Source of the DNA: Selaginella moellendorffii
Lineage: Eukaryota; Plantae; Lycopodiophyta
Length of the DNA stretch: 64,000 nt
Direction of reading: 5' to 3'
NCBI RefSeq assembly: GCF_000143415.4
Contig: NW_003314266.1
Location: 3,542,398 to 3,606,397, forward strand
Under the pieces are notes generated by a model. That model saw only the letters and a list, made by a program, of their open reading frames with translations. It was not told where the DNA came from and searched no databases. Positions 1 to 64,000 of this stretch are shown here, one piece after another. Position numbers and translations under genes: made by a program. The stretch's first letter is position 1, and every line of letters starts with the position of its first letter.

Positions 1-1024
1 ACATTATTTAGATTCGCGGTATATTCTATTTCGTACGGTTTCTAGGGCATGTACGACCTCCCGCCAAATTTTCTTTAATCCTTCTAGAGGGAGTCGGGAC
101 CATATCATGTCACTCGTGCAATGCTATAGGTTGGTTATAGCTCTCCAATTATGTGTTCTTGGGCATAATGCGCGAGGGCGCTCGTTTCTCCATGCTGGCG
201 CGCGGCGCCTTTGCTCGCTATGATCGATATTTTAGGTCTAGGGCGCTGATCGGGTCGCGGCGTAGTGTAGCGAGCGAGTGGCAGTCTCAATCTCATCATC
301 TTTGATTGATTGATCGATCTTCTCTTCTTGCCCAGATTTCTCCCAGAATCTACATTTATTTGCTCGAAATATGGCCCTGGGCCCTGGCAGCGCCAATCTT
401 TCCAAGAAATCTCGCGAGGTACCGGCATTTACTCGGATCAACAGTCAAATTTCCGGCCATGGACCCCTTTCCTGTTCCGTTATAGAGCGATCGCGAGCAA
501 TGGCGCCGGGTAGGATTTCTGGAAGCTGTGATGCTGCTGGAAACACCTAATCCGAGCAGCCGAGCTGCGATTAGGTGCCGGGCAGGCGGTCTTGGCGTCG
601 ATCAACGCAGGTATGGTGTGGATCGTTTCTTTAATTGTAAGACTTGATTATTTCTCTAGCTAGGCAGTGCGTCGGGATGGATGAATGAATGGATCTGGAA
701 GCTTGTGTGTTCTTGCAGGCGGTAGCTCAAGAAAAAAAATTCTAGGCAAGAGTTTTTTTCTTCGCGTGATATGGCGACGAGACAGACGACGAGCCAGCAC
801 ATTGTGTCAGGTGCCACTTTTTCTTGTCTTGGTTACCTATCGTCGTTATCACACCTTCTTTTTAGCCTGCTCTTCTTGGTTTGCTTGTTTGATTCTGTGT
901 CTTCTAGGATGGCTAGCTATGGAGCTTTCACGAAGGCTCTCACTCACCCACTCTCGTGTGTGTTTGTGCTTGTAGGATTTTTTTGAGATAAAAGGAGAAG
1001 AGGCACAGTTGGGTCAGGGAGATC

Positions 1025-3685
1025 ATGCCCCCGTCGGCATCGAAAGCTCCAAATGCGACCGGAGCAGCGGAGGTAAGATACTCTGCTGCTAAACATTCGC
1101 CACTTACACCACCAACGGATCGAGCCAAGGGGGGCCAGCAGCAACATCACAGGCATCCTTTTCTTCTGCCCCAGCGGCAGCAGCAGCAGCGCCAGTCTAG
1201 CTTTTCCCTGGGCTGCATTTTTGATAATCCGGTAGCGTTTGAAGACTCTTCGTCGGGTAGAAGGAAAATTGACTACACCGGCATCTCTAGTGAAGCCAGA
1301 ATGGACATGCTCGAGTGCCAGATCAAAAGCGTGGACGCTTGGAACGGTGTGACGAGAGCGCCGGACTTGGTTTCCACGGCACAGCAGCAGAGGGAGCTTA
1401 GGATGAAGATGAAGATGAAGATCCAAGCGCAGCAGCGTGAAGCCAAAAGGTGGAAACGGGATGGTGTGGGGGCTTCTCTTCATAAACAGGCAGCGGAGGT
1501 GGAAGACGCGAGCTATGATCCGGCGAGACCAGTGGCGATCCAGACTTGTAGGCGGAAGTTGTGCCTCGATGATCCGTTGACAACAGCAACGACGAATGAC
1601 AAGGCAGGCTTTGACACCCCTCTTCTGGACGACTGCGAAATCTACTCGGACATCTCGGACTCGGTCCCGGAGGATGTGGGCTTCACTGGTTTACCAGCGG
1701 CCAGATCAAGGAAGGAGGAGCGGAACACATCCGGGTTTTGCACGCCAGTTCGTGACGCTCTACAGTCGCGTGCTTGCTCGCCGATTAGTGACGATGGGAC
1801 TGCCTCTTTGAGATCACTAAATGCTCTAGACAATTCCATTGAAGCAGGCTGCTGTGGCATTGAGCTTGAGGATATTGGCACCGACACTTCGAGAAGGGAA
1901 AGCTTTCGGTCCTTGAAAGCTTGTGCCACTGCCCGAGAGGGGCCTTACTTCGTCTATCCAGGTTGGTCCATGTGGAGTAGGGAGCACTCGTACAGGTCCC
2001 TGACACAGGATAGTCCGCTCTCCAAGAATTCTTGCGCCCCGTCGATAAAAAACCTCCCGGGAGTCAAGACGCTGAGGGCGTCCCTCCGGCAGCACCTTGC
2101 AGCGGCAGCAGCGGGACAACGTCACATATCTTCTGGATCCGTGAAGAGATCTTCTAGCACCAACACCAGATCGTCGACAGTCTCAGAGAGTACCTCTATA
2201 AGAAAATCACGGAGGGGAGCGTCTACAGCAAACGTTGCTTCGAAATGTGGGAAGTTTACTGTTGTTGAAGAGGCCAGAGTGCCACTGTTGAAGCCACAGA
2301 GGACGGTGAGAAAGCACTTTTCTCCGAGAAAGCACTGGGAGCCGGTCACGTTTTTCAGGAAGGGGTTGAAGTCCCTGGCCTCGAAGGGATTCCCGCACGA
2401 TGGCTTCAGCTTCCCGTCGGTATTCCCGCTTCCAGGATGCGGCCTTCCTCGGCTCGATCAGAGCCACCTCATGAAGCCAAAGAGGTTACTCTCCGAGAAG
2501 CGACGAAGCCTGCTAGAGAAGATCCAAGACTCCAAAAACCTGGACACGACCACCTCTTTCACGGGCTACCTCCAGTGCATCCTCCGGCATGGCCTCACGA
2601 GCTACAGCTTCTGGATGGACGAACTTGACGAGGTACTCGTGGCGCGGCTAGAACAGGGAGATCGTCGAGACAAGTGCTTCTCGTTTTATACATGCAAAGG
2701 CAAGGACAAATCCGGGTGGCGGCACTGGCAGAAGATCCGGAAGCGAGTCGTCAACTTTATCGGGACGATGAGCTTCTCCTGCTGCATATACACGGAAGTC
2801 GACCTCAAAGGCGAGGTCATGCATTTCATGGACTCGGAGTTTTCACTTTTTGACGAGAGGCAACCAGCAAGCACTACTCCCCACCGGCGGACGCACCACT
2901 CCAAGTCAAGAGTTGCGTCATACTTGAAAGCTCTCCTGGGAAGCCCGTGGGAAGGTGGCGAGCACAGCGACGCAGGGATGAAGCCCAGGAAGGAGCTCGC
3001 AGCGATGGTGATCCGGGTGCCGCTGGAAGTGAGAAAGGCCAGCGTCACGGTTTCATGCCATCACGAGAAGTTTGCGCTGGAGAAGACGTCGTCCACGACC
3101 ACGACGTGGAGCAGCATTGTGGGGGCCAAAGGCGAGAGCATTCACGTCGTACTACCAACAGGGGATCACGGCAATCCCACTTACGGTCTGGAAGGTCCTC
3201 GGCCCCTCGTGGAGCGATGGCGGTCTGGAGGACTGTGTGACTGTGGGAGCTGGGACTTGGGCTGTGGGATGGTCACGCTCTCCAAGGACAAGGACAGCAG
3301 CAACAGAGACAACGCAAGCTCGAGCTCCTCCTTGAATCTCGTCGTCGAGGTGAGGAACTCTTTGAGATCGTTTCAAACCTCTGGAGCTCATGATTTTTGG
3401 AAAAACTTTGGACAGGGTGTGAAGCGCAAGTTCGTGACGATGAGTTTGTCCCCGTGCCGCGAAGATGGTCTCTACCGCTTGAGCTTCCAGGGGCCGCTCA
3501 TGGGACTCCAGGCATTCGCGTCGGCCGTGGCGATCCTCCACAGCAAAATCCACACTGGCGGAGAGGTGAGATATGGCAGCGCTAGCGAGACCAAGCTTCC
3601 CGTCACGCTCATCGCTCGTCGCGACAAGAGCTTGCGATCGTCGTGCCATCCAAATCCGCCAGTCTCGCCCATCGAGAGACTGTGA
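1025..3685 (+). CDS. DUF3527-domain protein (plant-specific, unknown function); probable in-frame 66-nt intron at 3350-3415
   Basis: 886-aa ORF with DUF3527 motifs ELAAMVI, VVLPTGDHG, LVERWRSGGLCDCGSWDLGC, LQAFASAVAILH and the terminal PNPPVSPIERL. GAG|GTGAGG...GGACAG|GG defines an in-frame intron. Upstream GT-AG 5'UTR introns are likely (611-718, 811-975). Confidence 0.85.
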   Translation: MPPSASKAPNATGAAEVRYSAAKHSPLTPPTDRAKGGQQQHHRHPFLLPQRQQQQRQSSFSLGCIFDNPVAFEDSSSGRRKIDYTGISSEARMDMLECQIKSVDAWNGVTRAPDLVSTAQQQRELRMKMKMKIQAQQREAKRWKRDGVGASLHKQAAEVEDASYDPARPVAIQTCRRKLCLDDPLTTATTNDKAGFDTPLLDDCEIYSDISDSVPEDVGFTGLPAARSRKEERNTSGFCTPVRDALQSRACSPISDDGTASLRSLNALDNSIEAGCCGIELEDIGTDTSRRESFRSLKACATAREGPYFVYPGWSMWSREHSYRSLTQDSPLSKNSCAPSIKNLPGVKTLRASLRQHLAAAAAGQRHISSGSVKRSSSTNTRSSTVSESTSIRKSRRGASTANVASKCGKFTVVEEARVPLLKPQRTVRKHFSPRKHWEPVTFFRKGLKSLASKGFPHDGFSFPSVFPLPGCGLPRLDQSHLMKPKRLLSEKRRSLLEKIQDSKNLDTTTSFTGYLQCILRHGLTSYSFWMDELDEVLVARLEQGDRRDKCFSFYTCKGKDKSGWRHWQKIRKRVVNFIGTMSFSCCIYTEVDLKGEVMHFMDSEFSLFDERQPASTTPHRRTHHSKSRVASYLKALLGSPWEGGEHSDAGMKPRKELAAMVIRVPLEVRKASVTVSCHHEKFALEKTSSTTTTWSSIVGAKGESIHVVLPTGDHGNPTYGLEGPRPLVERWRSGGLCDCGSWDLGCGMVTLSKDKDSSNRDNASSSSSLNLVVEVRNSLRSFQTSGAHDFWKNFGQGVKRKFVTMSLSPCREDGLYRLSFQGPLMGLQAFASAVAILHSKIHTGGEVRYGSASETKLPVTLIARRDKSLRSSCHPNPPVSPIERL

Positions 3686-3738
3686 GCGCGCGCGAGAGAG
3701 AAATCATCCATATCACTTGTATAAAGCCATATCATTCT

Positions 3739-3870
3739 CCACGTGGCACTACTAGGCACTGCCACGTGGCTGTACTCTCATACTTCCATTAGGCGGTAAA
3801 GGGCTTTACATGCCGCCACATGGCAACGTCGTGTCAGGTTGGCACTTGGTAGATTCCACTTGCCACGTTA
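3739..3870 (+). promoter_or_regulatory. ABRE/G-box cluster upstream of caleosin
   Basis: CCACGTGGC at 3739, palindromic GCCACGTGGC at 3761, GCCACGT at 3862. Confidence 0.6.
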
Positions 3871-4014
3871 CATGGCTGCATGCTCTTCCATTCACAAGAA
3901 GCTTCTCGTTAGCCCTATGCTTTTCTTATACTTTTGCGGGTTCTTCGTTCTCCCTCGCATTTTTCTCTCCTCTCTTTTTCTTTTGTTCTTGCAGATTTTT
4001 TGGAGCACGCAGCG

Positions 4015-5015
4015 ATGGCTATGGAGGCTCGCAAGCGCGAGGCGTTGGAGACAACTGCTGATGGAGCGCCTGTGACCAAAGAGCACAGGGTGGAGGCCAA
4101 AGACTACGATAGAATTCCCAAGCCCCGTGAGTTTTTCTTGAGTTTTCGTGCTCTGTAGAGGAGGTTGTTATCTTTTATTCTTGGTTTTAATTCCAGATGT
4201 TCCAAGAGCTTTGTTCGCTGTAGACAATGACCATCCGCTGGGATCCCCCGACCACGATCACTCTGGATTGTCTGTGCTGCAGCAGCATGTCGCCTTCTTT
4301 GATCGCAACAAGGATGGGATTGTTTATCCTTGGGAGACTTTTCAAGGTCTGTGCGACGATGTTTTCTTGTCTCATCGAAAATTTCTAAGTTTTCTGCCTT
4401 GATGTCCAGGCTTTCGAGCCATCGGATTCAACTTCGTGTTGGCGTTCATTGGCATGCTTTTCATCAACGGATCCATGAGCTATGCAACTCTCGAGGTTGG
4501 AATTTTTAGTTTTAATGGGTTGATATTGTGTTTTTTTCTAGAGCTGGATTCCGTCGCCCTTGTTTCCCATTTACATAAAGAACATTCACAAGGCAATGCA
4601 TGGTAGTGACACTGGAATATACGACCATGAGGGACGGTAAGAAATTCTTGCGCTACTTATCAGACCATGGATCTTCACACTTGATACACAGCTTTGTTCC
4701 TGCAAACTTTGAGCAACTCTTCGACAAGTATGCTACACACGCTGATAGAATGTCATACAAGGAGATCATTGCGATGACTCAAGGCCAAAGAGATGCGTTT
4801 GACCTGTTTGGATGGTAAGAGATTTCGGTCTGTTATCAGTTAAGAGTTGTGATCGTTGTTTCCTTAGGACTGCCAATAAGTTAGAGTGGACTGCTACATA
4901 TTGGATTCTTGGAGAGAAGGGCTACATGTCTAAAGATGCTATCAGGGCAGTCTACGATGGGAGTGTTTTCGAATATCTTGAGAAACAACACAAGCATCAA
5001 CAGAAGTTGCAGTGA
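4015..5015 (+). CDS. Caleosin / peroxygenase (6 exons)
   Basis: The spliced product contains [23 protein letters not shown] (EF-hand), a hydrophobic segment plus PSPLFP proline knot, [11 protein letters not shown] and [12 protein letters not shown]. Introns are GT-AG, e.g. 4127-4196. Confidence 0.93.
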
Positions 5016-6472
5016 ATAGTATTAAAATGTCTTTTTGGTTTTTCTATTTTTATTAAATTTTAAATAGAAAAAGTTGGACATTATAAAAGCTTTTATCATT
5101 TAAAAAAAAAAATTGGAACTAAAATATATATATTTATATGCAGAAATTATAATTATGTAAGTGCTTAGAATATAGAAATGGAATATAAAAATGTGTATAT
5201 TAATTAGCTAAAAACCCTGATCCAGAGTGAAATTAATTTAATGGCACTACATTAATATTAGTATATGGCATTATAGCCATATACTTAGACTTCACATCAA
5301 CCCCTTCTCTTAGAATGATGACAAGTAGTTAAAGTTTTTCTGAAGGAATATTAAAAGGAGGCATTAATGGATCTGTAGATGGTATCAATTATTATTAATC
5401 CCTTTGTATGAAATATTTCAACCATTGCACAATTTTTGAAGGATTGGCTTGTTAAATATCACACCAAACTTTATTAAATTTGCAGTCTAACTTTTTGCAA
5501 TATTTGATATAGTCCCTTCCATTGAGCAAAAAGCCCTTCAAACAAATCACATATATAAAATTAGGAAAACGAATTAACACTAAATCATTTATTTTGTACT
5601 TTGTACGTGGATGATGATGGAAGTTATAATGTTGTTGTTGTCTTATTTGTATGCAACCTAAGTATTCAGCAAACTTTACTCAAATCAATAGAAGAATGAT
5701 CCCAAGACTTAACATTGGTAATTCATGGCAATTGCGACTCAACTCCATTGATAGTATTAGATCATGACTATATAAGAGTTTATATGATGAAGCATCAACA
5801 AAATTTTGCATGTTATATACCAAAGAGACAGTAAATAATCATTTCAATCCGAATGTTGAAAGTTCATATACTTTGCAATCATTCTTTTGAAGATCCAAAC
5901 AAGCCATTCCACTAAACCATATGACTGTGGATGATAACCATTTATGAAAGTGTGGTGTATCCCTAATTGAGATATTAAAACATGAAATACCTTATCCATA
6001 AATGCAAGACTGTTATCTGAAAGAATTTTCTTTAGACAAGAATACTGAAACACCACTTGATTGATGAGGAAGTATTCAACAGTGGTTGTAGATATATTAG
6101 CAAGAGCTTCGACTTCCACCTAATGAGTCAAATAATTAGAAGCAATAATAATATACTCATTGTTAGCTGTCGATTGTGTTAAAAGGCCCTATTAGATCAA
6201 ACACTACTAACTTAAATAGATAGGAAATTGTAATTGATTTTAGCCATCTTTTGCAGCATGAGAGGGAGTATTATGAATTTGGCACTAAATGCAACTACAT
6301 ACATATTGGATAATAACATTGCATTTCTGGCTAATAAAAACACTTGTGTAGCTTCTTGGTCACACAATAATGCCCTATATGCCTGAATAAAATAGGAGAA
6401 TTAGGGTAAACATGGAGAAAACATAGAATAAAGATCGAAGGCATCATTAGCTATAAATGATTATTAGAATCC

Positions 6473-8236
6473 TATAAGTGACTAAATTTTTCCATTCTAC
6501 TTTAGTCACTTAACCACACCTCTAACCACTTAGAGGAGTCTCATTCACAACCTCCATAAATCCCACTCAGGACTTGGGGCTTGTTAGCCTCGAGAATGGC
6601 ATCCATGTCACTCAACCTTTGCACTTGGTCTCAGTGCTCCACGTGTCCGGTCCCATGACCGACACCCCAAAGCACCACCAATGTACCAGTCTGTTACGCT
6701 AGACCATGCCCAATCACCTTGGTCACATCGGTGGTACAACACCACCTGCATTGCAATCTCGTCTCTCCAAGACTGGGCCATCCGTCCATAAGTGGTCATC
6801 CCAGATCCACTCTTTAGCATCCTTAAGATGCCCACAGACATGGGGAATAGCCTTCCCTAATATCTCCTTTCTGGTCCCCACTAAGTCCCTTTCTGTCCTT
6901 GGCCATGTTTGCCAACACTGCTATTGGATTAGAGCCCACAGGCCCGACCACTAAGTCCCACGGTCCTCTAGGACTTCCTCACCGCACGACTATATCCTTG
7001 GTCATTACACCAGAGGACTACTCCTCTTCCTACAACATTTCGGAACATTGTGGCCTTACGCAAGCCTCGTGGGTACTCTCCTCGCCTTCTACCTTTGGGT
7101 GCTCTAGCCATAGGCTTAGAGCGAGGTTCCGTTGAGCCACACCAGGTATCCAAGTAGGTAGTGCCACCCACACTTGGACTGGGAGTATCGGCCAGTCGAT
7201 CTCCCAGGGGAACTAGAGCCGGCTCTTGAACACTTCACCAAACTACCTTGCTTGTCGGTCCGTATTCACTCTAGTCTTAGACTTCCTAGTGGTCAGTTCA
7301 TCACCCAACACTAGGTCTGGCCTTCCTGGGCCAAACTGGCCTTTCCTAGCCAAACTAGCTCCACTACAGTCCTCCCCCTTACTATACTTTTGGAGCTCAC
7401 GAAACCCCCTAGGGTCTGGGAGACGAATGCTTTGGGCTTTCACCCTCTCAGACTCGAACTCGGACTCGGACTCAGACTTAGACTTGGACTTGGACTCGGA
7501 CTCAAGCTCGGGCTCGGACTCGGCCTCGGCCTCGGTCTCGGTCCCAGTCTTGGTCTCGGTCTCGGTCTCGGTCTTGGTCTCGGTCCCGGTCTCAGTCCCG
7601 GTCTCGGTCTCGACCTCGGACTCCATCTTGGGTCCTTCTTGGACTCCATCTCGGATTCCATCTTGGGTCCATCTCAGACTCCATCTCGGACTCCGTCTCG
7701 GACTCCATCTTGGACTCTATCTCAGGTCCATCTCGGATTCCATCTCGGGTCCATCTCGGTCCATCTCGGACTCCACCTCGGACTCCAACTCGGGTCCATC
7801 TTAGACTCCATCTCGAACTCCATCTCGAACTCCATCTCGGATTCCATCTCGGTCCATCTCGGTCCCCATCTTGGACTCCACCTCGGACTCCAACTCGGGT
7901 CCATCTCGGACTCCACCTCGAACTCCAACTTGGGTCCATCTCGGACTCCATCTCGGACTCCACCTCAGACTTTAACTTGGGTCCATCTTGGACTCCATCT
8001 CGGACACTTCCACATGTCATATGTTGGTCCATTTGGGTCCCTTTTTGGAGCCGTATTTATTGCTCGCTTCATGCTCGTTCCTTGAGCATTGCGTTGGGAG
8101 TTCCACTCCCGCTCTCAACCTTTCAAGTCGAAGGTTTTTAATCCAAACGTATTACGCTCGTTTGGCTTTTGCTTCGGCCACTACCACGTGGCACCCTTTC
8201 GGCTCCTCTTTGGGGCTTAGGGATTTGTGTCTCACA
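6473..8236. mobile_element. ~1.76-kb solo-LTR-like insertion nested in the decayed gypsy pol
   Basis: Interrupts the host sequence, which resumes exactly after it. Termini are TATAAG...CTCACA (decayed TGTGAG...CTCACA). Flanks AATCC/GATCC form a 5-bp TSD with one transition. Confidence 0.7.
7450..8005. repeat. GC-rich minisatellite (GACTCG and GTCTCG hexamers, then CCATCTCGGACT-type 11/12-mers)
   Basis: Tandem units are directly visible. They generate spurious low-complexity ORFs in several frames. Confidence 0.95.
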
Positions 8237-10952
8237 GATCCATCCCCACAAAATAAAGAAGGTCATCCTTAATGTGATATTAAGTATGTAAATGCCGAAA
8301 TGACAAATCATAAGCAAGTGATGTAAAATTCTTAAACCCATTGTGAAGACTTTAGATCCATAGCTCAACGTTTTAAGCCTTACAAACTTCATCAATAGAA
8401 GGTAAATCTTGTTTTGCACCTTGTGGACACTAAACATCAAATACAACAACCATAGAATCGTCGTCTAAAAATCCATAGATGCTAAAATAACAAACTCATT
8501 AGAAACATGAAAAGAGAGTGAAGAAGGAAGAAGAGCTCGAAAAAAGGTGTCAATATTAACCATAGGATTCTCTGGGCATTGAAAATTGTATATCTAAAGC
8601 TTCAAAGCCTATCAAGCAGTATGACCAGTTAAGTTCTTTCATTTTAATAATGAAGTAACTACAGCATAATTATTTTCTAATAATATTTAAGAACCATATA
8701 AATAAATATGAAGTTTTTCAAAACCCCAAACTACTACGAAACACTCTTTTTTGTTGTGAAGTAATTCACCTCTACCAGTTATAATGTATGGCTGATGTAT
8801 GCAATAGGATGGCACTGATTAAGCATATTTGAGCTCTCTTACATCAATATACCTCCAAAATTGATATTAGAAGCATCCATATGCAAAATAAAAAATTAAG
8901 TGTAGTTAGGATATGCCAAAACTAAAGGAGTTGTCAATAGCTCTTTGAGATATTTAAACGCTCGCTCACAATTTACAGACCAAGTGAAAGACGATGTTAA
9001 CAACTTTAACAATGGTTGCAATACTGTAGTATGATAAAAAAAGATGACCAATGAAACGACTAAGATATTACACTTTGTCTAAGAAGTGTTGCACATATCA
9101 TTCACATATTTTGGAGTAGAGAATTTAAGAAAAGTCATAGGTTTATCAGAATTAACTTACAAACCTTCACAAGAAATATTACACCCAAGATAAGTGGTGT
9201 CTTTGGACCCAAATACACACTTTGATCACTTCAACTTTTAACTAACTTCTCACAGCTGATTCAACATTTTACAAATATCATGAATGTGTTCCTCCCATGT
9301 CCCCTCTAAGTGGATCAAAACATCATTAACGAAGTCAGAAATCACCTCTGCCATATTACAAAGAACCTCGTCTATCATCCATTAGAAAGTTGTTAGAGCA
9401 TTGTTTAAATAGCATCACCAAGAATTCATACAAACCAATGGTATATGAAAAGCAGTATTAGAAATATCTTCTTTAGCCATTAGCACTTGCCAATACCCAG
9501 AAGCAAGATCTAACTTGGTGAACTAATAACTTCTTCTCAGGTGATCCAAGAAATTAGTAGTGTGAGGAAAAAGGTACATATCCGAGATTGTCACTTTGTT
9601 TAACCGACGATAGCTGATGGAGAAATGAATACTCCCATTAGGCTTTGTCACAAGATAGGGTTTATAGGCCTAAGGACTTCATGACTTTCGAATAACACCT
9701 TTTTCCAACATCTCTTTAATGTTTGTATGTAAAATCTTGATTAATTTTAGTAACCGACGATAAATAGAAACCTTGATTGGACAAGAATCCTCAATTGGAA
9801 TAAGATGACGTATTACAATCTTGGCACCAGACAATACATCAAATTCAAAGAGATCGACATACTCCTTTATAAATTAGTCAACCATTATAACACAAAGACA
9901 ACATAAGAGAAAGTAATAAGGAAGCAAAAGTGATGGAGGCAAAAGTGATGGAAGCAAAGGTAAAAGTAGAAGGACAAAGAGGAATAAAAGTGAGAGGAAT
10001 GGAAGAAATATAAAAAAGTATGAGATAAGGGGGAGAAACTTTAAAAGCACATTTAGCATAATTGCATTGTAACCAATCTATACCAAGGATGAAGTTAAAA
10101 ACTTAACTCGGCACAACCCACAATAACTATAATATAAGTTTGAGATTGCCCACACACACAATTAAGTTTGCATCATCTAATGCATATGTGTGTGTACGAT
10201 CATTGCTATAAAGAATGAAAACTAACTCTACCACACAACATAAATATAGATGGCAATGTATGGCAACAAACTAAGCAATAGAGGATAAAGTTGAGCTTGT
10301 ATCAACTAATATGGAGAGAATAATAAGAAACTTCTTATTATAAAACAAGCTTGGAAAATAAACACTACACAAATTAGTGCCAAGTGAACCCTTAATGATA
10401 CTCTCGAAAGAAAAATGGAGGGGTTATTAACTTATTTGAAGGACCTTCTGCTACTAGTGTGACTCTTCATTTCCAAGAAGCACCCTAGTGTCTAGACCTT
10501 CTACTGCAACAACATTAATAGGACATTATTGACACCAAAGTCTCCACCCAAGAAATGAAGATTGCTAATTTACAAAACGCCAACAACGCCTATAAGTGTG
10601 ACCAACTTCATCATACACCCAATAGTAGACATTATAGCCATGATTATATCGATGCCCTTATCCTAAAACTTAGACAGCAATAGCATCAACCTCTATTGGA
10701 ACAAGACTATCTCTTATAGGAAGTAGAGCGGAAGGACATGCAGCAAGAATTGGAAGAGGTAATGTCTTATAACATTGTGTCAAGCAAAGAATATTATCAA
10801 GTGTAGCTAAAACAAGTGTATGCATAAGTTTTATAAGATCTTGATGAAATGCTAGCCACAACATTCCCAACTTGATCCGCTTTGATATATTTACCTCCAC
10901 ACAAAACAAGAGGTTTCAGAAACAAATGTGAAATTGCATTACTAACTCAAAT

Positions 10953-11114
10953 TGTAATGCACTCTATTTCTCTCCCATGAAATTAACTAAAAAATGAGCA
11001 ATTATTTAGTGAGAGAGTCCTTAATGGCTAATTTATTCCCATTTATCCCCTAAAGTTCCAAGGATTTACGGTGACAGTATATCCAAATTTCATCCTATAA
11101 TCACATGTGTTACA
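10953..11114. mobile_element. 162-bp solo-LTR/TRIM-like element, copy 1
   Basis: TGTAATGCA...TGTGTTACA termini and flanks CAAAT/TAAAT. Interrupts the decayed gag. Similar to 11370-11545. Confidence 0.8.
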
Positions 11115-11369
11115 TAAATGGCCCTAGACGAAGACAATGCAACTATTGGAAAGCATCATCACAATCGCCAACATGTCCAAATATACATTTGAAGACATCC
11201 AGGAGAATGCTCCAATCCTCATAAATAGCTATGCTTAAACTATTGTACCATTGTAGCATTGTCCTTTAGAGACATATGGGAAACTCACTCAAACGTTAAA
11301 CATTATCCCAAGAATGATATGTGGCAATCATTGTAAAGTGATAAAACCAATGGTACACATCATCCCTAG

Positions 11370-11545
11370 TGTAGCGCATCTTATCTCTCTCCCCTTATCT
11401 CTCTCCCCTTAAACTAACTAGAAAAGGGGCAATTGCTTGATGAGAGAGCCCTTAGTGGCTATTTTATCCCCATTTATCCCCCAAAGTTCTAAGGATTCAC
11501 AGTGATAGTATATCAAAATCTCATACCATGATCACATGCGCTACA
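11370..11545. mobile_element. 176-bp solo-LTR/TRIM-like element, copy 2
   Basis: Perfect 10-bp inverted termini TGTAGCGCAT...ATGCGCTACA and a perfect 5-bp TSD CCTAG. Confidence 0.85.
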
Positions 11546-12307
11546 CCTAGGATGAGCTCTAGTCAGACACAAGGATTAACACCAAGAGCAAGAGGAGTTA
11601 TACCATATGCTATATATACCACCATCAATTGAGTTTGATTATTTAATTGTAACCACATAGCATCAAACAACTTGCACCAGTTGTTACTCTAAAATCAAAG
11701 GAAGAAAAAGCTACTGCTTTGCCATGAAGATGAATAAAAAGAAAAGTCAAAAAAGAAAATTTTGAGAAAATTATAAGGAAAAGGAGATTTAGATGATGCA
11801 AAAGCTAGATCTAAACCAAAATCCCAAATTTAAACATTCTTTAGAAACAATCAAAGCTGCCCATCACCTCCACTAATGTGAGTGCATGGAATATAAAAAT
11901 GAAATACAGAAATGTGTATACCAAATAACCCAAAAACCCTAATTTATATACAAGAGTAAGTGGTCTAAATTGAAACCAATTCAACAGCTATTAAAATCCT
12001 AATATGCTAATATTAGTATATGGCATTGTAGTCATACAGTTTTGGATCTAAGTGATATTACCAAAATTATTTATTAATATTTAATTATATACATAGATAA
12101 ATTTATTAATTATCATATTAATAAAAATATTTTATAGATTTTAGTGTATAATCTTGTAATAAATACTAATATATGGAGTTGCCCAACTATTTGGGCCGTC
12201 AGATCTAACTAATGGCAGCTATTCAATGGTTTATTTGTCAAAGGGTTATTTTTTTAACCACATCTTAGCAAGTAATTGTGTTGATGTTTGTGTAAGCTCC
12301 TGAGTTT

Positions 12308-12362
12308 GGACTTCCTGGGAGGTCACCCAACCCAGTACTATTCAAACCCAAGGACGCTTAAC
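12308..12362 (-). pseudogene. 5S rRNA-derived fragment (internal control region), Cassandra-TRIM-like or 5S pseudogene
   Basis: The minus strand GTTAAGCGTCCTTGGGTTTGAATAGTACTGGGTTGGGTGACCTCCCAGGAAGTCC matches the plant 5S A-box/IE/C-box region. The 5S 5' half and 3' end are missing. Confidence 0.85.
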
Positions 12363-12849
12363 CCTAAGTATCCCAAGACCCTTAACCAATTGGAAAAGGG
12401 GGTGCATTTTTGTTCATGGGCCTTTTCCCTCTATATTTGAACTCCTATGGATTGTCTCTCAAGTTGTTCCCTTTAGTTGCTTACAATTTGCTATTAACAA
12501 ATGGAAAGTTGCTAATTGCCTAGAGTGAGAGAAGAAGGTGTTATGATGTGTCACATGCAATATGTTGATCAACATTGACACTCATGGACACTTGCTATTC
12601 TCTAAGGAATTTAATAGTTTTTTTTGAAGAAATATATCTTCAATTTTTCTTTCAAAGTACAATATTTGTTTTTTTTAATTCTGTTCCAATTTTTCTTTCA
12701 ATGTAACAAAACTATAACAATTAAAACAGTGTTTTGTAACTGGGAAGCATATGCTAGGTAATACCTAGTTAATATCATTTAAGATATATTAGTCTTTTCA
12801 TATTAGTTTAATGTGAATGCCTAATATAATACAAAATAATTTACTGTGT

Positions 12850-13142
12850 ATTGCATGCAATAATGCTTGGTTTGCTTAATAATAGTGTTATTCTTATTTA
12901 TTAATCTAATTGATTAAATGGAAGTTTATAATTATATAAACATGTTTACAAGATTAATCTTATTAAATATCAACCATTTGATGGTAGAATAAACTAGAAT
13001 ATACTAAGAAGTGTTTAGGAAATTTTATAAATTATAAACATATTTAGAAATTATAAATACAAGATTAATCTAAATGAAATGGTAGAATATCCTAGAATAT
13101 CCAAGCATCTTTTAGGTATATCTCTAGTTTTCTTAAGCAAAT

Positions 13143-13145
<3 letters not shown>
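12850..13145 (+). repeat. AT-rich dispersed repeat, also at ~38800-38910 and ~40225-40490
   Basis: Shared blocks such as TTGGTTTGCTTAATAA, TATAAACATGTTTA and GATGGTAGAATATCCTAGAATATCCA. Confidence 0.7.

Positions 13146-13148
<3 letters not shown>

Positions 13149-13222
<74 letters not shown>
13149..13222. repeat. (AT)n microsatellite, ~37 units
   Basis: Perfect AT run. Confidence 0.98.
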
Positions 13223-13225
<3 letters not shown>

Positions 13226-13740
13226 TAGCCAAAAAGCCTTATAGGTTGAATTGTAATCAATCTGACAATTATCAAAATCCTATTATATTAATAATAGTAT
13301 ACAACATCGTAATTGTATGCCCAAGCTTCACATCATCACTTCCTCTCAGAAGGAAAGTTCTCATGTTGATGGGTTGGGATCTTGAGGAATATAAGAAAAA
13401 GACACTAATAGATCTGTAAGTGATACAATTTATTCTTAATTTCTTTATATGAAGCACTTCAATTTTACACATGCATAATTTTTTAAGGATCAATATGTTA
13501 TATATTATGCCAAAGTTTATAAACTTACAATCCAACTTGCTATAATACATGACATACTAAGTAAAGAGTCTTTTAGACAAACCACATATTATAAGATTAG
13601 GAAAACAAATTAACATTAGATCATCCACTTTATACTCAACAAATGGATGATTATATAGGACAATTATGAGGTTGTGAAGATAAAACTAATGTATATATGA
13701 ATGTTCTGTTATAGAATTATAATTAATGAACATATAACAC
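13223..13740 (-). mobile_element. Truncated, heavily decayed 3' fragment (LTR, PPT, integrase end) of the same gypsy family
   Basis: LTR end CTTCACA at ~13331, followed by a PPT-like tract and sequence colinear with 31963-32400. Confidence 0.7.
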
Positions 13741-14359
13741 CAAATTCTTCCATTGATTCCAAATTCGGACACCTGATGCAAACATACTTGATAGGTCTGG
13801 CCAGGGCCCGAAGCTATCTCTTGTGATTACCAAGTGCAAAACCACTTAAAGAATATGGTAGGAATGCAATAGTTCTACTCTGTAAGCAAGCTTTAAACAC
13901 CCTCTTTTGTCGTGAAAATTGCAAGCAAACAAACCTGTCTCCGTCGCTATGGCTTACTCAAGTCCTTTCCCAAACACTTGTCATCCATTTTCTCATCCCT
14001 CTCTCCTACACAAAGATCTCCCGTTCTTTCTCGCTATCCCTCCTCCGACTCATTTGCACCTTTTCGGCCCCTCCAGCTGCCGTGCATCCCACTCCTTTCA
14101 GGCGATTTTACTAAAATCCTGGTGGCTGGTTTGGTAGAGCAAAGTCAAAAGCAAAAAACTGTAAGCAAGGATCTTAGATCTCGCAATGACACCGTGCCTT
14201 AGCCATATGAACCAATCTTTCAAGGACAAGGTAGAAAACAAATAGACTACAAATGGGAGGTTTCAGTGGAACTGGCCGGGTTGGCCCAAAACCAAGGAAA
14301 TTTTATTTTCTCATCTACAAGGAATATCTCTTCCAGTTGTGGGCATCAAACCATGTACC

Positions 14360-14447
14360 GCCACGTGTAACGCTGCCTCCGGACAAAGTAAAACCACAGT
14401 TTCCAGTGAGACATATCTCTGGTTACAGTTGCGATCTTGCACGTGGC
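14360..14447 (+). promoter_or_regulatory. Two ABRE/G-boxes upstream of the bZIP
   Basis: GCCACGTGT at 14360 and CACGTGGC at 14440. Confidence 0.55.
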
Positions 14448-14975
14448 AGGCTTAGATTGCGCGTAACTTGTCTAGTTATCCGGGTAAAATTACCGGACCT
14501 AGCTGCCGAAGCTGGAGGCCTGGCACCGAGCCTGCCCACTTAAGTAGACTTTGCTCATCCGCCATAGCTAGAGCTTAGAGAAGCGATCGATTCGGTCGAT
14601 TCATCCCTGAAAATCTTGAAGGGATGCGCTGCCTAATCTCCTCCCTGGTTTTCGTGGTAAGTCTAATTTGGTTTACGCGAGATCTTCGCGGTTAAAAAGA
14701 CAAGGAGGAACAAAAGAGGCAGCGCTTTTGCCAAGTGTGGCCAAAGGGCTGCGAGACGAGCGAGTGCACTGCGAGGCCGCTTCTACAGTGGAATCTCTTC
14801 CGGGAAATTCACGCCGATCTTCCCGAGAATTTAATGTCAGGGCTTGTAATTGTCAGGCTAAAGCTACCAGGGATGGATTCGGGAAGAGGATAGGGAAGGA
14901 ATTGGCGAGTAGAAGTGGAATTAGATTAGAGACTTGGTTGTGCGCGAAGGATAAGCTCTGTAGATAGCGCTCGCT

Positions 14976-16715
14976 ATGGCGGCATCCGGCGGTGGTGGGT
15001 CTCTTCCCCAGCAATTTGGAGCGGCCAACGGTGTCTTGGGTCGATCCAATTCGCTACTGGGAGGGCGATTGGGAAGCATGGTTCTCCCGCGGCAGCAATC
15101 GATCTATTCCCTGACGTTGGACGAATTCCAGAGCAGCCTGGGCGAGCCCGGCAAGAACTTTGGCTCCATGAACATGGACGAGCTCCTCAAGAACATCTGG
15201 ACAGCCGAGGAGAGCCAGGCCATGGCCGCCGCATTGTTTAGCTCGAACGATCCCTCCTCCTCTTCCGCGGGCGTCGCCGTCGCCGCTGAGGATCCCTCTC
15301 TCCTCTCCCGGCAGCCCAGCCTGGGCATCCAGCGCCAGAATTCCCTCACTCTCCTCCCCCTCCCGCAATCGCTCAGCGCCAAGACGGTGGACGAGGTATG
15401 GAAGGACATCGGGCCCCTGGACGGCTACGGTACCGCCGGCGACGCGGCGGTACCGCCCATGAAGCCGCGGCAAGGGACTTACGGCGAGATGACGCTCGAG
15501 GACTTCCTCGTCAAGGCCGGCGTCATGGCGCCCGACGCCATCGAGCACGCGCAGGCCGGCTACTACCCGACCACCAGTACCGCGACGGCAAACGGCTCGT
15601 ACGGAAAGGTGACGCGGGACGCCGCGGCGGTACCGGGCGGCGGGACGCCGATACTGGGCGGTATGACGGGCCTACTGCCCGGCAAGAAGGAACCGGTGGA
15701 GGTGAACGATCCAATGCTGGGAATTGGGCTTGGGCCGGCGAGGAACAATCTCTCCTCCCCGAATGGATTTTATGCGGCGTCCAGCGCCGCGGCACAGGCG
15801 GCCAAGCATCAGGCGGAGTGGATCGAGAGCCAGTACAAGAATTCCACGGCGCTGGCGCAGCAGCAGCAGCAGCAGCTCATGCAGCTGGCGGCATACAATG
15901 GCAACGCGGCGGTATCGACGGGGCTGGGCATGGGACTCAACGGCGGTACCGCCGGCGGTGTGGTGTGCATCAAGGAGACGTCGCCCGGGAGCCCGCTATC
16001 GGACGCGCTGGACCAAAACGGGGGCTATGGCGGGCTTTCCAACTATGGTGGCGGATTCGATGGCCCTCTCCGAGGGCGCAAGAGGATCCTGGACGCGCCG
16101 CTGGAGAAGATTGTGGAGCGGAGGCAGCGGAGGATGATCAAGAACCGGGAATCGGCGGCGCGATCGCGAGCGAGGAAACAGGTCCGTGATCTTTCAATCA
16201 AAAAGGCTGGTTTTTTGTCGCTCTTTGTTTACGCGAGTTCGTTGTCTCCAGGCTTATACAGTCGAGTTGGAGGCCGAGGTGACACAACTCAAGGAAGAGA
16301 ACATGAAACTCCGGAAAATGCAGGTAAGAAACGAGTTTTTCTTACGTGATTTCTCTGATGGATCGCTTCACGAATCGATCGTTTCGTTTCGTGGGCTTTC
16401 TAATCTAAACTTCCCAAACGGTTTTGCTTTTCTGCTTTCCAGGAGGAGGAGAACATCAAGCGAAAGAAACAGGTAGCGTGATTCTCTTGTTCTCTCTCTC
16501 CTTTTCTCCTTTTTCTTTGTTCCTCTCATTTTTCTCGGTTACGTGTTCTGCTGGCTCTCCTCCTCTCTCGAGCTCGAGTGCTTGTAGATCGAACAATCGA
16601 TCGTCCCGCCACTGATCTACACCTCTTTTGCTAGCAGCAGGCCTTGGAAGTGATCACTCCAATGACCCAACACCTCCCAAAGATGCTCAAGAGGACGCTC
16701 ACGGGACCCTGGTAA
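14976..16715 (+). CDS. Group A bZIP transcription factor (ABF/AREB/ABI5 family), 4 coding exons
   Basis: C1 RQQSIYSLTLDEFQ...FGSMNMDELLKNIW, C2 KTVDEVWKDI, C3 RQGTYGEMTLEDFLVKAG, basic region RRQRRMIKNRESAARSRARKQAY and C4 LKRTLTGPW. Exons 14976-16181, 16252-16323, 16443-16472, ~16635/38/41-16715. Confidence 0.95.
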
Positions 16716-17504
16716 CGACGACGCTTGTACGGAAGAACCTTTGATCCATCGCTCGCTCTCTCTCTCTCTCTCGCATTTGGTAAGAACGGAGGTACGGAAA
16801 GGAAGAAAAGTTTCCGAGAGGACAAACGAGGCCCGGGGCGGTCCCCGCAATCTGATCCGTCCATTGTCCTCTTGCGTGTACTTGGCGATCTACAAAGCCC
16901 CACTGTTGCTCCTTATTAGATCGCTTGGCTCTCTCTTGTTTAAAAGCATTGTTCTAAGCTTCCATTCCACTGTACAAGTGTCTCGCATCGATATGGAGAA
17001 CCTGGGCGATCGATCCGAAAATTCCAAAGCTCCGAATAGCTCCATCCATCGATCGATCGATCGATCGCTAGAGAGAAGAAATTTTCCTAGCTCGCCTAGC
17101 ACAGCCAAATCCAGCTAGAATAAATTTAATCTGGAACTTCGAAGCTCTTGTCCCCTCGAGGGGACAAGAGGATCACATAATAACATAACGGCGCCAGCAC
17201 ACCACGTGGCAGGCCCACACGCAACGCAAACCCGCGCATCGCTCTCCCCCACGTGTCGGCATCCATGTGGGGCTGCCAGACGTGTGGCGCGAGATTAACT
17301 AGTGACCCACCCAGCAAGCGTGAGCCAATGAGATGTCGACACCGCGCTCCCTATGGGGTCACGACAGGTGTCCCAGTGTCCGAAAACTCTACCGTCATGC
17401 ATATCCCTTGGAAAAAGAAAGAGGAGCATATTCTGGAATAATCTCTGACGCTTATGGCAGGTATATACGGGAATAATCTCCGGTATTTGAAAATTAGGGC
17501 TCTT

Positions 17505-18367
17505 CTACTTCTCGGTGGACCATGACGATTCCTTGTCCTTGGAGAACGTCACCTGGAGCGCGTCCACCGCCTCGGGCTTGAGGCCGAAGGCTTTGGCGAG
17601 GACCGAGTCGGAGATGGGCGGATCGGCACCGAAGAGCGACGGGGCGATCTGCTGGGTGCCTGGGTTCTGGCTGCTCAGCGCTGCGAATGCGAGCGCGGTG
17701 CCGTAGCCGACGTTCTCCTGGAAGTGGACGAGGCCGCGGGGGAAGACGAAGATCTCGTTCTTGTTTACGGTCGCAGTGAAGAGCTTGTTGTTTGTGGCGA
17801 CGAATCCCACCTTGAGCGAGCCGTCGATGACGAGCAGGATCTCGGTGGCGCGCGGGTGAGTGTGTGGGGGATTCACGCCACCCTTCTTGAAGTCGATGCG
17901 TGCGAAGGAGATCCCGAGGGTGTTGAGGCCCAAGAACATACCGATGTTGGCGGCGGTGACGATCGATCCGACCATGTTGTTTGCATCGCCCAGATTCACC
18001 AGGTTCTTGAAGAGGAAGTCGTCGCCCGTGACCATGGCTGGGTTCTTGCAGATCGCTCCATTCACGTTGACCACCACCGAGATATCTACAATCATCAATG
18101 TTTTGGATCTAAGATCATTGAAAACTTGCAAGGAGGTTCTAGCTTACCAGAGGAATTCGTGGTAGACATCTCGACCTTGTATGGAGATTCCTGATCCTTA
18201 TCGTGATCATACTTATCATCGTCTTTCTTCGACTTTGGTGGTGAGATGTTGATCTTGTTGTCCTTGACAGCAACGCAGAAATCCTGGAGTGGATCGGGAT
18301 CGGCTCCAAGAACTCCGGACAAGCCAAGAACACTAGCGATTACAAGCACCAAGAACTTCACCGCCAT
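17505..18367 (-). CDS. Germin-like protein (cupin), 2 exons, intron 18086-18147
   Basis: Signal peptide, ADPDPLQDFCVA, germin box 1 GVNPPHTHPRATE and box 2 FVFPRGLVHFQEN. The donor G|GTAAGC and acceptor TGTAG join the two ORFs in frame. Confidence 0.93.
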
Positions 18368-18452
18368 GGCAAGAGATTTCTCTTCTCTAGCTTTTCTCTC
18401 TTGACTTCCAGGTGGTTTTGCAAGCTCTCTTTTTTATCGTCTCGTCAAGCTC

Positions 18453-18514
18453 ATTGTCGTATCGCAATGGAATTGCTAAAGAGATTGTCGTATCGCAATG
18501 AAATTGCTAAAGAG
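18453..18514. repeat. 31-bp tandem duplication upstream of the germin-like gene
   Basis: ATTGTCGTATCGCAATG(G/A)AATTGCTAAAGAG occurs twice. Confidence 0.9.
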
Positions 18515-18725
18515 AGATGTTTGAAAGCGTCAGCGAGAGACTTAGTCGCGACACAAGACCGATAGACGCTACCAGCAAGTCAAACTTTCCCTCATGTCAT
18601 AAGTGTTTTCCCCCCGAATTCCCTTTCGTCATAGCCTTATCTACAACCCCACGTCATCATTCCTGTCCGTTTTCGGCTCGAAAAGGACCTCTTCTTTGTA
18701 GAAGAGCATTTTTTTCTTCGCTCAT

Positions 18726-20381
18726 CTAGCCGCTTCTACAGATATTTGACATGAGCACGTAATTCCCGCAGCCTTTCTCCATTTCAAGCCCGCCACCATT
18801 CTCCGATTCTCCCAGAGACGAACCAAACGCGAGCCTCGCCAAATCCACGTTCTCCCACTTCTCACACGCCGCCAGCAGCGTTTTCCAAGTCACGGACCTC
18901 GGCTCGAAAGGCATGCCGCGAATGAGATCCAGCGCCTCGTCCAGTCGGTTCGCGCGGCCCAGGAGGTCGATCACACAGTGGTAGTGCTCGATCCGGGGGA
19001 TCACTCCAAACCTGGAGCTCATCTCCCGGAAGAACTTGGTGCCGGTGTCGACGAGCCCCGCGTGGCTGCACGCCGAGAGCACGCACAGCAGCACAGGGCC
19101 GCTTGCCGGGACTTTCTCGTCGACCATCTTGTGGAAAAACTCGAAAACTTTGCCTCTGTGATCTCCCTGCCTGCTGTATCCTGCTATCAACGCGGTCCAA
19201 GTCACTGGATCCGTGCTTGCGATCGAGTAGAAGAGCTGCTCGGCGTCCACCATGCTGCCACACTTTCCATAGAAATCCACCAGGCCGCTTTGCAGCACCT
19301 CGTTCTTGCTCTCCAGCCCACGCCGGCAAATCTCCCGATGGACTTCTCGCCCAGTTTCTAAGCGCGGGACTATCGCACAGGCTTTGAGGACGGCAGCAAA
19401 CGTTCGAGCGTCTGGAGCTACGTTTGTGGACTTCATGAGCTCAAAAAGCCGTAAAGCCTGCTCGATCTCTCCGTTTTCCACGTATCCCAGCAGCAAAGTG
19501 TTCCAGGAAACCACGTCCGGATGCTCGATCCGGTGGAAAACTTCACGAGCTCCTCGCAAGTATCCACACTTGACGTACATATCGATCAAAGTATTCGCCA
19601 CCAAAAGCTCCGAGGAAAACCCGGCCTCGGAAGCTTGAGTACGAAGAACCTCCCCCATCTCCAGAGCTTGATCGATATTCTTCGCAGCGATGATCGAGCA
19701 GGCCTTAACAGCAGCGGCAAACGTGAGAGCATTGGGCCGGCAGCGATCTCGTCTCATACGCTGGAAGAGCTCCAGAGCAAAATCGCCATCGCCATCTTGG
19801 ACGTAGCCCAGCATGAGAGCCGTCCAAGACACCACGTCGCGATGAGCCATGGCGTCAAACACTGCCTGGGCGTCTCTCACGCTTCCACATTTCGCGTAGA
19901 CGTCGATCAAAGCATTGGCGACGAACAAATCTGCTGTGGCAGAGCCGAAACTCCCATGAGCTCGAGCTCTAGAGTGTAAATCCATGGCCCTCTCCAGAGA
20001 TTTCCACTTGACGACGAGCTCTGGCGCGGAAACGAACGCTCCCACCTCCCTGGCGGCTAGATTAGAGCACGCCTGGAGCGCAGCCACGAAGCTGTGGGAA
20101 TCGCGGGACGCCATGGCCGAGAAGATTTCGAGCGCGACCTCTTCCTGGTGATTTTGAGCGTACCCCAAGACGAGTGCGTTCCAGGCGACGATTCCCGGAT
20201 GGGGGATTCGATCGAAGACATCGCGAGCCTCGGCCATGCTCCCGCATTTGGCGTACATGCTGATGAGCGACGTCCGGATGTAGGGATTGGAGCAGCCGCC
20301 GCTCTGGATCGCGTCGGCATGGATCCGCCGCCCTGATTCTAGATCCCTGGAGCCGCCGCACGACCTCAATTGCGCTACCAA
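18726..20381 (-). CDS. PLS-class PPR protein with E-type extension, no DYW; start codon unclear
   Basis: Repeated LIDMYxKCG...A..VF / VVSWxxLxxGY motifs, ACSHAGLVD, HYHCVIDLLGRA, NYVLMSN. Confidence 0.9.
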   Translation of the reverse strand: MVAQLRSCGGSRDLESGRRIHADAIQSGGCSNPYIRTSLISMYAKCGSMAEARDVFDRIPHPGIVAWNALVLGYAQNHQEEVALEIFSAMASRDSHSFVAALQACSNLAAREVGAFVSAPELVVKWKSLERAMDLHSRARAHGSFGSATADLFVANALIDVYAKCGSVRDAQAVFDAMAHRDVVSWTALMLGYVQDGDGDFALELFQRMRRDRCRPNALTFAAAVKACSIIAAKNIDQALEMGEVLRTQASEAGFSSELLVANTLIDMYVKCGYLRGAREVFHRIEHPDVVSWNTLLLGYVENGEIEQALRLFELMKSTNVAPDARTFAAVLKACAIVPRLETGREVHREICRRGLESKNEVLQSGLVDFYGKCGSMVDAEQLFYSIASTDPVTWTALIAGYSRQGDHRGKVFEFFHKMVDEKVPASGPVLLCVLSACSHAGLVDTGTKFFREMSSRFGVIPRIEHYHCVIDLLGRANRLDEALDLIRGMPFEPRSVTWKTLLAACEKWENVDLARLAFGSSLGESENGGGLEMEKGCGNYVLMSNICRSG

Positions 20382-20533
20382 CGCAGCGATGCTGCCGCTC
20401 TTCGCCGTGATCTAAGAACCCTAAATTAGCCCTTAAAAAAGGCCACTAAAGAGCCCTAAATAGTTTATCTATTATTTGGATTTTGGTACCTTTACAAAAC
20501 TCCCTAAATAGTTAAAGCGAAGCTTTGCAATCT

Positions 20534-21367
20534 TTATCTTTGAAATTCTTGAATGGATACCACCTTTTTACATATCTTGCATGTCACCCATTTGCCTTTG
20601 GCTGTGCCTTTGCCTGAAATGAAATGTAGATCAAAGAAGCTTCATAATAACATAGTACTTACCATTTTCCTTTTTGTTGATTGTTTTCTTAGGTACCTTG
20701 AAACCATTAGTCTCGAATGCTTTCAGCTGGAAAACAAAAGATAAATAAATAAATAGCCAAAGAAACAATGAATTACCTGTGTTACAAACCCGGGATTTGG
20801 ATCCACACTTGGACTTGATTTTTTGAGAGAAGCCAAGGCATCTGGTTAAAATCGAGAGGTGAGCTTGGGATTTTTAGAAACACCAAGATCAATACCTGCA
20901 AAGGACAGCTTCTCCTTCCACATAAGATACGCAATCATAATCGATGGACTGCAAATGCCCAAAGGTAAATCCCCAAAAACTTGAAGTCCAAACTACGTGA
21001 ATGCCTACCTGCGGGAAAATCCGCCACCGCAATGGACGAGCACAATCCCCTCTTTCACTCCTCGATCGATGAATTCCAAGCACTCCTCGAGGCGCTCGAG
21101 CAAATTCTCGTCCGCCGAGTCTTCCAGAGGCACAACCTTCCGAATTGGAAGCCCGGAGAAGTCACACTTGTTCTGGAGCTCCACGGAAACCCTAAAAAAC
21201 GCGTTCGCGTCACTGAGCGGGCCGTAGGGGACGAAATCCTTGCTCTCGTGGTTAGGGCACAGCGGCAGCACCGATAGTACATGCGTCACTCCAGCTTTCG
21301 TGCCCGATAGAAAAAGAAGCGCGTCGCCAATGTCGCCCAAATAGAGATCGTCGCGCACTTTCTTCAT
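20534..21367 (-). CDS. Dual-specificity protein phosphatase, DUSP12/YVH1-like (5 exons)
   Basis: MKKVRDDLYLGD, catalytic VLVHCGGGFSRS (CX5R), IAYLMWKE, DPNPGFVTQLKAFE. The inferred last exon WVTCKICKK ends at TAA 20534. Confidence 0.85.
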
Positions 21368-21819
21368 CGCAAAAAGAACCCTAAACCCTAGAATTAGGGC
21401 TTTTGTAGGGCAGCGGTGAGGTGGCGACACGTCAAGGACAGGTGGCGTAAAAAGGATGCCAGGTAGGTGCCATGTCACACACGGTAGCAGCACAGCAGGC
21501 GGGAGTCTGTGTGCTGTGATGATGATGGAGACGCGCGGATGAAACAATGCGTCTTCTAGGGTTTTTCCTCTTCTTTATTTCGTAGGGCTATCCTTCTTGT
21601 TCTTGGCGCCCGGTGTCCTCCTCCGGCATCGATCAGGGTTAGTAATCCAAGGCGGCGATCCATCGATCAATCGATCGGGATTCTTTCTTGGCGGCGGCAG
21701 CGGCCAAGATCGAATTTTCTTTCCGAGGGTTTTCGAGGCAAGGCATGGCCCTATTCTTGATTCTTCCATGATGCGGCAGCGATGCTGCTGACGATGACGC
21801 TGATCGCCGCCTCTCCGCT

Positions 21820-23658
21820 ATGGCTCCTCCTGGACGCGCTGGTGCTGATCTAGATGGTAGGGATTACTGGGGCGCCATCGTCGCCGGGTTCTTGGAGCTC
21901 TTCATCGCCTGTCTCGTGCTCCTCACGGCCGGTGTCTCGCTCCTCGCCTCCAAGCTCATCAAGATCTTCGACCTGCCGTATCCATGTACGTATCTAGGGC
22001 TCCAGCACGAGCGATCGGTGCTGTGCGAGCAGCACAGGAGGCTGGCGCTGCTCAATCTCCAGCTGCATGACTCGTGTGGCGAGTGCTTGCGAGAGCTGAC
22101 GGCGGCGCGAATCGAGCAGAACGCGCGAGTTCTCCCGCTCTTCCAGGAGCCGCGCGTGAGGGAACTTCACGATGGAAGGGGCGACGATCATCATGATAAT
22201 GAAGAGGACGAGCTGGGTGATGACGGATTTGGGACCGAAGCGATCGCGCACAAGGTGACGAGCGTGGCCGTGGACGACAAGAAAAATCCGGAGGTGCCGT
22301 CGCCTAGAGTTGGAGCTACAGGAGATCGTTGTGTGAAGCGAAAGTTTGCGAAGATATTCGTGGAGGAGCTTCCGCATGATCAGGTATCGTCCGGCGTGAA
22401 ATCTTCCGAGGAGGAGAAAGATAGGGGCGATGCTACCTCGGATCTCTCCGTCGAGAGCGTCAAGGCAGCGTTCCAAGCGGAGAAAGACGCTCTGAACTCA
22501 CTTTATGTGGAGCTCGAGGAGGAAAGGAATGCGTCGGCCATAGCGGCCAACGAGGCCATGGCGATGATCACTCGGCTCCAGGAGGAAAAGGCAGCGGTTC
22601 AGATGGAAGCTCGTCAGTACCAGAGGATGGTTGAGGAGAAAGCGGAGTACGACCAGGAGGCTATCACTCTTCTCAAGGAGATACTCTTCAAGCGAGAACA
22701 GGAAAAGTTCGTGCTGGAGAAGGAGGTGGAGTCTTATCGAAAGCGGCTACTGCCCGCGAGAGATGGCGACGACGTCGACGACTGGCTTCCATCGAGGCTG
22801 CTCCTCGAAGGTGGTGGTGGTGGTGGTTTCGGTGCGGGCCAGAGAAAACCAGCCGAGCTTTCACGTTGGCAAGGGACCAATCTTCTCGAGGACTTCGATC
22901 GGGCGAGCTCGCATCACTCCGGGAGTGTATCCGGCGACGAAGCCACAGGGAATGGAGCGGAAGAGCTGGGCTTTCAACGCAACGCAAGCGCTGCAAGTCC
23001 GGGTGGTGATTATGGTGGCGATCCAACAGCGGGTGGTGATATCGATCTCGATCGAGGAAAACGTAGCGATCAAGTGGAAGAAGCTTTGAGCAACGGCAAC
23101 TCCGACCTTGATCTTCGAACCACCTCCATGGTCATGAGAGACAACTTCCGATTGGCCATGGAAAACGACATCCGAGAGCTAACGTCGAGATTGCAGGTGC
23201 TCGAGGACGACAGGCTGCTACTCACGCAGGTTGTGCAGTCGCTCACGGCCGACAAGCCGGATCATCTCCGAGAGCTCGCGCAACACTTTCGACTCAAGAA
23301 GGCCGCCGCCGAGCTCGCAGTTCCTCCAGTCTCTCAGGTACTTGGCTGCCATCACGAATGCATTTTAACATCCTAGGCCAGCTCCGAGCGCGCGAGCGAG
23401 AGAGGGTGATTGGATTTTTTCGTTTTCTACTGTTTTGTCTAGAGAGTGTGGGTGTGTGAGTTCTAGAGGGGGAGAGTAAAGCTATGTCTCGTTGCTTCGT
23501 TTTCTTTCTTTTTTCTCTGGGAGAGAGGTTTCTAGCTCTTCATTTTGTGCAATAAATAAGATCCTCTCGGGCGGCGTTTATATGAAACTTTCTGGTGGTT
23601 TCTTGTGTTCTTGCAGGTGGTCACGAAGAAACGAAGAATGGAAGGAAGCTTTTGGTAG
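21820..23658 (+). CDS. Myosin-binding protein (MyoB; GTD-binding/DUF593), 2 exons
   Basis: N-terminal TM segment plus DLPYPC, and DUF593 core LYVELEEERNASAIAANEAMAMITRLQEEKAAVQMEARQYQRMVEEKAEYDQEA. Intron 23338-23616 is inferred. Confidence 0.88.
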
Positions 23659-23938
23659 AAGATCTTGTTTGGAGCATCGAGTCTATCAAGGATTGGAGTA
23701 GAGAATTTGGATTTGGAGCGTTTCGCGAGGATTTGGAGCGCGAATGTAGATTTGTTTCATTCGAGCGTTTATTGTATTTGTAATGTTTGTATTGTATTTA
23801 AAGGAAGGTTATGTATGGTAGCTTGCCCTACCTTTAAAAGAATGCTTAGAATTTGGGTGTAACTTAAATATTTTGGTTGGTATGGTGGTTGGCTCCACTT
23901 TTCTAGGGCTAGAGAAGCGCTAGGGTTGCGCGTGAGCA

Positions 23939-26900
23939 ATGCAGCCGGATCGATCGGAATCGCCGGTCCTCCGGAGCGATCCCAGAGTAAGGTGAGCTCT
24001 CTCTTTCGGTGCGATCGGTCGCCGGATGATTTATTTCCAGTGACGAGGACGCGAGCGGCAGCATGGAAGTGACGATCCCAGCTCTTGACAGCTCCGATGT
24101 GCGGCGCAAGAGCTCTTCCACGCGCCCGTGCACGCTTGTCATCACTCACACGGGGCAATGCGTGAATCTGGTCGCGGATTCTGCGAGTGGTCCTCCAGTA
24201 GAGACGGAAGAGGAAATGTCTGTGACAAAGAACGCGTTCTTTGGGAAGCTGAGAGAGACGTTTGAGGATCTAAATCTTCGTGGACTTTTGTGGCTCAATA
24301 GCCAGGGACAAGGCAAGAACATCGACGCAGAGAAGGTACTTTTTTGAATGACTTCTTTGTTTTTCCTCTTCGATTTTATATTCCTTTTTGTCTGCTTCGC
24401 TAGAGAATCCAGCAATCGATTTTTCTTCACGCTGGTTTGTCTAACTGTTCCTTTTCGTTCTTGAACAGGATGTATTGTCTAGATTTCACAACTCTTATCT
24501 TTACGGAGATGTGCCTCTAAGTATCAAGCTTAGGACCGCAATCAGGAGTGGGACTTGGAGTCACGTCACGATTTGGGTAACTTCGAAGAATGAATTCTCT
24601 GTGATTTTGGTTTTTTTGCTTGAAAGCTAGTAGTTCATGCAGCTGCTCTTTGCAGGTAGAGTTTTTCGCCGCTGTGATTTCCGTGACTGCTTACGTACGG
24701 CAAACGTAAGTGCGGCGAAAGTTTTGGAATGTGTTTAACTATTTGTGTCTGCTCCTCAGGTATACGGAGGAGACACTAGGATGGTCCCAGTTCTTCAGGC
24801 GGGTCTTCTCTTTGTATTTTGCTGCCGACTATGTTCTGAGGATCTTTAGGTAGTTCGTTCGTTCCTTGAAGCAGCATCTTATGCTTGTCGTCTTTCTTTG
24901 CAGTGCTCCTGTTCGTCTCTATTACATTTTCTCTACTGCCGGAATTATCGATTTGATAAGCTCGCTGCCTATATTTTACATCTGGAGGTATGTAAAATTT
25001 TGAGGCCGCAATGTTGTTTAACCTTTTTTAATGGTGGCAACAGCGTCGCAGATAATTACAGCGCAGTTCCGCAAATGCTTCGGGTAATACGTGCACGAAG
25101 GTGCAAGGTTTGCTTTGAAGACAACTCCTGTCAAGGATAATATCGATTTTAATGCACCGTCATCTGGCAGAATACTACCTTACCTGCTTACTTTGGGACT
25201 AGTTGGTGGTACAATCGCTCAGCAGATATTTCTTCTTATAATGTACACTCTAGGAACTGGTACGCAAACTCTCGTTTGTTCTTTATCTTGATTCGTCTTC
25301 GTGCTTCAGTTTTCATAGCTGCTGGGATATTTCAGTGGGTTGAGTACAAGAATACCCCAGCAAATGTAAAAAGAGAAGCTAACTGTGACGAAGCAGGCTG
25401 CTTTACTTTCTATCAAGCTTTTTATTTTCTGATTGTTACGGTGAGTATGCTCTATATTTTTCCAAGTTCCGTTTTCTATTTTGTGCTGTTATAGATAACG
25501 ACGGTTGGATACGGGGATTTCAGTCCGAAGTCTAACTGGGGACGCTTTGTGGCAATCACCGTGATCTTGGCAGCAGTCCTGATACTGCCCTTGCAAATAA
25601 ATAATATTCTCCAGCTTGCGTCCCGCAGGTGAGCACCTATGTTTTCCTTATCACTGCTTTAAGATGTCTTTATGTTTTCCTGGTGCAAGACCGTATGGCG
25701 GAAAACTTGCGTTGCAAAAAGTTGTTGGGTCGCGGTTTATAATATTGAGTGGCAATGTTTCATTTAATACTGTAGAACATTTTCTCTCTGGCTTTTACCA
25801 TCCGTGCCATGACAAAGGTCCTTCTGCTCTTCAAGGTTGCTTACGGCATCCATCCTCTTTCGTGATTGCAGATATGACGGCGTTTCCTATACGTGTTGTT
25901 ATTATGGCACCTTTTAAGCCATCGTATGTTGCTTTTGCCTGACTGCTTGTTGGAAATTGCAATGTTTTCTATTGCAGGTTCGAGTTAAAAACGCTGCTTA
26001 CGGTGTACAAAGACAACGTTGAGTTCATTGAAGGTGTTCCCACGAAAGAAACTGATCTGGTTCGCGCTGGGGCAAAGCTTGCATCGGCTTTCTTTTTGTT
26101 GGCAGATCATTACGCCAAAGTAAATTGTAGTTGAACAAAATTCTCACTAACATGGATATTTATTTGCAGGATTTTGATGCGGAAGACGCAGCTCAAATGA
26201 CGCGCTCGTTATCTGTTCACCGTCACTGTGGTCCTATGGCTCGAGTGATTGTTGAACTATTAAAACCAGAGAACTGTAAAAGTGCGCTCTGGGACGAGTT
26301 TGAATCGGGTATTGAGGTGCTTTGTCCCGAAGCAATACGTTTTAAGTTGCTTGCAAGAAGGTATATGTCAAGTTTTCTGTCTCAACTGTCACTTTACCAT
26401 GTAAATGCAGCTGCCATATCCAAGGGTTTTCGACGTTCATCATCAACCTGTTTCGGTCAGGCTTATTTATCAGAAGTCCCAAAGAGGAGCATTGGATGGT
26501 GCAGTACTATCGAGGCCTTCAGCATGAAGTCTTCCCGGTCATATTACCACCGTGTCTTCATCGTCAGGAGCTAATGTTTGAAGAGGTTAGCATCGTTTGC
26601 CTCGTTTCTGAAGGTTTTCTGATCGTAATATGCTCAGGTGGTGGAAGTGATGTACCTCAAGTATAGAGTGATTCTTTTTGGGCTGGATGTGCAAATTGGA
26701 GACGGGTCCCGAACAGTGGTGCTGTATCCACGGGGGCGCATCTTGGATCCCTGTGACGTGGGGCTTGTGATTGCCAGCGATCTTGCAGCAGCGGAGCAAG
26801 TTTCTAAGTTTGGGTTACCCGTTCACCAAGCTTGTCCGTATCTTGACTTCTCTCAAGACTTGAAGATCGCCATGGACGACATGGTGTTGCAGCAAGTTAA

Positions 26901-28172
26901 AAACAGGTGGAAGGAGTTTCGCCGTAACGAAGAGAAATGGAAGAGCACGAATAACACGTTTGGTAGCTTGAGGGAAGGTCTCAAGAAGAATTTGGCCGCA
27001 TGGTCTTCGAGGAAAACAACGGTTACTAGTCTCGAAGATGCTATCGAGGCAGCAACAAGGTGGCCACCTCTCAAGCTGGATAAGCCCGATCCTCCGGTGC
27101 TAGCAAGGAGGGCTCAAATCATCCAGGCGCACTTGCAGAGCAACACGATGAATGTCGTGAGGCTACCTTCTCCACACATTCTTGTTTGCATCGAAGGAAT
27201 GTGGCCCGTCAACCTCTTCTACTTTGTTTCCAACTTGAGGATAAACAACGTCCTCAACTTGCCGGTAGTTATCCTTCATCCGAACGAGCCGACCGCCGCA
27301 CAATGGGGATGCGTTGGCCTTTTCTCAGACGTTTATTTCGTCCAAGGAACGGCTCTCTACGAGCTCGATCTTATTCGCGCTGGTGTCCTTCAAGCAGGTA
27401 CTGAGAATCTAGACCTTTCGTTGTATATGCATATGTTTTTTTGTCAGGCTTTTCTTTTTTTTCATACGCTTTGACGTTGCAGAGCGAGTGGTCATTCTGA
27501 CAGAGACGCTCCAGGAGGAATCTATTCAGTCCGATGACTCAGCCTCCATGTCTCAGTCCATCAACATCGCCGACTTAAACAACGTCCGAATTGCAGCGAA
27601 CGTGGAGCGTTTAATTAGCCCTGCAAGAGGTCGTGTTATTGTCGAGCTGCAGCAAGAAAACCAGATCCAGTTTCTGCGGCCCAAGTTCAACATAGATGCC
27701 CGTCTGTTTCACACTGGCATGTACCACCGAGACCACACAGGAAGGTTCCAGTTTGCTCCTCCTTACATCGAAGGGAAAGGCTTTAGTCCTGGAGCATTAA
27801 CATTTCTTATGTAAGTTCGAGTTCCATTTATGTTTTCTGAGCTGCTGACAGTTAATATTTTCCAGATACGCAACGTTTTTTAATTCCACTGTGATATCTA
27901 TAGTGGAGCAACTGTCATCTGGATGTCCCATGGACCAATTGGACGAAGGGAGTGCTGAAATCCGACACTTCGAACAAATTGCTGTTCCTAGACACTACCA
28001 GGGACAAACTTTCTCGGACCTGTTCCTCGGTTTGCTAGAGCACGAAAGGATACTCGCATTGGGACTGTACAGGCCTCTGGGGACGCAGGGATCCGTCGTT
28101 TGCTACGTTTCCACCAATCCTGAGCCGTCCTTGAGTTTGGTTGAAGGCGATCTGGTCTATGTCCTCAAGTGA
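23939..28172 (+). CDS. SLO/BK-family potassium channel with S1-S6, TVGYGD pore and two RCK domains (multi-exon)
   Basis: S4-like MLRVIRARRIL, pore FYQAFYFLIVT|ITTVGYGDFSPKSNWGR, RCK motifs (FIILSG, DLVRAGAKLA, HILVC, FVQGTALYELDLIRAGV, VIVEL) and the C-terminal LGLYR...YVSTNPEP...GDLVYVL. Confidence 0.9.
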
Positions 28173-28305
28173 TCGTGATCTCAGCCGTCCGTAAGCTCGA
28201 AAGAAATTCCTTCATGGAACGTCAACTGGGGGCACCAACGGTTGAGATGGTTTTGTCATTCGTGAAGAATGCGTCCTTTGGAGAGCGGCTCTCACATCTC
28301 GTGAA

Positions 28306-29407
28306 ATGGTGAGAGAAGTTGAGATGTCTGGAACCATCGAGCATGTCGACTTTCAGGTACGAAACTCGCTTTCATTTTACCAAACGCATTTCTTTCTCTG
28401 TCTTTTGTATTGCAGAAGGCATTTGGCATCTTGTATGGAGACGAAAAGTTCCAAAAGAGATATCACAAAGAAATCAGTAAAGATCCCGGTGCGGTAGTGT
28501 CCACTTGGACGAGGGAGGGGCGGCGGGAAGTCAAGTTTGCAGCTCCAGTGAGTGCACCAAAAGTAGTACAGATGCTTCTAGGTAATCGATCAGCACAATG
28601 TGTTTTTCGTGACACTGACGAGCTTCGCCGTGCTTCCAGGCGCAGACAAGCTGCAAGTGACAGAAATCCAGCAGTATACAAAGCTGGAAGATTCAGTCAT
28701 CATAAAGTCTGAGCCGATTTTCGACGCTCCTGGTGGAAGCAGCTTTCGGACGTTTGGTAAAGTGATACTGGCGCCTGGTGATACAGATCGAAGCTGCCGC
28801 GTCACCATGTTGATATCATTGGAATGCAAAGCTGGAATGTGGGGAGTACAGGGTATGGTGGTTTTAGTTTACGTGGTGGTGTCTTTGTTAACTGGTGATT
28901 TTCTCAGGAACCGTCGAGAGTTACATGGAGACCCATGCAAGGAAATCTTTTACGGGATGGATGCGCATAGCTCGAATCTTTTGTGAGGAGGAGCTCGGGT
29001 TGACACAGCGGCAGGAGTTTGGAGACGAGGACGAGTACTACGATTTTGAGGACGTGGGATCGGTCTCGGGGTCAGAGACAGGGAGTAGTTCTGGTAGCGT
29101 AGCGGATAGAGACAGGGACGTTGGCTCCAGCAGCGAGGCTCCGTTAGGACTGGACATGTGGTTCGTCCAGTCTGTTTTGAAGGAGCTCAACGGGTTGCAG
29201 ATATCCGGGGACGCATCGCGGACGCATTTAGAGAAGTTGAATGTCAAGCTCCAAAAGATTGAGGACGAGCTTTTCATCGTCAAGTCCCACTTAGAGCGGC
29301 AGAATCGGCGATGGTTACAGGCGACGTGGGGGGTGGTGGCTTTGAGCATTGCAATCGGGTTGATAATCGGTTTCCGACGGCTGTGTGTGCGCACAAACAG
29401 GAGGTAG
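28306..29407 (+). CDS. VASt (StAR-like lipid transfer) domain protein with coiled coil and C-terminal TM anchor (4 exons)
   Basis: Spliced ORF with VVSTWT...RREVKF, VTEIQQY, DAPGGSSF, CRVTM...WGVQGTVES and a hydrophobic C-terminal helix followed by basic residues. Confidence 0.7.
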
Positions 29408-29508
29408 CACTGCTCAGACTCCCATGAATTTGGTTGGCATTTATTCGGAGATGGGAACAGGAAAGGAATCCTATGAGAAGGACTCGAGGAAGACACAGGA
29501 GATTATCA

Positions 29509-30157
29509 TCACGTGAGCTTGTCAGAGGATCGTGAGTGGCAGTGGCACTGGAAAATGGAAGGACACAGCGCCAGGGAAAGCAAAAAAAGTCCTTTTTTTT
29601 CTCCGGTTCTACATCTCTCACTCGGCAAAGACACAAGACGAGAGATCTCACATCACCTGGTCGACGACTTCGTCTCCTCCCGTGTCCATCGGCTCCACGG
29701 CAGCTTTGTCACCAGACGCATTGCCAGATTCTTCAGCGACGACCTGGCTTAGAACTTTGCGGCAAATGCGAGAAGGGAATTTTTTTGGGATCCAAACCTG
29801 GGCCTCGGCTTGCTGGGGCCGTTTCATCGCGTACAAGCTTCGCACAAACTCGTCCTCCATGGACTGGAGATACATGCTGTGCTTCTCGTCCGTCCAGTCG
29901 CTCTCCTGGAGTTTTGAAGTGTTTGCCATCGCATCGGCGCCGCGTTATTGCCAGTCCCAGGGGACAGGACAGGGAAGGGAACTTACACTGTCATCTGGCA
30001 GCTCGGCTCGATCGCCATTCCTTTCGTCATCATCTTCGGCAGCGTCCACGACGTCTCCCGTGTTTTGGTCGCGAATGCGTGAAGTCGCCGCCAGAGGCTC
30101 CGAGTCGTGGAGCTCCTCCTCGATGGTGGAAGAGTGGCTGCTATCCTCTTCTTCCAT
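29509..30157 (-). CDS. COR27/COR28-like (cold-regulated, clock-associated) protein; 3' end uncertain
   Basis: Conserved block WTDEKHSMYLQSMEDEFVRSLY and an EVVDQ motif. Exon 1 (30157-29987) splices in frame to 29905. Confidence 0.8.
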
Positions 30158-30206
30158 AGCTCCGCGCTCGATCTTCTCCCTGGAAGAGATAGAGAAGAAA
30201 TACAAA

Positions 30207-30243
<37 letters not shown>

Positions 30244-30420
30244 TTCTTCTACCGAGCTCCAACCTAAGGAAGCTTTTTTCTCTCTTTTCAAGAGGAGGGG
30301 GCCACGAATGGATGGAGTGAAGAAGAATAATTTGCATGAAGCAAGCAACAGATCTTTCTCCGTGGCATATGAATCCCACAAATGCTGGTTTCCGTGCTTC
30401 CGTGGCCAATGGCATCTGCA

Positions 30421-30501
30421 CACGTGGCAGCTTATTACTCCGCCAGATATTTTTCTGGGCGTCTCGCGCCAAATATAGAAATATCAACGGAACAGATTTT
30501 T
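30421..30501 (-). promoter_or_regulatory. Evening element, G-box/ABRE and CCA1-binding site upstream of the COR27-like gene
   Basis: CACGTGGC at 30421, AAAATATCT (minus) at 30445-30453, AAAAATCT (minus) at 30494-30501. Confidence 0.7.
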
Positions 30502-31194
30502 TGTTTCATCTGGTTGCCGGTTCGAATCCATTCAACGGTTTCCTCTTTCAGTGTAACTCAGTGTCGTGATAGTTTTGATTTGCACGCTCTGAAACTGTTC
30601 GATTTTGCGAGGAGTTTGCAGAGAGATTATTATTCATTATACTACTAACTCCTCCATATTCGTGAAGTATTGCACCATCAGCTTCGCTTGGACTTCCAGC
30701 CAATGCATGTCCCTTATTTTAAATCATTGCCATGTGAAGCTATCAATCATCCGGCACGACAGCAGTTACTCTATAGAACGAGGTTGATTTTTGCCAGAAA
30801 GATTGTTTTCCCTTGTGGTTCTCTAACAGAAAATTGGATTATCGCCCTTCTGCTGTTGTTACTAGCAGTCTTTCAAGTGTAAGAACTCCTCAGAATCACC
30901 CATCTACAGCTGCTGTGGCTCCGTCCTTGTCTCACACTAAGTCAACTTGCAATTCCGTTATGTTCCATAGGGAGAAAAGGAAGTGCCTGTATTAAGCCTT
31001 AAAAGGTATACCCGATTGCATAAGGATTTTGAAATTGTTTTTTATCTAAAATATTATCAATACAATAGAATTAGTTATTTTCATAGCATAAAACTGATAA
31101 TATAATTTGCTATAAACTATAAAGTTCTTATTTTAATAATTGATAAATTTTAAGTATAAAGGAATATCCTATATGCAGTATTTAGAACTTTACA

Positions 31195-31345
31195 ATTAGC
31201 AGAGGAGAGGAAGTGCCTTTATGGCATAAGCTCTAGTGGCCAGAAGTATTATGTTGTTACTATTGAGATTATTCATTGCCCAAGAGTTGCATGTGTGAAA
31301 AGTTCTCTCCAAAAACTCTGTTGTAAGCAATAAGCTGAGAGGAGC
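31195..31345 (+). repeat. Dispersed repeat, second copy at ~39420-39570
   Basis: Shared CTCTAGTGGCCAGAA(G/A)TATTAT...CTATTGA...CCAAGA.TTG...TGTTGTAA. Confidence 0.6.
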
Positions 31346-31993
31346 ACATCAATGCCAGGTAGTAGGGAATAGGATATCCACCAACAGGATGTCCTCAACA
31401 AAGATATTCTCTACTATCTTTGCTAGTTTGCTTTAAAGAAATTTTGGGAGAAGGTATAGTCTGGGAGGCCTGACAAAAAACTGTAATAGCCTGCAAGATA
31501 TATAAATTTTAAATATATGTGTGCTTGATATAAAGGATATGATTAACCATAAATTAGTATACAACTGGGTGGAATTGTTAGCCCCGATTCTCCCAACTGC
31601 TGGATATTGTTGTGGCTCTAAGATTAATTATATTGAACTTTGTTGGATCAAGGATAACAATAATAGAAATTAATATTAAATCTGTATTATACATATAGCC
31701 ATTCAAAAGAATATACTACAAATAAAATTATGAGATAACCCAAAACTTACAAAAGTATATCTATTTTAATATATTTTATAATTCTCTTTGTGAGTGCATG
31801 GAATATGGAAAGGGAATACAGAAATGTGCATATCCATTAGCCCAAAAACCCTAGCTTATATACAGGAGTGAGTGGTCCGGATTGAAACCAATCCGACGGC
31901 TACCAAAATCCACTACGCTAATATTAGTATATAGCATCGTAGCTGTACACTTGGCCCTCACATCATCCCCTCCTCTCGGAATAATGGAAGCCG

Positions 31994-34900
31994 TCAGGGT
32001 TCTCTTGTAGATGGGCCGAGATCTGGAGGAACGTCAGGAGGAGGCATCGGCGGATCTGTAAACGGTATTAACTGCTCCTGATCCCTTTGTATGAAGTGTT
32101 TTAACCGCTGCACATGCACAATCTCCGAAGGATCAGCCTGCTGAACGTCATGCCGAACCTCATAAACTTGCGGTCCAGCTTGCCGCAACACCCGATACGG
32201 TCCTTTCCACTGCGCAAGGAGCCCCTTAGATAAACCACGTACCGTAAGATGGGGAAAACGGACTAACACCAAATCATCCACTTTGTACTCTGCAGGTGGA
32301 CGATGATAGGAGTTATAGCGCCGTTGTTGTCCCACTTGTACGCGGCCTAAGTGTTCGGCAGACTCTGCTCGGACAAATGGAAGAATGCTTGTCAAATATT
32401 GATCCCATGACCTAGCATCAGGAGCTCGTGGCAATCGCAAAGGTAAACCCAACTCTGTTGGTAATATTGGATCATGACCATATAGAAGTTTATATGGTGA
32501 AGCACCAACAGAACTCTGCACCCCTGTGACATAGGCATACCGAAGAGACGGCAAATAACCATCCCCATCTGAATGCTGAAAGTTCACATACTTCGCAATC
32601 ATCCCTTTAAATGTCCGAACGAGCCGTTCCACCAGACCGTCTGATTGTGGATGATAAGCACTCGTAAAAGTGTGGCGTATCCCCAACCGAGATGTCAAAA
32701 CATGAAATACCTCAGCCATAAATGCAGGACCATTATCCGAAAGAATCCGCTATGGACAAGAATGTTGGAACACCACTTAATTGAGGAGGAAGTATCCAAC
32801 AGCAGTTGCAGAGGCACTAGCAAGAGCACCAACTTCCACCCAACGAGTCAAGTAGTCAAAAGCAATAATAACATACTCCTTGCCAGCAGTAGATCGTGGA
32901 AAAGGTCCCATAAGATCAAACACCACTAACTCAAACGGACGGGAAACTGCAATTGACTCCAACCGTCCTTCTGCAGCACAAGGGAGAGTATTACGAGCTT
33001 GGCACCAAACGCAAGTACGCACATACCGGATAATATTATGTTGCATCTCCGGCCAATAGAAAGACCTGCGCAGCTTCTCAGTGACACGACGGTGTCCCAT
33101 ATGCCCACCTAGAACAGGAGAATCATGGTAGGCATGGAGAAACCGCGGAATAAACACCGAAGGCACCACCAACCGTAAATGATCATCAGGATCTGTCCCC
33201 ACAAAATAAAGAAGGCCATCTTCAAGGCGATATTGAGAATGTAAATGCCGGAAAGGCAAGTCATCAGCAAGTGATGCAGGATTCTCAAGCCCATCTCGAA
33301 GCCTTCGAATCCACGGCTCAATCTTTTGAGCCTCGCGAACCTCATCAAGAGAAGGTAGATCTTGCTCTACGCCCTGTGGACACTGAACGTCAAGGACAAC
33401 AACCGCCGACGGCACAGAATCCTCATCTAGAAAATCCACAGACGCTGGAACAACAGGTTCGTTAGAAACATGAGAAGTGAGTGGAGAAGGAAGAGGAGCT
33501 CGAAAAAGGGCATCAGCATCAGCCATAGAACTCCCTGGGCGATGAACAACATCAAAATCATATATCTGAAGCTTCAAAGCCCATCAAGCCGTACGACCAA
33601 CTAGGTTCTTCCGCTTCAATAATGAAGTAACAGTAGCATGGTCACCTTCAAGTAACGTCCGAGAACCATGTAGATATGCATGAAGTTTCTCGAAACCCCA
33701 GACTGCTGCTAAACACTCCTTCTCCGTCGTGGAGTAGTTCATCTCCGTTGGTTGTAATGTACGGCTGATGTATGCAATGGGATGGCGCTGACCAGGCACA
33801 CTCGAGCTCTCTTGCATCAACACACCTTCAAGACCAATGTCAGAAGCATCCACGCGCAAAATAAAAGGTCGAGTGTAGTCAGGATATGCCAAAACCGAAG
33901 GAGTCATCAATAACTCTTTAAGATCTACGAACGCCCGCTCGCAATCCGGAGACCAGATGAAAGATGACGTTGATGACTTCAGCAACGCTCGCAATGGTGT
34001 AGTGCGATCGGAAAGATGATCCACAAAATGACCGAGATACTGCACCTTACCCAAAAAGCACTGCACATCATTCACACACTTCGGAGTAGAGAACTTTAGA
34101 ACAGCCACAAGTTTGTCAAGATCAACTTGAAAACCCTCACGAGAAATACGGTACCCAAGATAAGTTGTGTCCTTGGACCCAAACACGCACTTTGACCGCT
34201 TCAGCTTTAAACCAACATCACGTAACTGATCCAACACTTTACAAACATCACGAACGTGCTCCTCCCACGTCCCCTCCGAGTGGATCAAGACATCATCAAT
34301 GAAGTCAACAGTCACCTCCGGCATATCGCAAAGAACCTCGTCCATCATTCGCTAGAAAGTTGCTGGATCATTGTTCAAACCAAACGGCATCACCAAAAAC
34401 TCGTACAAACCAAATGGTGTACGAAAAGCAGTCTTAGGAATATCTTTTTGGGCCATCGGTACTTGCCAATACCCAAAAACAAGATCTAGCTTGGTGAACC
34501 AACGACTTCGCCCCAGACGATCCAAGAGATCAGCAGTGTGAGGAAGAGGATACACATCTAGGATCGTCACTTCATTTAATGGACGATAGTCGATGCAAAA
34601 ACGAATACTCCCATCAGGCTTCGTCACAAGATGAGGTTCACATGCCCAAGGACTCCGCGACTTCCAAATAACACCCTTCTCCAGCATTTCCTTGACGTTT
34701 GCTCGTAAAATCTTGATCTCCTTAGGTGACCGACGACAAACAGGAACCTTGATTGGACGAGCATCCCCGGTTGGAATCAGATGACGTGTGGCAATCTTGG
34801 CCCCAGACGATAGGTCAAATTCAAAGAGATCAGAATACTCCTTCATGAGCCAGTCAACTGCTGCAACACAAAGAGCGTCGGAGGGATTGGAAAAGGGAAA

Positions 34901-35482
34901 AGCAGAACAAGATAGAAACACAGAAGGAAAAAGTGGGGGAACAAAAGTAGTGGAAGCAGAGGTAAAAGTAGAGGGATGAAGGGGTATGGAAGTGAGAGGA
35001 ATGGATGAAACATAAGGAAGTATGAGACAAGGAGGAGAAACCTTAAAGTCACACTTGGCATGATTGCGCTGCAACTAATCCATACCAAGAATGAGGTCAA
35101 AAGCTTGACTCGGCACCACCCGCAACGGCTACAACTCAAGCTCGAGATCGCCCACACGCACAACCAAATCCACCTCATCCCATGCACATGCATGTGTACG
35201 ACAGTTGCCATAAAGAATGAAAACTGGTTCTGCCGCACGACGCAAGTGTAGACGACAACGTGTGGCAACAGGTCGAGCAATAGAAGATAAACTCGAACCT
35301 GTATCAACCAACACGGAGAGAATAATAAAAGACCTCTTGTTATAAAAACGAGCTTGGAAAGTAAACACTGGATGAACTGGTGCCGAGTGAACCCCTTGAT
35401 GATACTCCCGAAAGAAAGATAGAGGGGTCACTGATTTATTCGCGCAAGGTCCCTCCATTACTCGCGTGATTCCTCGTTTCCC
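31994..35482 (-). pseudogene. pol: Gypsy pol (protease, RT, RNase H, integrase) in one frame with six in-frame stops
   Basis: LVDTGSS, RFCIDYRPLN, VMPFGL, FIDD, DASDIG, HH-CC, YHPQSDGLVER, WKGPYRV. All ORF pieces share one frame. Confidence 0.93.
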
Positions 35483-36387
35483 GGATGCATCTTGGTGTCC
35501 AGACCTTCCACTACAGTAGCACCCAGGGGACGTTGCTGACGCCAAGGTATCCACCCAGGAAATGGAGGTCGCCAATCCAGAAAACGACGGCAACGCCGAT
35601 AAGTATGACCAACTTCATCACACGCCCAGCAGCGAACATCACGGCCACGACCACGTCCTCGCACTTGTCCTTGGACTTGAGCAGCAGCAGCATCAACCTC
35701 CATGGGAACAGGACCATCACCCATAGGAAGTGGAGCGGAAGGATGTGCAGCGAGAAGTGGAAGAGGCGACGTCTCATAATGTTGTGCCAAGCGAAAAGCA
35801 TCGTCAAGGGTGGCAGGAGAAAGTGCATGCATAAGTCCAACAAAATCTTGACGAAGTGCTGGCCACAACATTCCTAGCTTGATCCGCTCCGACATATTTG
35901 GCTCCGCACGAAGCAAAAGACTTCGGAAACAAACGCCAAATTGCATCACCGACTCAGATGGCCCTTGGCAAAGACGATGCAATTGTTGGAAAGCATCATC
36001 ACAATCATCGGCATGTCCGAAGGCGTGTTTGAAGACATCCGGGAGAACACTCCAATCCCCACGAGTGGCTGCGCTCAAACCATTGTACCACTGCAACGCC
36101 GTCCCTTGAAGACACGTGGGAAACTCACGCAACCGTCGAGCATCATCCCAAGAATGATATGTGGCAATCACCGTAAAGTGATCGAACCAATGGTACACAT
36201 CATCCCCAGGATTCCCGCGAAAGAACTCCGGCCGAACGCGAGGATTGGCACCAACAGCAAGAGTTGTACCATGTGCCGTGAATGCCGCCATCAACTGAGT
36301 TTGGTTGTTCAATTGCAAGCGTATAGCATCAAGCAATTGAACCAACTGCTGCTCTAGAGTCAAAGGAGGAGATTGCGGATCAGCCAT
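35458..36387 (-). CDS. gag: Retrotransposon Gag with CCHC zinc knuckle
   Basis: 309-aa ORF with LQGTALQWY, PVPMEVD and CWACDEVGHTYRRC. Confidence 0.92.
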   Translation of the reverse strand: MADPQSPPLTLEQQLVQLLDAIRLQLNNQTQLMAAFTAHGTTLAVGANPRVRPEFFRGNPGDDVYHWFDHFTVIATYHSWDDARRLREFPTCLQGTALQWYNGLSAATRGDWSVLPDVFKHAFGHADDCDDAFQQLHRLCQGPSESVMQFGVCFRSLLLRAEPNMSERIKLGMLWPALRQDFVGLMHALSPATLDDAFRLAQHYETSPLPLLAAHPSAPLPMGDGPVPMEVDAAAAQVQGQVRGRGRGRDVRCWACDEVGHTYRRCRRFLDWRPPFPGWIPWRQQRPLGATVVEGLDTKMHPGNEESRE

Positions 36388-37514
36388 GAAGATGAACTAA
36401 AAAGAAAGAGCAAAAGAAGATAAATGACAAAAAAACTGGAAAGAAATGGTAGATCTAGACAATGCAAAAAGCTAAATCTAGACCAAAATCTTGAAAGGAA
36501 AGAACAAAAGAAAAGAAATGGAAAAAGCTAAATCTAGACGATGCAAAAGCTAGATCTAAACCGAAATCCCAAATCCAAGCACTCCCTAGGGACAATCAAA
36601 GGTGCCCCTCACCTCCACCAATGTGAGTGCATGGAATATGGAAAGGGAATACAGAAATATGCATATCCATTAGCCCAAAAACCCTAGCTTATATACAGGA
36701 GCGAGTGGTCCGGATTGAAACCAATCCGACGGCTACCAAAATCCACTACGCTAATATTAGTATACGGCATCGTAGCCGTACACTTGGCCCTCACATCTTA
36801 ATATTTTAGGCTACACGAAATAATTTTATTTATGCACAAAAAATTATTTCTGGTGAAAATATTTATGTGAATTTATATATTTTCATATTAAAGCATTAGT
36901 ATAATATATCAACATGATTTTATTTATAAGTTTTTCAATTTTAAGTGTTGTTGAAGATGTTTGCCCAGCATATGCACCTCCTTTTGGAATTGTAAGATGA
37001 ATTTTTAAGTTCTAATAGTGATTTTATGAAACATCTTGGTATTGTTTTCAACACCCTTTTGGATGGCACTAATATTAAAAATGAAATAAAATACAGTGGT
37101 GTTTTAGTATGTAACCAAACCTTATATCATCGGGATCAATGCTACAGTTGTTTAGAGAATCTACACAAAGAGATTACATTAGGTGCTCCATATTACAATT
37201 ATATAGTGCTAACAATTTATGTTATCTTCACTATGAAAAAAATTCATTTTCCTAAATTATTGTTGCAATTTTAATTTGGGGAGTTCAGATTCTTTTAATG
37301 ATATTAGTAAAAATTAAATATTCTAAATAATTGTTTGCACATTGCATATAACAAATTTTGGTTTACTTACTAATAGTACTATTCTTGTTTAGTATTATAA
37401 TTAATATAGTTAACTAATATATAATTCAATTAAGAATTCTAAGACTACTAGAAGAGAAGTTGATTATGAAGACAAATATTCTAGGCATAAACACAAACCA
37501 CATTTTTCTTCAAT

Positions 37515-38793
37515 AATATATACTGAATCTAGTTTATATATAAGAGCAAATGGTCCAGATAAAACCAATCCAAATGCTAATAGCCATTTTAATTGTGCAT
37601 TTAGACATATCATCTCCTCTCAAAAAAATAGAAAAGAATTAGGGTTCTTGTGTTGATAGGCCAAGATCTTAAGGAATATTAAGAGGAGGCACCACTGGAT
37701 CCATAAGTGGTGCAACTTATTTCTAATCCTTTTGTATGAAATGTTTCAGCTGTTACATATTTATAATTTTTAGAGGATTAAATGCTATACTAAACTTCAT
37801 AAACTTACAATTTAATTTGCCAAAACACTTGATATGAAGACAAATCAGATATTGTAAAATTGGAAAAAAGAACTAATATTAGGTCATCTACTTTATACTC
37901 TGCAAATGGATAATAATGAGAATTGTAACACCATTGTTATCTCACTTGTATGCATCTACTTTATACTACACATGGATAATAATGAGAATTATAACACCAT
38001 TGTTATCCCATTTGTATGCAACCTAAGTATTTAGAGACTAGTGGAAAAATGTTTATTAAATATTAATCATAAAATGTAGCATCAAGAGCTCATAACAATC
38101 GTAAACGTAAACACAACTTTATTGATAATATAGAATCATGAATATATAAGAGTTTTTATGATAAATCATCAATAAAAACTCTATACCCCCATGACATAAG
38201 AATACTGAAAAAATGGTAAATAACCATCCTAATCTAAGTATTAAAACTTCATATATTTTGCAATCATCCCCTTAAAGATCTAAACAAGTTATTCTACTAA
38301 ACCATCTATTTGTGGATGATAAAAACTTGCTAAAATTTGGCATATCCCCAGTCGAGACGTCAAAATTTAAAATGCCTTAACCATAAACAAAATACCATTA
38401 TTTGTTCAGTTCCAATTATATAGCATAAAGTATCAATTGTTTCTCCAAAGTCACCGAAGGAGGAACATGAAGCCACCATAAAGGAGGAATATACTACTTT
38501 ACAATAAATATGAAAAAAATGAGGGAAAATAAATGACAAGAAATAAAAAAGTTATAGAAACAAAAGTGATTTAGTCATTGTAAAAGTTAGATCTAAAAGA
38601 AATAAAAAAATCCAAGCACTTTCAGGGACAACTAGAATTGCCCCTCATCTTATAGAATATAGAAATATACATATATAATTTGCCCAATAACTTTATGTCA
38701 TATATGGTTTAGATTGAAACCAATCTAATAACTATTAAAATCTCACTATGCTAATAAATATATAGAATCATAGTTATACACTTGGACCTCATA
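37515..38793 (-). mobile_element. Internally deleted, heavily decayed copy of the same gypsy family
   Basis: LTR remnants at ~37515-37608 and ~38652-38793, PPT and PBS remnants, and an integrase-end remnant. Gag and RT are absent. Confidence 0.75.
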
Positions 38794-40722
38794 ATGTTTA
38801 TAATTATAATTAAAATATTAATCTAAATGAATAACAACTATTAGATGGTAAAATATCCCAAAATATCTAAAAACTTATTCTAAGTATAATTTGCTTAAGC
38901 AAACTAAAATAATTTCCTGTGCTATACAACAACACTTAGTTTTGTTTGGAAAACTTTTTTTATTAATGATAGCACTTTTTATTTATATGACTTACTAAAA
39001 TTAGAAATTAATGATTTTAATAATGTTATTTTTTTAATAATAATATTTTTACATAAATATTATCCTAAAATGATAATATAATTTGAATATTATTTTATTT
39101 TAAATAAATTTAAAAAAATTAAAAAAATTTCAGATATGAAAAAATTTATTCTTAAAAGTAGTAGATAGAATGTTCTTTAATCAATTAATATATTAAGATC
39201 CCAATCCCTAGTTAGACTATATCAGCTTGTATAGAAGATTTTGGGGTAATCTTGACGTGAAGAATTTTTTAAAAAAATTAGAAGACAATACCATTGTCTT
39301 ATAGATCATAATAATCTTGTGTGGCAATCTTTCATATATATTGTTATGATGATTATTATCTTTTGTTGTTATGCAATCTTCAATTATGTAGTAGAGTAGA
39401 GCTTTATGCATTACTGATGGATGCAAATGCCTTCTGGCAGAAGCTCTGGGCTAAACTCTAGTGGCCAGAAATATTATATAGTTTCTATTGAAATTGTTTT
39501 GATTCTATCCAAGAATTGTTTGCGTGGAGAGTCAGCTCTAAGGATTGTGTTGTAAACATCAAGCCAAGAACTGGAAAGGTAAAGGCCAAAGTCTGGGTAT
39601 ATTAATTTTCCCATCATATTGGTGGGAGAAAGTTAAAAGCCTAGAGCTACTTATACATGTTGAGGATAAGTTCTTAATGAACCAGATTCATGTTTTTTAA
39701 GATGGTAAATAGGTTGATAACTAATTATATTAATGTTAAACCAATAAATCAGAGAAAAGTTGAAGAGAAAATCACAACCATTAGATTAAAGAAATATCTT
39801 GAAATGTGCCTGAATATTCTAGATATATTCCTTATACCCTTTTCTAAAGTTTTCAATTATATTGTTTTCCATTTGAAAAATGTAAATAATCAATATGCAT
39901 CAACTATTGATGAATTATTAGTTGAAACAAAACCATCATACTACAAACAGTTTCATGGTGTGTGGATCTTATTCTAGTTCATACTTAATAAGAGTTTTGC
40001 AGCCAAGCTTATAAACATTTATGTCCAATGAAGCTTATTTCTAAGTATCTATAATATGCTCAGTAAAGACTTTAACCATAACATATATAAGAAATCACTT
40101 GTACCCCAGATACTCCAATTACCAATATTAGCCATTGATCATACTATAAGATTTAATTTTAACCATAAGATGTAATATTTTAAGGATATTTTAAACACTC
40201 AGCAATAACAAACTTAATAATTTGTTGCATGTTGCATGCAACATTTGGTTTGCTTAATAACAGTGTCATTGAAATTGATCAGTAATTATAAACATGTTTA
40301 TAATTTATAAATCAAGATTAATTGTATTGCATATTAACCAATGGTAGAATAAAAAAGAATATATTGACATGTTTAGGAAATTTTATAAATTATAAACATG
40401 TTTATAATTTATAAATACAAGATTAATCTAAATAAATAACAACCATTAGATGGTAGAATATCCTAGAATATCCAGGCATATTCTAAATATATTCATTACC
40501 ATCTCAACCAAAAAGTTAAGAACGGTATTTAGTATAACCAAGAATAGAATCAAATACTGGCCAAACGCTTCTTAAATTGTTTATTAGATTTCTCTCTATA
40601 AAGAAAATCAAATCCAAGTCACTAGGGCGATCACGTTGCTAAGACGGCAATCAGTGGAAGAGGTGATTATTTTCTTCTGTCAGATCCGGCTTTCTGGAGC
40701 GATGGCGTTTGTCTTCCTCACT

Positions 40723-41872
40723 TCACCGCCGTGATCTCTTTCTCTTGGTTGCATCCTCCCATGCATGGAGCACGTAGTCGATTATATCTTGCAATCCTAC
40801 ACCGTGCTTCACCTGGAAAGCCAAGGTTACACACTAGTTCTCGTGGAGAAAATCGAAAAAAGAAAGCTCGACATTCATTTACCTGTGCAAAGACGAATGG
40901 ACCACCGTCACGCATTCTCAACGCGTCCCGTTCCATCACTTTCAAATCCGCTCCAACAGCCTGCGCTAGATCCGTTTTGTTGATAACCTGTGCGTTTTCT
41001 TCAGTCGAGAGTGGAGCGAGCAAAATGAAAAGTAACTTACAAGGAGATCGGCTTGTGTGATACCAGGCCCGCCTTTGCGAGGAATTTTGTCGCCCCCAGA
41101 GACATCGATAATATAGATGATGTAGTCGGCTAGTTCCCTGCTGAAGTTTGCGGCGAGGTTATCTGCAAACAAGAAACGAGTTAGTTGCGGTAGAAAACAG
41201 TGTTGTACCTCCTCCGGATTCGCACAAAAGTATGTCAGCCGAGAACTTTGTAGAGAGTTCTTCCAGTGGTCCCAAATTAATGCTGATGTCTTCTCGAATT
41301 GCAGCGTGGGGGCATCCACCAGTTTCGACAGCTCTTATTCGTTCGGGGGCAAGAGCACCGTTTTTAACCAGAAACTCGGCATCCTCTCGTGTAAAAATGT
41401 CGTTTGTAACCTGCACCAACCAGGATCTCTATTTTGCTTTGACTTCGAAGGGGCTCACTTACGGCTGCGATGCTGTATTTATCTCGCAAGGCCTGGCAAA
41501 GAGCAAGCATTAGAGCTGTCTTCCTGCAAGTCAAAACAAGAAGCAAGCGAAAGTGAGCCAAATTCACTGCAGAAAAGAGGAAAAATGTCACAGACCCTGT
41601 TCCAACCGGTCCTCCGATCCCGACAGTAAAAGCGCGCTCCGCAAAGTTGCGAGATTGCAGAGCCAAAGGCCGCCGGTTGAAGTAGCCAGGAGAATCGAGC
41701 TGCTCGTGCGTGTGAGGAGCCAAACCATCATGGGAGTGGTAGAGCTTTCCATCCGGACCCTTCCACTCGTTGGCCCTGAAAGAAGAAACGAGAAAGGTTG
41801 GCTGCTAGACCCCAAAGAAACAACATACCCATGAGCTTCGCCGTGATCGTGGTGGTGATGGTGCTCCGCCAT
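40723..41872 (-). CDS. UREG: Urease accessory protein G (multi-exon)
   Basis: His-rich N-terminus, P-loop [53 protein letters not shown]. Spliceosomal introns are present. Confidence 0.96.
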
Positions 41873-42402
41873 AGTTGATCTTTTCCTCCCTCTTCTAACA
41901 GCCGAGCCGTCGATTTAATTTTTTCCGATCATATCGGTCAAATCAACTTAGAATAGTGGCTCTTTGCCTCGTGGAACTTCAGCGTCGGTTATGCTGCCTG
42001 CCTGTAGCATCAAACCACGACCACCAATTACGTCGCAATCCAATCGCTCGAGAAACTCGATGAATTACCTCGATCAGCCTGCTGTGATTGAAAGCTTCCA
42101 GTATCACATTTTTAAAGATTCCTGCGATGCGAAGCTGTCAATCATCCCACCTCCAACGAACTCTGCAGCTCTCATTTACCACTAATCGCAGAGCTCCTTT
42201 TTAACCCGGCACGGCAGCACCTCGATCGATAATCCTTCTCGCAAGGATCAACCTCGTGCTCCGTTAGTGCTATGGTTCTGTAGCCAAGGAAGGAAAGCAC
42301 CCGTGTTAGTATATAAGGAACCACGCGGCATAAAGAGTTTCATCCAACCTCTTTTTGTTTTCCTCATCACGTCCTTCTGCGCGTTTTTTCTCTTTCGCAA
42401 AG

Positions 42403-42777
42403 ATGTGGAAGACGACGACGATCGCTCTCTTGATGGTTTTCGCGGCGCTTCAAGCTGAAACGACGAGTAAGCTCAAGTCTTTCTCCCTCCATCCTGTTGT
42501 TGTTTTCTAAATCTTTCTGGTATCTACAGCCGCTGTGCATCCGTCCTTGTATCACAGGAAGTTGCTAGAGCTGCAGCCTGGCCAGCCAATCTCGCCGTTT
42601 CGGTCCGTTCCATCTGGTCCCGACGACCCTTTGCACTACCACCGCCGCCGTGGACACAAAGAGTGCGTAGCGAGCGAAGCAAGCGCCTGTTCATCTTCTT
42701 CTACTGCGCCAACTGTCGAAAAACCTTTTGCTAGTGCTGCTACTGCTACTACTACCACTGCCACTGATGCTCCATAA
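42403..42777 (+). CDS. CLE-like secreted peptide precursor (2 exons, intron 42467-42529)
   Basis: Signal peptide MWKTTTIALLMVFAALQA, RKLL motif, CLE-like RSVPSGPDDPLHY at 42601-42639, and TATATAA at ~42310. Confidence 0.8.
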
Positions 42778-43057
42778 AGTTCCTGGTTTTCTAGTACTAC
42801 TCTAGTGCCGAGATGATCAATGCACAAGCTATGTATGTGCTCATTGTCACCTTCTAAGTAGATCGGCGTCTACGGAAAAGAGAGTGGGTGATGGACTGTT
42901 GTGCTCCAATACTTTCGTCTCAATATTGCTTCTGGTGGTCGAAGGATTCGTAAGGCTGTGAGAAAGAAAGAAGAGTTTCTAGAATGCTAAGAAAAACCGT
43001 GTACTATCGCCATTCTTGGGAGAAGAATAGGGGCTTGAATAGTACCTGAGAAAGGGC

Positions 43058-43324
43058 TCAGTCGCAAAATTGCTTGGGCTTGACGATGCTAACGCCGCTG
43101 ACGCTCGAGCTCTTGAGCATTTCCAGCTGCTTGCAGCCCTTGTTGAGCAGGTACTCGATCTGGGTGAAATTCTTGCGCTCGATGCCTACCGCATTCCTTC
43201 GGAACTCGGCGCTCACGATCGCCTCCATCTCGCGCCGCGCCTCCGGCGCCTTACTGCGGGCGACGCGGAGGAAGCTCCGATAAAGACTGAGGACCTGACG
43301 CTGGAGCCCCGAGAGCTTCATCAC
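43058..43324 (-). CDS. SDHAF1: LYR-motif protein, succinate dehydrogenase assembly factor 1-like
   Basis: LSGLQRQVLSLYR...EFRRN...IEYLL..G.KQLEML. Confidence 0.88.
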   Translation of the reverse strand: MMKLSGLQRQVLSLYRSFLRVARSKAPEARREMEAIVSAEFRRNAVGIERKNFTQIEYLLNKGCKQLEMLKSSSVSGVSIVKPKQFCD

Positions 43325-43418
43325 TGAAGAGCCCTAAATCTCTAGGGCTAGGTTAGCAAATTCAAATTGATTGAATTCCCGCCATATTTATAGGGGTTGA
43401 CGCCCTAATTCTTTGGGG

Positions 43419-45347
43419 CTAAGATTCATAGCAGCAGAGATTGGAGAGCATCACGTATGGCGCGGACAGCCCGCGCGTTAGAGGGCTTTCCACCTCCATG
43501 GCGTTCTTGGCAGCCATGGCAGCCTTCTCCAAGCTCTCGTGGTAATTGGGCGCACCCAGCAAGGCCGCCCACGTCTCCGCATCCGGCGCAAACGGCATTG
43601 CCGCGATGAGTTCCTCCGCATCGCGGATCCGCCCAGCTCGCGCGAGTGCATTGATAATGCACGAGTAGTGGTTCTTCGATGGCGCCAATCCGTGTGCCGC
43701 GATCGCCAGCCCAAATTCGCGCAGCCCCTGCTCTCCCGCGTGGCCGCGCGCGGCTAGAACGCTCAGCAGCGTGATCTCGTCGGGCCGGAAGCCCTCTAGC
43801 GCCATGGATTCCACCAGCGCGATCGCTGACGCTGGATCTCCCGCCTGGGAGTATGCCGCGACGATCGAATTCCAGGATACGATGCTCTTGATCGGCATCG
43901 CATCGAAGAGCTCTCGCGCGCGATCCAAATGCCCCAGCTGGGCGTGCATGCTCAGCAAGCACGTCCACGCCACCACGCCCCTCTCGGGCATCCTCTGGAA
44001 TATCCCGTGCGCGCGGGGTATATTCCCGGCCGAGGAATATCCTTGGAGGATCGTGTTCCACGAGACATCGTCCCACTTGGGCATATTCTCGAACGTGGCA
44101 TCGGCATCCTCCAGCTGGCCGTTTCGGGAGTAGAGAGCCACCATGGCGTTGTGCGAGACGATGTCTCTGTGGGGCATTGCCTCGAAGAGAATCTTTCCAT
44201 CGTGGAGATTCCCAGACTCGGCATATGCCGTAATCAGTGTGTTCCAGGAGATTACGTCCCAGCGTGGCATCCGGTCGAACATCTGCTGCACATTCTGGAA
44301 GTGGAACTTTTCAGTGAATCCAGCCAGCATTGCGTTCCAGCTGATGGGATCTCTTCCATCCATCTCGTCGAAAATCCGCTTGGCCAATTCTGTGTCGCTC
44401 CTGTGGAACAATGCCCGGATCATGAGCGTTGATGAAATTGTGTCTTTCTGTGGCATTAACTCAAACATGGATTGAGCTTTGTCCATCTCCCCAGTTTCAA
44501 CGTGGCCAGAGAGAATGGCAGCAAATGTGATTGCATCCCTCTCTGGAATCCTGTTGAAGACATCGTAGGCTTCCTTGAGATTGCTGTGGTCCGAATAAGC
44601 TTGGATCATCGTGTTCCAAGAAACTAGGGTTCTCTGAGGCATCCAATCAAACAAGTTCTTAACATCTTCCAAATGCCCAATTCTGGCATTCACTGCTATC
44701 ATCTCGTTACAGGAGACAACATTCCACTCTGGCATTTTTGCAGCGGCTTCTTTGGCTTCAAGTAACAACATACTGTGATTTACTCCAAATACTGTGTTTC
44801 GAGAAGTGATATTCACCGAGGATGCCTGATTAAACACTTGGAACGTATCCTCCATTTTACCGCTTTGGGTAAATGCGGCAACAAGGATGATCCAAGAGAG
44901 TACGTTTCTTTCTGGCATTGAATCAAACAATTCCTTAGCTTCAACGTGATTCCCGTGGTGTGCATAGACAGTTATCATGGCATTGAAAGTTACCAGATCC
45001 CTCTTTGGCATAGCATCAAACATGTTTCTCGCGGATTCCAGATGCCCATTCTGAGCATATGCGTGGATCATGAGGCTCCACGAGTATAGATTAAGTTGGC
45101 GGATGCCCATGAATGCCTGGGACGCATCCTCCACGCTTCCAAGCCTTCCGTACACCTGGATCATCGTGTTGGCGAGAAACCTATTGTCGCAGTGATCGCT
45201 GTGGACGATATGGGCGTGGAGGCGCTTGGCATCGGTATAGTTTTTGCATTCTTTGAGGAGCTTGTGGAATCGGTCCTGCCCACGCAGCGCATTCATATCA
45301 TTCGATGGAATCGCGGGGAACGGAGCTCCAGCCCACCAAGGATTCAT
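43419..45347 (-). CDS. PLS-class PPR protein rich in 31-aa motifs, E extension, no DYW (probable start 45296)
   Basis: Tandem F..MP.R...SWN.M...Y....G repeats, HYSCIINALARAG, PYVMLSN. Confidence 0.92.
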   Translation of the reverse strand: MNPWWAGAPFPAIPSNDMNALRGQDRFHKLLKECKNYTDAKRLHAHIVHSDHCDNRFLANTMIQVYGRLGSVEDASQAFMGIRQLNLYSWSLMIHAYAQNGHLESARNMFDAMPKRDLVTFNAMITVYAHHGNHVEAKELFDSMPERNVLSWIILVAAFTQSGKMEDTFQVFNQASSVNITSRNTVFGVNHSMLLLEAKEAAAKMPEWNVVSCNEMIAVNARIGHLEDVKNLFDWMPQRTLVSWNTMIQAYSDHSNLKEAYDVFNRIPERDAITFAAILSGHVETGEMDKAQSMFELMPQKDTISSTLMIRALFHRSDTELAKRIFDEMDGRDPISWNAMLAGFTEKFHFQNVQQMFDRMPRWDVISWNTLITAYAESGNLHDGKILFEAMPHRDIVSHNAMVALYSRNGQLEDADATFENMPKWDDVSWNTILQGYSSAGNIPRAHGIFQRMPERGVVAWTCLLSMHAQLGHLDRARELFDAMPIKSIVSWNSIVAAYSQAGDPASAIALVESMALEGFRPDEITLLSVLAARGHAGEQGLREFGLAIAAHGLAPSKNHYSCIINALARAGRIRDAEELIAAMPFAPDAETWAALLGAPNYHESLEKAAMAAKNAMEVESPLTRGLSAPYVMLSNLCCYES

Positions 45348-47575
45348 TCGCCAGGATCATCAAGTCTTGCGCCATCGCTGGGAATCTCACCCAGGGACGG
45401 CGAATTCACTCGCAGATTCTTCAGAGCAGCCACTCTAGCGACACGTTTCTAGCGAATCTTTTGGTGCAAATGTATGGGAAGTGCGGGAGTGTTGACGATG
45501 CAGCGAAGGTTTTCGAGCGGATCAAGCGCCTCAACTCTTTTTCCTGGAGCATTATGATTCAAGCATATGCCCAAAACGGGCATCTTGCTCAAGCACAAGC
45601 TTTGTTCGATCGAATGCCGGGAAAAAACCTGGAATCTTGGAATGCATTGCTCACTGCTTATGCCAGATCTGGAAAACTGGAGAAAGCCCAAGAGATTTTT
45701 GACAGCATGCCTGTGAAGAACACCGTCACCATCAATGCGATGCTCTCCGCATATGCCACAAACGGGCATATTGGCGATGCTTGGAATCTTTTCGAGACAA
45801 TGGGGCATCGCGACCGAATATCCTGGAACACAATGCTTCAGGGATTTTCTCTCAGTGGTCAGCTTGCAAAATTAAAGGATCTTTTTTATGATATGCCATC
45901 TCCAGATGTAGTTTCATGGACTTGTGTGATTACAGCATATGCCCAACACGGGCATTTGGAATATGCCCGTGCCATGTTTGATGCGGCGCCCGTACGGAAC
46001 GAGGTCACCTGGAACTCCATGATCACTGCGTACGGAGAGAATGCCGATGTTTCGGAAGCAAAAGTTTTGTTTGATTCGATGCCAAATCCAAATGTTGTGT
46101 CGTGGAACGCTCTCGTCCAAGCCTATGTCAATGCAGATGATTTCCGGGGAGCAAAGGTGGTGTTTGATCTAATTCCGGAACCGAATGTTATTTCGTGGAC
46201 CACCATGCTTGCTGCTTATGCCCAAAGCGGCCAACTTGAGAAAGCGAAGAGAATTTTCGAAGATATGCCGCAAAAGAACGTTGTTTCCTGGACTGTTATG
46301 CTCTCTGCTTATGCCGAAAACGGGCATTTACGAGATGCAGAGATTCTCTTTGAGCATATACCACAAAAGAACAATCTGACTTGGAACGCAATGTTGCTGG
46401 CTTACGTCCAAAGAGGTGATATAGAGATGGCGAAGAGATTCTTTGACAAGATTCCTTCTCCATGTACAATAGCCTGGAACACAATGCTTCAAGTGTTTAC
46501 CCAGCGTGGAAATCTGGACGAAGCTTTGGCTTTCTTTGAGCATATTCCCGATAAAAACTCCACGTCATGGACAACTATGATTCTTGCTCTCGCGAAGAAT
46601 GGTCGAATAGATGAAGCAAAAGCTATGTTTGTAAAGTCACTACCTCTCTACGATCTTGTGTCTTGGACTGCATTGCTTGGCGGCTATGCTCAAACTTGCG
46701 ATGGATTTGTGGAGGAGGCCAAAGCAATCTTTGAAGCTATGCCAGAATGGGATATGGTAACTTGGAACACTATGATTTCGGTTTATGGCTTGAACAATCG
46801 CTTAGAAAACGCTAGAGCCTTGTTTGATTCCATGCCAGCATGGGATATAGTTACATGGAACACACTGCTTTCTATCTATGCCCAATCTGGATATAGCGAA
46901 GAATGTAAAAACCTCTTTGAAAGTATGCCATTCTTAACAGCGATATCTGTAAATGCAATGATATTGGGGTGTGATTCTCTCCAGGAGTCCAAGAGTTACT
47001 TTGATACGTGCATACCTCCTGGAGAGAGGGATATTCTTTGCTGGAGTTCTATGATGCTTGCATATACCCGGGCTGGGCATATACTCAGAGCGAAGAGAAT
47101 GTTTGATGGGATGCCCGAAAAGGACTTGGTGGTGTGGAATATGATGGTGGAGGCGTATGGACAAGGTGGTCATGGAGACAACGCTGTGGATGTGTTTAGA
47201 AAAATGGAGGTGGAGGGTATCAAGCCTGATAAGATTGCTTATGTGAGTGTCTTGGCAGCTTGCAGCCATGGAGGTCTTTTGGATGAGGCTTGTGCGAATT
47301 TCTCCAACATGAGCGATGCGCATGGATATGTTCCTGAGGATCAGCATTTGTGTTGCTTGGTGGATGTTCTTGGGAGGACCGGGAAGTTGAAAGAGGCCGA
47401 GGAGTTGATCGAGGCTATGCCGTGTGAGATTGGATCCGTGGCTTGGGAGTGCTTGCTTGGAGCTTGTAAAATCTATAAGAATGCCGAGTATGGGCAAAAG
47501 GCAGTCCAGAAGATTGGAGCTTTGGTACCAGAGAAGGCCACTTTGTACTTGTCTATTGAAGCTATATCCCAATAA
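45305..47575 (+). CDS. PLS-class PPR protein rich in 31-aa motifs, E extension, no DYW
   Basis: 756-aa intronless ORF with about 20 PPR motifs, ACSHGGLLDE, CLVDVLGRTG. Confidence 0.94.
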   Translation: MESRGTELQPTKDSFARIIKSCAIAGNLTQGRRIHSQILQSSHSSDTFLANLLVQMYGKCGSVDDAAKVFERIKRLNSFSWSIMIQAYAQNGHLAQAQALFDRMPGKNLESWNALLTAYARSGKLEKAQEIFDSMPVKNTVTINAMLSAYATNGHIGDAWNLFETMGHRDRISWNTMLQGFSLSGQLAKLKDLFYDMPSPDVVSWTCVITAYAQHGHLEYARAMFDAAPVRNEVTWNSMITAYGENADVSEAKVLFDSMPNPNVVSWNALVQAYVNADDFRGAKVVFDLIPEPNVISWTTMLAAYAQSGQLEKAKRIFEDMPQKNVVSWTVMLSAYAENGHLRDAEILFEHIPQKNNLTWNAMLLAYVQRGDIEMAKRFFDKIPSPCTIAWNTMLQVFTQRGNLDEALAFFEHIPDKNSTSWTTMILALAKNGRIDEAKAMFVKSLPLYDLVSWTALLGGYAQTCDGFVEEAKAIFEAMPEWDMVTWNTMISVYGLNNRLENARALFDSMPAWDIVTWNTLLSIYAQSGYSEECKNLFESMPFLTAISVNAMILGCDSLQESKSYFDTCIPPGERDILCWSSMMLAYTRAGHILRAKRMFDGMPEKDLVVWNMMVEAYGQGGHGDNAVDVFRKMEVEGIKPDKIAYVSVLAACSHGGLLDEACANFSNMSDAHGYVPEDQHLCCLVDVLGRTGKLKEAEELIEAMPCEIGSVAWECLLGACKIYKNAEYGQKAVQKIGALVPEKATLYLSIEAISQ

Positions 47576-47630
47576 AAAGACCCTCGCGGGCGTCAACTCC
47601 AAATCGAAAACTTGTAAATGAAGACGAACC

Positions 47631-50600
47631 TCATTTTACGGCTTCAGCCAAAGAGCTAAACTTTGATCCTTTGTCACGCAAGAGCGCCTGTGGATCACCT
47701 TGTTCTACCTGTAATGGAAAACCGATTCATGCTTTCCTAAAAAGTTTATTGCTTCACGTACCAGTCGGCCTTGGTCCAGGACGAGAACTCTCTGGAGATC
47801 AGAGATAGTTGAAAGGCGATGGGCAATCGTGACCACCGTAACGTCTTGGCATTCGTGCGCGATGGCTCTCTTTAAAAGGCGGGTTGTCTCCGGATCCACA
47901 TTTGCCGTGCATTCGTCCAAGCATAAGATCTGTAGCGAAAGTTCGTTATAATGGAGCAAACAAGACCAGGGAGCTGGCTTACGCGAGAGCGCTTGAGAAG
48001 CGAACGAGCAAGGCAGAGAAGTTGTCGCTGGCCTACAGAGAAGCTCTCGCCACATTCTCGTACTTGAGTATCCAGTCCCGCGGACTCCACTGCAGGCTTA
48101 AGGTGGCACTTTGCTATCATCTCCCAGAGCACGCAATCGCTGGCCTGTCCTGTTGGATCCAAGTTCTCCCTGACAACAGCAACATGTTAGAACTTTTCAG
48201 CCAGCACGTAGAAAAGCATCCTACCTCACCGTTCCTTCAAACAGGAAAGGACTTTGAGGAACGACCGAGAGGCTTTCTCGGAGTCGATGGAGGCTGAGTT
48301 TTGAGATATCAAAGCCATCGATCATGATTCGGCCAAAACTTATAGGCCTCAGTCGAAAGAGCGCACAAAGGATGCTGGATTTTCCTGCACCTGTTCTTCC
48401 TGCGATGCCTACCTGCGGTATCATCAGCGTCAACGACAGGCTCTGGAAGTTTTTAATACCTTCTCTCCTGCAGCGATTTTGAAGGAGATGTCAATCAGGG
48501 CGGGAGGTAATTCAGGACGATACACGAGCTTTACGTTTTCAAACTCCACTTCTCCATTCTCTGGCCAGTTCTCGGGAAGATGGCCATCTTCTAGTTCTTG
48601 TTTGTCACCCTTTTCTGGAACTTCTATGTCGATCATTAGATACTGTAAGCATTACGTTAGAAGACAGGTTTTATAAAACTCACGAACCTGTTGCACACGC
48701 TCAACGGACACCATCTCTTTCTCGGTCTCGGAAAATGCAGTGAGAAGATTGCTGAGAAGGGAAATAACTGGCGCAGCGTATGACAATGCCAAACCAATCT
48801 GCGTGGATCTCACAAGAGAAACAAAGATGACAAAACTTCTTTCGTGTTTCATACCAAACCAGCAGTCGTTGAGTTGATAAGTGAATCTCTGTCACGGCTC
48901 AGAACAGCCATCATGCTCACGAAAAAGACTAGAAACGCTGCCATTATCTGCAAGCAAGCTAAAAACTGTCAGCCTTGGTAAACTCACAACGGAGCTGTAG
49001 CACCTGGAGCCGAATGGACAGCCACAAGCTTGCTGCGATTTCAGAGAAAGACGCCCGCTGATTCGCTTCGACAAAAGCAACGTTTTGTGCCAAGAACATA
49101 TCCTGGGAATGTATGAAGATGAACAACACCAAATGTGGATGAAAACCATCACAAACCTGTCGTTGAAATGCTCGGATGGTCGAGGCACCGTCTAGAGCTT
49201 CACTGAATGACGCATATATTGGGGACCGGGACACGCTATCAAGCCGCCGCAGCTCACGAGACGTTTCTCGGTAGAATCTCTGCATTTTTTTATGGTTTAT
49301 TATTCACAGTAAGAAAACCACCCAAGAGCGAACCTGAATCCTGAAATAAATAAGACCAAGAGGTATAAGAAGCACCACGATTTCCCACTGAAGAAACAAC
49401 GTAAGCCAGACTAAGAAACCTGCTTGAAACTTACTTGGACAAGGCAGAGAACAATTAGAATTCCCAGAAGGCTGAAGCAATGCGCAAGTAATATATTCGC
49501 AATGAAAGGAAGGGAATCATCAATTGTATACAAATCCGAAGAAAACCTGCAATGACTATTGAGGCTTTGCAAATATAACACTCTTTACCTGTTAAGGATG
49601 CGTCCAACGGGGTTCTTCTCGAAAAACAAAATCGACGCTCTAAGGATATTGTTTAGCAGAGTTTCATGCACTTGGAATGCTGCACGTAAACCTCCGCATG
49701 CGAATGAAAATGCCCGCAGCAGAGTGAATAAGGAATTGAGACCACCTATAACAAAAAGAATATTCTGCACCGTCGACAATCCATTCGTGGTCAAGGCACA
49801 AAAAGAAAAAACAGCTCACCAAGTAAAACTTCACAGAATGATGGTGATCACTGCTTGAAGTTTTGTCAACCCAGTGAGCCAGCCACCAGTCGTTTCCATT
49901 CTTTGTTGCCTGCATCAAGCTTGTACTAGCAACTGTCACTGCTACGATGGAACAGCCAGTAAAAACCGCATAAGTCCTGCACGTTAAGTAACACCAATGT
50001 CAAGCACAGACGAAACAAGGGAGAGAACTAGCCTGTAAACAGTTGCCTTTACTCGTCCATAATCTCGAGCTTCTTCTTCCACCAGAGAGAAAGATTTCGC
50101 TTCTCGATCATTGCCACAAAATGTACGATCCTCATATGGCGTTGGCTCTGTATCAACCTCAATCTCTGACTGGTTATTATCGGAGTTTAAGTGCTTGCAC
50201 GGTGCACTTGTAATGCATTTTGCATGCCCGTTTTCCACGAGAACTACAATGTCAGCAAGCGATGCTGCCTGAGATATCAAACACATATCAGATTAAACAA
50301 AGAAAAACAAACAAATCGTCAACCTGGTGATGGTGTGTGCATAAAACTCGAGTCTTGTCGCGTAACAAAGGCCCTTGAATCGCGTGATGCATAAGCCAGG
50401 CAGCTACATGTGGATCGACAGCGCTGAGCGGATCGTCAAGCAAGTAGATGTCACAATCTTGATAAATCGCCCTGTGGCCACGGCAGTTTGTAAAGCGCTG
50501 TACTTGTACCAGAAAAAAGATTCTCACCTTGCAAGTGCCAAGCGAGCCTTTTGTCCACCGGATAGATTGCATCCTCGTTCGCCTATCTCACTCAAATCTT

Positions 50601-52850
50601 TCTTGTGCATGAGTTCCACGTCAAAATCAAGAGAGCACGCTCTTACAACCTGATCGTATCTGCAAAATAATTGCAGCTCAAAGCTTTCACAAGAACAAGT
50701 TACCCACCTGTCTTCGACATAGAGCCGTCCAAAAAGAATATTTTCCCGCAGAGATCCAGATCTTATCCAAGGGGTCTGCAAGGAGTGGACACAGGTATTA
50801 AATCACCAAAAGAGATCTGTTTCGATTGGACCTGTGAAACAAATGCAGTAGAACCCGAGACATAGACAGAATCTTGTTCACAATTCATCTCGTTTAAGAT
50901 TGCGTGAAGAAGGGAACTCTTCCCAGATCCCACCTGCATCAACTTGTTATACAGAGAAAGCCTTGCGACGTAACTTACTTGGCCGAGAACGACCACCAGT
51001 GATCCTTTTGGAATATCGAGTGAGATCCTTTTCAGAGTCGGCAAAGAAGAGGAAGCAGACCAGCTAAAGTCCATCTCAGACACCTTTAAGGCCGTATTGC
51101 TGTCCATCTCAGGCGTGGTTCGAGAAAAAGTTTGTGAGGAATCGGGAGAGCTCAAAAAACGTTGCAGCCTCTGAATAGACACCCATGCCTGGTTTGCTTT
51201 CGTCGTCAAGGCATGAAGAGAACGCAAAACAGATCAAGCAGCTTACCTCTACGATTCCAGTAATAACCCATGGAAAAGAGTTCAGTGGAGAAATTAAAAT
51301 GTTGAAAAGAGCAAGGCTGGTGAACACCTGAGCAGAGAAATACAGTCAGTCAGTCAGCTTTTGCAGGCAATGATAGTGACCGTGGCTGCATCCAGAGTAT
51401 GTCCTAGGAACGTAAACAATCCAAACGTAAGGACCGAGAATAAAGTCGGTGTGCACGCCCAGAAATAAACGCATAAAGCATCCAAGTATTTACGCGTCTG
51501 CAGGAAAAGACTGAAAGTTCAATCGGTATCTTAGCAAGGCCAGACACTTACGGACAAGTGCCTCATTTCCTCGTTTCTGACTGTCCTGATTTTATGACCA
51601 AAAAACGTTTCCCAGGCATACATCTTCACAGTCCAAATGTGAGTCAAAAGCTCACTTGTTCTCCGGATCCTGACATCCATGGAAGATTAAACAAGAACTT
51701 TTAAAACATTTCACAAGTCACCTCTCGTCTTTCTGAGCCATCATAAAAGTGTTTGCTTCACCAATTTTCACAGCTATCCATCGGTTCACTGCGTACCGAA
51801 TTGTTAGCTTCGTCAAATGAAACCAAAACAGAAATTACCCGGTATGAGAAGGATAACCACGGCAAACCCCGCTAAAAAGGAGTACTTGACTTGCATGTAA
51901 AGCATACACAAGGCCACAACTATCTGCAATGGAAGACTAGCCTTTAAAACGTTAATTCTAGCTCGTGAAAGAACACAAATGCTTACCTCCACAAGTCATG
52001 CACACTTGAAAAGAGATTAATCGTCCTGTCGGCATCTACAGACATCAGCGTTTGGATTTCTCCAGTGGAAAAAGAGTTGCGCTGAGCAACACGTATGCTC
52101 AAAGCCTGTGGATCTTTCACTCAGACAGTATCCAAGACAATTTAAGTCGAGCCTACCTTGCGATAGACAATTGTTGTTAATCCTGCCTTTAACTTTAGCC
52201 TCAGCCTTGCTACTAGAAAACTGTAGTGTGTTCCCATAAATCCTCTAGCAACAAAGCAAATTAGCTGCCACGCAAACCAACCAAACAAGCAATTCTACCT
52301 CAACAGCGAAATACCTCCGATTCCACAAGCATACCAATAGCCACGTCCATGGCTGGTATGTTTACCTTTAAACCAACACCTTAAAACACAAATAGATGTC
52401 AAGGAGAACAAGCTCACCAGATTGCAGATACTTCATTATTGCATTGAGAAACAATGGGCCCGAGAAACTGAGGCAGTCATTGACAACCTACAAATACTTG
52501 TTTTTTCAGTAAGTAGAGAATTGTAGTCAAACCTTCAACAGTCCGATGAAGAAAAAACTCCATCCATAAGACCGGAAGATCGCCCAGAACAGCGACTTGT
52601 TTTCTGATTCTAAACAAGCTTCCCACAGTCGATCGCGGCATACTTCTGGATCGAGGTCCCCGGGCAATGGAAATAAATCGTCTTGGCAAAGTTGCTTGCC
52701 AGAACCAGCATTCATGAGAGGATTCACCCATGAAAACGTTAGTGTGCTCCAGATCGAGGCACTCTAAAAAGGAGATGAAGTTTTAGAAGGAAAAGATCCT
52801 TGAGACAAGCACACCTGAGATGACGATGAAGCAGACTGTAGCAGAGGCTC
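47631..52850 (-). CDS. ABC transporter C family (MRP), ABCC13-like; many short introns; 5' end uncertain
   Basis: [84 protein letters not shown]. Stop at 47631. Confidence 0.9.
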
Positions 52851-53049
52851 TCTCTCTCCCTGTTTGAAGCTGTAGCAAAACTTGGCAACTTGTACAAGGA
52901 GCTCTGGTCAAAGAAAGAGCTTCTCACCTGTCTGATCCAAGCAAAGATAGAACCATGCTGGGAAGACTCGAATCAATCCTTCCCGAGGAAACCACCTCGA
53001 TTACCTTCACGAGGAAAAAAAAGGCAGCGATCGCCGATCAAAGCACTAT

Positions 53050-53790
53050 CACAGCTTACCAGCACTACTCAGCTTGAGAGAGGAATAAATCCTTCGCTCC
53101 TGAAGAAGCAAGAAAAGTTCTAGCTTCTCAGAACGAAAAATCTTAAAACCGTCACTTACCTCGCGCCAGGCAACTCCCTGGCTCATACATTGTCGATGCT
53201 TAGCTCAAAAGCAGAGTGATCGCTTCCAAATGAGCTGAATAACAAGCACATCCAGCTACAAACCATAAAAAAAACTCTCGAATGATGATCACGCGTGATG
53301 ATAAAAAAGGAAATCGTACCTGTGCGCACAAAGAGATTCCTGACGCTGATGGATCCATCCCCCGAAAAACACCATGCCCTAGCACCAAGAACGCGCGCCG
53401 AGGGAGAGCGAGCGAGTAAACCTAGCTCATGCTTTAGGTGGCATTTCCTGGGCCGAGAATCGATCCGGCGCCATCCAACGTTTTCCAAAAACTATTATTA
53501 GTCAGCGATGGTTAAAGGTAAGGTCAACAAGTCAAATCCAACTTGATTTCACTCTGGGTTTGGTCATAGTCTACCTGTGGCTCGACACCAAACTCAAAAC
53601 AACACGTCCTGGAGATTAATCCAGCACTTGAGAGTGATCAATCCCAACCAAGAACCACAGACTTACCATCTTGATCTGGAGGTAATCCGCGTATTGGGCT
53701 TCCACATGATCCATGGGTGATGAATACTTTCGCGAGAGCTAAAGTGCTCTGCTGAAATGCAAAAAAGAACTTCAGGTATGATCCAAAACA
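53050..53790 (-). pseudogene. Scrambled duplicate of the USP-like gene region (direct repeat of ~60400-60900 plus an inverted exon)
   Basis: 53590-53700 matches 60760-60870. 53712-53780 (+) matches the exon at 61000-61070 (-). Confidence 0.6.
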
Positions 53791-54972
53791 AGATGGGCTC
53801 TTCTGTTGATGATATCTACATTGTTGTAGCTCACTATTGATGAAGTGTAGCATTTTTGTTGTATTTTATCAAATCGAGTTGGCACTTGATACTCACATAA
53901 ACCTTTGTAGTAGCACTATACAGTGCTGTTTGAACCCGGGTTTGGCATGAGGATTTGCTCAACAGTTGAGCCAAGGCTGCAGAAGCGTGGAAGGAAAGGA
54001 AGGTCTGAGTTGTAGCTGTGAAGGGCGTAACTCTTGCAGTTACGTCTTAAAAAAAATTCTATTCGAAAAAAGGTTAGTATATTATATTTTAACCTTAACT
54101 ATTTTAATTCATTTCTTCTGTCACAAAAAAGCATCTATTAATCACAAGTATAAGGTAAAAGGAAAAGAGAGATGACAATGTTGAAGTTGCATCAAAGATG
54201 GCCCACTCATAAACAGCGTAGACTCCATGCCCACGCTTCCCAAGGTTTCTGAATGGTCCACAATTCAACCACGCCTCTGGAACGTCGGTCCAGACGAGAG
54301 GATAGAAGTCATAATGAAGCCACTTGAAGTTTCCATCTCCATCGCCATAGCCATTGCTATATATGACTCGACGATATGGCCAAGAACAAGCGGCTCAACT
54401 ATCACTAGTAAGACTCTTCCAGAAAAAACCACATAGGTTAACAAAAGACAGCAATCATGACTACTAACACTGATCCTATCATGGATGAAGACTTTCTTCC
54501 ATGGCCTCGCAGCAAAGGTGAAGAAGAATCCGACCTCTTATGAGAACTCCCAGGGACTTTTCGTGCCTCTTCTGGAAGTTGGACAAAGCTCCACAATTAA
54601 TGTACTCTTCAAGCACATCCAGGTTACAATCTCGTTTCGATCTGCGGCGGCCTCTGGTCTCCCGATACCGTAGCCAAGAGAGTCGCATTTCCTTTCAAGG
54701 GTTTCTTTCTATGTTTGCTTAACAGGGAATGCTATTGAAGGATACGGCAGTGATCTCTGAAACCAGTGACTCTTCATTAATTGTCAAAAGTTGAAACTTC
54801 CAGATGGTTGGTGAGAACTAATATCTCTTCTTCCTTTGGTTTGTATCACTCAGTCGTGATTGCTTGTGTGAAATTTTCTAACGGAACTATTGACTGGTCC
54901 GTCGGTGCATTGCTTGGCTACGCAGAAGGTGCGAAAGAGTGTGTGATCGCTTGGAAGCTTTCAGGTACCCCT

Positions 54973-57900
54973 TGTTACATGACACACCTCGCCACGTGTC
55001 CATTAGGGTTTTCCTGTTCTGTCCGCTAGCGCGGTGCGCTTTGATCCCGATTTGTCTCATGGTATCGGAGCTGGGATAGCGCTATGGAAGGAAAGCCATC
55101 CATCCGCGAGTTTGATGGAGAAGGGTTTGAGGGATTCAAGATCCATCTTGAATCCTATCTCTTGTTTCATGGTTTGTTGGGGATTGTAGATGGGACAGAG
55201 TCATCACCGGCTCCAGGCTCTAGCGCTGCTGAGGTGCGTGATTGGAACCTTCGGGATTCCAAGGCTAGAGGGAGTATTGCAATGTGCTTGTCCTCAAATG
55301 TTCTCTTTGCTGCCCCATCGATTCCAAAGTCCACTGCGGCAGAGCTTTGGAAGTGGCTGAGTGACACTTATGGCACCAAGAGTGAAATGGATGTCTTCAA
55401 CATCCATTCACAAATGGATTCCTTGAGGCTAGAGGAAAATGGCAGTATCCAGACTCACACTGCCAAGCTCCAGGGTTTCTTCACACAACTTGCAGCTGCT
55501 GGGGCGAAGCACTGTCTCACGGATGAACAGCAGAGGCTGCGGCTCTACAGGTCCTTGCCAGCGAGCTGGAAGAATGCAGTTGAGAGCCTGCTTCTCCAAC
55601 CAGGGATGACTTGGGCAGATGCCGTGAGGAGTCTTCACAACATTGAGGCCATGCGAAGCGAGAGAGCTGAAATGCCACAGGCTATGTATGCTTCGCAGGC
55701 TTCTGGTGATGCCCAGGTGGCAAAACCGCATGCAGCTGCAAATGCCCAGAAAGGGCAAAATTCCATGGCATCTGGGCGTGCCAAGCCCAGACTTGCTAAG
55801 AATCAATGTGCTCGCTGCTTGGCGATGGGCCATTGGGCTCGAGATTGCCCTGCTCCCAAGCCTGTCAAGCGACTAGCTACGTTGGCGAAAGCTAATTTGC
55901 TTGAGCGTGATGGAATTGCTACTGCAAATGAGGCTGTTGAGGAGCTCTACAACGCAGAGGCAATTGCCGCACCAAGCCGGTGGCTCTTAGACTCTGGTTG
56001 TACTAATCTTATGAGCAATAAGAAGAGTCTTTTTGAGTGTTATCAGCCGAGCATTGGAAAACGTGGTGTTCATTTAGGTGACAATACCACCATCCCGGTG
56101 GACGGCATCGGGCAATTCCGGCTCTCACTCGATCATGGGAGGACCATGGCCTTTGATGGTGCCATGCATGTTTCCACCTTGCGACGAAACTTAATGTCCG
56201 TCGCCAAGCTATGTGATCAAAATGCGGTGGTAGTCTTTGATGCAAAGGGAGTCTCTTTAGTTGACTCTAGCGACTTTCATATGCTTGGTACACAGTTGCT
56301 TCGTGGGTCACGCATTGGGGACTTGTATGAGATTACTGCTGTCGACCCAGTTCAGGCCTTTCAGACTGTGGAGGCAGATTCTCATGCGGAGCTTTGGCAT
56401 AAAAGACTCGGTCATGTTCATTACCAATCTCTTCAACGGATGAAATCCCAAGATATCGTTACTGGATTGGATTTCCGACGTATCCCATCTACATTTTGTG
56501 AAGCTTGTGTTTTAGGCAAGCATCACCGCCGGAACTTCTCACCGAGTAAGCATCGAGCACTTGGACTTCTGGACTTAGTCCATTCTGATCTTTGCGGCCC
56601 CATGGACGTGCCAAGTCACGATGGCGCAAGATATTTCATCACATTCATTGATGACTATAGCCGTCGAACATGCATCCACTTCTTGATGCGTAAGAGTGAT
56701 GCAGTTGCTGCCTTTCAAACATACAAGGCATACGTTGAAAACCTCCTTGGTCGAAAGATAAAAGCTCTTCGAGTTGATGGTGGTGGCGAATACCTCAACA
56801 ATGAGCTTCGGGGCATCTGTCGTGATGTAGGCATACGACTGCAAGCTACCGCCCGCTACACCCCCCAGCAAAATGGTGTTGCAAAAAGGAAGAATCGTAC
56901 TCTTGTCAATGCTGCTCGTGCTTTGTTAGCTGATGCACATCTTGACAAGATGTTTTGGCAAGAGGCCATAGCCACAGCAATGCATGTACAAAATCGCCTT
57001 GCCACGGCTGCTTTGGATGGAAAAACCCCTGAGGCATTTTGGACAGGTTCTACTCCTGATGTGTCCCACTTTCGGGTCTTCGGTTGTGCAGCATACGCAC
57101 ATACCCCTGATCAACTTCGGAAAAAGCTAGATCCCAAGAGTAAAAAATTCATCTTCGTGGGATATGCACAGGACGACACTATCGGGAGAAAAGCTTACAA
57201 GTTGTGGGATCTTGCCTCTCACAAGGCTATTGTAAGCACAGATGTCATGTTCAATGAAGACGACTTTCCCATGCGTACAGAGGCTCTTCAAGATCCTTCT
57301 TTTATTGCTGAGACTCGACTTGTTCCTTTGATCCCACTTATGGGAGATGGTCCACTCTTGCCTCCGCCTCAAGATCCTATTTATGAGTTGCCACCAGAGA
57401 TTCCATTGGGGAATCCTCCACTTCTGGACATGCTTGAACCAGCTGATGCTCCTCTAGTTGAGGATAGGCCTCCGACACCTCCGACACCTCCACCACCTTG
57501 TCGACGTCGTGGCATGCCTGATCCGATGCCAGTTCTTGATCACCCCCGGGAACGTCGGCCCTCGTTAAAAGTCCGGGAAAATGCTGAAGCAGATGCTGCA
57601 GAGCTTGATGACTTTTGTGGCCTTATTGACATCGGCATCCCCATGACCTATGATGAGGCTATCTCAGGACCTGAGGCTTCATCTTGGATGGAAGCTATTG
57701 CGGAAGAAGTTTCTTCCATTCGGGCTAACGGAACTTATGTTCCAGTTGATTCAGCGCCACCGGGACGACGTGTTTTGGATCCAAAATGGATTTTTTCCAA
57801 AAAGTATGGGAAAGATGGCCAGGTTGTACGTTATAAGGCACGGTTGGTTGTTCGTGGTTTTCGCCAAGTCCATGGCCTTGACTACGATGAAACATTCTCA

Positions 57901-59288
57901 CCGGTTGTAAAAATGGCCAGCCTCCGTACTCTTTTTGCCCTTGCGGCTGCTCGCAAATGGCAAGTCCACCATATGGATGTCAAAACTGCATTTCTGAATG
58001 GGGATTTGCAAGAGGACATCTATATGCATATACCTCCTGGTTTTGAGGACGATGTTGCCCCTGGTGGCCCTATATGGCAATTGTGGAAAGCTTTGTATGG
58101 CTTAAAACAAAGCTCTCGTATTTGGTATCAAAAATTTGATGCCACCCTACGTGCTCAAGGCTTTCGTCGCTGTCATGCTGATCACAATGTGTATGTCAAT
58201 GGTCATGCTGAGCGCATGGTTATTGTGGCCCTCTACGTTGATGATTTGCTCATCATGGGTGATGACAACGATGCCATTGCTGCTCTGAAAGATGCTCTCA
58301 GCCAGCAATTCCAGATGAAGGACCTTGGCAGAGTCTCCTACTTTCTTGGCTTTGAAGTCACACGTGATCCTGATTCTGGTGGCTACATGCTTAGCCAACG
58401 ACGTAAAGTCGAAGTCTTGCTGGATTGGTTTGGTATGCGTGATTGCCACCCCGTCAAGACCCCGATGGTCGTTGGTGCTATCGACCTCACAGTTGAGCAG
58501 TCTGGTGAGCCTCTACCCACTGGGACTCCCTATCGGCATCTCATTGGTTGCCTCACATATTTGGCCCTGATGACTCGCCCCGACATCACATATGCGACTA
58601 TTGCCTTGAGTCAGTACAACACATCACCAACCACCATACATTGGCAAGCTGCCAAGCGTATCGTGAGATACCTCCGGGGCACTATGGACTATGGCATTGC
58701 TTATTCAGGGGGTGATGCATCATTAGCATGCTACACAGATGCTAGTTTTGCCAACAACAAAGGTCATCGCTCGACTTCTGGCATTTGCCTTTCCTTCTCA
58801 GGAGGTGCCATCACGTGGGCCTCCAAGCGACAATCTGTGGTGGCCCTTTCTAGTGCAGAAGCGGAGTACATCGCACTCACTACTGGTAGCAGGGATGTGG
58901 TCTGGGCTCGAGGGTTACTTGCTGAGCTGGGATGTGCACAAGCTGGCCCCACTACTTCTTGGTGTGACAACCGAAGCAGCATTGCCATGTCCAAGAACCC
59001 CATCCACCATGCCCGCTCGAAGCACATTGAAGTCCAATTTCACTATGTGCGTGAGTTGGTTGACGGTGGCACCCTCGCCGTCCAACATCTCGGGACACAG
59101 GATATGCCAGCCAATCTTCTCACTAAGCCGTTGGGGCCACACTAGTTTCAGCTCCTACGTGACAGATTTGGTTTGGTGAGTGGCTTCGGTTTGGGGGGGA
59201 GTGTTACACGACACACCTCGCCACGTGTCCATTAGGGTTTTCCTGTTCTGTCCGCTAGCGCGGTGCGCTTTGATCCCGATTTGTCTCA
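54973..59288 (+). mobile_element. Young Ty1/copia LTR retrotransposon with 87-bp LTRs
   Basis: LTRs at 54973-55059 and 59202-59288 (1 mismatch), TSD CCCCT, PBS TGGTATCGGAGC (tRNA-iMet type), PPT GGGGGGGAG. Confidence 0.98.
55084..59145 (+). CDS. Copia Gag-Pol polyprotein (gag-PR-INT-RT-RH), probably defective
   Basis: CARCLAMGHWARDC, WLLDSGCT, LWHKRLGH, HSDLCGP, YKARLV, MDVKTAFL, LYVDDLL, SSAEAEY. Confidence 0.95.
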   Translation: MEGKPSIREFDGEGFEGFKIHLESYLLFHGLLGIVDGTESSPAPGSSAAEVRDWNLRDSKARGSIAMCLSSNVLFAAPSIPKSTAAELWKWLSDTYGTKSEMDVFNIHSQMDSLRLEENGSIQTHTAKLQGFFTQLAAAGAKHCLTDEQQRLRLYRSLPASWKNAVESLLLQPGMTWADAVRSLHNIEAMRSERAEMPQAMYASQASGDAQVAKPHAAANAQKGQNSMASGRAKPRLAKNQCARCLAMGHWARDCPAPKPVKRLATLAKANLLERDGIATANEAVEELYNAEAIAAPSRWLLDSGCTNLMSNKKSLFECYQPSIGKRGVHLGDNTTIPVDGIGQFRLSLDHGRTMAFDGAMHVSTLRRNLMSVAKLCDQNAVVVFDAKGVSLVDSSDFHMLGTQLLRGSRIGDLYEITAVDPVQAFQTVEADSHAELWHKRLGHVHYQSLQRMKSQDIVTGLDFRRIPSTFCEACVLGKHHRRNFSPSKHRALGLLDLVHSDLCGPMDVPSHDGARYFITFIDDYSRRTCIHFLMRKSDAVAAFQTYKAYVENLLGRKIKALRVDGGGEYLNNELRGICRDVGIRLQATARYTPQQNGVAKRKNRTLVNAARALLADAHLDKMFWQEAIATAMHVQNRLATAALDGKTPEAFWTGSTPDVSHFRVFGCAAYAHTPDQLRKKLDPKSKKFIFVGYAQDDTIGRKAYKLWDLASHKAIVSTDVMFNEDDFPMRTEALQDPSFIAETRLVPLIPLMGDGPLLPPPQDPIYELPPEIPLGNPPLLDMLEPADAPLVEDRPPTPPTPPPPCRRRGMPDPMPVLDHPRERRPSLKVRENAEADAAELDDFCGLIDIGIPMTYDEAISGPEASSWMEAIAEEVSSIRANGTYVPVDSAPPGRRVLDPKWIFSKKYGKDGQVVRYKARLVVRGFRQVHGLDYDETFSPVVKMASLRTLFALAAARKWQVHHMDVKTAFLNGDLQEDIYMHIPPGFEDDVAPGGPIWQLWKALYGLKQSSRIWYQKFDATLRAQGFRRCHADHNVYVNGHAERMVIVALYVDDLLIMGDDNDAIAALKDALSQQFQMKDLGRVSYFLGFEVTRDPDSGGYMLSQRRKVEVLLDWFGMRDCHPVKTPMVVGAIDLTVEQSGEPLPTGTPYRHLIGCLTYLALMTRPDITYATIALSQYNTSPTTIHWQAAKRIVRYLRGTMDYGIAYSGGDASLACYTDASFANNKGHRSTSGICLSFSGGAITWASKRQSVVALSSAEAEYIALTTGSRDVVWARGLLAELGCAQAGPTTSWCDNRSSIAMSKNPIHHARSKHIEVQFHYVRELVDGGTLAVQHLGTQDMPANLLTKPLGPH

Positions 59289-59482
59289 CCCCTAAGTCTT
59301 CCACAAGTACAAGAAAAAGAGTTTTTTTTTCTGCCAGGTTAAAGCACAAGATGTTGGTATCATTATTCGTTACGCCCCAATCACAGTCCTGGTTAACAGC
59401 GGTGGCTACACGATCGAAGTGGAGATCCACGACAGCCCCAGCAACACGATCAAAACCTACTTTTCAAACAATGACGGCAAAT

Positions 59483-59557
59483 GCGGGTGTAGTGGTTTAT
59501 CCCAAAAAAAGAAAATCACCAAAATGGTATCTCCGGGTTTGAATCCTGGCACCCTCA
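59483..59557 (+). ncRNA. tRNA-derived (SINE-like) element, copy A (decayed)
   Basis: GGGTGTAGTGGTTTATC...CCGGGTTTGAATCCTGGCACCCTCA followed by a T-run. Confidence 0.6.
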
Positions 59558-59829
59558 CAACATTTTTTAAAACAACACGCTTTGTGCAAGAAAAGAGATG
59601 GAGACAATGGTGACAAACTTGGGAGATATAGATATTTTCTCCTTACACGTATAAGATCAATTTATTTCATGACAAAAATTATCTTATAATAAAGGTCGTT
59701 ATTGAAGATCCTGAGTTTTCCATGCAATCTGTGTGCAAAGTTTTGTTAAGAAGTTCACACGTTTGGTCACAAGAAGAGATTCATATTCACAGTATTATCC
59801 AAAATAATTTTTTCAAATGATTTGCAACG

Positions 59830-60240
59830 AAGTGTGATCTCATTGTTCATGTTCACACCATGAAATGGAATAGGAGCTTGAAAAGGTTGAAGGGAAGGTC
59901 TGTGGCTGTCAAGAGTGAACTCAAAGCCTTGCGTTGGGTTCTGGTCGAAAACCAGTTACAGGCCAAAGACACGATCTCCACAGGATCCATGCACGAATAC
60001 TTTCACCAGAGCTAAAGCACTCTGCCAAAATGCAAAGAAAAGAGCTCCAGGTGTTGATCATCCAGATCCTCCTTTTGTTGATTCATGATCATGATTCACT
60101 GCCCGGCACGGCGTTTTGGTGACCACCTTGTTGAAATGTTGCTCAAGAATGAAGCCAAGGCCGTGGGTGATTACCTGGTATCTGCCAGATCAAGACCTTG
60201 GTAAGTCTGTGGTTCTTGATTGAATCGATCACTCAATTGT
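59830..60240 (+). pseudogene. Inverted pseudogenic copy of the USP-like gene
   Basis: VAVKSELKALRWVL.EN.L remnant and exon boundaries matching 60840-61200 (-). Confidence 0.65.
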
Positions 60241-60809
60241 TGTCCATTTGATCTCAGGGAGGGGGAGGGAATTTCTTAAGCCGGACAGTCAATTGGAAAA
60301 CAATGACGAAATCTGCCTGAAAGCAACCCAAGCTTCATTTCATTCTAAGATCAATCTTAATTTGACTAACTTTTTTTACTTCCAGATCGATTCTTGGCCT
60401 GGAGTGGTTTGCTTTGGAAGCACTGAAGAAGCAAGCAAAGTTCTAGCTTCTCAAAACGATCTTTGAACCTCACTTAGTATTGTGAGCATCAGGCAGTAAG
60501 CATCGGCCGACTCGATAAGAGACCTGCAGTGCACTTGAGTTCTAGCACAAAGAATCTTAAAATCTTAAGCTCAAAACCAGAATAACAAGCACATCCAGCT
60601 TATCACAAGAAAAACCCATCTAGCTTGTTCAAAAAATTATATTATTATAGGATCAACTTTCAATTCTGGGATCATCAACTTGAAGCTTTGGGGGGCTTGC
60701 GATTGGGCTTCACAGAGATCACGTCATAGTCTCCTACACATGGCTCTTCAGGCTCAAGAAACTCAAAACAACACATCCTGGAAGTTAAATCCAGCACTTT
60801 TGAGTGTGA

Positions 60810-61243
60810 TCAATCCAACGAAGAACCACAGAGCGTACCTGCTTGATCTCGCAGACACCAGGTAATCCGCACCCACAGCCTTGGCTTCACTGTTGAGCAA
60901 ACTCTCAACACTGCTTTCATCACGATGCCGCGCCGTGTAGTGAATGGTGAGCTAAACAAACGCAAACATAATAAAGCACCAGTTTTAAGGATCATTCAGA
61001 TTATACCTGAAGCTCTTTCTTTGAATTTTGGCAGAGTGCTTTAGCTCTTTCGAAAGTATTCATCACCCATGGTTCTTCTAGAAGCCCAATACATACGAGA
61101 TAGATCGTGTCCTTGGTGTGCAACCGGTTATCCGCAAGAACCCATTTCAAGGCTTTGAGTTCTGTCTTCACAGCCACAACCCACACCTTCCCTTCCTTTT
61201 TCCCAGCAACATCCTCCAGGCACACGCGGATGCTTTCTCCCAT
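60810..61243 (-). CDS. USP-like (N-terminal domain of plant kinase/U-box proteins) gene or pseudogene
   Basis: VVAVKTELKALKWVLADN..KDTIYLV pattern. Downstream exons are unclear. Confidence 0.45.
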
Positions 61244-61567
61244 TGCTAGTAGATGTATCCTTGTGGTTTTCAATATATATCGTCTAAGTGGCTAAAATTT
61301 CGTTTGCTATTTTTCGACCTCCGTATTAGGGCTGCCTGGAAAACACACCGAATGTGCGCTGCAATGGATGCGTTTTTCAATAAAGTCTTAGTGCATATTT
61401 ATACTGCTACAAATTAATTGTTTAACTAATTACAATATTTTTATTATAGCAGAATCAATTTCTTTTTTAGTGGAATCCTTTAAGCAGGATCTAAATTAAT
61501 TATGTCTACATTCTAGCATATACTAAGATATTCAACTCATAAGGAAATAAGAAAAACAAAATGTATT

Positions 61568-61643
61568 GGGGGTGTAGTGGTTTATCCCAAAACAAAAAAA
61601 GAAACCAAAGTGGTATCTCCGGGTTCGACTCCCGGCACCCTCA
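61568..61643 (+). ncRNA. tRNA-derived (SINE-like) element, copy B
   Basis: Acceptor-like stem GGGGGTG/CACCCTC-A, perfect T-arm CCGGG TTCGACT CCCGG (B-box) and downstream TTTTT. There is no canonical D or anticodon arm. Confidence 0.7.
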
Positions 61644-61749
61644 CTTATTTTTAACATTTTTACCACTCAAATAGAGTTTTATACTAAACATTGGTTTTGA
61701 GCGCTTCAGTCGAAACCTTCAGGAAAAAAGTGAGATGGAATATGAACTT

Positions 61750-63685
61750 GACAGATACCTTGGCTGTCCAGCATTTGCCGTCATTGTTGTGGAAAGCGTT
61801 CACCACTCCAGTGTAATCCAAGTTTTTTATCGTGTTGTAGGCTCCGTCGTGGATCTCCACTTCAATAGTGTAGCCACTGCTGTTAATCAGGAATATGATG
61901 CTCCTTTGGCCGTAACGAATCATGGTACCAACATCTTGTGCTGTAACCTGGAGAGACATACCAGGGAAAAAAAGAAAAGAAACTCTTTTTCTTGTAGACT
62001 TCGGAGTACCTGAAAGGTTCCATCTCCAATGCAAGCGATAACACGCTTCTCTTTCGCACCTTGTCCGTGCCAAGCACGGCACCGACAGAACAGCCAACAG
62101 CTCCGTATTGCATCTGGAATTCATATCTGGAATAAATCCGAGTGATAGAAAACAAATGAAGAAAATATTACAGTTCTCACCCGCAACCATCCGGAAGTTT
62201 CAGCTTTTGACAATTAAACCAAGAACCACCCGTTTCAGAGATCACTGCCGTATCCTTTGATAGCATTCCCTGTAGAGACAAGAGAGAAAGAAAAGAAACC
62301 ATTGAAAGAAAGGTGTAACCTGTATGTGCTTGAAGAATACATTAACTCGGAGCCTTGCGCCAGAGTTTTCCTCGCCGCCAACTTTCGCCAGAGGCACCTA
62401 AAGTCTCACGAAGTTCTCGTAGGAGGTCGCGTGCTTCTTCACCTTAGCCGCGAGGCCGTGGAGGAAGTCATTCATGAGCACGCATCCAAACGAGAGGCCT
62501 CCACCGATGGTCACTCTCTTGAGCTCGACCATGATAGCTTTCTCCTTCTTGATCAGGAGTGAGTATCCCACGGAGCTGTAACCGTTGAAGATCGGCCCGG
62601 CAAAGAGATAAGCGTCGGCCGACTCGACAACTTCGCAGCAGCATGGAGAGCTCACAGCTCCCCAGTAAGTCCCGATGAAGCGTGGATGTGTCTCCGGCCG
62701 ATGGCATCACAGCAGTGGCATACTCGCACGAGTTTGCGAGCTCCACAGTGGCTTTGGCTACTCGAAGCTTTGGACCGGCAACGAGAACTGGCTGTGCGGA
62801 TGCATTGAGGAAATTTGCAGCAGCATCAATGGCAGCATGCAAGCTGTTTTGATTCCTCAGCCTAGTTTGTCGATCACGAAAAGCTGGAAGTTAAATTGGT
62901 TTTCCATTGAGAAAAGTTTGTATACCTCTCCCCGATGCAGTATGGAACTGGATCTTTGCCGAAAGATGGATACTTTGCTGCGGCTAGATTGCAGCTTACG
63001 CTGATGTAAACCGGTTTGCTCCCTCGAAGAGCGGTGGCTATGGCGTAGTCGATCAACTCGTGAGCATCCTCCAGGTCCTTGACAACAACCTGTGAAAGAA
63101 AAATACATGGAGAAACCAGCCAAGTTCCACAAGTGCCTATAAAAGCTTTGTCTTGGTTCCCATAAAGCTATGAAAACAATGCTTGTGTTGTGTCAGCGAG
63201 GAGAGCACGAGGATTTCCAAACAAGCACAAAACAACAAGAACAAAGTACTGCAGGACAAAAATCTTCCACGCAAAAACCATCAAAACCATTGATGAGAGA
63301 TTCCATGCTCCACAAAAATCCAAGTTTTCAATCGCAAGATCTTGATAAATGAATTTTTGCTACCTGAGCACAAGTAACTTGCTTGAAGCATGCGAGCTCC
63401 TGAGTAAAATCCGCGACTCCAGATGAAGAACTCGATTGCTCCCATAGTCATTCGAATTGGGGCCTCCAACGACGCAAATCACCGGCAAATTCTCGCCGCG
63501 ATGGCATTGCCCCCCAACAGTGAACGTCACGACGCAAGCTCCCACGCCTTTGGCCCGCGCGTAGCCATCGGCGGCATACCCAGCATTGAGCTCGTTGCAA
63601 CAGCCCACGAAATTTAGCCGCGGCTCGGCGATGAGCTAGTCGAGTAGTAGCAGATTGAAATCCCCCGGCACGCCGAAAAGCTCTT
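61750..63685 (-). pseudogene. Pyruvate decarboxylase pseudogene
   Basis: FGVPGDFNLLLLD*, CCNELNAGYAADGYARAKG, SKPVYISVSCNL, QMQYG, GYTIEVEIHDG. Contains an in-frame stop and several frameshifting deletions. Confidence 0.9.
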
Positions 63686-64000
63686 CGGCAAGAACCCTAA
63701 ATCTCTAAGAACTTGACAAGTGTCAGAGACACGTGGACAATTCATTAACTTAGATAACGTATGGCCGAACTGGTCTAAGGCGCCAGATGGTCTGCAAGGG
63801 CGTCGCACTCTCAACAAAAAAACTGTGACTTTTTGGATGCAATGCAAGAATCTCAGTGTAGAAACGATCGATCCAATTCTCCAAGTCAATCTTGGGTCGA
63901 TTTAGAGGCTTGTGGACTTTGCGATATTTTGGTTGGAGTTCTTCTTTCTTCCGTGACTTCTGGGGCTGTATCAAGCGTGAATCGAGAAGCCAAAGAAAGA

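Follow-up and report, generated by a model that had tools for sequence, protein, structure and literature searches.

A transcribed BK/Slo-family potassium channel gene in the lycophyte Selaginella moellendorffii

Exon map and domain architecture

The window, a 64,000-nucleotide stretch of Selaginella moellendorffii DNA, carries on its forward (+) strand, as do all features described below, a gene for a BK/Slo-type K+ channel. Its coding span occupies 23939..28172 in 18 exons (1057 codons plus stop), from the ATG at 23939 to the stop codon at 28170–28172, and coincides exactly with the coordinates given by the initial annotation. All 17 introns are of the GT..AG type and measure 49–133 nt. Twelve GT..AG joints within the gene were observed in intron-free contigs (four runs, four studies), which back its transcription and splicing; the other five introns were deduced from loose contig ends, block lengths and identity to the RefSeq product. 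The introns described initially are therefore real. The spliced translation of the window agrees at every one of its 1057 residues with the RefSeq S. moellendorffii protein 'calcium-activated potassium channel subunit alpha-1 isoform X2' (P0154), so that the transcript can be spliced into an intact open reading frame, a point that the initial annotation had left to be checked.

The first nine exons encode the N-terminus, the voltage sensor and the approach to the pore. Exon 1 (23939..23991), with the start codon, gave 100% identity in a tblastn search with P0154 and is followed by the 49-nt intron 1 (23992–24040). Exon 2 (24041..24335), which encodes part of a hydrophilic N-terminus, matches P0154 and is followed by a joint (24333>24467) present in all four runs. 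The segment preceding S1 and the start of S1 lie in exon 3 (24469..24576; a joint, with loose ends at 24579 and 24655), S1 in exon 4 (24656..24705; contig joints and the splice model) and S2 in exon 5 (24760..24849; joints 24705>24760 and 24847>24902). Exon 6 (24904..24987), supported by contigs and by alignment with Slo1, encodes S3 with a conserved Asp corresponding to Slo1 D186. S4, with its R-x-x-R-x-R-R arginine pattern, is encoded by exon 7 (25044..25100), whose productive donor is the GT at 25101; exon 8 (25171..25259), placed by the splice model and by comparison with the paralogue P0002, covers the S4–S5 linker and S5. The end of S5, the turret and the pore helix follow in exon 9 (25310..25440; joints 25258>25309 and 25439>25494).

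Exon 10 (25495..25628; Pfam Ion_trans_2, 1.7e-10) encodes S6 and the TVGYGD selectivity filter (residues 322–327, 25501–25518) in the pore loop between S5 and S6. Exon 11 (25690..25817), which rests on identity to P0154, its joint not being among those listed, contains the S6–RCK1 linker ending in PYGG and the beginning of RCK1. RCK1 continues through exon 12 (25872..25923; splice model and contigs), exon 13 (25978..26119; Slo-like_RCK, 1.3e-5; joint 25923>25978) and exon 14 (26170..26360), in which BK_channel_a also begins. The joint before exon 14 (26117>26168), displayed as AA..GC, corresponds to a canonical intron at 26120–26169 combined with an A/G difference at 26119. Exon 15 (26411..26585) belongs to the BK_channel_a region, the domain match itself covering residues 520–609 (26314–26685). 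The end of RCK1, a long RCK1–RCK2 linker and the N-lobe of RCK2 are encoded by exon 16 (26638..27397; Slo-like_RCK, 1.7e-13), further RCK2 sequence by exon 17 (27483..27810; position of the Slo1 Ca2+ bowl at 27665–27742), and the RCK2 C-lobe with Slowpoke_C and the stop codon by exon 18 (27866..28172; Slowpoke_C, 1.3e-7; joint 27810>27866).

Pfam was searched exon by exon and with the whole of P0154. The whole protein matched Slo-like_RCK twice (3.1e-36), BK_channel_a (1.3e-18), Ion_trans (1.9e-16), Ion_trans_2 (3.6e-15) and Slowpoke_C (4.6e-6), including both profiles, BK_channel_a and RCK, with which the initial annotation had proposed to search. No match to cNMP-binding, ankyrin or KHA domains was found on the whole protein at E ≤ 0.001, in agreement with the tandem RCK tail, rather than a cNBD/ankyrin tail, proposed at first. 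Hydropathy analysis resolved S1–S6 and a pore helix, and residues 1–144 contained no hydrophobic segment (best 19-residue Kyte–Doolittle mean 0.86), which bears out the six-transmembrane topology claimed for this TVGYGD channel. The resulting order is S1–S4 voltage sensor, TVGYGD pore, S6, RCK1, BK_channel_a, long linker, RCK2 and Slowpoke_C.

The AlphaFold model (mean pLDDT 79.3, pTM 0.75) has a low-confidence N-terminus without a membrane-length helix before S1, and a tail that matches Slo1 gating-ring structures. Its best Foldseek match was full-length Slo1 (E 5.5e-44 over ~1000 columns), followed by Slo2.2. Sequence comparison with solved structures likewise returned Drosophila Slo (7pxe, 2.5e-48), human Slo1 (~2e-46) and Aplysia Slo1 (2.6e-43), and more weakly Slo2 (KCNT1, ~2e-29), the Slo3 gating ring (2.4e-24) and Kv4 (5e-11). 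Exons 16 and 17 searched singly against PDB sequences gave no useful match, exon-sized pieces being too short to be informative at ~20% identity.

Origin, plant relatives and prior knowledge

S. moellendorffii has further family members, namely SmKC1 (P0002, XP_002972667.1), P0153 and the BK-like 2 gene (P0034), all with the same domain set as P0154; Slowpoke_C scores above the Pfam cut-off in P0154 and P0034 and below it in P0002. Identity to P0154 is 55–58% for P0002 and P0153, while P0034 is a member of a second land-plant clade. Trees were computed without animal Slo1, Slo2 or Slo3 and without any sequence named MpBK2a, the Marchantia polymorpha channel discussed below. In the smaller tree the gene is sister to SmKC1 (support 100/99). 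In the larger one it groups with P0002 and P0153 in a trio that is sister to Diphasiastrum and then to ferns plus gymnosperms, and nests with lycophytes inside land-plant clade A; the single Marchantia protein included, OAE22765.1, which may or may not be MpBK2a, belongs to the other land-plant clade. The branching order of the gene tree mirrors that of the streptophytes: Chlorokybus and Mesostigma first, then Chara and Zygnematophyceae, then land plants.

This Selaginella-specific trio sits inside a streptophyte BK clade that follows plant phylogeny, and the gene is therefore native. Contamination by, or recent horizontal transfer of, an animal or protist sequence would fit the animal provenance of the nearest characterised relatives, and acquisition from fungi or protozoa could not be excluded in a 2012 paper (PMC3410407). 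Such an origin is nevertheless vanishingly improbable, given the concordance of gene tree and streptophyte phylogeny, the 17 introns, small like those of the similarly compact SmKC1 gene (4.1 kb, 1063 aa), the plant-specific adjoining genes (Zein-binding, DUF3527, PPR) and an identity to animal Slo1 of only about 20%. Domains, introns, trees and identity to P0154 together uphold the original description of a native nuclear Slo/BK gene of a lycophyte, and we are highly confident that the locus as a whole is best explained as a native, intact and transcribed nuclear gene for one of four BK/Slo-family K+ channel alpha subunits of S. moellendorffii.

[quoted passage not shown] The initial annotation gave the distribution as algae, mosses and lycophytes, with absence from angiosperms; this holds according to the same two sources but is understated, members being present in liverworts, ferns and gymnosperms as well. 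No angiosperm was among the 30 matches of a word search with P0002. The same search returned P0154, whose identity to the product of the window disposed of a hornwort or a second Selaginella species as the source; these had been considered because matches in a library of 50%-identity representatives reached no more than about 60% and because loose-end 30-mers from a paralogue failed to match the SmKC1 loci. S. moellendorffii BK genes have been counted as four (PMC11617655). Publications of 2012, 2021 and 2024 had thus already covered the family, the lack of it in angiosperms and the four S. moellendorffii genes, and the gene is already annotated in RefSeq, so that the BK/Slo finding is correct but ordinary, and the locus represents no new kind of gene. 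Its remaining value lies in a verified exon map and in a residue-level view of lost Slo1 ligand sites, within a group of channels that forms a little-studied remnant of the streptophyte ion-channel set, lost by angiosperms.

Splice variants and expression

Spliced contigs of the gene are present in ~16 runs from 8 studies, and several depart from the productive transcript. An alternative exon 7 donor, the GT at 25108 (+7 nt), appears in contigs of runs X1, X5 and X11, as deduced from block lengths of 64 and 90 plus record arithmetic; it breaks the frame and leads to a stop after 288 aa. A splice model with this contig-supported 64-nt exon 7 was accordingly rejected, and donor 25101, which agrees with P0154 and with the S4–S5 sequence of the paralogue P0002, restores the intact frame. 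Contigs of run X2 break at the exon 7 junction. Intron 1 is left unspliced in contigs of runs X1 and X5, in which case the reading frame opened at 23939 closes 18 aa on, with no further in-frame ATG before 24063. The 54-nt intron at 25818–25871 is free of stops and in frame, and a lower-depth contig extends into it.

These variants would fit a paralogue that is decaying or suppressed by unproductive splicing and yields little or no functional channel: the +7 donor truncates the product, X2 contigs break at the same place, intron 1 is retained in X1 and X5, and the P0154 branch, at 0.58 versus 0.23 and 0.33, is the longest in the Selaginella trio. We regard this as very unlikely, however. The genomic reading frame runs intact through 1057 codons; conservation extends to the filter, the arginines of S4, the PYGG linker and the RCK cores, and to all invariant columns of a 42-sequence alignment; and the productive donor is the one found in the RefSeq model. 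The contigs, moreover, give no isoform ratios, because the assembler keeps one path through a bubble. At slightly better though still long odds, splice-site choice may control this most divergent of the three Selaginella-specific paralogues: the +7 mRNA might prevail in the sampled tissues, as an NMD target or as the message for a 288-residue protein consisting of the voltage sensor only, and the full-length channel might be made only in particular cells, such as those of male gametophytes.

The initial annotation saw a possible role in flagellated sperm or in excitability. A main role in flagellated sperm, in motility or control of the membrane potential, could be proposed by analogy with Slo3 and Slo1 in animal sperm, but we consider it unlikely. 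Contigs in so many runs and studies, taken irrespective of tissue, do not suggest restriction to a rare gametophytic cell type, and the four Selaginella paralogues may have split functions. Homologues are also retained in Taxus and Cryptomeria, conifers that are not known to have motile or flagellated sperm, which weakens the sperm role as a general rule.

Predicted gating and comparison with known channels

In alignment with human Slo1, the protein keeps the equivalents of R210, R213, D186, E399 and E535, and shows the changes R207 to Q, E374 to R, M513 to S, E321 to N and E324 to Q. In RCK2, a non-acidic, insert-bearing segment that HMMER leaves unaligned to Slo1 follows the conserved QFL where Slo1 has the acidic run of the Ca2+ bowl. 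The RCK1 Ca2+ site of Slo1 consists of D367 and E535, with M513 nearby; D362 and D367 are placed in the alphaA–betaB loop, and the placement of a 4-residue gap decides whether the equivalent of D367 is C or a nearby D. Of the two RCK1 residues of the Slo1 Mg2+ site that were compared, E374 is replaced and E399 is kept. Neither the Kyte–Doolittle profile of residues 1–144 nor the AlphaFold N-terminus contains the S0 helix of the Slo1 subfamily.

By this architecture, four subunits would make a K+-selective pore, and their eight RCK domains a gating ring in the cytosol. Arginines in S4 that match Slo1 R210 and R213 would allow activation by depolarisation, and the ensuing K+ efflux would repolarise the membrane. 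We infer gating and conductance from these residues and from a liverwort relative, MpBK2a, by analogy with which the gating ring would more likely sense protons or some other ligand. A Ca2+ response like that of Slo1 is probably absent and the unitary conductance probably smaller, given the loss of the Ca2+ bowl, the substitution at E374 and the lack of the E321/E324 acidic ring at the inner mouth. A residual divalent-cation site may persist in RCK1, as E535 is kept and D367 perhaps so.

With S0 absent and the Ca2+ bowl replaced by a non-acidic segment, the 'calcium-activated' of the RefSeq name is doubtful, and probably credits the product with more Ca2+ dependence than it has. A true Ca2+-activated BK channel, opened jointly by voltage and by Ca2+ on the gating ring, would accord with the overall Slo1-like architecture and best matches, with the kept E535 and possible D367 equivalents, and with the Ca2+-activated large-conductance K+ channel of the Chara vacuole, thought to be encoded by the alga's BK gene (PMC11617655). 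We nonetheless hold it to be unlikely. The bowl is lost, the RefSeq name was carried over automatically from animal KCNMA1, and MpBK2a is unaffected by 100 µM Ca2+, plant BKs sharing almost no Ca2+-binding residues (bioRxiv 10.1101/2021.06.01.446568).

MpBK2a is K+-selective and outward-rectifying (~80 pS); voltage and pH, both external and internal, control its gating, and it is insensitive to Ca2+, Mg2+ and Na+ (bioRxiv 10.1101/2021.06.01.446568). It belongs to the same streptophyte BK family as the Selaginella protein and likewise has no assignable S0, an extended RCK1–RCK2 linker and no Ca2+-bowl residues, but represents a different lineage. It is the sole functional reference among plant BKs: the only plant BK electrophysiology concerns this one Marchantia member and is available only as a preprint, and a literature search found no later functional paper on plant BK channels.

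Among animal channels, Slo1/KCNMA1 (7pxe, 6v22, 9czh, 5tj6) is the best match in both sequence and fold from S1 through RCK2, sharing, besides the conserved residues listed above, TVGYGD, the PYGG linker, BK_channel_a and Slowpoke_C. Slo1 has a large conductance of about 250–300 pS, and its S0 gives seven transmembrane segments and an extracellular N-terminus. The Selaginella protein differs from it, at ~20% identity, in having no S0 and a 144-residue hydrophilic N-terminus, a much longer RCK1–RCK2 linker, no Ca2+ bowl and the substitutions at E374, M513 and E321/E324. Animal Slo3 (KCNU1), which is pH-gated and acts in sperm, and Slo2 (KCNT1), which lacks S0, likewise combine a tandem-RCK gating ring with the lack of a functional Ca2+ bowl, but match P0154 more weakly than Slo1 does (4hpf, 2.4e-24, and 5u70, 1.9e-29, respectively), and of the solved Slo3 chains the gating ring alone was matched. 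The analysis gave no evidence of Na+ or Cl- sites in P0154. Plant Shaker channels (AKT1, KAT1, SKOR/GORK) are also six-transmembrane, voltage-gated K+ channels with a GYGD filter; their tails, however, are built with cNBD, ankyrin and KHA domains, whereas P0154 showed none of the three and has RCK1–RCK2 as its tail instead.

Gene model and transcript structure

Three-frame translation of 23800-28400 on the forward strand yielded a chain of short open stretches, one of which (25495-25629) carries the TVGYGD filter and, after it, a hydrophobic S6. The joints and loose ends of RNA contigs, combined with frame logic, gave a model in which the coding sequence, at 23939-28172, is divided into 18 exons by 17 introns; the introns measure 49-133 nt, most of them 50-63 nt. 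Its spliced translation is identical across 1057/1057 residues to P0154, the RefSeq S. moellendorffii 'calcium-activated potassium channel subunit alpha-1 isoform X2', which was retrieved by a word search with the paralogue P0002 as query and mapped onto the window's exons at ~100% identity, including the first exon at 23939. The span proposed in the initial annotation is therefore exactly the RefSeq coding sequence of an already annotated gene, and its transcript can indeed be spliced into an intact ORF. It is an intact, expressed and native gene, and its family has been described before.

In many runs, from one organism and eight studies, 0.5-0.58 of the words sampled from the gene stretch were present, the share expected from an intron-free copy. 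Alignment to 23400-29000 of contigs assembled from four runs of four studies (X1, X2, X5 and X11) identified at least 12 GT..AG joints inside the gene, most of them present in all four. The S4 exon (exon 7) measures 64 nt rather than 57 nt in the X1, X5 and X11 contigs, based on aligned blocks at 25042-25105 and 25169-25258 and on the 377 record letters separating the flanking blocks in an 889-nt X1 contig. The longer exon has its donor GT at 25108 instead of 25101, the two lying in tandem 7 nt apart; X2 contigs break at this junction, as a bubble would give. The upstream donor at 25101 fits both RefSeq and the S4-S5 sequence of the paralogues; use of 25108 shifts the channel ORF out of frame, with a stop after 288 residues. 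Contigs give no isoform ratios, and either donor form may prevail.

Contigs of X1 and X5 retain the first intron (23992-24040, 49 nt) and also have a 3-nt deletion at 24025. When this intron is unspliced, the ORF from the ATG at 23939 ends after 18 aa; translation of a protein 25 residues shorter could then begin at the in-frame ATG at 24063. Intron 11 (25818-25871) is 54 nt long, in frame and stop-free, and because a lower-depth contig extends into it in X1, X2 and X11, an isoform with 18 extra RCK1 residues is possible. A joint printed as AA..GC (26117-26198 region) resolves into a canonical intron at 26120-26169 together with an A/G difference at 26119 that is synonymous for Lys. At 26168 and 26198, long loose ends mark points where contigs switch to a paralogue with a common 31-mer; SmKC1 was ruled out as this paralogue, with only 24-26 of 30 nt matching its loci, L001 and L002.

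Contigs span both the channel gene and a downstream gene (28173-29410 region), whose ATG at 28306 lies just 134 nt past the channel stop. Three or more small introns (joints 28353>28413, 28579>28638 and 28851>28907) interrupt this gene, whose product carries a hydrophobic segment at its C-terminus; a Pfam scan of two of its exons returned no match. Upstream, 21820-23613 encodes a Zein-binding (myosin-binding type) protein, and the sequence of a loose end at 23614 recurs at 23314-23334, implying a ~279-nt intron that takes off the end of its long ORF. Elsewhere in the window lie an apparently intact polyprotein of a copia-type LTR retrotransposon (gag, integrase, RVT_2; 55084-59145) and a second run of ORFs on the minus strand (31994-36387).

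Ancestry and distribution

Searching a library of 50%-identity representatives with the largest exon returned 120 relatives. P0002 ranked best among those of full length and was identified by cluster look-up as S. moellendorffii SmKC1. Further look-ups placed relatives in land plants (Ceratopteris, Riccia, Marchantia, Diphasiastrum) as well as in Chara, Spirogloea, Mesotaenium, Chlorokybus, Mesostigma, Guillardia and a sponge. A carefully built tree made the gene sister to SmKC1 (support 100/99) and united the streptophyte sequences in one clade, separate from the cryptophyte and sponge sequences. A larger quick tree split the land-plant sequences into two clades, with zygnematophytes as sister to each; the clade of the gene also holds Physcomitrium, Sphagnum, Riccia, ferns and gymnosperms. 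Within this clade, the gene, P0002 and a further paralogue, P0153, make up a Selaginella-specific trio with Diphasiastrum as sister, and the gene has the longest branch of the three (0.58 vs 0.33 and 0.23). As the topology tracks plant phylogeny, the gene is vertically inherited. Together with plant-specific flanking genes (Pfam: Zein-binding, 7.9e-34; DUF3527, 3.1e-45; PPR proteins), the tree bears out a native nuclear gene, as initially suggested from the introns. We found four S. moellendorffii BK loci (P0002, P0153, P0154 and the BK-like 2 gene P0034), in agreement with the four BK genes counted previously (PMC11617655).

Gomez-Porras et al. 2012 (PMC3410407) described BK-like channels in both P. 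patens and S. moellendorffii, but none in Arabidopsis, rice or poplar. A later study, Sussmilch et al. 2021 (bioRxiv 10.1101/2021.06.01.446568), followed the family through green algae up to the gymnosperms, with none in the angiosperms examined, and remarked on an association with flagellated cells. Both studies agree with the absence from flowering plants stated in the initial annotation. In line with this, 0/30 of the matches listed for the P0002 word search, a non-exhaustive set, are from angiosperms. The same 30 include Taxus, Cryptomeria, a presumed Ginkgo record (Gb_05212), ferns, lycophytes, mosses and liverworts. A sperm role may still apply to the Selaginella gene, but finds no support as a general rule, since the family is kept in conifers, which are not known to have motile sperm. 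In addition, transcripts of this paralogue occur in many runs of unstated tissue.

Architecture and comparison with known channels

An exon-by-exon Pfam scan matched Ion_trans_2 at the filter/S6 stretch (1.7e-10), Slo-like_RCK at 25943-26131 (1.3e-5) and 26629-27471 (1.7e-13), and Slowpoke_C at 27849-28169 (1.3e-7), all on the forward strand, confirming the K+ pore with TVGYGD and the tandem RCK tail read initially. Whole-protein searches with P0154 recovered both anticipated families, Slo-like_RCK (twice, at 3.1e-36) and BK_channel_a (1.3e-18), along with Ion_trans (1.9e-16), Ion_trans_2 (3.6e-15) and Slowpoke_C (4.6e-6). No cNBD, ankyrin or KHA domain appeared in the Pfam scan of whole P0154, consistent with the proposal that the tail is not of the Shaker cNBD/ankyrin type.

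The best solved structures by sequence were Drosophila Slo (2.5e-48), human Slo1 (~2e-46) and Aplysia Slo1 (2.6e-43), with much weaker matches to Slo2 (~2e-29), to the gating ring of Slo3 (2.4e-24) and to Kv4 (5e-11). An AlphaFold model from a 42-sequence alignment (mean pLDDT 79.3, pTM 0.75) likewise had Slo1 as its best Foldseek match (E 5.5e-44 over ~1000 columns), Slo2.2 being next. Hydropathy of P0154 revealed S1-S6 and a pore helix, with no hydrophobic segment in the first 144 residues; the N-terminus is low-confidence in the AlphaFold model. The 6-TM topology originally described thus stands and, unlike that of Slo1, is without an S0 helix.

The roles of the Slo1 residues compared here are established, and the chain numbering of 9czh agrees with the literature numbers (e.g. 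Q397, E399, M513, E535). Relative to human Slo1, P0154 keeps the complete filter and the PYGG linker, as well as D186, E399, E535 and the arginines at R210 and R213. It carries Q in place of R207, R in place of E374, S in place of M513, N in place of E321 and Q in place of E324. The D367 equivalent is C or a nearby D, depending on the placement of a 4-residue gap. At the Ca2+ bowl, located by the conserved QFL, the acidic run of Slo1 gives way to a non-acidic segment and an insert (27665-27742).

The present analysis documents the architecture, conservation, expression and ancestry of the gene. Its product would be expected to form a tetramer with an eight-RCK gating ring and to mediate depolarisation-activated K+ efflux, probably without Slo1-type activation by Ca2+ or Mg2+ and with a conductance below that of animal BK. 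Our literature search found no functional papers on plant BK channels later than Sussmilch et al. 2021, in which the Marchantia polymorpha channel MpBK2a is K+-selective and outward-rectifying (~80 pS), shows no sensitivity to Ca2+, Mg2+ or Na+, and is gated by external and internal pH (bioRxiv 10.1101/2021.06.01.446568). By analogy with MpBK2a, the Selaginella channel may possibly be proton-sensitive as well.

What the first reader, a model, noticed from the sequence alone, without database searches (positions are those of the whole stretch)
42403..42777. Atypical CLE peptide gene: extra Asp in the core and a long C-terminal extension
A two-exon secreted precursor that the ORF track does not show as a whole. 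It has a signal peptide, an RKLL subtilase-type motif, then RSVPSGPDDPLHY. Canonical CLE is the 12-mer RxVPxGPDPLH(N/H). Here a GAC codon is doubled and the last residue is Tyr. It is followed by HRRR and a 46-aa tail with two Cys and a Ser/Thr/Ala tract. It could be a ligand of altered receptor specificity, an antagonist or a new CLE subclass.
Basis: partly seen in the sequence, partly recalled or inferred. Interest (0 to 1): 0.75.

Follow-up and report, generated by a model that had tools for sequence, protein, structure and literature searches.

The report
Spikemoss CLE-like gene with extra Asp
This is a real small secreted-protein gene of the spikemoss Selaginella moellendorffii, already annotated as hypothetical, whose plant peptide-hormone (CLE) motif carries one extra aspartate and ends in tyrosine; I found no evidence that it is expressed, conserved or active.

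Summary
A two-exon ORF (42403-42466, 42530-77) encodes 103 aa: a signal peptide, RKLL, RSVPSGPDDPLHY, HRRR and a Cys/Ser/Thr/Ala tail. The window is Selaginella moellendorffii scaffold GL377570.1. The model is already in GenBank as hypothetical protein SELMODRAFT_406665 (UniProt D8R128, 'Secreted protein'), with an allele on the second haplotype.

GACGAC is not an error. It is present in both reference haplotypes and in all four public runs laid.

The motif is absent from the two S. moellendorffii CLE lists I could check, and from the paper library's main texts.

Function is unproven. Three transcriptome assemblies keep the modelled intron. They show only minus-strand splice junctions, so the RNA seen is antisense and links the flanking LYR and CobW genes. 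Haplotype pN/pS is 0.69, which is uninformative. A search of 1.84 billion proteins found no relative.

The structural literature suggests the extra residue and terminal Tyr would disturb canonical receptor fit.

Verdict: a CLE-derived variant gene, either a ligand of changed activity or a decaying paralogue. Interest is modest.

The scan noted this same stretch before (s1-408488). It also noted other 13-residue CLE variants in SmCLE7 on other DNA.

The parts
42310..42317 (+). TATA-like box (TATATAAG), 86-93 nt upstream of the ATG. It lies inside the minus-strand intron 42278-42348.
   Evidence: Read. The core is kept in haplotype 2 despite a 3-nt deletion at 42316-42318. Its function is inferred only.
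42403..42466 (+). Exon 1: start codon and signal peptide. The n-region is MWK, the h-region is IALLMVFAAL, and the likely cut is after Ala18 (LQA|E), i.e. 42403-42456.
   Evidence: UniRef names the protein 'Secreted protein'. The cleavage site is my inference by inspection; no signal-peptide predictor was available.
42467..42529 (+). Modelled 63-nt GT-AG intron, phase 1.
   Evidence: Splice signals were read and are intact in both haplotypes. The intron is retained in every RNA contig laid.
42530..42777 (+). Exon 2: variable region, CLE-like motif, basic site, tail and stop codon.
   Evidence: Exon 2 searched by reference returns SELMODRAFT_406665 at 100% identity.
42556..42567 (+). RKLL (R31-L34), which fits the RxxL/RxLx subtilase (S1P/SBT6.1, SBT3.5) consensus.
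   Evidence: consensus from PMC13082318. A similar RKLL follows the signal peptide of the canonical Sm411648. It is a short motif and weak evidence.
42601..42639 (+). CLE-like motif RSVPSGPDDPLHY (R46-Y58). The doubled GAC codon is at 42622-42627 and the Tyr codon TAC at 42637-42639.
   Evidence: Invariant in both haplotypes and in four runs.
42640..42651 (+). HRRR, a basic stretch directly after the motif and a candidate C-terminal processing site.
   Evidence: Arg or Lys after the CLE motif is removed by the carboxypeptidase SOL1 in Arabidopsis CLE19 (PMC4082320; PMC13082318). Its use here is inferred.
42652..42774 (+). 41-aa tail with C67 and C75 and a Ser/Thr/Ala tract. It is low-complexity and length-variable between alleles.
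   Evidence: A 6-nt in-frame deletion at 42746 is seen in run X12. There is no Pfam family above cut-off.
42278..42348 (-). Minus-strand intron (CT..AC on the + strand), spliced out in RNA contigs of three runs.
   Evidence: table 5. It is absent from DNA run X12 and present as DNA in both haplotypes, so it is a splice and not a deletion.
42349..42931 (-). Minus-strand exon that covers the whole CLE-like gene in antisense.
   Evidence: tables 5 and 8. Contigs run 42349-42884 or 42349-43099 without the sense splice. Joints 42931|43046 and 42955|43046 have CT..AC ends.
43058..43324 (-). Neighbouring LYR-family gene (Complex1_LYR), upstream end of the antisense RNA.
   Evidence: Pfam PF05347, E = 7e-16; annotated gene; 0 nonsynonymous to 3 synonymous changes between haplotypes.
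40723..41872 (-). Neighbouring CobW-type GTPase gene with a His-rich N-terminus, downstream end of the antisense RNA.
   Evidence: Annotated gene with PF02492; ORF read.

Best explanation
The locus is a genuine S. moellendorffii gene derived from the CLE peptide-hormone family. It is annotated only as hypothetical protein SELMODRAFT_406665 / LOC9633624.

It encodes a 103-aa prepropeptide: a signal peptide, a short variable region, a CLE-type motif, a basic HRRR site and a low-complexity tail. Two simple changes separate its motif from the canonical SmCLE9-11 type (RLVPSGPDPLHH). One is a tandem duplication of a single GAC codon, which lengthens the core between the Gly-Pro kink and the C-terminal His. 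The other is Tyr in place of the terminal His/Asn. Both are fixed in every allele seen.

Inferred mechanism if the gene is expressed: secretion; cleavage before Arg46; cleavage at HRRR followed by trimming of the basic residues; proline hydroxylation. The product would be a 13- or 14-residue CLE-like peptide. Its register between the kink and the C-terminal anchor is shifted by one residue, so it should bind canonical CLV1/BAM/TDR-type pockets weakly or differently.

Shown here: the gene anatomy, the reality of the variant, the species and annotation, and the antisense RNA. Inferred: sense expression, processing and any activity.
For: - Anatomy: read directly and identical to a GenBank/RefSeq/UniProt protein.
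- Not chance: it is the only CLE-like core in six frames of the window, with 0 in 200 shuffles.
- Splice signals: good, with a 63-nt phase-1 intron joining the signal-peptide exon in frame.
- Codon usage: log-odds are positive only in the annotated frame (+6.2, against -13 to -22 in the other five frames).
- Allele integrity: ORF, splice sites and motif are intact in two reference haplotypes and in runs X1, X5, X12 and X15. The only indel in the CDS is in frame, while the flanks carry out-of-frame indels.
- Processing context: basic residues follow the motif as in other CLEs, and a comparable RKLL occurs in the canonical Sm411648.
- Receptor fit: in the PXY-TDIF structure, Hyp4/Gly6/Hyp7/Pro9 form the kink, residue 8 hydrogen-bonds to the receptor, and the free C-terminal Asn/His is anchored by two Arg. 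[quoted passage not shown]
Against: - No sense transcript: contigs of three RNA-type runs keep the modelled intron, and their only strand-diagnostic junctions are minus-strand. No assembled public contig other than the genome encodes the exact spliced product.
- No measurable constraint: 6 nonsynonymous to 3 synonymous changes between haplotypes (pN/pS 0.69). The substitution-free run over the motif is not unusual (P = 0.69).
- No relative with the insertion, and no relative at all beyond the species, in 5.8 billion (word search) or 1.84 billion (HMMER) proteins. The few other hits are translated tandem repeats.
- The two changes hit exactly the features that canonical receptors read, which is also what decay would look like.
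Confidence: 0.55

Rival explanations
1. A decaying CLE paralogue. It was once a canonical CLE gene and is now under relaxed constraint. The codon duplication and the His/Asn-to-Tyr change inactivated the ligand. The ORF is still open only because too little time has passed.
For: - Both changes hit receptor-critical features (PMC4856767).
- pN/pS is 0.69, and CDS divergence (2.9%) equals that of the flanks (about 3%). The neighbouring LYR gene shows 0 nonsynonymous to 3 synonymous changes.
- No sense spliced RNA was seen, and the locus lies inside an antisense transcript.
- No orthologue was found.
- The low-complexity tail varies in length.
Against: - The ORF, signal peptide, splice sites and motif are intact in all five alleles seen.
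- Codon usage is positive only in frame.
- The precursor shows no similarity outside the motif to the other S. moellendorffii CLEs I could view. The gene is therefore old, yet it has stayed open.
- With only 13 of 103 codons expected to be constrained, a pN/pS of 0.69 is also what a working CLE gene would give, so that test has no power.
Confidence: 0.3
2. Not a gene. It is an accidental ORF inside the untranslated part of minus-strand LYR/CobW transcripts, and ab initio gene finders over-predicted it.
For: The only RNA evidence is antisense. JGI protein ids in the 400,000 range, as here, may be ab initio models; this is my recollection and was not checked. Full-length searches found no homologue.
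Against: A 10-residue match to the CLE core occurs 0 times in 200 shuffles. It sits behind a signal peptide and an in-frame canonical intron and is followed by basic residues. Only this frame has coding-like codon usage.
Confidence: 0.05
3. GACGAC is a sequencing or assembly error, or a private null allele of the reference plant.
For: None found.
Against: The same six bases are present in the second reference haplotype. They are also present in contigs of four runs from four studies, one of them DNA, including alleles that differ at 21 other positions in 900 nt.
Confidence: 0.01

Closest known systems
Canonical R-type CLE peptides of S. moellendorffii: SmCLE9/10/11 (RLVPSGPDPLHH; Sm408679), and Arabidopsis CLV3 (RTVPSGPDPLHH)
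   Same: - A small secreted prepropeptide with a signal peptide.
- An Arg-initiated motif. VPSGPD, PLH and the leading Arg all match.
- Basic residues directly after the motif (HHRIR in Sm408679, HYHRRR here).
- The motif strings come from the Whitewoods 2018 supplement and the Zhang 2020 supplement.
   Different: - One extra Asp between Pro7 and Pro9, giving a 13-residue core.
- Tyr instead of His/Asn at the last position.
- Ser at position 2.
- A 41-aa tail after the basic site, against 6 aa in Sm408679.
- No similarity outside the motif.
- Absent from both catalogues.
Other 13-residue CLE-derived motifs noted by this scan in SmCLE7 (s1-420840, s1-408353)
   Same: They are in the same genome and reflect the same idea: CLE-like modules that depart from the 12-residue rule.
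   Different: The SmCLE7 precursor sequence in Zhang 2020 (Sm86322) has no GPDDP motif. Those variants are a different sequence type and sit in a multi-motif precursor. No shared origin is shown.
IDA/IDL and PIP peptide families (other ligands of subfamily XI LRR receptor kinases)
   Same: Pro-rich peptides of 12-14 residues that end in His-Asn or Gly-His. They are cut from the C-terminal part of small secreted precursors and are anchored through the free C-terminus.
   Different: The core here (VPSGPD..PLH) is of CLE type, not the PSAPSKRHN type. The spacing from the Gly-Pro (Ala-Pro in IDA) to the His is 4 residues here, against 3 in both CLE and IDA. This comparison rests on my own knowledge of the IDA consensus and on the IDA sequence cited.

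Membership tests
CLE (CLAVATA3/ESR-related) peptide precursors | N-terminal secretion signal on a small (about 80-170 aa) precursor | tested here: met
   The product is 103 aa with an MWK n-region, a 10-residue hydrophobic core and LQA|E. UniRef names it 'Secreted protein'. The signal was judged by inspection; no SignalP run was possible.
CLE (CLAVATA3/ESR-related) peptide precursors | A 12-residue CLE motif, R/H-x-V/I-P-x-G-P-D/N-P-L/I-H-N/H, with fixed spacing | tested here: not met
   The regular expressions for the canonical 12-mer and its strict core find nothing in the window. The locus matches only when one extra residue is allowed after Asp8. Ten of the 12 canonical positions agree.
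CLE (CLAVATA3/ESR-related) peptide precursors | Mature peptide ends in Asn or His with a free carboxylate | tested here: inconclusive
   The aligned last residue is Tyr58, not Asn or His. His59 follows it, so a 14-mer ending in His is conceivable. The rule is taken from PMC4856767. The real C-terminus is unknown.
CLE (CLAVATA3/ESR-related) peptide precursors | Listed in published CLE catalogues of the species | tested here: not met
   It is not among the 15 SmCLE motifs (Whitewoods 2018 supplement) or the 8 S. moellendorffii CLEs of Zhang 2020. The motif strings are absent from the main texts of the paper library. Goad et al. 2017 and the original table of Miwa et al. 2009 could not be read.
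CLE (CLAVATA3/ESR-related) peptide precursors | Expressed and processed to a hydroxyprolinated or arabinosylated peptide of 12-13 residues | tested here: inconclusive
   RNA contigs cover the locus but are antisense and keep the sense intron. Contigs cannot exclude a rare sense transcript. Processing cannot be tested with these tools.
CLE (CLAVATA3/ESR-related) peptide precursors | Perceived by CLV1/BAM/TDR-clade LRR receptor kinases | not testable with these tools
   S. moellendorffii has 14 subfamily XI receptors, with members in all seven clades (PMC8462819). Complex prediction asks for chains of 30 residues or more and offers reference sequences only from bacteria, archaea and phages, so I ran no docking job.

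The most novel reading that the evidence does not exclude
The gene is the first recognised member of a lycophyte CLE offshoot whose mature peptide has a 13-residue core (PDDP) and an aromatic or extended C-terminus. It would be read by a diverged subfamily XI receptor, or would act as a natural antagonist of canonical CLE signalling. It would also be regulated by the antisense LYR/CobW transcript that covers it.
Probability: 0.15. Interest if true: 0.6.

Novelty: new variant of a known kind. Interest (0 to 1): 0.33.

Why it matters
CLE peptides are defined by a rigid 12-residue register, which the receptors read from a central kink to a C-terminal anchor. A naturally fixed one-residue insertion in that register is a ready-made test of how much length change the ligand-receptor pair tolerates. 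If active, it would be a possible natural antagonist or a specificity switch in an early-diverging vascular plant.

The case also shows that catalogues built on 12-mer scoring miss such genes. If the gene turns out to be silent, it is simply a snapshot of how a peptide-hormone gene decays.

Tried and rejected
- Canonical CLE pattern in the window: none.
- Pfam on exon 2: only sub-threshold noise (VWA_N2, IMUP).
- Word-index protein search with exon 2: only the gene itself.
- Exhaustive HMMER search with the database protein: itself plus five hits that are translated tandem repeats in long proteins. Rejected as spurious.
- ESM Atlas: no look-alike; the Atlas's own model is disordered (pLDDT 0.52).
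I did not repeat it, because a motif-only match cannot reach E <= 10 in that database.
- Accession and id search in papers: the number string matched unrelated papers, and none of the listed papers held any of the four accession strings.
- Supplements of Furumizu 2021 and the 2024 fern CLAVATA paper are not held. Goad 2017 is not held.
- RNA structure at the motif: no better than shuffles (z = 0.71).
- Bacterial-type promoter and terminator scan: meaningless for a plant.
- Tyrosine sulfation of Tyr58: rejected, because it has no Asp-Tyr context.
- GPI anchoring of the tail: rejected, because there is no C-terminal hydrophobic stretch. Both judgements are by inspection.
- Haplotype dN/dS and substitution-free-run tests: run, but they lack the power to separate function from decay.
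- Handling of the spliced model: it was never typed or joined for a search tool. Exon 2 was searched by reference, and later searches used the identical database record P0001. Exons were concatenated only inside scripts, for codon counting.

Full report
**What is in the sequence.** On the + strand an ATG at 42403 opens a 64-nt exon. It ends at a GTAAGC donor (42467). A 63-nt intron follows, with a pyrimidine tract and AG at 42528-42529. A second exon runs from 42530 to TAA at 42775-42777. The joined product is 103 aa:
- a signal peptide (MWK, a ten-residue hydrophobic core, LQA|E);
- a 27-residue variable region that contains RKLL (42556-42567);
- RSVPSGPDDPLHY (42601-42639, with GACGAC at 42622-42627);
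- HRRR (42640-42651);
- a 41-residue tail with two Cys and a Ser/Thr/Ala tract.

A six-frame scan finds this as the only CLE-like core in the window and none in 200 shuffled windows. No canonical 12-mer is present.

**Whose gene it is.** Exon 2, searched by reference, returns one protein at 100% identity: hypothetical protein SELMODRAFT_406665 of Selaginella moellendorffii. Its other names are EFJ33831.1, XP_002964993.1, LOC9633624 and UniProt D8R128 'Secreted protein'. Its 103 residues are exactly the two-exon model. The window is scaffold GL377570.1, at about 3.54-3.61 Mb. The second haplotype of the reference assembly (GL377598.1) carries an allele, XP_024537968.1, that is 94% identical. 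So the model is not hidden. It is annotated, but not recognised as a CLE.

**Is the extra Asp real?** Yes. The two haplotypes differ at nine CDS positions, but GACGAC and the stretch 42573-42647 are identical. Contigs from four public runs of four studies (three of RNA type, one DNA) all cover the motif without a difference. Two of them carry alleles with other changes: A14T, H25N or H25Y, L36Q, K65N, and a 6-nt in-frame deletion in the tail. The variant is fixed in everything sampled. The simplest origin is slippage duplication of one GAC codon in a canonical ...GGT CCC GAC CCT TTG CAC... core, plus a first-position change giving TAC. This origin is my inference from the sequence.

**Is it a known CLE?** It is not among the 15 SmCLE motifs used by Whitewoods et al. 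2018. It is not among the eight S. moellendorffii CLEs of Zhang et al. 2020, whose 12-mer scoring cannot accept an insertion. The motif strings occur nowhere in the main texts of the paper library. The nearest canonical motif is SmCLE9-11, RLVPSGPDPLHH, which is followed by RIR. A comparable RKLL follows the signal peptide of the canonical Sm411648. Goad et al. 2017 could not be read.

**Expression.** This is the weak point. RNA-type contigs of runs X1, X5 and X15 cover the whole locus but keep the modelled intron. Instead they skip 42278-42348. In X5 and X15 they also skip 42932-43045 or 42956-43045, always with CT..AC ends. These are GT-AG introns of the minus strand. The 71-nt skip is absent from the DNA run and present as DNA in both haplotypes, so it is splicing.

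The shares of words held (0.86-0.89 in X1-X6) fit the loss of one intron, not two. That reading is my own arithmetic.

The flanking genes are both on the minus strand: a Complex1_LYR gene (43058-43324; Pfam E = 7e-16) and a CobW-type GTPase (40723-41872). The 2185-nt contig of X1 appears, by its length, to run from one through the other. This is an inference. The detectable RNA is therefore antisense. It is a long UTR or read-through transcript whose exon 42349-42931 covers the CLE-like gene. The TATA-like box at 42310-42317 sits inside the antisense intron.

No public assembly other than the genome encodes the exact spliced product. Contigs drop rare variants, and (from general knowledge) CLE genes are typically expressed in few cells. 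A rare sense mRNA is therefore not excluded.

**Constraint.** Between haplotypes the CDS shows 6 nonsynonymous and 3 synonymous changes (pN/pS 0.69). The neighbouring LYR ORF shows 0 and 3. CDS divergence (2.9%) equals that of the flanks. A 75-nt substitution-free run is expected by chance (P = 0.69). Only 13 of the 103 codons would be constrained in a working CLE gene, so this test cannot separate function from decay.

Mild support for coding comes from two observations. Codon-usage log-odds are positive only in the annotated frame (+6.2, against -13 to -22). The only CDS indel seen is in frame, whereas the flanks carry 1-, 2-, 3- and 13-nt indels.

**Relatives.** None were found. The word search gave only the gene itself. 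The exhaustive HMMER search of 1.84 billion representatives gave itself plus five long proteins that are translated tandem repeats. The ESM Atlas gave nothing. This is usual for CLE precursors, which share only the motif. It also means that no second gene with the PDDP core is known, so a 'subclass' currently has one member. Other 13-residue CLE variants that this scan noted in SmCLE7 are of a different sequence type.

**How it would work.** The PXY-TDIF structure describes three features. Hyp4, Gly6, Hyp7 and Pro9 form a central kink. Residue 8 hydrogen-bonds to a DxSxN motif. The free C-terminal Asn is held by two Arg and a DxS motif that are conserved among CLE receptors. [quoted passage not shown]

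An extra residue between Pro7 and Pro9 shifts the register between kink and anchor, and Tyr is not an accepted last residue. I therefore infer weakened or altered binding to canonical receptors.

Processing would follow the general scheme: signal-peptide removal, subtilase cleavage before Arg46, cleavage at HRRR and removal of basic residues by a SOL1-type carboxypeptidase (PMC4082320; PMC13082318). All of this is inferred by analogy.

**Verdict.**
- The locus is a CLE-derived variant gene. It fails the strict 12-mer definition, so I do not file it as a canonical CLE.
- Whether it is a live ligand with changed activity (my best guess, 0.55 including the identity claim) or a decaying paralogue (0.3) cannot be settled with contig-level RNA data and one species.
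- Interest is modest. It is a nice natural experiment on CLE register, but a single orphan gene without expression or conservation evidence.

Noticed in passing
window 40723-43324, minus strand: RNA contigs join the LYR gene, the 1.2-kb spacer and the CobW GTPase gene into one minus-strand transcript. It has introns at 42278-42348 and, alternatively, 42932-43045 or 42956-43045 (retained in run X1). All of them lie outside the two coding regions. It is either a read-through or bicistronic-type RNA, or a very long CobW 5' UTR.
   Followed up: partly
window 41588-41872, minus strand: The first exon of the CobW-type GTPase begins [10 protein letters not shown]..., a His-rich N-terminus as in zinc-chaperone-type CobW proteins. 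The second haplotype has a 9-nt in-frame insertion there.
   Followed up: no
window 43058-43324, minus strand: The LYR-motif protein (PF05347) is identical in both haplotypes despite three synonymous differences. The two haplotype annotations give it different lengths (87 and 76 aa).
   Followed up: partly
window 39800-40600 (L002/L001 alignment): The haplotype alignment breaks down here: 38-285 differing columns per 200 nt, against 2-10 elsewhere. This suggests a large indel or a haplotype-specific insertion downstream of the CobW gene.
   Followed up: no
window 43419-47575: Two long ORFs on opposite strands (642 aa on the minus strand, 756 aa on the plus strand) have start codons that overlap at 45305-45347. 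These are the divergent PPR pair already noted by the scan (s1-408594).
   Followed up: no
proteins P0003, P0007: The protein library holds 'proteins' that are translations of long tandem DNA repeats. They reach E of about 1e-5 against a short low-complexity query through summed repeats, which is a trap for orphan-gene searches.
   Followed up: yes
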